This document shows, piece after piece, positions 1 through 41,730 of a stretch of DNA of 41,730 bases. Under the pieces are notes generated by a model. It saw only the letters and a list, made by a program, of their open reading frames with translations. It was not told the origin of the DNA and ran no database searches. The stretch covers positions 1 to 41,730 of the IMG/VR virus record IMGVR_UViG_3300025389_000038; one strand, 5' to 3'. The position numbers and the translations under genes are program-made. The DNA comes from a virus. Its lineage: Duplodnaviria; Caudoviricetes. Position 1 is the stretch's first letter, and every line of letters begins with the position of its first letter.

Positions 1-2
1 AT

Positions 3-359
3 GTTGTTTCCAAAAAAACAAAATCAAAAATGCGGGAATCCAGCCTTGGTGAAAAGAATCATTTTTTTGGCAAAATTCACTCCAAGGAATCAAAAGAAAA
101 AATTTCTGAAGCCAAGAAAGCAAATCCTTCTAAGCCGTGGGAAGGAAAGTTGCGAAGCGAAGAAACCAAGAAAAAGATTGCAAATTCACTTCGTGGTCGT
201 GTCGGATCAAAACACACAAATGAATCAAAGGCTAAGTTGTCTTTGGCTCACGCTGGTAAAAAGCAAGCACCGCCAAGCGAAGAAACTCGCAAGAAATTGT
301 CGGAATCAATTAAAGCGTCTTGGATTTTAAGACGTCAAAAAGTAAGAAAAGAGGTTTAA
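3..359 (+). CDS. NUMOD3-repeat protein, probably the C-terminal DNA-binding part of a homing endonuclease (5'-truncated by window edge)
   Basis: Frame is open from base 3; repeated motifs GEKNHFFGKIHSKESKEKIS, RSEETKKKIA, KHTNESKAKLS, SEETRKKLS; AT-rich. Confidence 0.75.
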   Translation, partial: VVSKKTKSKMRESSLGEKNHFFGKIHSKESKEKISEAKKANPSKPWEGKLRSEETKKKIANSLRGRVGSKHTNESKAKLSLAHAGKKQAPPSEETRKKLSESIKASWILRRQKVRKEV

Positions 360-360
360 T

Positions 361-1587
361 ATGTCGCAGAGCGGGTATACTCCAATTTTAATTTACGCAA
401 GCGGCACGGCGTCAAACGTCCCTTCCGCGGCAAACATGACCAGCGGCTCGTCTGGCGCTGAATTGGCGTTGAACTATGCCGATGGCAAGCTGTATTTCAA
501 GAACAGTTCGGGCACTGTGACTTTGTTGGCCTCTTCGGCAACGGTTGCGCCCGTGACGACTTTCTCGGGCGGCACGACAGGTCTGACGCCAAACACAGCC
601 ACTTCAGGCGCCGTGACCCTTGCTGGCACCCTTGCTTCGAGCAATGGTGGAACTGGCCTGACAACCTTCACTGCGGCAAACTATGCGCTGTACTCGACTT
701 CTTCTTCTGCCCTGACCGCAGGCACTTTGCCCGTGGCAGCAGGCGGCACGGGTTTGACCAGCGTCACAGCCAACTACATTCCCTACGGTAACGGCACAAG
801 CGCACTGAGCACAAACTCAGGGTTCACGTTCAACGGCACAACATTCGTTGCACCTGCGGCGTCTTTGAGCATCTCTGCGCTGACATCGTCAAACACCAGC
901 AACTTCCAAATTGGTGGCACGCTAAGTTTCAGCGACACGGGCATTGTGTCAAATGGCGTTGGTACGACCAACAGTTATTTGCAAGCCGTCTTGCAAAACA
1001 AGTCAAACGGCACTGCCGCTTCGACTGAGTTCATTGCTTACAACGACTCAGGAACGGCCACAACCAACTTTGCCACCGCGGGTATCAACTCATCGGGTTA
1101 CACTGGCACAGGCTCAATCAATGCCGCTGGGTATGCGTACTTCTTGTCTGGCAGCACCGACTTGGTGTTGGGCACAATCGGCTCAAACGCAATTCACCTT
1201 GTGATTGGCAGCTCTGCGACTGATGCGATGACCATCAACACGACAGGCATCACATCAATCCCAAGCACAACATACGCGCCAAACATCAACTTGACTGACG
1301 CTGCAACAATTGCTTGGGACACCTCAAAAGGTCAAGTGGCAACATTCACGTTTGTTTCAACCAACCGCACCATGGGTGCACCAACAAACTTGTCCAACGG
1401 TGCGTTCTATGCCCTTGCGGTGATCCAGAATGGCGGATCAAATACGCTATCATGGAACTCAGTGTTTAAGTGGGCAAACGGCACAGCACCAACTCTGTCA
1501 ACTGCCGCTGGAGCAAAAGATTACTTTGTGTTCAGAAGTGATGGCACAAACTTGTACCAACAAGGAATTTCACAGGCGGTGGCGTAA
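361..1587 (+). CDS. Tail fibre / fibre adaptor protein (408 aa)
   Basis: N-terminal GAELALNYADGKLYFKN motif, G/T/S-rich GGTG repeats, C-terminal KWANGTAPTLST..DYFVFRSDGTNLY domain; TAATG overlap with next gene. Confidence 0.75.
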   Translation: MSQSGYTPILIYASGTASNVPSAANMTSGSSGAELALNYADGKLYFKNSSGTVTLLASSATVAPVTTFSGGTTGLTPNTATSGAVTLAGTLASSNGGTGLTTFTAANYALYSTSSSALTAGTLPVAAGGTGLTSVTANYIPYGNGTSALSTNSGFTFNGTTFVAPAASLSISALTSSNTSNFQIGGTLSFSDTGIVSNGVGTTNSYLQAVLQNKSNGTAASTEFIAYNDSGTATTNFATAGINSSGYTGTGSINAAGYAYFLSGSTDLVLGTIGSNAIHLVIGSSATDAMTINTTGITSIPSTTYAPNINLTDAATIAWDTSKGQVATFTFVSTNRTMGAPTNLSNGAFYALAVIQNGGSNTLSWNSVFKWANGTAPTLSTAAGAKDYFVFRSDGTNLYQQGISQAVA

Positions 1588-3923
1588 TGACGTTTCCAGT
1601 TTTATCTGCAAGCAACCCAAGTGGCTACAACCTCAACCGCAGCTTGCGGTTTCGTTCGTCTGCGTCTGCTTATTTAAATAGAACTTTTGGCACTGCAACA
1701 TCTCAATCAATTTTTACTTTTTCTGCTTGGGTAAAACGAGGAAAACTTGGTGCTACGCAAACTTTATTTGGTTGCAGCACCTCTCAGTTTGATGGGATTT
1801 TATTTAATACATCAGACCAATTAGTTGTTTACAGCAATGGCGGTGTTGGTTTAACAACTTCTGCCGTTTATCGTGACCCATCTGCTTGGTACCACCTTGT
1901 TTATTTGCATAATGGAACATCAAATACTATTTATATTAATGGTGTTAGTGTTGGAACGGGCACTTTTTCTGAAACAATTTTAAATACAGCCAACTCACAT
2001 ATTATTGGTCAAAACAGTAGTTCAAATTATTTTGACGGTTATCTCACCGAAATTAATTTTATCGACGGTCAAGCGCTGACACCATCATCGTTTGGCTCAT
2101 TCAACTCAATAACAGGTGTGTGGCAACCTACCAAGTACGCAAGTACTTATGGGACTAACGGGTTCTATCTGAACTTCAACAACAATGCGTCCACCACAAC
2201 GCTTGGCTACGATACTTCTGGCAACAGCAACAACTGGACAACCAACAACATCTCTCTGACTGCTGGTGCAACATACGACAGCATGACAGATGTGCCAACG
2301 CTGACGAGTGCGACTGTTGCTAATTATTGTGTGTTGAATCCGTTAAATCACCTTGGAACAATTACGCCTTCCAACGGAAACTTGACTGTTATTGGGGCTG
2401 CTGACAACGCTCAAGTAAGTGGCACTATTGGTATGGATACGGGTAAATGGTACTACGAACACACCATCACCGCCATTGGTGGAGAGCAATCGGTTGGAAT
2501 TGGAGGTTCTCTTGCTCCATATTATGTTGGAGGAGGGTCAACCCAATACGGTTACTATGCATTCAACGGAAATAAATATAACAATTTAACAAACACAGCA
2601 TACGGGGCAACATTCACAACTGGCGACGTTATCGGTGTTGCTTATGATGCTGGCGCAGGGTCGTTGACGTTTTATAAAAACGGCGTGTCTCAAGGTGTTG
2701 CTTTTACGGGCATCACGGGAACAATGTACCCTCTTGTTGCAAGTAGAGCGACAGGTGGAACAAACCAAAGTAACCTTAACTTTGGTCAACAGCCGTTTGT
2801 TTACACCCCACCCACAGGTTTCGTGGCGCTGAACACATACAACTTGCCAACGCCAACAATCAGCAATGGTGCTAACTACTTTGCTGCTACGACCTATACG
2901 GGTAACAATACTTCGCCAACATCAATTACTAACGGAGGAAACAACACAATTGGAAAAACTTTTTATCCAGATTTAGTTTGGATTAAAGATAGAACAAGTG
3001 CATACAACCATGTGTTGCAAGACTCTGTTCGTGGTACAGGGGCATCTAAAAAATTAGCTTCGAATTTAACAGTAGCAGAAGGTGATGCAAGTACATTAGC
3101 GCCATATGGCGATGTTTCTGCATTTAATTCAAATGGATTTTCTTTAGAAGCAGGTTCAACTGATTCAAGACAAACTAACGCTAGTGGCGACGCTTATGTT
3201 GCTTGGCAATGGCAAGCAGGCGCTGGCTCATCATCATCCAACACCAACGGCTCTATCACATCTACTGTAAGTGTTAATGCTACGGCTGGATTTAGCATCG
3301 TCACCTACACAGGCACAGGCTCTAACGCTACCGTGGGTCATGGATTGGGTGTCCAACCTAAAATGGTCATCATTAAACAAAGAAATGCTGTAACAAATTG
3401 GGCGGTAAATCACTCTGGCATTTGGTCTACTGGTCAAGGCGTGATGTATTTAAATTTGACCAATGCAAGCGCTAATGATGCAACTTTCTGGAACTCTACA
3501 AACCCAACATCTTCTGTAATTTACTTAGGAACAAATGCTTCTGTAAACGGAAGCACTGGAACTTTTGTCGCTTACTGCTGGTCAGAAGTAGCAGGCTTCA
3601 GCAAGGCGTTTTCATATACAGGGAACGGAAGCACAGACGGAAGTTTTGTTTATTTAGGATTTCGTCCAAGAATGGTGTTGATTAAACGAACAGACTCAAC
3701 AGGAAACTGGTATATCTGGGATACATCAAGAAACACATACAACGTAGTTGGCGAAGAACTTTATCCAAACTTGTCAAACGCTGGATCAACAAATACAGAC
3801 CTTGATTTGTTGTCAAACGGTTTCAAGATGAGAAGCACGGCGGCAGATTTCAATGCAAATGGCGGCAGCTATATTGGATTTGCTTGGGCAGAGAACCCTT
3901 TTAAACAATCTTTAGCGAGGTAA
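1587..3923 (+). CDS. Receptor-binding tail protein with concanavalin A-like lectin (LamG) and SPRY-like domains, copy 1 (778 aa)
   Basis: TFSAWVKRG, RDPSAWYHLV, YINGV, GKWYYE, GDVIGVAYD..FYKNGVSQG, PDLVWIKDR and AGFSIVTYTG motifs typical of phage lectin tail proteins. Confidence 0.8.
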   Translation: MTFPVLSASNPSGYNLNRSLRFRSSASAYLNRTFGTATSQSIFTFSAWVKRGKLGATQTLFGCSTSQFDGILFNTSDQLVVYSNGGVGLTTSAVYRDPSAWYHLVYLHNGTSNTIYINGVSVGTGTFSETILNTANSHIIGQNSSSNYFDGYLTEINFIDGQALTPSSFGSFNSITGVWQPTKYASTYGTNGFYLNFNNNASTTTLGYDTSGNSNNWTTNNISLTAGATYDSMTDVPTLTSATVANYCVLNPLNHLGTITPSNGNLTVIGAADNAQVSGTIGMDTGKWYYEHTITAIGGEQSVGIGGSLAPYYVGGGSTQYGYYAFNGNKYNNLTNTAYGATFTTGDVIGVAYDAGAGSLTFYKNGVSQGVAFTGITGTMYPLVASRATGGTNQSNLNFGQQPFVYTPPTGFVALNTYNLPTPTISNGANYFAATTYTGNNTSPTSITNGGNNTIGKTFYPDLVWIKDRTSAYNHVLQDSVRGTGASKKLASNLTVAEGDASTLAPYGDVSAFNSNGFSLEAGSTDSRQTNASGDAYVAWQWQAGAGSSSSNTNGSITSTVSVNATAGFSIVTYTGTGSNATVGHGLGVQPKMVIIKQRNAVTNWAVNHSGIWSTGQGVMYLNLTNASANDATFWNSTNPTSSVIYLGTNASVNGSTGTFVAYCWSEVAGFSKAFSYTGNGSTDGSFVYLGFRPRMVLIKRTDSTGNWYIWDTSRNTYNVVGEELYPNLSNAGSTNTDLDLLSNGFKMRSTAADFNANGGSYIGFAWAENPFKQSLAR

Positions 3924-3926
3924 CTC

Positions 3927-4364
3927 ATGTTTTTACTAAACGGACAACCACTCCAGATTGATGTGCCTTTCATGCACGACGGCACGGCTTATCCTGCCAA
4001 CTGGTTACGGCTGACTTCTCTCGCTGAGAAAGAAGCCATCGGCATCACAGAAGTTGCAGACGAAACAATTGCGTATGACGATAGGTTTTACTGGGGTCAC
4101 GACAATCCCAAAGACTTGGCAACTCTCAAAACCACATGGACTGCTCAAGTCAAAGATACCGCCAACAAGTTGCTGGCTGAAAGCGATTGGATGGTCATTC
4201 GTAAAGTTGAACGCAACGTGGACATTCCTGCCGCAACCGTGACGTTTCGTGCTGCTGTCGTGACGGAAGTGGAACGATTAAAGACTGCGATTGCCGGCGC
4301 AACAGATGTGACTGCGTTTATTGCGGTTGTGACTGCTCAGAATTGGCCTGTAACAGGGGTGTGA
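3927..4364 (+). CDS. Tail fibre assembly chaperone-like protein
   Basis: Follows the lectin gene; YPANWLRL, DDRFYW, LLAESDWMVIR motifs. Confidence 0.6.
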   Translation: MFLLNGQPLQIDVPFMHDGTAYPANWLRLTSLAEKEAIGITEVADETIAYDDRFYWGHDNPKDLATLKTTWTAQVKDTANKLLAESDWMVIRKVERNVDIPAATVTFRAAVVTEVERLKTAIAGATDVTAFIAVVTAQNWPVTGV

Positions 4365-4365
4365 C

Positions 4366-5145
4366 ATTGACCCTTTTAGCCTTCTCCTCTTGGCGCAAAG
4401 TGCTGTTAGCGCCATCCGATCTGGTTGCGAAATGCTCCAGCAGGGCAAGGCTGTCATTGACGAATTTAAAGGCGAGACTGAAGGACTTGTCAATCAAGTC
4501 AAAGAAACCGTCGAAACTGTCACAGGACTCTGGGAGTGGGCAAAAGGGTTATGGGAGAGCCTCACAGGACAACCCAAGAAACCCGCCCCTGCTGTTGTTG
4601 ATGCTGCCGCTCCAGTTGCACCTGTTGCTCAAACCAAAAAGACCAAAAAACAACCTCAACCAGAACTCACCTACGAAGAATACAAAGCCAAATCAATTCA
4701 CGATGTTTGTGAACAACTTAAAGTCTTTTTTGAAGCCCAGAGGCAATTGAAACAACATTGTCGTGAATTAGAAGAACAATCACTCACGACAGAAAAGATT
4801 GCCGATAGTGCAATCGACAGAATCGAGATTGAGACACAGTTGATCTCTTTGTCTACGCAGATCAGGGAAGCAATGTCATGGACACCAGAATCCCTTGGCC
4901 TGCAAGACATGTACAAGCGGTTTTTGCAAATGTACGATTTGATTTTGGAGGAGCAAGAATTTGATCGTCAAATGAAATTGAGAAAAGCCAGAATTGAGGA
5001 AGCAAAAAAATGGCAACTCAGAAACAGCCGAATAGACAGACTTCTGTCAATCTTAGGGGTAACCCTAATGACAATTTGGATTTGGGGGCTTCTGTTCGGG
5101 CTGATTTGGCAGCAAAAGATGCAAACAGATTTTTGGTTGGATTGA
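4366..5145 (+). CDS. Coiled-coil protein with C-terminal transmembrane helix; probable start is ATT at 4366 (ORF track uses TTG at 4390)
   Basis: Frame opens after TAA at 4351; AGGGGT Shine-Dalgarno-like element 5 nt before ATT-GAC-CCT-TTT-AGC; hydrophobic C-terminus LLSILGVTLMTIWIWGLLFGLIW. Confidence 0.7.
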   Translation: MDPFSLLLLAQSAVSAIRSGCEMLQQGKAVIDEFKGETEGLVNQVKETVETVTGLWEWAKGLWESLTGQPKKPAPAVVDAAAPVAPVAQTKKTKKQPQPELTYEEYKAKSIHDVCEQLKVFFEAQRQLKQHCRELEEQSLTTEKIADSAIDRIEIETQLISLSTQIREAMSWTPESLGLQDMYKRFLQMYDLILEEQEFDRQMKLRKARIEEAKKWQLRNSRIDRLLSILGVTLMTIWIWGLLFGLIWQQKMQTDFWLD

Positions 5146-5288
5146 TCGTAATGGCGCTGGTTTTTGCGCTCTTGCTACCTCTGACGGTTCTCATGTATGT
5201 TGACATTTTGACTGTACGTGCAACCATACGAGCAGAGGCAAAAGAGTTGAGAAAATTGAAGCAAGAACTTAAAAAGGACAAAGAATGA
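5010..5288 (+). CDS. Single-pass membrane protein in the lysis region
   Basis: GAGGA upstream; TM segment FLVGLIVMALVFALLLPLTVLMYV; basic C-terminal tail; ATGA overlap with Rz. Confidence 0.6.
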   Translation: MATQKQPNRQTSVNLRGNPNDNLDLGASVRADLAAKDANRFLVGLIVMALVFALLLPLTVLMYVDILTVRATIRAEAKELRKLKQELKKDKE

Positions 5289-5719
5289 ATCCGTGGTTTT
5301 TAGCCGGCGCGATGGCAATGGTCATCAGTTCGTACTTTTACGGGCATCACGAGGCTTACGTAGAGCAAGTTGCCGAGGTGCAGCGTTTACAACTCATTGA
5401 ACAGCAAAAAGAAACCGAAATGCAACAGGCTGCACAGTCGCAGGCTGAACAACTCAGAAAGGCAAATCAAGATGCTCAGGCTCAAATTACTCATCTCCGC
5501 AGCGACATTGCTTCTGGCGAGTTGCGGCTTTCAATCGCCACCCGCAGCGTACAAAGCAGCGAAAATGCCGGAACTGCCCCCGGAAATTCAGAAACAAGAG
5601 CCGAACTTGACCCAGAGGCTGCTCAATCTCTTGTCACCATCGCGGGGGACGGCGACAATGCCATCAGAAAACTTAACGCCTGTGTCGATTTATACAACCA
5701 AGTGAGGAGTAAGCAATGA
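5285..5719 (+). CDS. Rz: Inner-membrane spanin (Rz-like)
   Basis: N-terminal TM, coiled coil, LRSDIASGELRLSI and GDNAIRKLNAC motifs; contains an embedded lipoprotein gene. Confidence 0.85.
   Translation: MNPWFLAGAMAMVISSYFYGHHEAYVEQVAEVQRLQLIEQQKETEMQQAAQSQAEQLRKANQDAQAQITHLRSDIASGELRLSIATRSVQSSENAGTAPGNSETRAELDPEAAQSLVTIAGDGDNAIRKLNACVDLYNQVRSKQ
5472..5705 (+). CDS. Rz1: Outer-membrane spanin lipoprotein (Rz1-like), embedded in the +1 frame of Rz
   Basis: MLRLKLLISAATLLLASC signal peptide with lipobox LASC, followed by a Pro-rich mature part. Confidence 0.8.
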   Translation: MLRLKLLISAATLLLASCGFQSPPAAYKAAKMPELPPEIQKQEPNLTQRLLNLLSPSRGTATMPSENLTPVSIYTTK

Positions 5720-5943
5720 AGATCAACCTGAAAGCAATCGTTACCCTGATTGCTACTTTCTCCCTTATGGGAGTCATCATCAGCATGATTTGGATGTTTG
5801 TCCAAGCCGTGCTTGACCCCACCGTGGACGATAAAGTGGTGTTCGACATTGTTGGACCTGCCTTCCAATCCATCTGCGGTGGATTCCTTGGCCTGATTAC
5901 AGGTATTCATATTGGAGAAAAGAAAAATGACGATGCTGAGTGA
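5716..5943 (+). CDS. Putative holin (2 TM, 75 aa)
   Basis: Two hydrophobic helices and a charged C-terminus; lies between spanin and endolysin; GAGGAG SD. Confidence 0.6.
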   Translation: MKINLKAIVTLIATFSLMGVIISMIWMFVQAVLDPTVDDKVVFDIVGPAFQSICGGFLGLITGIHIGEKKNDDAE

Positions 5944-6385
5944 ACACTTCTCGTTGGATGAGGCTACCTATAGCGAAACCGCTGTGCGTATGCACATTGA
6001 CAACCAACCTAGCACCCTTCAACTTGAAAACATGAAGGTCGCTGCATCTCACCTTGAGGCCGTCCGTGCCGTCACCGGTGCTTTGCGCGTCAACTCATGG
6101 CTGCGACTGCCTGCGGTCAACGAGGCCGTGGGTGGCAGCAAAATCAGTTCTCACATGGATGGCTGGGCTATTGATTGCTCATCCAATGCTCACACGCCCT
6201 ACGAACTTTGCCAACTGGTCAAGAACGCAGGCATCAAGTTTGACCAAATGATTCACGAATATGGTCGCTGGATGCACATCTCGTTTGCGCCTGAAATGCG
6301 TAATCAAGAATTGACCATCTTCAAGCCAGAGGGCAAATACAAGCCCGGTATCTTGACAGAAGCCGAGTATCACGCCCATGCCTAG
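5927..6385 (+). CDS. Endolysin, peptidase M15A family
   Basis: LSEHFSLDE, VNSWLR..VNEAVGGSKISSHMDGWAID, FDQMIHE..WMHIS zinc-peptidase motifs; GGAG SD before 5927. Confidence 0.9.
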   Translation: MTMLSEHFSLDEATYSETAVRMHIDNQPSTLQLENMKVAASHLEAVRAVTGALRVNSWLRLPAVNEAVGGSKISSHMDGWAIDCSSNAHTPYELCQLVKNAGIKFDQMIHEYGRWMHISFAPEMRNQELTIFKPEGKYKPGILTEAEYHAHA

Positions 6386-6608
6386 AAAGAAACGCCCTAA
6401 CCTTTCTGTTGGTCGAGGAGAAAAACAGTCCGTTAGGGCGGGGGGTGGGCTTACCGCAAAAGGCCGCAAGAAGTACAACCGTGCAACTGGCAGCAATTTG
6501 AAAGCCCCCCAAAAATCTGGACCACGACACAAATCGTTTTGCGCCAGAAGCAAGAGTTGGACAGGGGAGAGGGGCAAGGCAGCACGTAAACGCTGGGGGT
6601 GCAGATAA
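6378..6608 (+). CDS. Small basic phage protein (DUF6321-like)
   Basis: GGLTAKGRKKYN..NLKAP..KSFCARS..RWGC motif; very K/R-rich. Confidence 0.7.
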   Translation: MPRKKRPNLSVGRGEKQSVRAGGGLTAKGRKKYNRATGSNLKAPQKSGPRHKSFCARSKSWTGERGKAARKRWGCR

Positions 6609-8641
6609 TGGCTGGTGTACAAGAGCAAAAGAAGGACTACAAAGTCGCCAAAGACTTTGATGGCGTAAACACGAAAGCCAACCGCACCTCGATCAAAGAG
6701 ACCGAGTTTTCGTGGCTAGAAAATGTCATGCCCATCGGTCACGGCAACATGCGTACTGTGCCTGCGCCCACCGCCGTGGGTACGATCACGTTTGGCGCAA
6801 CTGTCGTGTACGCTGTGTACGGCAACCTTGGCACATCCAATTACTACATTGCTTTCTTGTCAGACGGCAGCGCCACCGCTGTCAACACCGGTACAAATGC
6901 CACAACAACCGTGGCCTCTGCCGGCACGTTTTCTACGTCTGGTGTCCAAGCCTGCCAATGGAACAACACCCAGATTTGTATCATTGACCCGACCAACGGA
7001 TATTTCCAATGGAACGGCACAACGCTCATCAAGATTGGCTCGTTGTCGTTTAGCCTTGGCCTTGTCAACTACCCAACACAAACGTCACTCACTTTGTCTG
7101 GTGTTGCCATCACCGGTACTGCCGGTCAATTTTCTTGCACCGCCGTCACCGCTGGTACTTTGATTACCGGCATGGCAGTCACCATCACGGGCGTATTTAG
7201 CGGCACAGGCTCAATCAGCGGGTACAGCAACCCCACCTCGTACTACATCATTGCAACCAACGGAACAAGCACTTTTACGTTGTCTGCAACGCTTGGCGGT
7301 ACTGCCATCACAACCACAGCCGGTACGCCCACCGGATTGACTTACACCTTGACAGGCGCTGGCTACGCTGGCTCTGTGACAGCAACAGTCGCCGCGCCAG
7401 CTACAGGCGGCACAACCGCTGTAATTTCGGTGGCAACCAACGGATACGTCATCACGAGTGTGAGCGCTTACGGCACAGGTTTGACCACAGGTAGCAACTA
7501 CCTCACAACTCCAGCCGTGACAATTACAGGTTCAGGGGTAGGGCAAACCATTACCGCCACGGTCATCAGTCAGCCCGGCACAGCTATTGCTTCGTTCTCA
7601 GGCAGGATTTGGGTTGCCAACGGCAGGACGCTGTACTACACCGCAGCCGGCACAAACAACGATTTTTACAGCCCTTCTGCTGGCAACATTGTGTTCAACG
7701 ACGAGACTTTGATTGGCAACATCACTCAGTTAGTGAGCGCTAACAACTTCTTGTATGTGTTTGGCGTGGACAGTATCACGGTCATCTCAGACGTTCGCAT
7801 TAACAGCACCACCGGCACAACGCTGTACACCAACACCAACATCAGCGCCAGCGTGGGTTCTGACCAGCCTTACGCTGTAATGCCGTACTTCCGCTCCATT
7901 GTGTTTATGAATCGCTACGGCATGTACGCCTTGGTGGGTTCAACCACATCCAAGATCAGCGATGCGCTGGACGGATTGTTTCCTTACATCGACTTTACAA
8001 AGCCTGTGAGCGCAGGCCAAGTCTTGATTTATAACATTTTGTGCGCGTGTTTCTCGTTTTATTACACCGGAACATCTGGTACGCAGGGTGCACCTCAGTA
8101 CATCCAAGCCGTGTTCTTTGACAAAAAATGGTTTTTTACGTACCAAGGCGCGGTCAAGTATGTTGTGTCAATCCCTGTCAACGGTCAAGCCACGCTGTAC
8201 TCAACCACCGGCACAGACTTGCAAGTCATGTACCAAAGTTCGTCGGCTTCAATTGCAACCAAGACGCAAAGCGCTTTGTACAGCATGGGCAACGTCATTC
8301 GTGACAAGCAAGCCTTGAAGTGGGGTGTCGAGGCGATCTTGCAGGCCAACACCGGCAACAATTTGACCGTGGTGACAGACAGCGAATCAGCGTCTTCACC
8401 ATCAACCACCGTCAACAACTTTACTTTGGTGTCGTGGATAAACAACAGCGCAATAACTGTGCCGTGGGTCAACAACAGCATTGCAACCGTGACATGGGGC
8501 AACCCGATCATTGGGTACAACTTGTATCGCTATGACGCTGAGATGTGGGGCAAGTACATTGGCCTGACAATCACCAGCAACAACCCAAATTACATCATCT
8601 CAGGGATGCAATTTGAGGCAGCACAGAGAGCGAAGTTCTAA
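6608..8641 (+). CDS. Tail nozzle / tail tubular protein B-like (packaged DNA stabilisation) with a T/G-rich insertion
   Basis: ~677 aa, beta-propeller-like repeats (FSGRIWVANGRTLYY, ANNFLYVFG, KISDALDGLF); lies before the putative internal virion genes. Confidence 0.65.
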   Translation: MAGVQEQKKDYKVAKDFDGVNTKANRTSIKETEFSWLENVMPIGHGNMRTVPAPTAVGTITFGATVVYAVYGNLGTSNYYIAFLSDGSATAVNTGTNATTTVASAGTFSTSGVQACQWNNTQICIIDPTNGYFQWNGTTLIKIGSLSFSLGLVNYPTQTSLTLSGVAITGTAGQFSCTAVTAGTLITGMAVTITGVFSGTGSISGYSNPTSYYIIATNGTSTFTLSATLGGTAITTTAGTPTGLTYTLTGAGYAGSVTATVAAPATGGTTAVISVATNGYVITSVSAYGTGLTTGSNYLTTPAVTITGSGVGQTITATVISQPGTAIASFSGRIWVANGRTLYYTAAGTNNDFYSPSAGNIVFNDETLIGNITQLVSANNFLYVFGVDSITVISDVRINSTTGTTLYTNTNISASVGSDQPYAVMPYFRSIVFMNRYGMYALVGSTTSKISDALDGLFPYIDFTKPVSAGQVLIYNILCACFSFYYTGTSGTQGAPQYIQAVFFDKKWFFTYQGAVKYVVSIPVNGQATLYSTTGTDLQVMYQSSSASIATKTQSALYSMGNVIRDKQALKWGVEAILQANTGNNLTVVTDSESASSPSTTVNNFTLVSWINNSAITVPWVNNSIATVTWGNPIIGYNLYRYDAEMWGKYIGLTITSNNPNYIISGMQFEAAQRAKF

Positions 8642-8642
8642 T

Positions 8643-8981
8643 ATGAACATGGATGCCTTGTCAATGGTCAAACATGGGGATGTAGACAGCCTCAAAGCGT
8701 TCATTTTTGAAAATGGAACGCAGCACAAGACCTTTGCCGAGGCTTTGATGGACTTAGGCACGGTAATACCCCGTTTCCCGCTCTTAGATGCCAATCCAAA
8801 CGACCTAGAAGACTGGCTTTTGGCGCACCAAGTGGAGCATCAAAGCATGTCAGCAGCCCTAAATTTGAGCAATCCAATCAACCTTTTGGACACAAACTGG
8901 AACGATGAAGCCTCGTTTTATGATTGGTTAAGCACTCATCTTTTCTTGCATGAGCAAATAAAATCGGCACTTGGGATTTAA
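8643..8981 (+). CDS. Hypothetical virion-associated protein
   Basis: Compact ORF in late operon; repeated DWL..H motif. Confidence 0.6.
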   Translation: MNMDALSMVKHGDVDSLKAFIFENGTQHKTFAEALMDLGTVIPRFPLLDANPNDLEDWLLAHQVEHQSMSAALNLSNPINLLDTNWNDEASFYDWLSTHLFLHEQIKSALGI

Positions 8982-8982
8982 T

Positions 8983-9420
8983 ATGGAAAATCAAATGACT
9001 CCCCCCCCACCAAAAAATTTGCAAAATCCGCAACAGCCTGCTGCTGGGCGTATGAGCGAAATGGACATCATTTCTAAAAATGCTGCGGGTAAAGTTGACC
9101 CAAAAAACTTGTATGCCAGTTTGTCTCACGCTGTACAAACCAACCCAAATTTGCGAATTATGAGGGCTAACAACACTTTGTTTGTTTACTTTAACAAAGG
9201 TAACGGCAGCGTGGATGTGACGATGGAAACTGCTGATGACCCACGCAAAGTTGTTGACAGTATTAAACAATTTGGTCAAGCCATGAAAAAGGCCAATTTC
9301 AAAACACTCAAATTTCAAATTGAAAATCCTGACATTGTTAGGGCTATCAAAATGGCTGGGTTTGAGCCAACACTCAGCGGTGTTGCTGGGCAAAAAATGA
9401 CCGGAATTGTGGAGGTTTGA
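8983..9420 (+). CDS. Hypothetical protein
   Basis: ORF tightly packed in the operon. Confidence 0.6.
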   Translation: MENQMTPPPPKNLQNPQQPAAGRMSEMDIISKNAAGKVDPKNLYASLSHAVQTNPNLRIMRANNTLFVYFNKGNGSVDVTMETADDPRKVVDSIKQFGQAMKKANFKTLKFQIENPDIVRAIKMAGFEPTLSGVAGQKMTGIVEV

Positions 9421-9421
9421 T

Positions 9422-10477
9422 ATGGGTGGATTTGTTGATTCTGTTGTCAATACTGTGTCAGAGGCCGTATCTGGTCTTACTCCGCAAACAGGAGGCGGCG
9501 GTGGTGGCGGTGGATTTTTTGGAGGGTTTTTTGACTCTATAGGTTCAGCCATAACTGGCGCTGCAAATGACATAGGCGCTGTTGTTTCTGGAGTTGAAAA
9601 AGCCGGAGAAGAAGTTGTAGGCACAGTAGGCAAAACAGTAGAAAACATTGCCAAGAATCCTTTGCCTGTAATTGAAACCGTTGCTCTTATTTCGGCAGGT
9701 GTTGACCCTTCAACTGCTGGCGCTTTGGTAAACGCTGCAAACGGCGGTAGTCCAAAACAAATTGCTGCTTCTTATGTTGGCAGCGAATTGGCAAATGAAA
9801 CAGTTGGACCGGGTGGCGGCGTTACAACTGCGGCAGAACGTGGCGCTGTTGCAGGCGGCACAAGTGCTGCTTTGACAGGCAAAAACATCGCTCAAGGAGC
9901 GGCTGCTGGCGCTGGCACGGCTGGTATTTCCGCTGGTTTGCAAGCAGGATACAAAGCCACATTGCCAAACGAGACTGATTACAGTTTGACCTCGCCTACG
10001 CAAGCCCCCGGTACTGGCATCAATGCCGCAAAAGCAGGCAACCCATTCACCGACCAATACAGCCCAACAACTTATGAAGACGGTTTTGGAGGCGTGAAAG
10101 CAAATGCAAACACAGACGCAACCAGCTACGACATTGCAGCACCCGGAGACACAACTTCAGGTGTGCAAGCAAATGTCAACACAAACGCAACAACTGCACC
10201 AACCTTGTCTGGAATTGACAAAACCTTGGCAGACTACGTTGCTAAAGATATTGTCAGGCAAGCGTCAGGCTCATCAAATGCCACCAATCCCGCAACACCT
10301 GCTGTTTCTGCTGTAACAACAGGTTCTGCTGGCTCACAGCAATCTCCAAACGCCGTTACACCAGATGCTGCCGACCCCGGTGGTTTAGGTGCAAAAGAAG
10401 GCAAAATTGGAGGAAAATACCCTTGGGGCAACCCAGAGGGTACAACCGCATTGAAAGAAGAAGGGCAGGTGATTTGA
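9422..10477 (+). CDS. Putative internal virion / ejection (pilot) protein
   Basis: GGAGG SD; G/A-rich N-terminus (MGGFVDSVVNTVSEAVSG); located after the tail nozzle gene. Confidence 0.55.
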   Translation: MGGFVDSVVNTVSEAVSGLTPQTGGGGGGGGFFGGFFDSIGSAITGAANDIGAVVSGVEKAGEEVVGTVGKTVENIAKNPLPVIETVALISAGVDPSTAGALVNAANGGSPKQIAASYVGSELANETVGPGGGVTTAAERGAVAGGTSAALTGKNIAQGAAAGAGTAGISAGLQAGYKATLPNETDYSLTSPTQAPGTGINAAKAGNPFTDQYSPTTYEDGFGGVKANANTDATSYDIAAPGDTTSGVQANVNTNATTAPTLSGIDKTLADYVAKDIVRQASGSSNATNPATPAVSAVTTGSAGSQQSPNAVTPDAADPGGLGAKEGKIGGKYPWGNPEGTTALKEEGQVI

Positions 10478-11616
10478 TGGCTACGTTAGCAAAACTGCTG
10501 CAAGTGGACATGGACTTGCCCTCGATGGCAAAGCGCCTTGCTGCTGCTGGTCGCGGCAAAGATTCGATTCTTGCCCACATCAACCCAAAAGAGATGGCGT
10601 TGCTGAAAAAGCACGGCGGCTCTGGCAAGATCAATCCTAAAACAGGCATCATGGAGTTTGATGACTCAGTAGATTATTCTTCCGCTCCGGACGAAACAAC
10701 TGCCGAGACAAATCGTTTGGCTGCTGATAATCAAGCGGCCTCTGAAAGTCAAACACCTACACCTGATTACGGCGCACAAAACGAAGCTGCAAAGGCTGGC
10801 GCTATGGCTACGCCTGATTACTCTGCGTACACGCCAAGCGCTAACTTTACGCAACCATCACGCTCTATTCCAGCAACAACACCGTACACCGCGCCTGCGC
10901 CTGCCGCACCCGCAGTTGGACCATCACCTGCTGGCAACTACAACCCCAATGCTTCGCCTTCTACACCGGTATTTAATCCGGCAGATGCGTTGTCTGAAAC
11001 GCCAGAAAAACCCGGCTTTGTTGATCGTCTGACAAACGCAATTCAGCCTTACAGCGCCAGCGCAGAAAAACTTTCAAAAGCGCTTGACCCGTTTGCTCCC
11101 TACGCCAAACTTGCAACCCAGTTGTATGGTGGCTATCAGGCTCGTCAGCAAAGCAATCAAGCGGCAGATCAGGCGGCTAAGAATGAAGCAGAGATTCGTG
11201 CGCTGGCAAATCCTTATCAGCAACAGGCACAGCAAATTGGTCAACAAGGACAACAATTGATTGCTGCTGGTCAAGCCGGTCAATTGACTGCTGCTCAACA
11301 ACAACAATTGCAAGCGCAACGCGCTCAAATCATGCAACAACAGGCTACGTCTGGTGCAAGTGGCGGCACGGCAGACGTTCAGGCAGAGGCCATCTTGCAA
11401 CAACAAGCCGCTGCGTTTGCACAACAAAACGTCGCTCAGGGTGTTGCCTTGCTCAACGAAGCCGCGCAAATTCAAGGCGTTGCAGACAAATACATTACCG
11501 ACGCAATTCAAACAGGCTATCAACAAAGTGCTGATGCGGCTAAATTGGCTCAAAATTTTTACCAATCTCTTGGTTACAGCCTGCCTGAAAGCCAAACAAA
11601 AGCACCAAATCAATAA
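10477..11616 (+). CDS. Putative internal virion / ejection protein
   Basis: GRGKDSILAHINPKE..GGSGKINPKTGIMEF motif, Pro-rich linker, Q/A-rich helical C-terminal half. Confidence 0.55.
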   Translation: MATLAKLLQVDMDLPSMAKRLAAAGRGKDSILAHINPKEMALLKKHGGSGKINPKTGIMEFDDSVDYSSAPDETTAETNRLAADNQAASESQTPTPDYGAQNEAAKAGAMATPDYSAYTPSANFTQPSRSIPATTPYTAPAPAAPAVGPSPAGNYNPNASPSTPVFNPADALSETPEKPGFVDRLTNAIQPYSASAEKLSKALDPFAPYAKLATQLYGGYQARQQSNQAADQAAKNEAEIRALANPYQQQAQQIGQQGQQLIAAGQAGQLTAAQQQQLQAQRAQIMQQQATSGASGGTADVQAEAILQQQAAAFAQQNVAQGVALLNEAAQIQGVADKYITDAIQTGYQQSADAAKLAQNFYQSLGYSLPESQTKAPNQ

Positions 11617-11625
11617 GGCAAAAAC

Positions 11626-13230
11626 ATGGCAGTCGATTTTGGAAAATTTGATGTTGGGTCTGGCAACGATTGGGACGGTAGTCCTGCGCCCAAATTTCAA
11701 GACCCCAGACGGCTGGATTTGCCATCTGCTGCGCCTGCTGCACCTGCGCCTGCCGCTGTTCCTAAAACATTGGCAGGTAGCCCTGTGAATCCATCTGTGC
11801 CGGGCATTACTCCCAAGCTGCCTACAGGCGCTCCTCCCGCAATGACACCAGACCAAATGGTTGCCAATCCAAGTGCTTTTGGCGGCGCTGGTGTTAAAGA
11901 TATTGGTGCGCTGCAATCTGCTCAATTGCAATTAGGCACATCAGCCGCAAGCGAAGAAGCAAAGGCAAAAGTTGACCAAGCACAACAACTTGCCAATGCA
12001 GAAAAACAACGCACAGACTTGACAAAAGAATATGCTGATACTCAAAAACAATTGATTGAACAGCACAAACAAGATTTGAAAGAAGCGTCTGCTTTTGCGC
12101 CAACACCTGAACGCGCCAAAGACATTGCAAGCATTTTTAGCTTGCTGACACTTGCCACGTTTGGTTCTGGTGGTCGAGGCAAATATAGTGGTATGGCTGC
12201 TTTGCAAGCGATGACGGGTGCAATGAAGGGTTATCAACAAGGCCGTAAAGATGTGTTTGAGCGCGACCTCAAAACATACGAAGAAAACTTGAAAGCGCTT
12301 GAATCACACAACAAAAAAGTTGAAACTTTGTACAACGATGCCATGAAATTGATGGCAACGGACAAAGAGTTGGGGATGCAAAAGATTCAACAATTGATAG
12401 CGGAAGATAACACCGGTATCGTTTCTCGTCTTGCTCGTTCTGGTCAATACAAACAACTTGGCGAAGCAATTGGGACAATCACCAAATCTTTGGAAACTCT
12501 GCGAGAAAAACAGATGACCTTGGCAAACGAAAAAGCCAAGATTGACTACGAGTATCAAAAGAAAGCAGAGTTTGAAAAAGTCAAGGCTGGCAACAAATCT
12601 GCGGCTGATCGTTATGGGTTTGGTGATATTGTGGCTGGCGCGTCTAACGAAGCCGCTGCTGCTCTCAAGAATATTATGGGCTTGCCTTTCGACAGTAGTT
12701 CAGGCATTTTTGGCGGCAAGACAACCAACAGTTTGTTTACTGCTCCTCTTGATGCTATGGCAAACAAACTCACAACAGAGTCTGTGCAGCGATACAACGT
12801 GGAATCAGGCAAACTTGGTTTCAGCCTTGCTCAGTTGATGAGCGGTGGTCGTGTTGTGCGTCAAGGCGATATTGATGCCATGAACAAGATCATCACAGCC
12901 AAAGAAGGCGACACCATGAACACCGTGGCAACCAAAATTGCCGAAGCAAGGCAACTTGCTGAACGGACAATGGAAGTTCGCATGAAATCTCCCAACACAC
13001 CTCCCGGACTCAAAGAAGTTTTTGCAGAAAACTTACAAACAGTTCAGTCTGTTGTCCCATTTACTGTTGATGACATCAACGCAGCAGTCAAAGAAAAAGG
13101 CAAGAAAAAGACTTTTGGCGAAGCGCTTGGCGGCAAATACGTTGACACAACTGCGCCTGAAGAAAAATATTCTGATGCCGAAAAAGAGGCTCGTTATCAA
13201 CAATATTTGAAAGATCATCCAAATGACTGA
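11626..13230 (+). CDS. Putative ejection (DNA transfer) protein
   Basis: 534 aa, helical/coiled-coil with one hydrophobic segment; podovirus ejectosome position. Confidence 0.5.
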   Translation: MAVDFGKFDVGSGNDWDGSPAPKFQDPRRLDLPSAAPAAPAPAAVPKTLAGSPVNPSVPGITPKLPTGAPPAMTPDQMVANPSAFGGAGVKDIGALQSAQLQLGTSAASEEAKAKVDQAQQLANAEKQRTDLTKEYADTQKQLIEQHKQDLKEASAFAPTPERAKDIASIFSLLTLATFGSGGRGKYSGMAALQAMTGAMKGYQQGRKDVFERDLKTYEENLKALESHNKKVETLYNDAMKLMATDKELGMQKIQQLIAEDNTGIVSRLARSGQYKQLGEAIGTITKSLETLREKQMTLANEKAKIDYEYQKKAEFEKVKAGNKSAADRYGFGDIVAGASNEAAAALKNIMGLPFDSSSGIFGGKTTNSLFTAPLDAMANKLTTESVQRYNVESGKLGFSLAQLMSGGRVVRQGDIDAMNKIITAKEGDTMNTVATKIAEARQLAERTMEVRMKSPNTPPGLKEVFAENLQTVQSVVPFTVDDINAAVKEKGKKKTFGEALGGKYVDTTAPEEKYSDAEKEARYQQYLKDHPND

Positions 13231-14629
13231 GAACGAAGAATTTGAATTCCGCGCTCGTCGTGAGCGTGAACTCGCAAAAGCAAAACAATCTGAAAACGAA
13301 GAACCCGGCGTTGGTAAAAAGGCTGGGGCTTTTGCTTATGGCGCTACCACAGGTTTGTTGGGCGGTCTTGGTGAACTTGAAAAGTTTGGCGCTTATACAG
13401 CACCACAATATTTAGGTCTTCAAGAAAAAGGTCAACCAGAACCAACTTTGTTTCCAACAACACAAGATGTGCAAGGGTATCTTGGCAAGGTAGGAATTCA
13501 AAAGCCTGATGAAAACGTAAGCGGATACCGTGACGTTGGAGAGATTGTGGGCGGCTTTGGTACTTCTTTGCCATCTGCTTTGCGAGGCACGGCAAAAAGT
13601 TTGGTGGGCTTGTCATCCAAGGTTGGCGAAGAGTCTGCACAGGCTTTAGAGAAACTTGGTTTCAAACTTAGCCCTGCACAAGTTCGTCGATTTGAACCAA
13701 CAGGTCAAAAAGGCGCAACTAGTTTTGCTGAACACAACCAAGACCTTGCCAACAAACTGGCAACAGAAGGCACGGGCGAAAGCACCAAATCAATCTACCC
13801 CGGATTTATTGGCGGCAGGCTGCGTGATCTTGGTGAAGATTTCAACAGCCTGTATCGAGGCAAAGTTTTTAACATTGACCAAAAAGCCGTTGATGCCATC
13901 TCTAGGATTTCACAAGAGGAAGCGGCGCAAGTTGGCAATACTGGCGTGAGTGCGGTCAAGAAGGCCGCTGATGACATCATTCAAGGATTTGACAGTCTTG
14001 CTAGTCGTGCTGGTGCAAAACCCAACACTTTTGGCATTCAGGGCGAGGCTTTGCAAAGATTGCGTAATGCTTTGACTCAGACTGCACGGTCAACCAACCG
14101 TGTTAATGCACACGAGATTTACAACCTTGTGGACGAGATTGATGCGTCAATTGCTCGAAACCACAAAGATGTTGCCAAAACTTTGGATGAGTTGCGTCCC
14201 AAATACCGCAACGCCGTGATCTTGGAAGACTTGCAAAAGCAAGGCGGCATCCACAACGGAGACATCAGTCTTGACCGTTTAGGCCGTATGTTGGAGAAGC
14301 AAGGCTCAGAACGAGTCAAACATCCACGAGATATTGATGCGCTTGCTCAACACGCTAAGAACACACAGTTGCGTGGCATCTTTGAGCCATCTGGCACAAC
14401 TGCCACCGAAACAGGTAAAGCGCTTGAACAAGGTCTTGGCTCTAAACTAGGGTTAATACCTAAAGCGCTTGGAACACAAAGACGAGCCGCAAGGTCAGTC
14501 CAAAAGTTTTATTCCACTCCTTCAGGCGGCGCTGCCGAAGGTTTCCTAAAAGGTGAGGGCGTACCGGGTGCTACGGCAACCTCTGCGGGTACAGCATCTC
14601 GATTTGCAAACGAGGGAAACAATGAGTAA
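13223..14629 (+). CDS. Putative ejection (DNA transfer) protein
   Basis: 468 aa; Gly-rich amphipathic N-terminus (AGAFAYGATTGLLGGLG); overlaps upstream stop. Confidence 0.5.
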   Translation: MTENEEFEFRARRERELAKAKQSENEEPGVGKKAGAFAYGATTGLLGGLGELEKFGAYTAPQYLGLQEKGQPEPTLFPTTQDVQGYLGKVGIQKPDENVSGYRDVGEIVGGFGTSLPSALRGTAKSLVGLSSKVGEESAQALEKLGFKLSPAQVRRFEPTGQKGATSFAEHNQDLANKLATEGTGESTKSIYPGFIGGRLRDLGEDFNSLYRGKVFNIDQKAVDAISRISQEEAAQVGNTGVSAVKKAADDIIQGFDSLASRAGAKPNTFGIQGEALQRLRNALTQTARSTNRVNAHEIYNLVDEIDASIARNHKDVAKTLDELRPKYRNAVILEDLQKQGGIHNGDISLDRLGRMLEKQGSERVKHPRDIDALAQHAKNTQLRGIFEPSGTTATETGKALEQGLGSKLGLIPKALGTQRRAARSVQKFYSTPSGGAAEGFLKGEGVPGATATSAGTASRFANEGNNE

Positions 14630-14834
14630 GAAAAAAACAGCCGGGATAGACCCGGCTTTGGAGAAGGCAATTGGCAAACTGCTTGAGGAAACTGTAGCAG
14701 ACCCAACCGCCACTCTGACCGACAAGATGAAAATTATTGACAGAAGCCTCAAACTTGAAGCGCTCAAACTCAAAGTGAGTGATGATGCGTGGGGTTCTGG
14801 TTTCTTCGATGATGATGACGAGACAGAAACATAG
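14622..14834 (+). CDS. Hypothetical protein with acidic C-terminus
   Basis: GAGGG SD; ends GSGFFDDDDETET. Confidence 0.6.
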   Translation: MSKKKTAGIDPALEKAIGKLLEETVADPTATLTDKMKIIDRSLKLEALKLKVSDDAWGSGFFDDDDETET

Positions 14835-14843
14835 CGATATAAT
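14815..14843 (+). promoter_or_regulatory. Putative sigma70 promoter
   Basis: ATGACG-17 nt-TATAAT. Confidence 0.45.
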
Positions 14844-14862
14844 TGGGCTTTAACTCTTGGGG

Positions 14863-15117
14863 ATGAACATGGAAAAGAAAGTTGCTGCTCTTTTATCGCT
14901 GGCGTTAGGTGTAGTTACCGACAGATTGTTGACAATTGTTGCATTAGGGATGACTTTTGCTCTGGCAACATGGATAATGAACAATCCGGATTGGCTGCGG
15001 CTGTGTGCCTTTGGTGTGTTCTGCCTGTGTGTTTTTCTGCCAGTTCTTTACAAGGAGCGTAATCGTGAGCAAGCTATTTCAAACCAAGTGCATTCCGATG
15101 GAGATGCAGCATTCTAA
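14863..15117 (+). CDS. Small membrane protein (2-3 TM)
   Basis: Hydrophobic segments LLTIVALGMTFALATWIM and LCAFGVFCLCVFLPVLY. Confidence 0.6.
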   Translation: MNMEKKVAALLSLALGVVTDRLLTIVALGMTFALATWIMNNPDWLRLCAFGVFCLCVFLPVLYKERNREQAISNQVHSDGDAAF

Positions 15118-15334
15118 AGATGCCACTTTCCGTTCTGGCGACAAGCGAGTCCCTGTGGACGGTACGCTCCAATATCGCTGGGCTGACAGCATGGCGACCA
15201 TTCGCCCAGAGGTAAACCGCAAATTCATGGAGTCTTCGGGGCAGCACATTGCCAAGCACCCGATTGCTCCTGAGTCCAGCCCGTTCTATCAAACCGGCGG
15301 TACACGCCGTACAGAAAAAGCCATTAAGGAATAA
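15065..15334 (+). CDS. Hypothetical protein
   Basis: AAGGAG SD before GTG at 15065. Confidence 0.55.
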   Translation: MSKLFQTKCIPMEMQHSKDATFRSGDKRVPVDGTLQYRWADSMATIRPEVNRKFMESSGQHIAKHPIAPESSPFYQTGGTRRTEKAIKE

Positions 15335-15336
15335 TC

Positions 15337-17982
15337 ATGGCAGCAATCTCATCATTTGCACCCACCCCAATCAGCCAAGCCAACAGCCAAGCCCTATCTC
15401 TCAACAACCAGAGATCAGGCGCTTATGACGCTGTTGACAAGATGCGCGTGTCAACCCCCCAATCTTTGATCGACACCGACTTTGAATACGGTCAACAGTC
15501 ATCCAAGTGGGAGCAGGTGGCCTTGCAACAAAACCGTGCATCGTGCTATTACATCACCAACGCACCGCTTGCCGTCACTCAACTGATCGGAAACCAAACA
15601 AACAAATACCAACTTGCCCTGACACTTACTTCTAGTTCTGTCACGTATGCGGTTGGTACGCCCATCTTCATTCAAGACCCTGTGGATGCTAACGCTGCCG
15701 GCTGGGGATTGATTACAACTGCCAGCAGCTCTACGTCATACACCCTGACGATGCAAAACCAAGTGCTCACAAACGCTTGCTACTCGTCCACCTCGACGTA
15801 CATCTACGCTGGATACTTCTACAGCAACTGCGGTATTTCCGTGGCTGCTGCAAGCACCAGCGCGATCACGCTCTCAGGCTCGGCAATCACCGTCAACACG
15901 ACCTATGCTCACGGCTTGTCTGTCGGCTCGTTGGTCTACATCGTTGGCACAACTGGCGTGACAGGCTTGAACGCTCCTTGGGTGGTGGCTACTGTCCCCG
16001 CCCAAAACCAGTTCACCATCACATCCACCCTGACAGGCACGGCTACAACTCCCGGCGTTAGCGGCAACACTCAGGTTTGCGTGTATGCCCGTCCTGCTGG
16101 CGCTGTGACCGTCCGTGCATATGACGGCTCTGTCAACTTTACGGCTGGCTCGTCTGTGCCAAACGCAATTCTGTTCCGTCAGACTCGTCGTTATTTCCGT
16201 TACCAATCTGGCAAAGGCATCCAGTTCTCAACTGGCACAATCCTTTGCCCACAGATTCAGTTGCCTGTGCTGACCTCGTCTGGCAGCACGGTAACTGTGA
16301 CCACCAAGACAGCGCACAACTTGGCGATCAATACGTTTGTAACTGTGTCTGGCGCTGACCAGCAAGCCTACAACGGATACTTCCAAATCTTGTCTGTGCC
16401 TAGCACAACTACGTTTACTTATCAAACAGTCAACAACGTAGTCCCGACTGTGTCGCCAGCTACATCAACTGTCCCAAGCATCTTGCATGTGACTCCTACC
16501 AATTGGTTTGGCTCTAGCAACAAGATTGGTTTCTTTGACCAGCAAAACGGCATGTTCTTCCAGTATGACGGTCAGCAGTTGTATGCTGTCTTGCGTACCA
16601 GCGTGAATCAAATCCCAGGTCTGGTTGCTGTCAACCAAGGCTCTGGTACTGTCACCGGCACAAACACCGCTTTCTCTACCACCTTGGTGGTGGGCGACTA
16701 CATCGTTATGCGTGGTCAGTCTTATCGCGTGTTGTCAATCACAAGCGATACAAGCATTCAAATCTCTCCTGAGTACCGTGGCGCAAGCATCACCAACGCC
16801 ATCGTGTCTCGCACCATCGATACCAAAGTGCCTCAGTCACAATGGTATGACACACTTGATGGCAGCAACAGCCCACAAAACCCATCTGGCTACAAGATCG
16901 ACTTGACCAAGATTCAGATGTGGTACATCGACTATTCGTGGTACGGTGCTGGCGCTGTTCGTTTTGGTATTCGTACTGTCAACGGTGCGATCAACTACGT
17001 CTACACATTCCAGAACAACAACGTGCAGTATTCTGCATACTTGCGCTCTGGCAACATGACCAGCCACTACGAACAAAACAACGAGATTCAGACCACATTC
17101 TTGACAGCAAGCATTGGTACTGGCGACACCACAATTAACGTGGGCAGCACATTCGGGTTCAACCCCGCAGGCGGCACAGCCATCATTCGTGGCTCTGGTG
17201 TGTCAGGCGTGATCGAATACATCAAGTACACCAGCATAACCGGTACTCAGTTGCAAGGCGTGACTCGTGGACAAACTGGTGGCGCTGCGGCTACTGCGTT
17301 TACGTATTCAGCTACAGCCCCTGTGTCTGTGGAATACGCTGCTCCCGACACGGCTGCTCTGCTCTCGCATTGGGGTTCGTCTGTGGTGATGGATGGCGGC
17401 TTCAACAACGATGCCTCTGCCATTTACAACTACGGCATGACCACCGCCCTGTCTAGCCCCAACAGTACTGCTGCCGTGCCAATCATGGCAATCCGTATTG
17501 CTCCCTCTGTGGACAACGGGCAATCAGGTTTGTTTGGCTTGAAAGAGATCATCAACCGCTTGCAGTTGCAGTTGCGTGAGATCGCTGTAGTGACCAACAC
17601 TACATACCTTGTTCAATTGATTTTGAACGGTGTGCCTTCTGCCTTCTCTGGCTCGTTTGGTAGCGTTGCACAATCTGCCACCAACACAGACTCAATCTCG
17701 CAAGTTTCGGTGAACACAACCAACACGGTGACCATTTCTGGTGGTACATCTATTGCTGCGTTCTACAGCAACCCAAGCGGTCAAACAACATACGACTTGT
17801 CTTACATCGCGCCTATCGGTAACGCTGCGCTGGGTGGCGGCACATCTAACTCTGTGCCAACCACCCAAGCAAACGTATACCCAGATGGTCCTGACATCCT
17901 GTATGTTGTTGCTACAACGCCCACTGCTGGCGGGAGTAATACAATTCTTGCTCGGTTAAATTGGGTTGAATCTCAAGCCTAA
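15337..17982 (+). CDS. Large beta-rich virion protein (881 aa)
   Basis: AAGGA SD; RVSTPQSLIDTDFEYG and RQTRRYFRYQSGKG motifs; repeated HGL/HNL..V.I.G beta modules; DYSWYGAGAVRFG. Confidence 0.65.
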   Translation: MAAISSFAPTPISQANSQALSLNNQRSGAYDAVDKMRVSTPQSLIDTDFEYGQQSSKWEQVALQQNRASCYYITNAPLAVTQLIGNQTNKYQLALTLTSSSVTYAVGTPIFIQDPVDANAAGWGLITTASSSTSYTLTMQNQVLTNACYSSTSTYIYAGYFYSNCGISVAAASTSAITLSGSAITVNTTYAHGLSVGSLVYIVGTTGVTGLNAPWVVATVPAQNQFTITSTLTGTATTPGVSGNTQVCVYARPAGAVTVRAYDGSVNFTAGSSVPNAILFRQTRRYFRYQSGKGIQFSTGTILCPQIQLPVLTSSGSTVTVTTKTAHNLAINTFVTVSGADQQAYNGYFQILSVPSTTTFTYQTVNNVVPTVSPATSTVPSILHVTPTNWFGSSNKIGFFDQQNGMFFQYDGQQLYAVLRTSVNQIPGLVAVNQGSGTVTGTNTAFSTTLVVGDYIVMRGQSYRVLSITSDTSIQISPEYRGASITNAIVSRTIDTKVPQSQWYDTLDGSNSPQNPSGYKIDLTKIQMWYIDYSWYGAGAVRFGIRTVNGAINYVYTFQNNNVQYSAYLRSGNMTSHYEQNNEIQTTFLTASIGTGDTTINVGSTFGFNPAGGTAIIRGSGVSGVIEYIKYTSITGTQLQGVTRGQTGGAAATAFTYSATAPVSVEYAAPDTAALLSHWGSSVVMDGGFNNDASAIYNYGMTTALSSPNSTAAVPIMAIRIAPSVDNGQSGLFGLKEIINRLQLQLREIAVVTNTTYLVQLILNGVPSAFSGSFGSVAQSATNTDSISQVSVNTTNTVTISGGTSIAAFYSNPSGQTTYDLSYIAPIGNAALGGGTSNSVPTTQANVYPDGPDILYVVATTPTAGGSNTILARLNWVESQA

Positions 17983-18037
17983 GTTGTTGTGCTTTTCGGA
18001 AGCCTTCGTTGTGTCCCGCAATGTAGGCTTCCGTCAC
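17912..18037 (-). CDS. Small hypothetical protein
   Basis: GTGA coupling with the nuclease stop codon; EAYIAGHNEG motif; overlaps the 3' end of the convergent virion gene. Confidence 0.35.
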   Translation of the reverse strand: MTEAYIAGHNEGFRKAQQLRLEIQPNLTEQELYYSRQQWAL

Positions 18038-18354
18038 GATACGTCTAATATTCTCAATACGTACTTGTTCGTCTTGGCTGATTTTCTCCAGCCCCATATC
18101 TGAATTTTCCATCCCGCTTCCCTCACTTTCGGCAGCAGTTCGCTTGCCATGATTTTCTTGAGTCGTTCAGAAACCCCGCTGGCAGTCGCCTGCACAGCCA
18201 AGGTCTCATCCCGTTTGATTGCCAATATGTCGATAAACCCAAAAAGGTCTTGACGGATTCTGGCGTGTGGATTCCATTTCTCCACGATAGCAACGGTGTA
18301 GCCCTGCTCTCTCAGGACTTCCAACGTGCGGCTTGTTGGTGATTCTTTAGCCAT
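18034..18354 (-). CDS. PD-(D/E)XK nuclease, resolvase/VRR-NUC-like
   Basis: LREQGYTVAIVE..DLFGFIDILAIK..LAVQAT..GWKIQIWGW. Confidence 0.65.
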   Translation of the reverse strand: MAKESPTSRTLEVLREQGYTVAIVEKWNPHARIRQDLFGFIDILAIKRDETLAVQATASGVSERLKKIMASELLPKVREAGWKIQIWGWRKSAKTNKYVLRILDVS

Positions 18355-18683
18355 CAGAACGGCACATCATCATCTTCAACACGAATGTTGCGGTGCATAG
18401 GCGCAGGCTTGTTGAGTCCATACGTGCGGGGGTGCACCTCGCGTGGCTGGTTGTTCTCCAGCGCTTTCTTCTTGCTGTAGTTGTCTTCTTTGATCGACAG
18501 CAGGCTGTAGCCCATCTGAGTTTGCTTTTCCCAGATGCCAAACTTGAGTTTCTCGCCGGCAGCGTAGTCCATCTCCAAAGTGATGAAGCCTTGGTAGTCC
18601 GGCGCTTTGTCGCTGCGACGTTTCTCTGGTGGCTCGAAATAAGCAACTCCTGTGCCGGGACGAGGGATGTGTTGATTCGCCAT
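18354..18683 (-). CDS. Single-stranded DNA-binding-like protein
   Basis: APDYQG..GIWEK core and acidic EDDDVPF tail typical of SSBs; next to the recombinase module. Confidence 0.6.
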   Translation of the reverse strand: MANQHIPRPGTGVAYFEPPEKRRSDKAPDYQGFITLEMDYAAGEKLKFGIWEKQTQMGYSLLSIKEDNYSKKKALENNQPREVHPRTYGLNKPAPMHRNIRVEDDDVPF

Positions 18684-18685
18684 TT

Positions 18686-19207
18686 TTATTCCTTGATGGT
18701 GGATAGATTGAAACTATCAGACATTACTTCTTGATAGTCAAAGTGTTTGCCAAAGCAGTCTTCAAAAAAGACCTCCTCTTGCGAGAAGCCTTGGATGGTG
18801 TTGTCGTAAATGAAGACCTTGCGCGGAACTGACAACTCGTTGCGTAAGAACTGATGGCCTTTGGTGGTGACTTGCCACAGACCGTCTGAGCGTTTTGTCT
18901 TGTCCTCGTTCTTTTCGACCTTGTAGATCAGATGCCAATGTTGCAAGAGCGAGTATGTCTTGCCACGCAGCATCCACGCAGGCGCGGCCTTTGGGACATT
19001 CACAAACCCGTTGTCATCAACAGGCTGGCGGGAGAGCCACAGCAAGGCCAGAGACATGGTTTCTGTGATGCCGTGACCGCTGATCTTGCCCCAGCGATCA
19101 CAGCAGGGGCAGCGCCCCCCTTCGTTCTCGATGGTCTCGCGCCAGTTGTCACGCAGCGTTTGGATGGCTGTCTCGCCAAACATGTCGATTTGTTTCATGT
19201 AACTCAT
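18686..19207 (-). CDS. Hypothetical protein with CPCC zinc motif and winged-helix-like C-terminus
   Basis: RCPCCDRW; GLWQVTTKGHQFL. Confidence 0.55.
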   Translation of the reverse strand: MSYMKQIDMFGETAIQTLRDNWRETIENEGGRCPCCDRWGKISGHGITETMSLALLWLSRQPVDDNGFVNVPKAAPAWMLRGKTYSLLQHWHLIYKVEKNEDKTKRSDGLWQVTTKGHQFLRNELSVPRKVFIYDNTIQGFSQEEVFFEDCFGKHFDYQEVMSDSFNLSTIKE

Positions 19208-19935
19208 GCTTCCTCCAGACCTGTGAGCATATCGGCGTTGGCGGCTTCCAAGGCGCGAACCCGCTCCTCTTTGGATTCTTCGTCAAACTTGGGCGACTTC
19301 TGGATTCTGGCGATCAAGTCGTTGAATCCTTGCAGCCACTCCTCTTTGGTCTCATAGGCTGCGTAAGGTTCTTCAGCGTTTGGAATCCAGAGTTTGTGGG
19401 GCAATTCCACGGTTTCAGCCTCGATGGTGTAGGGCTGCTTTACAGGCGCTATCTTGGGCCTGTCAAACTCCTGCACTTCCTCGACGCTGTAATGACCCAG
19501 AATACATGCAGGGAACACGGAACGAACCCCCCGTGATACAGCCCGTGACCGCAGCATGTCTTCCGGATACTTTGTCCAGCCACTACCTTCACGGTAGAGA
19601 CCGGCTTGTCTTGCCATCTCGATTGACCACTCTACCTTGAGTGAGCCACCGGCAGGGTGAGAGAACGTGCCAACGACCCTATGAGGCGACATTTCGTGCC
19701 ACTCGACCTTACCCCCTGCCTGCTGAAAACGAGCCAGCATAGCCTGCGATTTGAGGGCTGGGCGACCTTGGATGATGTCGTATTCCTGCACCACGGTGGC
19801 TGGGTGCTTGTTCTCGGCCTGCGCCACCAACATCACAGCCATGACCTGCTCCTCTGTTTTGAACCCGTAGAAACCTGATTTGACGATTGCCTTTGACATG
19901 ACCTGCATGTCAGCAACTGGTACTAGATTGCTCAT
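19204..19935 (-). CDS. Single-strand annealing recombinase, RecT/Bet-like
   Basis: IIQGRPALKSQAMLA, WSIEMARQAGL, WTKYPEDMLRSRAVS..G.YSVEE motifs; paired with YqaJ. Confidence 0.75.
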   Translation of the reverse strand: MSNLVPVADMQVMSKAIVKSGFYGFKTEEQVMAVMLVAQAENKHPATVVQEYDIIQGRPALKSQAMLARFQQAGGKVEWHEMSPHRVVGTFSHPAGGSLKVEWSIEMARQAGLYREGSGWTKYPEDMLRSRAVSRGVRSVFPACILGHYSVEEVQEFDRPKIAPVKQPYTIEAETVELPHKLWIPNAEEPYAAYETKEEWLQGFNDLIARIQKSPKFDEESKEERVRALEAANADMLTGLEEA

Positions 19936-20018
19936 GTGAACTTCTCCAAAAGAGTGATTAAGGTATCAATGACAGACGATACTGCCATGATGTATATCGC
20001 TATATCGCTAGTAGTCAT
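19932..20018 (-). CDS. 28-aa hydrophobic peptide (not in ORF track)
   Basis: MTTSDIAIYIMAVSSVIDTLITLLEKFT; ATGA overlaps with both neighbouring genes. Confidence 0.6.
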   Translation of the reverse strand: MTTSDIAIYIMAVSSVIDTLITLLEKFT

Positions 20019-20908
20019 TTGATTAAAAAACGGCGTGAACCTGTTTTTTCCATGATGAACTTGTTGTAAACGTCGGGCATGGCTGACTCAAACAGTTTGG
20101 AGTCAAACGATTTGGTTGGCTTGGCAGAGCGCCATGTTGCCAGCACGTTGCCTTCCAAAGACTGCAAAGAGCCGCACTCGCCCATGTAGCCTTGAATCAT
20201 TACCTGCAACTGCTCCTCTTGAGCCTCCAAAGCCTTGCGCTTCTCTTTGATTTCCTTGAGCAAAGAGCAAGCGTGTTCTACGCTTTTGGAGGCCAGTTTG
20301 GTATCTACCGTGGATTCAGGGTAGAGCAGTTTGGTTTGCTCTAAGGTTTCGGGCGGCAGGGTTGTGCCATTTCCAACGTGAGACCAAATCTCAGACATCT
20401 TGGCGATGTGGTCGGCCTTCATCTGATCTGTCACCTCGACAGGGATGATGACCAGTTCCTGACCCCCAAAGAGGACGGCAAGGTATACCTTAGACACGCC
20501 TACCACTGTGGCTTCGTGGACGCACTGTGCCATGTCTGCGGCAGGCATAAGGCCTGACTCGTCAAACTTGCTGCGTGTGCCTGCGTTGTAGTTCTTGCAC
20601 TCGACAAGGATGCGGCTGAAGTTCTCGAACCCTTCAAAGTCAATGTGGGTCTTAAGCCACGGATACTCAGGATGCGCATACATGCCGTCTTGTTTCTCTA
20701 GCATCATGTTCAGGCGCTGCGCTGCCAAGTGACCGATGACAGGCTCCATGATGTGACCCATCTGCACGGCTTCAACGTCTGACAGGTCGGGTATAGGCAT
20801 CTTGCCCAGTTTGGTAAGGATGACCTCGTTGGCCTTGCCGTTGGCAATCTTACGGGCATCGCCACTCCACATGGCAGAGTTACGCATTTCGGGTGTGAAA
20901 TCAGACAT
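20015..20908 (-). CDS. YqaJ-like (lambda exonuclease family) recombination exonuclease
   Basis: GH.MEPVI, HPEYPWL..HIDF, LVECKN, Q..H, YLAVLFGG motifs and C-terminal SRRF. Confidence 0.85.
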   Translation of the reverse strand: MSDFTPEMRNSAMWSGDARKIANGKANEVILTKLGKMPIPDLSDVEAVQMGHIMEPVIGHLAAQRLNMMLEKQDGMYAHPEYPWLKTHIDFEGFENFSRILVECKNYNAGTRSKFDESGLMPAADMAQCVHEATVVGVSKVYLAVLFGGQELVIIPVEVTDQMKADHIAKMSEIWSHVGNGTTLPPETLEQTKLLYPESTVDTKLASKSVEHACSLLKEIKEKRKALEAQEEQLQVMIQGYMGECGSLQSLEGNVLATWRSAKPTKSFDSKLFESAMPDVYNKFIMEKTGSRRFLIK

Positions 20909-21167
20909 GGCTTGGGTCTCCTGCTAAAAGGTCGCGCACTTCTTCTTCAGTTGCAAAAGGGATGCGCGGTGCAAAATTGATGGCCTCCTCACCGCACCTG
21001 CTGGCGATCATGCGTTCGCTGCCGCAATAGGGCAGCAGGTCGATGCGCGTGGGTTTGCCAGTTACGAGGGAGATTTGTCGCCCGAATGAACAACGCCCGA
21101 ATTCTGGGTTGTTGGGGTGTTCTGGGGGCATGGTGATGTGTACGCAATCTACGCAGTACTTGGACAT
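20901..21167 (-). CDS. Cys-containing hypothetical protein
   Basis: CVDCVH..C..SLVTG..C..ER..CGEEA..F; AAGGA SD. Confidence 0.6.
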   Translation of the reverse strand: MSKYCVDCVHITMPPEHPNNPEFGRCSFGRQISLVTGKPTRIDLLPYCGSERMIASRCGEEAINFAPRIPFATEEEVRDLLAGDPSHV

Positions 21168-21222
21168 AGGAAACTTCCTTTCGGTTATTGCACGATAGTG
21201 TGCGAGAAGATTATAACGTGAT

Positions 21223-21402
21223 TTACTTGAGTTTGTATTGTTTGATGATTTTTTTATGTTCCTCCTTGGGTTGTGTTGTTTCTGTGCGAATCAGGTCTTT
21301 CTTGAGTACTTCTCGCCATGCGTTGCGGCTGAACTCTGGTAGCGAATAACCTGCTTCCTCTTTGGCTTTCAGACGATAAGCCCATTCATGGTTGGGGTTC
21401 AT
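21223..21402 (-). CDS. 59-aa hypothetical protein (not in ORF track)
   Basis: MNPNHEWAYRLKAKEEAGYSLPEFSRNAWREVL...; ATGA coupling and AAGGAG SD. Confidence 0.55.
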   Translation of the reverse strand: MNPNHEWAYRLKAKEEAGYSLPEFSRNAWREVLKKDLIRTETTQPKEEHKKIIKQYKLK

Positions 21403-21593
21403 GTGTTCTTCTCCTTGAGTTGGTCGCGCCGACCCTCCCAGTTGCAGGTCAGGCAGGTTGCTGGTGAGTTCGAATCATACGGCTTCATGCTGTGTGAATA
21501 ATGTTCGCCCGTGTTGACCATGAACCTTTGGTGGTGCTCTGTAGTGACCTCTGAACTGTCACACTGCGGGCAGAGGTAAAATGTTTCGCTCAT
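21399..21593 (-). CDS. Zinc-ribbon small protein
   Basis: CPQC...CLTC; ATGA coupling. Confidence 0.6.
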   Translation of the reverse strand: MSETFYLCPQCDSSEVTTEHHQRFMVNTGEHYSHSMKPYDSNSPATCLTCNWEGRRDQLKEKNT

Positions 21594-21787
21594 GTGTTCT
21601 TATCCTTGAGTTTGTCTGCAACTGCCCATATTGCGCCTAAAGTTAGCGAACGGTTTTCACGCAAAAGTGTTTCTAATTCTTCGCCAGTCAAATCTACCCA
21701 TTCACGTTTGTAAATTTGTTCTTGTGGAATAACTTGAACAACAAGTTTTCCGTCTTCCATCCAGATTTTTGTTACATGAGTTGTCAT
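21590..21787 (-). CDS. Hypothetical protein
   Basis: EWVDLT.EE and KLKDKNT motifs common in phage accessory genes; AAGGAG SD. Confidence 0.6.
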   Translation of the reverse strand: MTTHVTKIWMEDGKLVVQVIPQEQIYKREWVDLTGEELETLLRENRSLTLGAIWAVADKLKDKNT

Positions 21788-21790
21788 GTC

Positions 21791-22495
21791 TTACTCCTTT
21801 ATGCCGTGGGCGGCTTCGATTGCTCTGGCAAAACGAGTTCTAAAGTCATTCACAATTCCGACCAAAGGCATATTTGACACTGTGTCGGCGATTTCATCAA
21901 TCTGCTCATCTGTCAGCGGCTTGCGGGGTTGTGGTTGGGTGTAGAGAGGAATGTGGTCGTGTTGAAAATAACCATCAACTTGTTTGCTTGTGTAAACAAT
22001 AAATTCATCTTCACTCATCCACGCCACAGGCTCACCCTGCTCTTGCTTGGGTTGTGGGTGGGTGTCAATACGACCAGTTGCAATGTAACAATCTAACTGT
22101 TCTTTGGTAACGTCACCATACTGTCGTATGTGGAATACAAGTTCATCCTGCCCTGCCTTGGTTTGTGGGTGAAAGTCGCTATGCTCTTTCATGGCTTCGC
22201 GGCTGAAAAAGCCGGACGTAGGCTCTTGCTTTGCCTTGGGTTGTGGGTGGGTGTAGAGAGCCATACCAACAGGCAATACCACAGATGCTTTGATTGGTGC
22301 GTAGGTAAAACGTCCACCGTAAACGCCAGTAACAAGCGCCACAGGCTTATCCTGCTCACGCTCTTTTGCTGCTGCACGTTCCTCCACCAGTTTGGCAAAG
22401 CGTTCAAGATATTTTGGTTCAACAAATCGAACCTCATACCCATTGTCATGTGCTCCAGCCTGTCTAGCTATCTCAATCATTTCATCTTTACTCAT
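21791..22495 (-). CDS. Mosaic accessory protein with repeated EPVAW/PLYT modules
   Basis: LERFAKLV, EPVAWM, PLYTQPQPRKPLTDEQI, FARAIEAAHGI; internal THPQPK repeats. Confidence 0.65.
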   Translation of the reverse strand: MSKDEMIEIARQAGAHDNGYEVRFVEPKYLERFAKLVEERAAAKEREQDKPVALVTGVYGGRFTYAPIKASVVLPVGMALYTHPQPKAKQEPTSGFFSREAMKEHSDFHPQTKAGQDELVFHIRQYGDVTKEQLDCYIATGRIDTHPQPKQEQGEPVAWMSEDEFIVYTSKQVDGYFQHDHIPLYTQPQPRKPLTDEQIDEIADTVSNMPLVGIVNDFRTRFARAIEAAHGIKE

Positions 22496-22764
22496 AGTTC
22501 ACTCACTTTCATTTTGTTTAGACAATAGTTTCCCCAAGGGTGAGAAGCCTCTCCCCCAAGCCCATGCGCGTAGCGCACTAGCTTCCCCATAAGGATGCGA
22601 TTCACTCGATAAGGGTCTTGTCTCACCATGTCCCCTTGTCTTGCCCGATACCTCGCACACAGTTCGGAAGGGTTACCAGCGGGGTGTGACGCTGCCCTAT
22701 GTTTCCTCCCTCGCCACCCATGTAGGTGCTTGCTTTCGTGAGGGGTACGGAAGTCGTCAGGGCA

Positions 22765-22860
22765 ATAAAAAAGCCGCTTAGTTATGCACTGGTCGAAACC
22801 CCGTGAACGGGGCAGTGCATAGTTAAGCGGCTTCATGTGTGTTGCTTTCGACGACAACGA
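22765..22860 (-). ncRNA. Candidate structured RNA (C4/CI antisense-like leader) ending in a terminator-like U tract
   Basis: Long hairpin 22771-22833 with TTTCGAC bulge complementary to the loop GTCGAAA of a small 5' hairpin; TTTTTT follows on the - strand. Confidence 0.55.
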
Positions 22861-22865
22861 TGTGG

Positions 22866-22896
22866 ATTATACAACAGACAATTTGGGCTTTGTCAA
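22866..22896 (-). promoter_or_regulatory. Putative sigma70 promoter
   Basis: Perfect TTGACA and TATAAT hexamers on the - strand with a 19-nt spacer. Confidence 0.6.
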
Positions 22897-23064
22897 GTCC
22901 TCTAATTGTCCAAGGTATTCAGCCCAGCGAAGCAAGTGCCAGTACATCACATCGTCACCGTGTCGCAGCTCAAAGGCTTTTTTTGCTTGTCTCCAGTTGT
23001 CCAGCGCAAGGCTTGCGTAAAGTTGTCCAAGGGCATCTGTCATTTTTTGGGGTTTGTGTTTCAT
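22867..23064 (-). CDS. Hypothetical protein
   Basis: GGAGAGG SD before ATG at 23064; ATGA coupling with upstream gene. Confidence 0.5.
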   Translation of the reverse strand: MKHKPQKMTDALGQLYASLALDNWRQAKKAFELRHGDDVMYWHLLRWAEYLGQLEDLTKPKLSVV

Positions 23065-23234
23065 TTTGGGACTACCTCTCCAAGGGTTAACAGGGCAATC
23101 ACAAAGCCAAAGGCCATGCTGCCCACCACCAGTAGGGCGATGTCGGATGCTCTCATGCGCGGGGCGATGTTGTCGCACTCGCATAATGGTTTTTCACACA
23201 TAAGTGGTGTGCACACTTTTCCACCTCTTGCCAT
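23061..23234 (-). CDS. 57-aa protein with C-terminal TM helix (not in ORF track)
   Basis: GAGGAG SD; MARGGKVCTPLMCEKPLCECDNIAPRMRASDIALLVVGSMAFGFVIALLTLGEVVPK. Confidence 0.5.
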   Translation of the reverse strand: MARGGKVCTPLMCEKPLCECDNIAPRMRASDIALLVVGSMAFGFVIALLTLGEVVPK

Positions 23235-23237
23235 TTT

Positions 23238-23474
23238 TTACTCCTCGTTAAAAATCAGGGTTTCGACAGCGCTATCGAATGCTTTGCGCGTGTCTTCTAT
23301 GAACTCAGCCACTTGGCCTAGCGGGTAGTTTTCGACCACCTCCCATAGTTCTATGGCTTCATGCGTCCAATCGTTAGGGACTGAGCGCATAGTCTCGATA
23401 ATTTCATCATAATCTTTGTCTTTGGGGTAGTCACAAAGCCATTGATTAAGGGCGAATCGTTCTGAGAGTTTCAT
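23238..23474 (-). CDS. Acidic hypothetical early protein
   Basis: GAGGAG SD; coupled to upstream ORF. Confidence 0.6.
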   Translation of the reverse strand: MKLSERFALNQWLCDYPKDKDYDEIIETMRSVPNDWTHEAIELWEVVENYPLGQVAEFIEDTRKAFDSAVETLIFNEE

Positions 23475-23641
23475 TTTGAATGCTCCTCTACTGATTCGAT
23501 TTGCCAGCAGTCTTGCGCGGCTGGTTCAAACTGCCCACCGTCCAAGTCGTGCGCGAGGGCTTGCGCCTCCTCTAGGCTTTCAGCCTCAATAAATACTTGG
23601 CAGTATGTGGAAAATGATGCTGTTACCTTGTATTCTTTCAT
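23471..23641 (-). CDS. 56-aa acidic protein, DpnD/PcfM-like (not in ORF track)
   Basis: MKEYKVTASFSTYCQVFIEAESLEEAQALA...; AGGAG SD. Confidence 0.6.
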   Translation of the reverse strand: MKEYKVTASFSTYCQVFIEAESLEEAQALAHDLDGGQFEPAAQDCWQIESVEEHSK

Positions 23642-23710
23642 GGTTAACTCTCCTATGATCGGGACAATTCCCGTATATAAGCCCGTTTTCAGGCTTATAA
23701 ACTGATATTG

Positions 23711-23980
23711 TCAAATAGTGCAACAACCACAACAAGGCGCATCAATACACCTGCCTGACTTGTTGCGGTAAAACTCGCGTGAACCTATGCGCAGGACGTG
23801 CGAGATATTATTGGGGTTCACCCGTGCATATACGGGTGGTGTCTCTTCGCCAAAATCACCCGGTTCTACGAACCACGCCTTACGGGTTATGGTGTCATAA
23901 GTAATTTCATCACCGGGGTTTATGGTGGCCCCGGATATGCTGCAGCGGCCCCGATACTTGGCAATCATTCGTTTTTGCAT
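23711..23980 (-). CDS. Early protein with C-terminal Cys cluster
   Basis: AKYRGRCSISGATINPGDEI...GRCIDAPCCGCCTI; AAGGGG SD. Confidence 0.65.
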   Translation of the reverse strand: MQKRMIAKYRGRCSISGATINPGDEITYDTITRKAWFVEPGDFGEETPPVYARVNPNNISHVLRIGSREFYRNKSGRCIDAPCCGCCTI

Positions 23981-23981
23981 G

Positions 23982-24215
23982 TCATATCCCCTTGTACTGG
24001 TGAAAATAACCGGGCATTCCTACAGCATAGGCAAAAACCTGCGCTGCAGCCCGGTCTGCTAGGTGTTGAATCAAGTAATTAGCCAGACGAACCGCATCAT
24101 CTGATTTTTGCTGTAGTGCGTAGTATTTGTCTGCAGCTATACCGGTCCCGATGTATTTAGCATGGACCCCTATATCTTTGCGCAGCTCTTTTGCGAGAAT
24201 TAACATCGATTTCAT
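23982..24215 (-). CDS. Hypothetical early protein
   Basis: AAAGGAG SD before ATG at 24215. Confidence 0.55.
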   Translation of the reverse strand: MKSMLILAKELRKDIGVHAKYIGTGIAADKYYALQQKSDDAVRLANYLIQHLADRAAAQVFAYAVGMPGYFHQYKGI

Positions 24216-24299
24216 GGATAGACTCTCCTTTGATTGATTGATGAATGACACCTAGTAGGTATCGCATAGCCCGGACCCGCCAAACTATACGCTAGCAAC

Positions 24300-24953
24300 T
24301 CATGCCACCTGCATCAGTCTAATAACGCGCTGCATTTTTGCACCATGCGCAGGGTATGCAATCAAAGGAATATCCTTATTCCAGCAAGCCCGGCAGCCAC
24401 TACATTTTCCCTCATGCTCATAAGCCCGGCATAAACTAGAACCTGCATGATCCGTATAGGTGGCAGCATCTGGCCCAATAACGCTGCCATGCAGGCCCGG
24501 TATATATTCACCGGTAATGCTATCGGAAGAGAATCGCACCATTACATTGTCCAATTGACGCATGGCATCGAACACCATACGGAATTTTGGGAATTTATGC
24601 ATTCTAGTAGGCAGCCAATGCTTACACCACGGGGTCTGGGTCATCACTTCTAGAATTTTCTCTGCTAGCGCTAAAGTGTAGACATCACCGGAATCGAACC
24701 AGCGAAAGTATCGATCCCGTTCTAGTTCTGCCACCATATCATCGCACCATGCTTCGCGCTGCCAATCGTTCCGATTAAATTCCCGTGGTGCTTTAACATT
24801 CGGATAATTGTAATTACCTGTAGTGGCATAGCAACCCTTACAAGCATCAACTAGAACACCCGGACTTGCAATAGAACCAGGGCATGTCTGAATAGCTTGC
24901 AAAGACCACGAACGGATCCCGTCTAGTTTAGAAGTTACAGATATTTTTTGCAT
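24300..24953 (-). CDS. GP88-family protein (Fe-S / radical-SAM-like)
   Basis: SWSL.A..TCPG..CKGCYA, FRWFDSGD, HWLPTR, N..VRFS, C.A....GKCSGCRACW..IAYPAH. Confidence 0.8.
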   Translation of the reverse strand: MQKISVTSKLDGIRSWSLQAIQTCPGSIASPGVLVDACKGCYATTGNYNYPNVKAPREFNRNDWQREAWCDDMVAELERDRYFRWFDSGDVYTLALAEKILEVMTQTPWCKHWLPTRMHKFPKFRMVFDAMRQLDNVMVRFSSDSITGEYIPGLHGSVIGPDAATYTDHAGSSLCRAYEHEGKCSGCRACWNKDIPLIAYPAHGAKMQRVIRLMQVA

Positions 24954-25174
24954 GGATAACTCTCCTTTGTTGATTACATGATGATAACGCGACAACTACA
25001 GTATCCGTTGACTGATTTACATATATTTACAATTGTAATATTTGCGGGACTAGTTCTATGATAGACTATATACTAACACTATCAATAATCTATGATAATA
25101 GTCTTAGTATCTGTATAGGAAACAGTCAATCGGTCAAAGGGTAATGAGGGGTAGATTTCACTCTCCGCTCACAG

Positions 25175-25274
25175 CATAGTTAGTACTCACTCACTTAGCT
25201 ATGTTAGTTAGTGCCCACTTACATAATTGTCAGTTAGCACTCACTTACATCTAAGTTAGTTGGTACTTACTTTG
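25175..25274. repeat. Array of four imperfect palindromes matching the SlmA-binding consensus
   Basis: Cores GTTAGTACTCAC (25179), GTTAGTGCCCAC (25207), GTTAGCACTCAC (25233), GTTGGTACTTAC (25259); spacing 28/26/26 nt. Confidence 0.7.
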
Positions 25275-25347
25275 GGCAGCTAGGTCTGTAGTGTGTGACC
25301 CCCACATTGCTCCCACCCCCAAAAAAATAATCTGTTTCTGGTAAACA

Positions 25348-25356
25348 TGCTATTAT
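25348..25356 (+). promoter_or_regulatory. Putative extended -10 promoter for the packaging/late arm
   Basis: TGcTATTAT upstream of the first + strand gene. Confidence 0.4.
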
Positions 25357-25385
25357 TGGGTTATTGGACTATAAGGGGATATAGA

Positions 25386-25604
25386 ATGTTAGAGATAAGT
25401 GTAGAGCGTAGAGTGCCTATGCCTGCTTTGCGGCGGGTATATGCGTATCCTTACGAGAGCATGGCTATAGGGGACAGTTTTACTGTGCCTAAGACGGACA
25501 GGGCGAAGGTGTTGAATGCCAACTACAGGGCATCCAAGAGGCTTGGCATACGGTTGCAGAGCAAGACTCAGGATGATGTAGTCAGAACATGGAGGGTTTC
25601 GTAA
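25386..25604 (+). CDS. Small putative DNA-binding protein
   Basis: YPYESMAIGDSFTVP..VRTWRV motif seen in small phage proteins; AAGGGG SD. Confidence 0.65.
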   Translation: MLEISVERRVPMPALRRVYAYPYESMAIGDSFTVPKTDRAKVLNANYRASKRLGIRLQSKTQDDVVRTWRVS

Positions 25605-25798
25605 TGACGAGTCTGCTGTGGTTAGAGGAAGATGAACTCAGGGCGATGTGTATTGCCTTGCTGGGTCAACTCGCCACGGCTAAGGACGTTATGGACGAGG
25701 TATACGCCTATGGATACAAACAAGGATTTGCAACAGGACTTGCTCAACTCACGCATTCGTCTGAAAAAAGAGATGCAGAGGGCATTGTCTTGCATTAG
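25604..25798 (+). CDS. Hypothetical protein
   Basis: GGAGG SD; TAATG coupling; YAYGYKQG motif. Confidence 0.55.
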   Translation: MTSLLWLEEDELRAMCIALLGQLATAKDVMDEVYAYGYKQGFATGLAQLTHSSEKRDAEGIVLH

Positions 25799-25934
25799 TC
25801 CGGCTTCTAAACGGGCGTTGGCTCGTGAGTGGGAGGACAAGTACTCAGCAATCTTCTACAAAGAGTTGATTGCCTGTGCCAAGAATAGGGTTGTGGCGAC
25901 TACCATAGCTGATTGGAACTTGGAGAAGATGTAA
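25710..25934 (+). CDS. Hypothetical protein
   Basis: GAGG SD; TAATG coupling to next gene. Confidence 0.5.
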   Translation: MDTNKDLQQDLLNSRIRLKKEMQRALSCISPASKRALAREWEDKYSAIFYKELIACAKNRVVATTIADWNLEKM

Positions 25935-26374
25935 TGGCAAACGGTAACCAACAGGCTATGCTGGATTTGATTCGCCGCCAGCAGTACGAAAAGCAACGAC
26001 AAGAGTTGTTGAAGCGCAATATGGCATACGCTCATCCTGATTGGCAAAGTCAGATGGCTAAATTGTCTCCAGAGCAAGAACAGGCGTTCCAGCAATGGGT
26101 GCAAGCCAACAATGTTCCGTTCAACCCTAAAGACAAATACCCTGATTACGACATGCGTGGGTATTACTTGTCTTTGCAAAAGGGTGGCGCTCCGCAGGCG
26201 ACAGTCAATCCTATAGACAAGCAATTACATTACCCAGATACTTTTAAAACCCCATACCATGAGTCGTTTAGTAACGAGTCACAGTGGGCTACTAATGGCG
26301 CTCCGTCGTGGCAAGGGGAAAAATTAGTCTCACCCAAAGGGGAAGTAATTTATGAGACTAAGCCCGAACAATGA
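25934..26374 (+). CDS. Hypothetical protein immediately upstream of terminase
   Basis: GGAG SD; DYDMRGYY and HYPDTFKTPYHESFSNESQW motifs; ATGA overlap with terL. Confidence 0.65.
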   Translation: MANGNQQAMLDLIRRQQYEKQRQELLKRNMAYAHPDWQSQMAKLSPEQEQAFQQWVQANNVPFNPKDKYPDYDMRGYYLSLQKGGAPQATVNPIDKQLHYPDTFKTPYHESFSNESQWATNGAPSWQGEKLVSPKGEVIYETKPEQ

Positions 26375-28122
26375 AATTTGATCTACAGAAGTTCTACCGC
26401 TTTTGTGCGGCACTCAAGATTGAGTCAAAAGAAGACGGCCTGATACCGATGGCAAAGCCGTTGGGAACTCAGACATATGTGATGGAAGAAATTGCCAAGG
26501 GGTTAAAAGATGACGTTCATTTCTTTGTCATTCTCAAAGGCCGTCAACTGGGTATCACAACAATATCGCTCGCTCTCGACCTCTACTGGCAATTTACTCA
26601 CCCCGGCTGGCAGGGTACGCTGGTGGCAGATACAGAAGAAAACCGAGACATGTTTCGTTCAACTCTGGGTATGTACCTCGAAGGTCTCCCCAAAGAGTAC
26701 AAGATTCCTCTCGTTGCCCACAACCGAAATCAAATGGTTCTCAAAAACCGTTCCCGGATTTTCTACCAGATTGCTGGAAACAAATCTCGTCTGGGGCAGG
26801 GCAAGGCTATTACTTACCTTCACGGTACAGAGACTGCCTCATGGGGAAACGAAGAAGGTCTCGCTTCCCTTCTAGCCTCTCTTGCTGAGAAAAACCCTGA
26901 GCGGCTCTACATGTTTGAGTCCACGGCGCAAGGCTTCAACATGTTCCACGATATGTACAAGACCGCCAAGTTTGCCAAGACGCAACGAGCCATCTTCTGC
27001 GGCTGGTGGCGCAACGAGTACTACTCGCTCGATGCCAACTCCTCCATGTACAAAACGTACTGGGACGGCAAGTTGACCGGCGAGGAAAAAGAGTGGGTGA
27101 AGGAAATTAAGAAACTCTACGGCGTGGAAATCAACTCACGCCAGATGGCATGGTGGCGCTGGAAGATGGCTGAAGGCATCAAAGATGAGAGCCTGATGTA
27201 CCAAGAGTTCCCACCCACAGAAGACTATGCCTTTGTGATGACCGGCACTTCTTTCTTCTCCAACAGCCGTTGCACAGAAGCTGCCAAGGTTGCCAAGAAA
27301 AGAACACCTGACTGCTACCGGTATGTGTTTGGACAGAACTTCCAAGACACAGAGGTGCTGCGCTCTACAGAGAGGCTGGGGACGCTGCGTGTGTGGGAAG
27401 AACCTGTCGATCAAGGCTACTACGTCATTGGCGCAGACCCTGCCTACGGCTCTAGCGATTGGGCTGATCGCTTTGTCATCCAAGTGTTTCGCTGCTACGC
27501 AGATGGCCTCGATCAAGTGGCTGAGTTTGCAACCGCTGATCTCAACACCTACCAGTTTGCGTGGGTGATCGCTCACTTAGCCGGCGCGTACAAAAACTCC
27601 ACCATGAACTTGGAAGTGAATGGTCCGGGTCAAAACGTGCTGGCTGAAATACGCCGCATCCGCAGCCAAGCCACCGCCACCAGCGGTCAGATGGGCAAAG
27701 ACTTGCGAGATGTGCTGGGCAGTATGCAAAACTACATCTGGCGCAAACTCGACAACATGGGTGGCATCTCCAACTCTATTGGTTTTATGACAACACATCA
27801 AACCAAAGAGCGGATGATGAACTACATGAAAGACTTTTTTGAGCGCGGCATGATGAACATCTACAGCATGGACTTGCTGGAGGAGATGAAAACCATCGTG
27901 CGTGAAGACGGCTTCTTGGGCGCTCCCGGACGCAGCAAGGATGACAGGGTAATTGCAACTGCTTTGGCTACCGTGGCGTGGGCAGAGCAGGTACAGCCTC
28001 GTCTGATTGCCAACTACGTCACCCGCGAGAAGCAGGCCAAAGACGCAGAAACCTCAGATCAAGACATGTACGTGGGCAAAGTGGCAGCAAACTATTTGGC
28101 AAAAATAGGACTCAGACAATGA
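26371..28122 (+). CDS. terL: Terminase large subunit
   Basis: Walker A ILKGRQLGITT, Walker B-like YLHGTE, ESTAQG coupling motif, nuclease YVIGADPA, EVNGPG, DDRVIA. Confidence 0.92.
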   Translation: MKFDLQKFYRFCAALKIESKEDGLIPMAKPLGTQTYVMEEIAKGLKDDVHFFVILKGRQLGITTISLALDLYWQFTHPGWQGTLVADTEENRDMFRSTLGMYLEGLPKEYKIPLVAHNRNQMVLKNRSRIFYQIAGNKSRLGQGKAITYLHGTETASWGNEEGLASLLASLAEKNPERLYMFESTAQGFNMFHDMYKTAKFAKTQRAIFCGWWRNEYYSLDANSSMYKTYWDGKLTGEEKEWVKEIKKLYGVEINSRQMAWWRWKMAEGIKDESLMYQEFPPTEDYAFVMTGTSFFSNSRCTEAAKVAKKRTPDCYRYVFGQNFQDTEVLRSTERLGTLRVWEEPVDQGYYVIGADPAYGSSDWADRFVIQVFRCYADGLDQVAEFATADLNTYQFAWVIAHLAGAYKNSTMNLEVNGPGQNVLAEIRRIRSQATATSGQMGKDLRDVLGSMQNYIWRKLDNMGGISNSIGFMTTHQTKERMMNYMKDFFERGMMNIYSMDLLEEMKTIVREDGFLGAPGRSKDDRVIATALATVAWAEQVQPRLIANYVTREKQAKDAETSDQDMYVGKVAANYLAKIGLRQ

Positions 28123-28499
28123 CACCGTTGACAAAAGATGAACTCAAACGTCAAATCCGCAAATTCTTGATTGACGGCGACAGAGGCATCTCTCACAAAA
28201 TGTTTGCCGAGTTGTGCGGCATCAACGTAGACCACATGCGTGATGTATTCATGTACAACAAAGCCCCGCTCACAGAGATGGTGCAAACACGAGTCAACCG
28301 TGGCTACCATTACTGGAAACAAGGCTTGGTGAGAACCATGCAGCGCAAAGATCGTACTGTGTACGTGGACTACAGAAAAGAAGCCAAACCGGTGTTTGCG
28401 CCCAAGTACGGGCTGCAAGTCAAAGACGGCAAGATTGTGATGCGTATCGGCATGGTCAACCGATATGACTATTCTGAACGTGACCTACAGGGGAATTGA
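28119..28499 (+). CDS. Hypothetical protein, possible HTH
   Basis: ATGA coupling; ISHKMFAELCGINVDHMRDV resembles an HTH. Confidence 0.55.
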   Translation: MTPLTKDELKRQIRKFLIDGDRGISHKMFAELCGINVDHMRDVFMYNKAPLTEMVQTRVNRGYHYWKQGLVRTMQRKDRTVYVDYRKEAKPVFAPKYGLQVKDGKIVMRIGMVNRYDYSERDLQGN

Positions 28500-28500
28500 A

Positions 28501-28926
28501 ATGGCAGTTTTACACGATTACAAATGTTTGGCGCACGGCTACTTTGAGGCGTGGGAGCCGAGATGCAAACACGGATGCGAAGGCGAGTCCATCGTCAAAG
28601 TATTCCTGCAACCAGTGGGTATGCGCTCTGACAGCACCCGTCATGCCGACACGACCCTCAAAGGTCTTGCCAGCGAATACAACATGACCGACATCAAATC
28701 GACCCGCGAGGGTGAAGCGCAGCCTGCAAGATTTGCGCCAGCACAGCAACAAAACCCGTATGCCGTGCAATGGGCAAACCCGAACCAGATTGCCGGCTAC
28801 AACACCGCACCTATCAAAGACGAGTCTGTGAACGGTTTACAACTTGCCAAACAAACAGGTAAGATTGACACATTACGTCCTTCCGTGGTTAGACATGACC
28901 ACGAAAACCTATCCATTCAGAAGTGA
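28501..28926 (+). CDS. Zinc-ribbon (FmdB-like) protein
   Basis: HDYKCLAHGYFE..RCKHGC. Confidence 0.55.
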   Translation: MAVLHDYKCLAHGYFEAWEPRCKHGCEGESIVKVFLQPVGMRSDSTRHADTTLKGLASEYNMTDIKSTREGEAQPARFAPAQQQNPYAVQWANPNQIAGYNTAPIKDESVNGLQLAKQTGKIDTLRPSVVRHDHENLSIQK

Positions 28927-28934
28927 CCTGACCT

Positions 28935-30563
28935 ATGCGTATTCCAGAACAAGCCGATGCACGAGAAGCCTTCTACATTGATACGATGACCAAGTGCATG
29001 GTCTCGCTGGACTATCGCAAGATTCAGTACGACAAACTCAAATGCTTTTTTCTGTTTGGCGCATCACCGGATGACCCTCCTGCGTTGTACAACAAGATTG
29101 CCCCGCACATTGACCAGCTAAATTCGTTCCTGTACTCATCTGAGACCACACGGTTTAGCATCAACATCGGGGCTTCTGTTGACAAATCAGAACACACCAA
29201 GATACCCGTACTTACCCGCGCTCTCAACGACGAGTGGTTAAATAGCAACACCGACCAAGTGTTCTCTACGGCAATCAACTGGTCTCTGGTCTACAACTCT
29301 ACGTTTGTCAAAGTCGTGATGGGCAAGGCCGGCAGCATCCACCCTTACGTCATCGAGCCTGCAACCATCGGCGTGCTGCGCGAAGACTTGCCATACTCAG
29401 ATCGCCAAGAGGCCATCTGCCACAAGTACTACATGACCAAAAGTGAGTTGTACACCCGCTTGTACAGCCACCCGCAACGTGACAGTATCTTGCGCCGAGT
29501 CTTTGAAGCACCCAAGCCTACAGAGGAAACGCCCAACGCCATGAATCGTCTGGCGTTCTCGCAGACCATGCCCACCATCACCGGCAACGTGGCGCTCTCT
29601 TTGGAGAGCATGTCTCGTTACCAAGCCATCGTTGGTGAGCAAGTTGTCGAAATGTACGAGTTGTGGGTGTGGAACGATGACACGCAAGATTACCAAGTTG
29701 TCACGATGGCAAACCCAGACGTTGTGATCTATGACCGCTCTGGTGAAAGCATGTTCTTGAAAGGCGAATGCCCGTTCGTCCAAATCTGTCCCAGCCCACT
29801 CTACGACTACTTCTGGGGTCAGAGTGAAGTTGAAAAACTTATTTATTTACAAGAACTTAGAACAAAACGTGTTGGTGAAATCTCGATGTTGCTTGCCAAG
29901 CAAGTCAACCCACCCAAAGCAGCCAGCGGCTTTATGGGCATCACCGACGAGAAAATGTTTGCGCTTAACAGCCCAAGCAGTTTTATTTTGTCTGACACAC
30001 CCGGCGGCAAGATTGAAGAACTTGCGCCCAAGATGCCAGAGGACTTGTTTAAAGAGATTGCCGAGATTGATGCCATGTTTGCCGAGGCCAGCGGTATCTC
30101 GTCCGTGTTGCAAGGCCGTGGCGAGACAGGTGTTCGCTCTGCCGGTCACGCATCACAACTGGCAAGATTAGGTTCTAGCCGCGCCAAAAAACGTGCGCTC
30201 ATCATTGAAGACAGTCTGGAAAAACTTGCCACTCTGTATCTCAAACTCATGCAAGCGTATGACGAGACACGCTACCAAGACGAGAAGGGCATGGCTTTCA
30301 TTGCCGAGCAGTTCACGCAGGACTACGTGGTGAAAGTGGACGCTCACTCCAATTCGCCAATCTTCATGGAAGACAGCCGCGACTTGGCATTCAAGTTGTT
30401 TGAGGCCAAAGTCATTGACAAGAAACGTCTGATTGACTTGGTTGACCCACCCATGAAACAATTGCTCAAAGATGATCTTGAGAACGAGGAAAAGAAGGCC
30501 GCACAACAGCCGCCACAACCTCCGCAACAAGAGCAAAAGCAACAACCTAAAAAGGCTGCATAA
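28935..30563 (+). CDS. Portal protein
   Basis: 542 aa between terminase and scaffold/capsid genes; YNKIAPHID, CPFVQ..YFWG.SEV, EASGISSVLQG, Q/P-rich tail. Confidence 0.8.
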   Translation: MRIPEQADAREAFYIDTMTKCMVSLDYRKIQYDKLKCFFLFGASPDDPPALYNKIAPHIDQLNSFLYSSETTRFSINIGASVDKSEHTKIPVLTRALNDEWLNSNTDQVFSTAINWSLVYNSTFVKVVMGKAGSIHPYVIEPATIGVLREDLPYSDRQEAICHKYYMTKSELYTRLYSHPQRDSILRRVFEAPKPTEETPNAMNRLAFSQTMPTITGNVALSLESMSRYQAIVGEQVVEMYELWVWNDDTQDYQVVTMANPDVVIYDRSGESMFLKGECPFVQICPSPLYDYFWGQSEVEKLIYLQELRTKRVGEISMLLAKQVNPPKAASGFMGITDEKMFALNSPSSFILSDTPGGKIEELAPKMPEDLFKEIAEIDAMFAEASGISSVLQGRGETGVRSAGHASQLARLGSSRAKKRALIIEDSLEKLATLYLKLMQAYDETRYQDEKGMAFIAEQFTQDYVVKVDAHSNSPIFMEDSRDLAFKLFEAKVIDKKRLIDLVDPPMKQLLKDDLENEEKKAAQQPPQPPQQEQKQQPKKAA

Positions 30564-30724
30564 TGGCATCAAATCAAAGTTTTACTGGGCGGGTGAGTAA
30601 CCCAAACAACGAACCTCGCTACGTTGGCGACAAAGGTGTTGCACGTAAAAGCCAAATGTCGTATAAACGCAGTAACTTGAGTGGGCAGACCAAACGGGAT
30701 ACTCGCTCAGAAAAGAGATCGTAA
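30563..30724 (+). CDS. 53-aa basic protein (not in ORF track)
   Basis: TAATG coupling to portal; MASNQSFTGRVSNPNNEPRYVGDKGVARKSQMSYKRS... Confidence 0.5.
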   Translation: MASNQSFTGRVSNPNNEPRYVGDKGVARKSQMSYKRSNLSGQTKRDTRSEKRS

Positions 30725-30798
30725 GAATTCGGGTAGAACCGGGTAGGGTATGGCTGCATTCCCTTTTAAATGTGGCCGCTGTTTAAGGAGTCAGTAAA

Positions 30799-30846
30799 AT
30801 GGCACGTAAAGCACGCAAAGGTATGCGCAAATCTAAACGCAAGTAA
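30799..30846 (+). CDS. 15-aa highly basic peptide MARKARKGMRKSKRK
   Basis: TAAGGAG SD 8 nt upstream; TAA stop. Confidence 0.55.
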   Translation: MARKARKGMRKSKRK

Positions 30847-30935
30847 TCATCCGCAAGGACGATCATTTGCTTAGATGCAACCCAGCATTGGTGGTTGGCT
30901 GAACACCTAACCACCGCCTATTTAAAGGAATTGGT

Positions 30936-31370
30936 ATGCCGATGGACAAGATGATGGAGTTAATTCAACAGGGTCAAGCCCCTGAGAATACTGACATTCC
31001 TGCTCCCGCTTCTGCTGGCGCAGGACCTGACGCTTCTACTCCTCCAATGGGTTCACCCATGTCTACCCCAGAACCCAAAATGGGAAGCAAGGCAGCAGCC
31101 AACATCAACATTCAGATGGCGATGGATTTGCTAGAGCAATCTTTGCCAGCGCTGGGTAGCGAAACAGAAGAAGGCCAACAGATTATGAAATCGTTGTCCT
31201 CCTTGCACAAAATGTTTGGCAAACGCGAGGCTAAAAACCGCGAACTCATGCCAGCAGAAATTTTGCAGATGATTCAAACCCTGCCGCAAGCAGGTGGTGC
31301 GTCACCAGAGCAAAGAAGCATCGCCCAAGCACCTGTGCCGGGTATGCAACAACCTCCACTCCCAATGTAA
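30936..31370 (+). CDS. Pro/Met/Gln-rich head-region protein
   Basis: AAAGGA SD; lies between portal and scaffold. Confidence 0.65.
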   Translation: MPMDKMMELIQQGQAPENTDIPAPASAGAGPDASTPPMGSPMSTPEPKMGSKAAANINIQMAMDLLEQSLPALGSETEEGQQIMKSLSSLHKMFGKREAKNRELMPAEILQMIQTLPQAGGASPEQRSIAQAPVPGMQQPPLPM

Positions 31371-31379
31371 GGAAACATC

Positions 31380-31574
31380 ATGGACGTTTTTAAACCCCGT
31401 GGCTCTTTGCCCATCCGCAAACCCACCGACAACAACATGCAACACGGTCAAGTGTTCAACCCACCACGCTTTTCGGAGATTGGTGGCGGCAAAGATGGTA
31501 CTGCCATCAACAGCCGTATGTACAAGAACAAGATGACGCTGGAAAAACCCGGCGGCACTAAAAAAGTCATCTAA
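31380..31574 (+). CDS. Hypothetical head-region protein
   Basis: AAGGA SD; FKPRG..NPPRF motif. Confidence 0.6.
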   Translation: MDVFKPRGSLPIRKPTDNNMQHGQVFNPPRFSEIGGGKDGTAINSRMYKNKMTLEKPGGTKKVI

Positions 31575-31592
31575 TAAACAAAGGGGATAAGT

Positions 31593-32123
31593 ATGTCTTT
31601 AGAAAATCAATCTTACGAAGAACGCGACGAGTTGGCGCGGTTGGCACTCCAGTTGTCACAAAATCCTGCCACTCGCACGGAATTCATGCGAATGACCAAA
31701 CAGGTTCGCCCAGATGTGGCGCTGCCTGAATTGGAAATTGAAGATCGCGTCAATAAACACTTCACGGCCTCGCAACAAAAAATTGCATCGCTGGAAGCAA
31801 AGTTGGCAGAGCGTGACGCAATGGACAACTTGGAATCTCGCAGAAAAAGTTTGCTGGAAAAAGGTTTGGTTCAGTCCAAAGATGAAGTCCAGCAAGTTGA
31901 AAAATTGATGCTCGACAAAGGCATTACTAATCACGAAGCAGCAGCCGAGTATCATAATTTTATGAAACAGGCTGCTGTTCCTACACCTACTGGCTACAAT
32001 CCCAACCCAATGCGGCAGTTTGACCTCAAGGCGTTCCACAAGAACCCTGTGCAAGCTGCTCGTGATGTTGCGGCTGAGTCGCTACGTGAGTTTCGCAAAC
32101 CTACACGACCAATTGGTCTGTAA
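31593..32123 (+). CDS. Putative capsid scaffolding protein
   Basis: Helical, charged protein directly upstream of the major capsid gene. Confidence 0.6.
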   Translation: MSLENQSYEERDELARLALQLSQNPATRTEFMRMTKQVRPDVALPELEIEDRVNKHFTASQQKIASLEAKLAERDAMDNLESRRKSLLEKGLVQSKDEVQQVEKLMLDKGITNHEAAAEYHNFMKQAAVPTPTGYNPNPMRQFDLKAFHKNPVQAARDVAAESLREFRKPTRPIGL

Positions 32124-32165
32124 GGTCAAGGTTAACAACAGGGGATTTTTTTCTAGGAGTCTTTC

Positions 32166-33182
32166 ATGGCTATTGGTGGCGGCATCATTCCGAGTACTGG
32201 CTCTGCCCAGTACACCGAACTTTCCTACGTAACCCGTCGGGCGTTCATTCCTAAGTTGGTTGTGCAACTGTACAACTCAACTCCCCTGTTGGCAGCATTG
32301 TTGTCCAACTCACAACAAGCCTCTGGTGGTGTGTCATCCGTGACCGCTCCCGTCCAAGGCTCACAGATGATTACATCGCAATGGTCTGATTACAGCGGCT
32401 CGTTCGCTCAACCATCAGTTCAAGTCGGTGTGACCAACGCTGAATACAACTTGAAGTTGATGATTGCTCCCGTGCCGTTCCTCGGCATGGAAGGTGCAGT
32501 CCAACAAGACTACGCTGTTATTCCTCTGATTGAGGCTCGTATGAACGATGCCACAAACAGCATGATGGACAGCATGGCTACCGCTCTGTACAACAACACG
32601 ACCAACAACCAACAGTTCATTGGTTTGCCCGGCGCTATTGATGACGGTACAACCCTTGCCACATACGGCAACATCAACCGTACCAACAACACATGGTGGA
32701 AATCAAAACTCTACTCTGCTGGTACTGTTAACCCAACTCGTCAAAACTTGTTGCAATACATCAGCGGTACTGTCAAAAACGCTGCTGAAGTCCCAACATT
32801 CGGCGTGTGCGGTTTTGGTACATGGACTCTGTTGGCTCAAGACTTTGTTGGTCAAGAGTCTTACGTCATCACACCCGGTAAAGGTGTTGGCTTTGACGCA
32901 GACGCAGATGGTCCTCAATCTGGCTTCCGCGCCTTGATGGTTGCTGGTGTGCCAATCTATCCAGACCCATACTGCCCAGAAGGTACTGTGTACTTGCTCA
33001 ATAGCAACTACATGTCTCTCTACATCCACGAACAAGGTTCGTTCGCATTCACAGGATTTGAGTCAACTTTGGCTAACTTCCAAGTCGGTTATGTCGGCGC
33101 TGTGTTGACAATTGCCGAACTGGTGGTCACAAAACCAAAAGCCATGACGAAAGTTACTGGTTACAACTCATTGACCATCTAA
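32166..33182 (+). CDS. Major capsid protein
   Basis: 338 aa; AGGAG SD; GLPGAIDDG..YGNINR..WW, GFRALMVAGVPIYPDPYCP..YLLN motifs; synteny. Confidence 0.85.
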   Translation: MAIGGGIIPSTGSAQYTELSYVTRRAFIPKLVVQLYNSTPLLAALLSNSQQASGGVSSVTAPVQGSQMITSQWSDYSGSFAQPSVQVGVTNAEYNLKLMIAPVPFLGMEGAVQQDYAVIPLIEARMNDATNSMMDSMATALYNNTTNNQQFIGLPGAIDDGTTLATYGNINRTNNTWWKSKLYSAGTVNPTRQNLLQYISGTVKNAAEVPTFGVCGFGTWTLLAQDFVGQESYVITPGKGVGFDADADGPQSGFRALMVAGVPIYPDPYCPEGTVYLLNSNYMSLYIHEQGSFAFTGFESTLANFQVGYVGAVLTIAELVVTKPKAMTKVTGYNSLTI

Positions 33183-33192
33183 GGAGTAATTC

Positions 33193-34299
33193 ATGTTCAA
33201 TCAAATCGGTTTTGGCGCTCGCGGCACTAACTGGCCTGCAACACCAATCTCTCTCGCTTCTGGTCAGGTGTACACCGTCCCCAGCGGTCAATACTCTGTG
33301 AAACTTGGTCCATATACTGCCATTCAGCAGTTTGATGGCACTTCACAAACTTGGCGCACCAACGACACCACTACTCAATCTGGTCAAACTTTGATTTCGT
33401 CTGACGGTTACAACACCCGTTTGATAAACTTGACCGGTACTGTGGTCGGCGCTGTTATCACCACCGCTGGTAGCGGTTACACCAACGGCATCTACACTCC
33501 CGCTCAACAGTTGGGTACTGTAGCTGCTCCTTCTGTGACATTCGCAGCAGGTGGCGGTACTGTTACTGCTACCGGCAACGTGATTGTTGGCGGCGCTATC
33601 AACAGCACCATCACCATTACTACCGCTGGTACTAACTACACCAAAGCACCAATCATTGTGATCTCTGCTCCTCCTGCTGGCGGCGTTCCTGCTACTGCAA
33701 CTTGCACCATCTCTGGTGGCGCTATCAACGCAGTTACAGTTACCAACCAAGGCGCAGGCTACACAGTTGCTCCTACCGTGACCGTGGTTAACGCCAACGG
33801 CGACACTACTGGTTCTGGCGCTGTGTTGACAGTCAACTCGACTTTGGTCGGCTCTGGCACTATCACCGCCATCACAATGGCAAACAACGGTGCTGGTATG
33901 ACTTCCGTTCCTGCCATCACATTCAGCCCAGCATCAACAACTGCTGCTACCGCTGTGATGTGCTTGACAATGACCGGTATCTCTGGTGCATCTGGCGTGG
34001 GCTACACCAACGCTGCTGTTGCTCCTTTGTACGCAACATCGAACGTCACTGCTGGTACTGCCACATTGACCAACCCCAACATCTCTACAGGTATCTTTAC
34101 GCCTCGCGCTGCTTACGGTTACGCAACCAACACCAGCACCACAGCGTTCACAGGTACTTTGATTGACGGTGGTTTGCATCAAGTGGCTTCTGCCAACGTG
34201 GGCTTGTTGAGCCTCGGCGTGGCGTTGGGTACAACCAACTTCACATTGACCACAACATTCGGCGGCGCGACAGATTACGTTTATCTGCAAACCGTTTAA
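33193..34299 (+). CDS. Virion structural protein (head decoration/fibre-like)
   Basis: AAGGAG SD; repeated G.GYT.AP.V beta motifs; follows the capsid gene. Confidence 0.65.
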   Translation: MFNQIGFGARGTNWPATPISLASGQVYTVPSGQYSVKLGPYTAIQQFDGTSQTWRTNDTTTQSGQTLISSDGYNTRLINLTGTVVGAVITTAGSGYTNGIYTPAQQLGTVAAPSVTFAAGGGTVTATGNVIVGGAINSTITITTAGTNYTKAPIIVISAPPAGGVPATATCTISGGAINAVTVTNQGAGYTVAPTVTVVNANGDTTGSGAVLTVNSTLVGSGTITAITMANNGAGMTSVPAITFSPASTTAATAVMCLTMTGISGASGVGYTNAAVAPLYATSNVTAGTATLTNPNISTGIFTPRAAYGYATNTSTTAFTGTLIDGGLHQVASANVGLLSLGVALGTTNFTLTTTFGGATDYVYLQTV

Positions 34300-34311
34300 G
34301 GAGTCAAGAAC

Positions 34312-34707
34312 ATGGCTGCTTCTCGTGTTGCAAATAAATTGCCAAGTCAATTTGGTAGCATCCTGCTGGCTGTTGTTCCGTCGCTCAACTTGAATGCAAC
34401 AGGCGACACGCTTGTTGCTTTCGCCGATACTCCCACAAAGTTTCGGGTTCGTGCGATTGCAATGACCAACGGGTCTATCAACCCAACCACAGCACGTTTC
34501 ACCGTGCAGACCGCAGCTAACGCTGGTGGTACTGCCGTTGTGACTGCCGTGACTCCTTCTTTGGCTTCTGCCGCTGTTGTGCAAGATTTGTCGATTGCGT
34601 CCACAAACGCATTCTCACAATCTTATTTGTACATCAACGTGGGTACTGCACAAGGTGCAGCAGCTACTGTTGACTTGTACATTTACGGCGATATTTTGAC
34701 TGCTTAA
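34312..34707 (+). CDS. Virion structural protein
   Basis: AAGGAG SD; A/T/V-rich beta protein ending DLYIYGD. Confidence 0.6.
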   Translation: MAASRVANKLPSQFGSILLAVVPSLNLNATGDTLVAFADTPTKFRVRAIAMTNGSINPTTARFTVQTAANAGGTAVVTAVTPSLASAAVVQDLSIASTNAFSQSYLYINVGTAQGAAATVDLYIYGDILTA

Positions 34708-34708
34708 T

Positions 34709-35035
34709 ATGTGGGTAACAAACAACAGCGAACACGACCTCGTTGATGGCTTTGACGGCAAGCGCTATACGTTTGCCAAGGGCGTTCCCGTGGAAGTTCC
34801 ACCTGTTGTTTGCAACCATGTATTTGGGTATGGGGACGATAACAAGACCCCTTACCTGCAACGTCTTGGATGGATGACGCATAGCGGGGAATACGATAAG
34901 GCTCTTGAACGTCTTAACGCATTCTCGTTTTCGTCGAACCGTCCCAATGTCCACGTTCTATCCCCCGTGGTTGATGCAAAGCCAGTTCCTGCGCCTAATA
35001 AGCGTGGGGCTGGCAATGTACAAAAAGCCGCCTAA
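34709..35035 (+). CDS. Hypothetical structural-region protein
   Basis: ORF packed in operon. Confidence 0.6.
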   Translation: MWVTNNSEHDLVDGFDGKRYTFAKGVPVEVPPVVCNHVFGYGDDNKTPYLQRLGWMTHSGEYDKALERLNAFSFSSNRPNVHVLSPVVDAKPVPAPNKRGAGNVQKAA

Positions 35036-35050
35036 CATCATGGAGCATAA

Positions 35051-35692
35051 ATGCAGCCCCCACAGTCGCTGTCCGACTACATCACGGAATGCCAACGATT
35101 GCTGCATGATGCAAACGGTAATTTCTATTCAACAAGCGAATTAACCGATTACATCAACGATGCAAGGTTTAGGCTCGTGCGTGACACAGGTTGTCTACGT
35201 ACTTACCAAACATCAAGCGTTTCTGCTAATCAGGAAGTAATCGCTACCTCATCTTTGCCCAGCGGCACAAACACGCTGGACATTCTCAACTTCAATTTGA
35301 TCTGGGGCAACACCCGTATTGCTTTGCAATACCTGCCTTGGACTGACTTCAACGCTCGACTGCGCTACTACCAAAATTATGTTGGCAGACCTATTGCCTA
35401 TTCTATGTATGGGCAAACCAACATTTACCTTGGTCCTGTGCCAGATCAAACATACAGTATCGAACTTGATACAGTTGTTTTGCCAACAGCGTTGAGCAAC
35501 TCATCTCCAACAGAAACCATCCCGCTGCCGTACACCACGCCGGTGTCGTTCTACGCCTGCTACAAAGCAAAGCACAAAGAACAAGCGTTTGGCGAGGCCG
35601 AAATTTTCATGCAAGAGTACACCAAGCAAGTGCAAGCCGTTCTTGCGTCTGTGTTTACTCGTCGCATCACAACACCATACTTGATGGGGTAA
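35051..35692 (+). CDS. Head-tail adaptor / tail tubular protein A-like
   Basis: ELTDYINDA, GRPIAYS, IYLGPVPDQTYSIE, FYACYKA motifs; GGAG SD. Confidence 0.7.
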   Translation: MQPPQSLSDYITECQRLLHDANGNFYSTSELTDYINDARFRLVRDTGCLRTYQTSSVSANQEVIATSSLPSGTNTLDILNFNLIWGNTRIALQYLPWTDFNARLRYYQNYVGRPIAYSMYGQTNIYLGPVPDQTYSIELDTVVLPTALSNSSPTETIPLPYTTPVSFYACYKAKHKEQAFGEAEIFMQEYTKQVQAVLASVFTRRITTPYLMG

Positions 35693-35694
35693 GC

Positions 35695-35904
35695 ATGGAC
35701 ACGCATTACATCATTGAAGGATTGTTTGCGTTGTGTGGCTTTTTTGGCGGGTACACCGTTAACAGTATGGCTCGTAGTGTTGAAAAGATTGAAGACAAGT
35801 TAGACCGGTTCGTCATAAAAGAAGATTACAAAGACGATCTGCACGACATCAAAGAGATGCTCAACAAGATATTTGAAAAACTCGACAACAAAGTTGACAA
35901 GTAA
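35695..35904 (+). CDS. Small membrane-anchored coiled-coil protein
   Basis: N-terminal hydrophobic helix; FVIKEDYKDD..IFEKLDNKVDK. Confidence 0.6.
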   Translation: MDTHYIIEGLFALCGFFGGYTVNSMARSVEKIEDKLDRFVIKEDYKDDLHDIKEMLNKIFEKLDNKVDK

Positions 35905-35912
35905 GGAATCAC

Positions 35913-36641
35913 ATGACCGCTTCAACCGCTCTTACCCCAACCAACACATTTGGTGGATTGACGGGTTCAATTGCGTTGAACCTGTTAGATGGCAACTACA
36001 CTCAGATTGCCACGTTCCTAAACAGCACCAACAACTACAGCAATTACGTTGCTGATACTGGCGCTGCCAACGCTTATGTTGCGACTTTCCCAACAAGCAT
36101 TACAGCCACGCTCACCGCAGGCTTGATGATTATTGTCAAGATTGCCAACACCAATACTGGCGCGTCTACCATCAACGTCAACAGTCTTGGCGCTAAAAAC
36201 ATTTATAACCCCAACCTCACAACATTGACCGCAGGCGCTCTTGTTGCTAACGAGTTGGCTGTGTTGATATATGACGGTACGCAATTTATTTTGTTGACCA
36301 CATTGGCGTTGAACAACCCCATCATCACCAATTACACCGAGACTCTTTACGCTATTGGTAACAGTTCTACAGCCATTACGCTGTCGTTGAGCAACGGTAC
36401 TGTGCAAACGGTGACGTTGACCGGTAACTGTACGTTCACCATGCCTACTGCTGCGGCAGGCAAGTCATTCATTTTGATTGTCAGTACCGGTGCGGGTGCG
36501 TTTACAGGTACGTTCACAAGTGTGAAGTGGCCTAACAACACAGCGCCTACATTGACCACCACGGCATCACGCTGGGACATTCTGGCGTTTTTTAGTGATG
36601 GCACAAACTGGTACGGCAACTACGCACAGGCGTTCGCATAA
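35913..36641 (+). CDS. Tail fibre / fibre adaptor protein (242 aa)
   Basis: DTGAANAY, NTGASTINVNSLGAKNI, YDGTQF; C-terminal KWPNNTAPTLTT..DILAFFSDGTNWYG domain paralogous to 361-1587. Confidence 0.75.
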   Translation: MTASTALTPTNTFGGLTGSIALNLLDGNYTQIATFLNSTNNYSNYVADTGAANAYVATFPTSITATLTAGLMIIVKIANTNTGASTINVNSLGAKNIYNPNLTTLTAGALVANELAVLIYDGTQFILLTTLALNNPIITNYTETLYAIGNSSTAITLSLSNGTVQTVTLTGNCTFTMPTAAAGKSFILIVSTGAGAFTGTFTSVKWPNNTAPTLTTTASRWDILAFFSDGTNWYGNYAQAFA

Positions 36642-38983
36642 TGTTTGCATCCAAAGACTTGTTCTTTACGCCACCCGGCGGTGGCTACACACTTAATCGC
36701 AGCTTGCGGTTGCGTTCGTCTGCGTCTGCTTATTTAAATAGAACTTTTGGCACTGCAACATCTCAATCAATTTTTACTTTTTCTGCTTGGGTAAAACGAG
36801 GAAAACTTGGTGCTACGCAAACTTTATTTGGTTGCAGCACCTCTCAGTTTGATGGGATTTTATTTAATACATCAGACCAATTAGTTGTTTACAGCAATGG
36901 CGGTGTTGGTTTAACAACTTCTGCCGTTTATCGTGACCCATCTGCTTGGTACCACCTTGTTTATTTGCATAATGGAACATCAAATACTATTTATATTAAT
37001 GGTGTTAGTGTTGGAACGGGCACTTTTTCTGAAACAATTTTAAATACAGCCAACTCACATATTATTGGTCAAAACAGTAGTTCAAATTATTTTGACGGTT
37101 ATCTCACCGAAATTAATTTTATCGACGGTCAAGCGCTGACACCATCATCGTTTGGCTCATTCAACTCAATAACAGGTGTGTGGCAACCTACCAAGTACGC
37201 AAGTACTTATGGGACTAACGGGTTCTATCTGAACTTCAACAACAATGCGTCCACCACAACGCTTGGCTACGATACTTCTGGCAACAGCAACAACTGGACA
37301 ACCAACAACATCTCTCTGACTGCTGGTGCAACATACGACAGCATGACAGATGTGCCAACGCTGACGAGTGCGACTGTTGCTAATTATTGTGTGTTGAATC
37401 CGTTAAATCACCTTGGAACAATTACGCCTTCCAACGGAAACTTGACTGTTATTGGGGCTGCTGACAACGCTCAAGTAAGTGGCACTATTGGTATGGATAC
37501 GGGTAAATGGTACTACGAACACACCATCACCGCCATTGGTGGAGAGCAATCGGTTGGAATTGGAGGTTCTCTTGCTCCATATTATGTTGGAGGAGGGTCA
37601 ACCCAATACGGTTACTATGCATTCAACGGAAATAAATATAACAATTTAACAAACACAGCATACGGGGCAACATTCACAACTGGCGACGTTATCGGTGTTG
37701 CTTATGATGCTGGCGCAGGGTCGTTGACGTTTTATAAAAACGGCGTGTCTCAAGGTGTTGCTTTTACGGGCATCACGGGAACAATGTACCCTCTTGTTGC
37801 AAGTAGAGCGACAGGTGGAACAAACCAAAGTAACCTTAACTTTGGTCAACAGCCGTTTGTTTACACCCCACCCACAGGTTTCGTGGCGCTGAACACATAC
37901 AACTTGCCAACGCCAACAATCAGCAATGGTGCTAACTACTTTGCTGCTACGACCTATACGGGTAACAATACTTCGCCAACATCAATTACTAACGGAGGAA
38001 ACAACACAATTGGAAAAACTTTTTATCCAGATTTAGTTTGGATTAAAGATAGAACAAGTGCATACAACCATGTGTTGCAAGACTCTGTTCGTGGTACAGG
38101 GGCATCTAAAAAATTAGCTTCGAATTTAACAGTAGCAGAAGGTGATGCAAGTACATTAGCGCCATATGGCGATGTTTCTGCATTTAATTCAAATGGATTT
38201 TCTTTAGAAGCAGGTTCAACTGATTCAAGACAAACTAACGCTAGTGGCGACGCTTATGTTGCTTGGCAATGGCAAGCAGGCGCTGGCTCATCATCATCCA
38301 ACACCAACGGCTCTATCACATCTACTGTAAGTGTTAATGCTACGGCTGGATTTAGCATCGTCACCTACACAGGCACAGGCTCTAACGCTACCGTGGGTCA
38401 TGGATTGGGTGTCCAACCTAAAATGGTCATCATTAAACAAAGAAATGCTGTAACAAATTGGGCGGTAAATCACTCTGGCATTTGGTCTACTGGTCAAGGC
38501 GTGATGTATTTAAATTTGACCAATGCAAGCGCTAATGATGCAACTTTCTGGAACTCTACAAACCCAACATCTTCTGTAATTTACTTAGGAACAAATGCTT
38601 CTGTAAACGGAAGCACTGGAACTTTTGTCGCTTACTGCTGGTCAGAAGTAGCAGGCTTCAGCAAGGCGTTTTCATATACAGGGAACGGAAGCACAGACGG
38701 AAGTTTTGTTTATTTAGGATTTCGTCCAAGAATGGTGTTGATTAAACGAACAGACTCAACAGGAAACTGGTATATCTGGGATACATCAAGAAACACATAC
38801 AACGTAGTTGGCGAAGAACTTTATCCAAACTTGTCAAACGCTGGATCAACAAATACAGACCTTGATTTGTTGTCAAACGGTTTCAAGATGAGAAGCACGG
38901 CGGCAGATTTCAATGCAAATGGCGGCAGCTATATTGGATTTGCTTGGGCAGAGAACCCTTTTAAACAATCTTTAGCGAGGTAA
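36641..38983 (+). CDS. Receptor-binding LamG/SPRY lectin tail protein, copy 2 (different N-terminus; possibly an assembly chimera)
   Basis: Identical to copy 1 except the first ~24 codons. Confidence 0.7.
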   Translation: MFASKDLFFTPPGGGYTLNRSLRLRSSASAYLNRTFGTATSQSIFTFSAWVKRGKLGATQTLFGCSTSQFDGILFNTSDQLVVYSNGGVGLTTSAVYRDPSAWYHLVYLHNGTSNTIYINGVSVGTGTFSETILNTANSHIIGQNSSSNYFDGYLTEINFIDGQALTPSSFGSFNSITGVWQPTKYASTYGTNGFYLNFNNNASTTTLGYDTSGNSNNWTTNNISLTAGATYDSMTDVPTLTSATVANYCVLNPLNHLGTITPSNGNLTVIGAADNAQVSGTIGMDTGKWYYEHTITAIGGEQSVGIGGSLAPYYVGGGSTQYGYYAFNGNKYNNLTNTAYGATFTTGDVIGVAYDAGAGSLTFYKNGVSQGVAFTGITGTMYPLVASRATGGTNQSNLNFGQQPFVYTPPTGFVALNTYNLPTPTISNGANYFAATTYTGNNTSPTSITNGGNNTIGKTFYPDLVWIKDRTSAYNHVLQDSVRGTGASKKLASNLTVAEGDASTLAPYGDVSAFNSNGFSLEAGSTDSRQTNASGDAYVAWQWQAGAGSSSSNTNGSITSTVSVNATAGFSIVTYTGTGSNATVGHGLGVQPKMVIIKQRNAVTNWAVNHSGIWSTGQGVMYLNLTNASANDATFWNSTNPTSSVIYLGTNASVNGSTGTFVAYCWSEVAGFSKAFSYTGNGSTDGSFVYLGFRPRMVLIKRTDSTGNWYIWDTSRNTYNVVGEELYPNLSNAGSTNTDLDLLSNGFKMRSTAADFNANGGSYIGFAWAENPFKQSLAR

Positions 38984-38986
38984 CTC

Positions 38987-39424
38987 ATGTTTTTACTAAA
39001 CGGACAACCACTCCAGATTGATGTGCCTTTCATGCACGACGGCACGGCTTATCCTGCCAACTGGTTACGGCTGACTTCTCTCGCTGAGAAAGAAGCCATC
39101 GGCATCACAGAAGTTGCAGACGAAACAATTGCGTATGACGATAGGTTTTACTGGGGTCACGACAATCCCAAAGACTTGGCAACTCTCAAAACCACATGGA
39201 CTGCTCAAGTCAAAGATACCGCCAACAAGTTGCTGGCTGAAAGCGATTGGATGGTCATTCGTAAAGTTGAACGCAACGTGGACATTCCTGCCGCAACCGT
39301 GACGTTTCGTGCTGCTGTCGTGACGGAAGTGGAACGATTAAAGACTGCGATTGCCGGCGCAACAGATGTGACTGCGTTTATTGCGGTTGTGACTGCTCAG
39401 AATTGGCCTGTAACAGGGGTGTGA
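38987..39424 (+). CDS. Tail fibre assembly chaperone-like protein (repeat copy)
   Basis: Identical to 3927-4364. Confidence 0.6.
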   Translation: MFLLNGQPLQIDVPFMHDGTAYPANWLRLTSLAEKEAIGITEVADETIAYDDRFYWGHDNPKDLATLKTTWTAQVKDTANKLLAESDWMVIRKVERNVDIPAATVTFRAAVVTEVERLKTAIAGATDVTAFIAVVTAQNWPVTGV

Positions 39425-39425
39425 C

Positions 39426-40205
39426 ATTGACCCTTTTAGCCTTCTCCTCTTGGCGCAAAGTGCTGTTAGCGCCATCCGATCTGGTTGCGAAATGCTCCAG
39501 CAGGGCAAGGCTGTCATTGACGAATTTAAAGGCGAGACTGAAGGACTTGTCAATCAAGTCAAAGAAACCGTCGAAACTGTCACAGGACTCTGGGAGTGGG
39601 CAAAAGGGTTATGGGAGAGCCTCACAGGACAACCCAAGAAACCCGCCCCTGCTGTTGTTGATGCTGCCGCTCCAGTTGCACCTGTTGCTCAAACCAAAAA
39701 GACCAAAAAACAACCTCAACCAGAACTCACCTACGAAGAATACAAAGCCAAATCAATTCACGATGTTTGTGAACAACTTAAAGTCTTTTTTGAAGCCCAG
39801 AGGCAATTGAAACAACATTGTCGTGAATTAGAAGAACAATCACTCACGACAGAAAAGATTGCCGATAGTGCAATCGACAGAATCGAGATTGAGACACAGT
39901 TGATCTCTTTGTCTACGCAGATCAGGGAAGCAATGTCATGGACACCAGAATCCCTTGGCCTGCAAGACATGTACAAGCGGTTTTTGCAAATGTACGATTT
40001 GATTTTGGAGGAGCAAGAATTTGATCGTCAAATGAAATTGAGAAAAGCCAGAATTGAGGAAGCAAAAAAATGGCAACTCAGAAACAGCCGAATAGACAGA
40101 CTTCTGTCAATCTTAGGGGTAACCCTAATGACAATTTGGATTTGGGGGCTTCTGTTCGGGCTGATTTGGCAGCAAAAGATGCAAACAGATTTTTGGTTGG
40201 ATTGA
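39426..40205 (+). CDS. Coiled-coil membrane protein (repeat copy)
   Basis: Identical to 4366-5145. Confidence 0.65.
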   Translation: MDPFSLLLLAQSAVSAIRSGCEMLQQGKAVIDEFKGETEGLVNQVKETVETVTGLWEWAKGLWESLTGQPKKPAPAVVDAAAPVAPVAQTKKTKKQPQPELTYEEYKAKSIHDVCEQLKVFFEAQRQLKQHCRELEEQSLTTEKIADSAIDRIEIETQLISLSTQIREAMSWTPESLGLQDMYKRFLQMYDLILEEQEFDRQMKLRKARIEEAKKWQLRNSRIDRLLSILGVTLMTIWIWGLLFGLIWQQKMQTDFWLD

Positions 40206-40348
40206 TCGTAATGGCGCTGGTTTTTGCGCTCTTGCTACCTCTGACGGTTCTCATGTATGTTGACATTTTGACTGTACGTGCAACCATACGAGCAGAGGCA
40301 AAAGAGTTGAGAAAATTGAAGCAAGAACTTAAAAAGGACAAAGAATGA
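40070..40348 (+). CDS. Single-pass membrane protein (repeat copy)
   Basis: Identical to 5010-5288. Confidence 0.6.
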   Translation: MATQKQPNRQTSVNLRGNPNDNLDLGASVRADLAAKDANRFLVGLIVMALVFALLLPLTVLMYVDILTVRATIRAEAKELRKLKQELKKDKE

Positions 40349-40779
40349 ATCCGTGGTTTTTAGCCGGCGCGATGGCAATGGTCATCAGTTCGTACTTTTA
40401 CGGGCATCACGAGGCTTACGTAGAGCAAGTTGCCGAGGTGCAGCGTTTACAACTCATTGAACAGCAAAAAGAAACCGAAATGCAACAGGCTGCACAGTCG
40501 CAGGCTGAACAACTCAGAAAGGCAAATCAAGATGCTCAGGCTCAAATTACTCATCTCCGCAGCGACATTGCTTCTGGCGAGTTGCGGCTTTCAATCGCCA
40601 CCCGCAGCGTACAAAGCAGCGAAAATGCCGGAACTGCCCCCGGAAATTCAGAAACAAGAGCCGAACTTGACCCAGAGGCTGCTCAATCTCTTGTCACCAT
40701 CGCGGGGGACGGCGACAATGCCATCAGAAAACTTAACGCCTGTGTCGATTTATACAACCAAGTGAGGAGTAAGCAATGA
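40345..40779 (+). CDS. Rz: Inner-membrane spanin (repeat copy)
   Basis: Identical to 5285-5719. Confidence 0.8.
   Translation: MNPWFLAGAMAMVISSYFYGHHEAYVEQVAEVQRLQLIEQQKETEMQQAAQSQAEQLRKANQDAQAQITHLRSDIASGELRLSIATRSVQSSENAGTAPGNSETRAELDPEAAQSLVTIAGDGDNAIRKLNACVDLYNQVRSKQ
40532..40765 (+). CDS. Rz1: Outer-membrane spanin lipoprotein (repeat copy)
   Basis: Identical to 5472-5705. Confidence 0.75.
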   Translation: MLRLKLLISAATLLLASCGFQSPPAAYKAAKMPELPPEIQKQEPNLTQRLLNLLSPSRGTATMPSENLTPVSIYTTK

Positions 40780-41003
40780 AGATCAACCTGAAAGCAATCG
40801 TTACCCTGATTGCTACTTTCTCCCTTATGGGAGTCATCATCAGCATGATTTGGATGTTTGTCCAAGCCGTGCTTGACCCCACCGTGGACGATAAAGTGGT
40901 GTTCGACATTGTTGGACCTGCCTTCCAATCCATCTGCGGTGGATTCCTTGGCCTGATTACAGGTATTCATATTGGAGAAAAGAAAAATGACGATGCTGAG
41001 TGA
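40776..41003 (+). CDS. Putative holin (repeat copy)
   Basis: Identical to 5716-5943. Confidence 0.6.
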   Translation: MKINLKAIVTLIATFSLMGVIISMIWMFVQAVLDPTVDDKVVFDIVGPAFQSICGGFLGLITGIHIGEKKNDDAE

Positions 41004-41445
41004 ACACTTCTCGTTGGATGAGGCTACCTATAGCGAAACCGCTGTGCGTATGCACATTGACAACCAACCTAGCACCCTTCAACTTGAAAACATGAAGGTC
41101 GCTGCATCTCACCTTGAGGCCGTCCGTGCCGTCACCGGTGCTTTGCGCGTCAACTCATGGCTGCGACTGCCTGCGGTCAACGAGGCCGTGGGTGGCAGCA
41201 AAATCAGTTCTCACATGGATGGCTGGGCTATTGATTGCTCATCCAATGCTCACACGCCCTACGAACTTTGCCAACTGGTCAAGAACGCAGGCATCAAGTT
41301 TGACCAAATGATTCACGAATATGGTCGCTGGATGCACATCTCGTTTGCGCCTGAAATGCGTAATCAAGAATTGACCATCTTCAAGCCAGAGGGCAAATAC
41401 AAGCCCGGTATCTTGACAGAAGCCGAGTATCACGCCCATGCCTAG
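40987..41445 (+). CDS. Peptidase M15A endolysin (repeat copy)
   Basis: Identical to 5927-6385. Confidence 0.85.
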   Translation: MTMLSEHFSLDEATYSETAVRMHIDNQPSTLQLENMKVAASHLEAVRAVTGALRVNSWLRLPAVNEAVGGSKISSHMDGWAIDCSSNAHTPYELCQLVKNAGIKFDQMIHEYGRWMHISFAPEMRNQELTIFKPEGKYKPGILTEAEYHAHA

Positions 41446-41668
41446 AAAGAAACGCCCTAACCTTTCTGTTGGTCGAGGAGAAAAACAGTCCGTTAGGGCG
41501 GGGGGTGGGCTTACCGCAAAAGGCCGCAAGAAGTACAACCGTGCAACTGGCAGCAATTTGAAAGCCCCCCAAAAATCTGGACCACGACACAAATCGTTTT
41601 GCGCCAGAAGCAAGAGTTGGACAGGGGAGAGGGGCAAGGCAGCACGTAAACGCTGGGGGTGCAGATAA
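41438..41668 (+). CDS. Small basic protein (repeat copy)
   Basis: Identical to 6378-6608. Confidence 0.7.
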   Translation: MPRKKRPNLSVGRGEKQSVRAGGGLTAKGRKKYNRATGSNLKAPQKSGPRHKSFCARSKSWTGERGKAARKRWGCR

Positions 41669-41730
41669 TGGCTGGTGTACAAGAGCAAAAGAAGGACTAC
41701 AAAGTCGCCAAAGACTTTGATGGCGTAAAC

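Follow-up and report, generated by a model that had tools for sequence, protein, structure and literature searches.

Why a freshwater phage should carry, within one short non-coding gap, four tandem palindromes resembling the binding sites of a bacterial cell-division regulator is the question raised by this locus. The regulator, SlmA, which keeps bacteria from dividing across their own DNA (nucleoid occlusion), is described in E. coli as a strong antagonist of FtsZ when bound to its sites (SBS), with two dimers occupying each site (PMC3573117, PMC4423959). We analysed the whole 41,730-nucleotide stretch of IMG/VR record IMGVR_UViG_3300025389_000038 (hereafter the window) and its relatives for the reality of the array, the protein that reads it and the use that the phage may make of it.

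The array and its genomic setting

The four 12-bp cores begin at 25179, 25207, 25233 and 25259, with a core-to-core spacing of 28/26/26 and with 1, 3, 2 and 3 mismatches to GTGAGTACTCAC. Scored over 20 bp against the published consensus, and with no strand assigned, site 1 (25175..25194, core 25179-25190) agrees at 13/20 positions, site 2 (25203..25222, core 25207-25218) at 16/20, site 3 (25229..25248, core 25233-25244) at 17/20, the best match in the genome, and site 4 (25255..25274, core 25259-25270), the weakest of the four, at 12/20. Loose matches to the 12-mer are not enriched genome-wide (17 observed, 14.55 expected), but four cores within 100 bp occurred in 0/500 shuffles of window positions 1-36640 and in 0/5000 shuffles of the intergenic region. 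The array occupies the largest gap between annotated ORFs, 432 bp of non-coding DNA (24954-25385) which separates a leftward operon from the rightward packaging operon. As contigs from other freshwater runs reproduce it with few or no changes (X10 pieces cover 25167-25287 with 0 changes and X19, from 2022, covers 25193-25931 with 5), it is not an assembly artefact. The original prediction of four SlmA-like cores with these spacings and match counts, non-coding and placed between divergent operons, was thus reproduced by the re-scan, the shuffles and the ORF map. Its further claim that the phage encodes no TetR-like protein also stands, as the SlmA helix-turn-helix profile matched no six-frame ORF of the window, and the PHROGs (57 ORFs) and Pfam (26 ORFs) annotations of the window include neither a TetR nor a known FtsZ inhibitor.

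The start of the record is repeated near its end (1621-1920 and 36681-36980, an offset of 35,060 bp), which indicates a genome unit of about 35 kb that the window over-runs. Among the products of the window are terminase, portal, capsid, tail, RecT/RecE-like, endolysin and Rz-like spanin proteins; of the annotated phages, the two closest to it are uncultured and come from springs (70-71% in TerL). Its DNA is contained in freshwater metagenome runs, most of them from 2017 and possibly from one campaign, and there was no RNA dataset among the runs listed as containing it. Outside the array, a fifth site (16/20) lies inside terL at 27561-27580. Of 69 distinct terL copies compared at that position, including one near-identical record of the same phage, it scores best, and most copies score 11-12. 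Two strict 12-bp cores at 7456-7475 and 7729-7748 (12/20 and 14/20) fall inside a 680-aa gene (6599-8641).

To the left of the array, the first gene of the leftward operon belongs to the GP88 family (PF17338; 24300..24953, minus strand; PHROGs/Pfam). GP88-family or similarly placed uncharacterised genes (phrog_1392, 1617 and 2554) often flank the motif opposite the terminase, such a flank being seen at 24300-24953 of the window and at L171, L175, L178, L179, L191 and L210. To the right lie a conserved 72-aa protein (25386..25604, plus strand), whose confident model is small and alpha/beta, showing neither a TetR fold nor a significant PDB match (E<=0.001), and the terminase large subunit gene terL (26371..28122, plus strand; PHROGs, TerL relatives). 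Between array and packaging operon runs a family-wide element of a C-tract and an A-tract (25293..25329, plus strand), matched in 103/162 sequences, many of them truncated or redundant, and invariant in the alignment. We infer that this element is a putative packaging-initiation (pac-like) signal. The preceding ~100 bp are hypervariable, and family loci share a GGG ~22-25 bp upstream of the C/A-tract element as well as a hypervariable spacer of similar length. In the window it is this spacer that holds the array, and its left edge is marked by a loosely conserved C/T-rich element (25159..25172, plus strand), recognized by eye from the alignment and the upstream regions of relatives. In other families, terS is preceded by comparable elements made up of a G/C-tract and an A/T-tract. 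A Sigma70-like promoter candidate for the leftward operon (25058..25085, minus strand) lies ~90 bp from the array; it is a consensus match only, of a kind found 3 times against 1.8 expected. An extended -10-like element before the packaging operon (25348..25356, plus strand) was noted by eye and is similar in relatives.

Agreement with the SlmA-binding consensus

The appropriate benchmark for the array is the 20-bp extended site and not the 12-bp core. Against the published 20-bp consensus, SBScons (PMC4423959, 10.1101/264192), the natural E. coli sites SBS12 and SBS17, with sequences as given in PMC4423959 and the supplement of PMC4117426 (SBS17 also from the latter), each score 15. This level of proven natural sites is reached by window sites 2 and 3, with sites 1 and 4 below it. 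For the core, PMC3020112 reports that E. coli SlmA requires G1, T2, A4 and G5 and accepts any purine at position 3 and any pyrimidine at position 6. None of the four window sites fully conforms to this strict rule: all have T at position 3 of the left half-site, and sites 2 and 4 lack A4 in one half. Natural SBS12 also has T at position 3, SBS17 deviates more from the rule, and fully conforming cores are present in the relatives L009 and L088.

Sites neighbouring the pattern matches, collected with a mismatch limit only and no degenerate seed, show how the half-site varies. Over 408 half-sites, G1 was kept at 1.00, T2 at 0.98, A4 at 0.84, G5 at 0.82 and a pyrimidine at position 6 at 0.99, with G, T or A at position 3, and the flank reads GTWA. 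Except for T at position 3, this tolerance is that measured for E. coli SlmA in PMC3020112. The published consensus agrees with the phage-derived pattern in the flanks too, with the qualification that the consensus, although consulted only afterwards, was already known to us when the pattern was written.

The protein that reads the 20-mer

A 20-bp degenerate pattern derived from the window and its relatives has ~460 matches in GTDB, spread over many phyla. At 46/80 bacterial loci with the exact 20-mer (L287-L366; Actinomycetota, Acidobacteriota, Bacteroidota, Bacillota and others) there is a gene for an SlmA-type TetR protein with a helix-turn-helix motif of the TT...SEAxLYRHF type, in most cases ~150 bp or less from the site. 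Such a gene was found at 0/80 viral motif loci (flanks only, for loci other than the window), in 0/161 family sequences and at 0/80 metagenome loci. Judged by this gene context, the 20-mer in bacteria is an operator of SlmA-type TetR proteins. As none of these genes accompanies the viral loci, the binder of the array is likely a host-encoded SlmA-type TetR.

That the array consists of sites for a host SlmA-type protein, as had been proposed, is well supported by the sequence evidence, namely agreement with the 20-bp consensus, unseeded neighbours that are degenerate at the same positions, the identity with a TetR operator, the absence of a phage TetR and a gain and loss independent of neighbouring phage proteins (below). 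We therefore hold it very probable that such a protein binds the array, and consider SlmA itself a likely binder, with somewhat less confidence. The existence of a cross-phylum TetR subfamily with this 20-mer as operator suggests that SlmA arose from such a local repressor.

Distribution in viruses, linkage to terL and a possible role in packaging

The 20-mer pattern occurs in an estimated ~970 IMG/VR stretches, as extrapolated from 9 of 64 parts, and a reversed, equally palindromic control in 4, an excess of ~240-fold. Counted over 118 distinct seeds, at least two strict cores lie within 300 bp in 60 cases, and in 72 cases an additional loose site stands no more than 150 bp away, which is 25-fold over flanks. 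The 76 distinct seeds with long flanks comprise 47 arrays and 29 single sites, and one (1/76) lies inside an ORF of at least 100 aa. In larger phages there are also mostly single 20-bp sites that precede strong sigma70-like promoters by 25-56 bp (L162, L165, L169, L171, L172, L192, L193, L240 and L241). For metagenomes, the estimate of ~510 is not a phage count, because several tandem matches are unrelated long tandem repeats without flank. No array was detected in 50,697 records of annotated phages, a set in which slmA-carrying hosts are well represented, or in annotated plasmids, both queried with few sequence variants (the phage records by BLAST), nor in three named relatives of an array-rich terminase family (DSL-LC05, RpY1 and MW202483). 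In chromosomes of the likeliest host order, a strict tandem pair was present in 1/401 genomes, against 16 for the reversed control.

Among viruses the arrays are tied to terL, which raises the possibility that host SlmA has an accessory, architectural task at the packaging start or genome end, where it would bend, shield or ratchet the DNA with little effect on division; IHF acts as such an architectural factor at lambda cos. Within 2.5-kb flanks, terL was found near 42/47 arrays and near 3/29 single sites, and the site is 5' of terL in 44/45 terL-bearing loci, at a distance of 364-2182 bp. The array-linked terminases span several PHROG families (as assigned for 91 proteins chosen from 136 listed plus neighbours), and reference terminases of these different families share 21-33% identity where alignable. 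Arrays often abut G/C-tract plus A-tract elements, and in unclassified metagenome contigs terL was present at 22/80 tandem loci, always downstream of the array.

The comparison of sister phages tells against an essential role of this kind. In a family set composed of the best 80 of 595 TerL relatives and the best 80 of 206 relatives of the 72-aa ORF, 67 distinct spacers were recovered, of which 6 hold an array of two to four sites, 2 hold one site and 59 hold none; the six include the near-copies L139 and L144, and a stricter PWM filter that dropped both gave 4/66. The array-bearing members are dispersed on a 72-column tree, where starred branches force at least 3 changes, though the columns are few. 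L086 and L087 share 97.3% identity in the 1503 bp compared downstream, and L144 and L143 share 92.8% across the region, yet each pair differs in the array, and of L158 and L161 (87.5% identity) one has sites and the other none. As near-identical sisters gain or lose the whole array, it is optional and independent of the adjacent phage proteins. Spacers of array-less sisters (L090, L095, L102, L106, L113 and others) hold other short repeats, some of which resemble decayed SlmA half-sites.

A pac or cos repeat would be expected wherever packaging proteins are shared; the array adjoins the conserved C/A-tract 5' of terL and is found in 6/67 spacers, and it is unlikely to be a terminase site. With 59/67 spacers lacking any site, and sisters with near-identical packaging regions differing in it, the array cannot be essential to packaging. 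Its spacings peak at 26-29 bp and not at whole helical turns, its residence in the largest non-coding gap could by itself explain the position, and terminus mapping from contigs gave no consistent end that would mark a packaging cut site. We regard SlmA as a packaging factor as an unlikely reading, if the best placed of the alternatives.

Other readings of the array

The place of the array between divergent operons also allows that host SlmA is co-opted for transcription, either as a regulator or as an insulator that separates early from late promoters. In V. cholerae, SlmA is reported to activate the chb promoter from a site in the promoter region (10.1101/141812), and about ten mostly single sites in larger phages lie 37-56 bp upstream of a -35-like box. 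The array of the window, however, overlaps neither promoter candidate, a promoter-like match stands near only 27/118 seeds and at no fixed distance, and in E. coli upstream sites are reported to have left reporter expression unchanged (PMC3573117). One site would suffice for such regulation, yet 60/118 seeds have two or more strict cores. This explanation appears somewhat less likely again than a packaging role.

It is improbable, in our estimate, that the array is read by some other host TetR that shares SlmA's recognition helix and that the phage would titrate or use as a switch. The exact 20-mer does lie beside SlmA-type TetR genes of many phyla. Such TetRs are, however, scattered local regulators, and the recurrence of the array in unrelated freshwater phages points to a widely conserved protein; the spanin and the Shine-Dalgarno use of the phage, set against the general traits of these phyla, also argue against Actinomycetota and Bacteroidota hosts.

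Very improbable is a phage-encoded binder (the 72-aa ORF, a 146-aa ORF at 25934 or the small terminase) with a coincidental likeness to SlmA sites. Repeats bound by small terminases typically lie beside pac-type elements, and the position of the array beside the pac-like element is of that sort, but the same 20-mer precedes unrelated terminases and the motif is a known TetR operator. The 72-aa protein has no TetR-like fold and is identical in L009, which has the array, and L087, which has none; binding by this protein or a terminase subunit, the outcome that the original prediction had named as speaking against it, is thereby made unlikely. Just as improbable is neutral low-complexity filler or a hairpin or cruciform in the hypervariable spacer, for although the array strand folds better than 200/200 shuffles (z -4.0) and sister spacers carry other low-complexity repeats, any tandem palindromes are expected to fold, the 20-mer is kept while spacer bases vary, its excess over the reversed control is large and Rfam gave no match.

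The host and its SlmA

Recognition by SlmA itself, the preferred reading, presupposes a host with slmA, and a slmA-carrying betaproteobacterium is the likely host. Shine-Dalgarno motifs precede 29/46 window genes against a background of 5%, and the Bacteroidota-type promoter motif is absent from the window; together with the spanin these traits fit a proteobacterial host, and the freshwater origin is the one other observation in its favour. None of the homology searches led to a host. TerL relatives were absent from GTDB contigs, homologues of the YqaJ nuclease and the endolysin were almost all metagenome proteins with one Pseudomonadota MAG among them, and for the endolysin a 48% match turned up in 1/401 genomes of the order, with those in annotated phages staying below 50%. 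RecT was found in 0/251 genomes of the class, and ESM Atlas matches were to viral clusters only. The terminase of L175, whose terminase family is array-rich, was matched in 5/301 genomes, best in G157 (70%), a single, uninformative case with no array and no slmA match, and the nearest isolates of its family are Ralstonia phages (52%). The host of DSL-LC05 is itself only predicted in PMC10611076.

We surveyed slmA, at the NCBIfam cut-off, around a Pigmentiphaga MAG (G001). The gene scored above the cut-off in 21/61 genomes of the G001 family and in 111/151 genomes of its order, the likeliest host order, which we take to be Burkholderiales; the latter tally includes G091, flagged as unpublished. 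In all 41 top-scoring betaproteobacterial copies (41/41) the recognition helix SEAALYRHF is that of E. coli and F65 and N102 are kept, and in 41/41 the E. coli residue R73 is replaced by L or I. In E. coli SlmA, R73 is reported to be needed for FtsZ regulation (PMC3573117). A search of the open-access literature found no functional study of SlmA in betaproteobacteria, apart from a passing mention in PMC7761207.

The chromosomes of the G001 family offer a further line of evidence. The 12-mer occurs in gidA, an origin-adjacent gene, with at most 1 mismatch in 18/21 slmA-positive and 0/38 slmA-negative genomes, with at least 3 mismatches in all 38 of the latter; two further genomes without a gidA match were dropped from the tally. 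When only genomes with the same REYS peptide are compared, the site is present in 16/18 slmA-positive against 0/13 slmA-negative genomes. In some genomes the codons for REYSL in gidA/mnmG (CGT GAG TAC TCA CTA/CTT) spell out a perfect SlmA 12-mer, for example at L420:836-855 and L425:893-912. On a quick gidA tree, in which the E. coli sequence is a mislabelled outgroup, the slmA-positive genomes are interspersed (11 changes, at least 2 of them forced), so that these rows are not independent but neither do they form one clade. Since the site is missing in 5/5 slmA-positive genomes elsewhere in the order, it is limited to the family. At the level of sequence association, this adds separate evidence that the motif is read by SlmA in betaproteobacteria.

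A 14-bp pattern gave 12 sites in E. coli (control 3), none of them between 0.6 and 2.6 Mb, and was not over-represented in 9 slmA-positive genomes of the order (17 sites against 25 reversed; 8 vs 13 and 9 vs 12). Of the chromosomal sites of the order, 13/15 were in the origin half (p 0.004), in a test that uses gidA as origin proxy, rounded lengths, assumed completeness and the positions of the actual sites only.

A possible effect on cell division

On the preferred reading, the array likely loads host SlmA onto phage DNA, with the result that the infected cell would divide later. Host SlmA would bind the four tandem sites with two dimers a site as in E. coli, and the DNA-activated protein would then break up FtsZ polymers, such that septation is delayed or kept off the phage DNA. 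As the phage replicates, its sites would come to outnumber by far the few strong ones on the chromosome, and the 26-29 bp spacing suggests side-by-side packing for dose rather than helical phasing. The benefit would resemble that of lambda Kil, an undivided cell, obtained without a phage protein; the location beside the pac-like element may just reflect free sequence in a compact genome. Work in E. coli lends the scheme plausibility, as tandem SBS on a multicopy plasmid are reported to block Z-rings cell-wide through SlmA (PMC3573117, PMC4117426), and colony formation to be blocked at ~4-fold SlmA with a two-site plasmid against 40-fold without it (PMC4117426).

Several observations weigh against this division model. 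The tie between arrays and terL (42/47) is not required by a pure dosage mechanism, window sites 1 and 4 are weaker than SBS12 and SBS17, and the 20-mer is also used by non-SlmA TetRs of many phyla. The loss of R73 from the betaproteobacterial copies, the ~4-fold extra SlmA that the E. coli block requires and the lack of site over-representation on chromosomes of the order count against it as well. The few variants queried gave no array in annotated phages, though coliphages and vibriophages might be expected to carry it if the trick were generally useful. A delay of division through SlmA loading, which the original prediction had also put forward, is thus a tentative proposal, which we favour over each alternative taken singly but do not hold as probable. 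The broader proposal, that many unrelated freshwater phages independently evolved a protein-free division inhibitor in the form of an SlmA-site cassette tracking host slmA, is conceivable and slightly more doubtful still.

Relation to known systems and significance

The chromosomal SBS of E. coli and V. cholerae share with the array the 12-bp core, the 20-bp consensus and the variable positions 3 and 6, and window sites 2 and 3 are nearer to the consensus than SBS12 and SBS17, although the array's sites for SlmA are predicted ones. The phage sites are non-coding and four in 100 bp, whereas chromosomal SBS are described as dispersed, lying largely within genes and missing from Ter (PMC3116907). 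The multicopy plasmids pHC534 and p2SBSK likewise place tandem sites on a multicopy replicon and are reported to delocalise active SlmA and block Z-rings. They are laboratory constructs in E. coli that prevent colony growth only with ~4-fold extra SlmA, whereas the phage array is natural.

Besides lambda Kil, T7 gp0.4 and DicB are phage protein inhibitors of FtsZ; in contrast to these, the array would act through a regulator that the host supplies and phage DNA activates. With Kil the array would share the outcome of an undivided host and also its dispensability, as Kil is described as dispensable and of subtle benefit (PMC3961180) and the array is patchy.

Two further kinds of element invite comparison. 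Autoregulatory operators of SlmA-type TetRs have the same 20-mer but overlap the promoter region of their own tetR, whereas the phage array has no cognate gene and lies off the promoter candidates. Repeats at pac and cos sites, such as the SPP1 pac boxes or lambda cosB with IHF, are like the array in lying next to a packaging-type element upstream of terL; unlike them, the array is not family-specific, not essential, not helically phased and common to unrelated terminases. We found no paper on SlmA sites in phage genomes in the open-access literature. The array is genuine and of a familiar kind, found in a new setting, and its function is a prediction.

The phage division inhibitors known so far are proteins, and recruitment of a host cell-cycle regulator by a cis-acting DNA array would be a different means of takeover. 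Such a takeover, if true, would be invisible to gene annotation, and arrays are present in hundreds of uncultured phage contigs. For uncultured phages the array could also serve to indicate the host, and it offers a handle on SlmA in betaproteobacteria.
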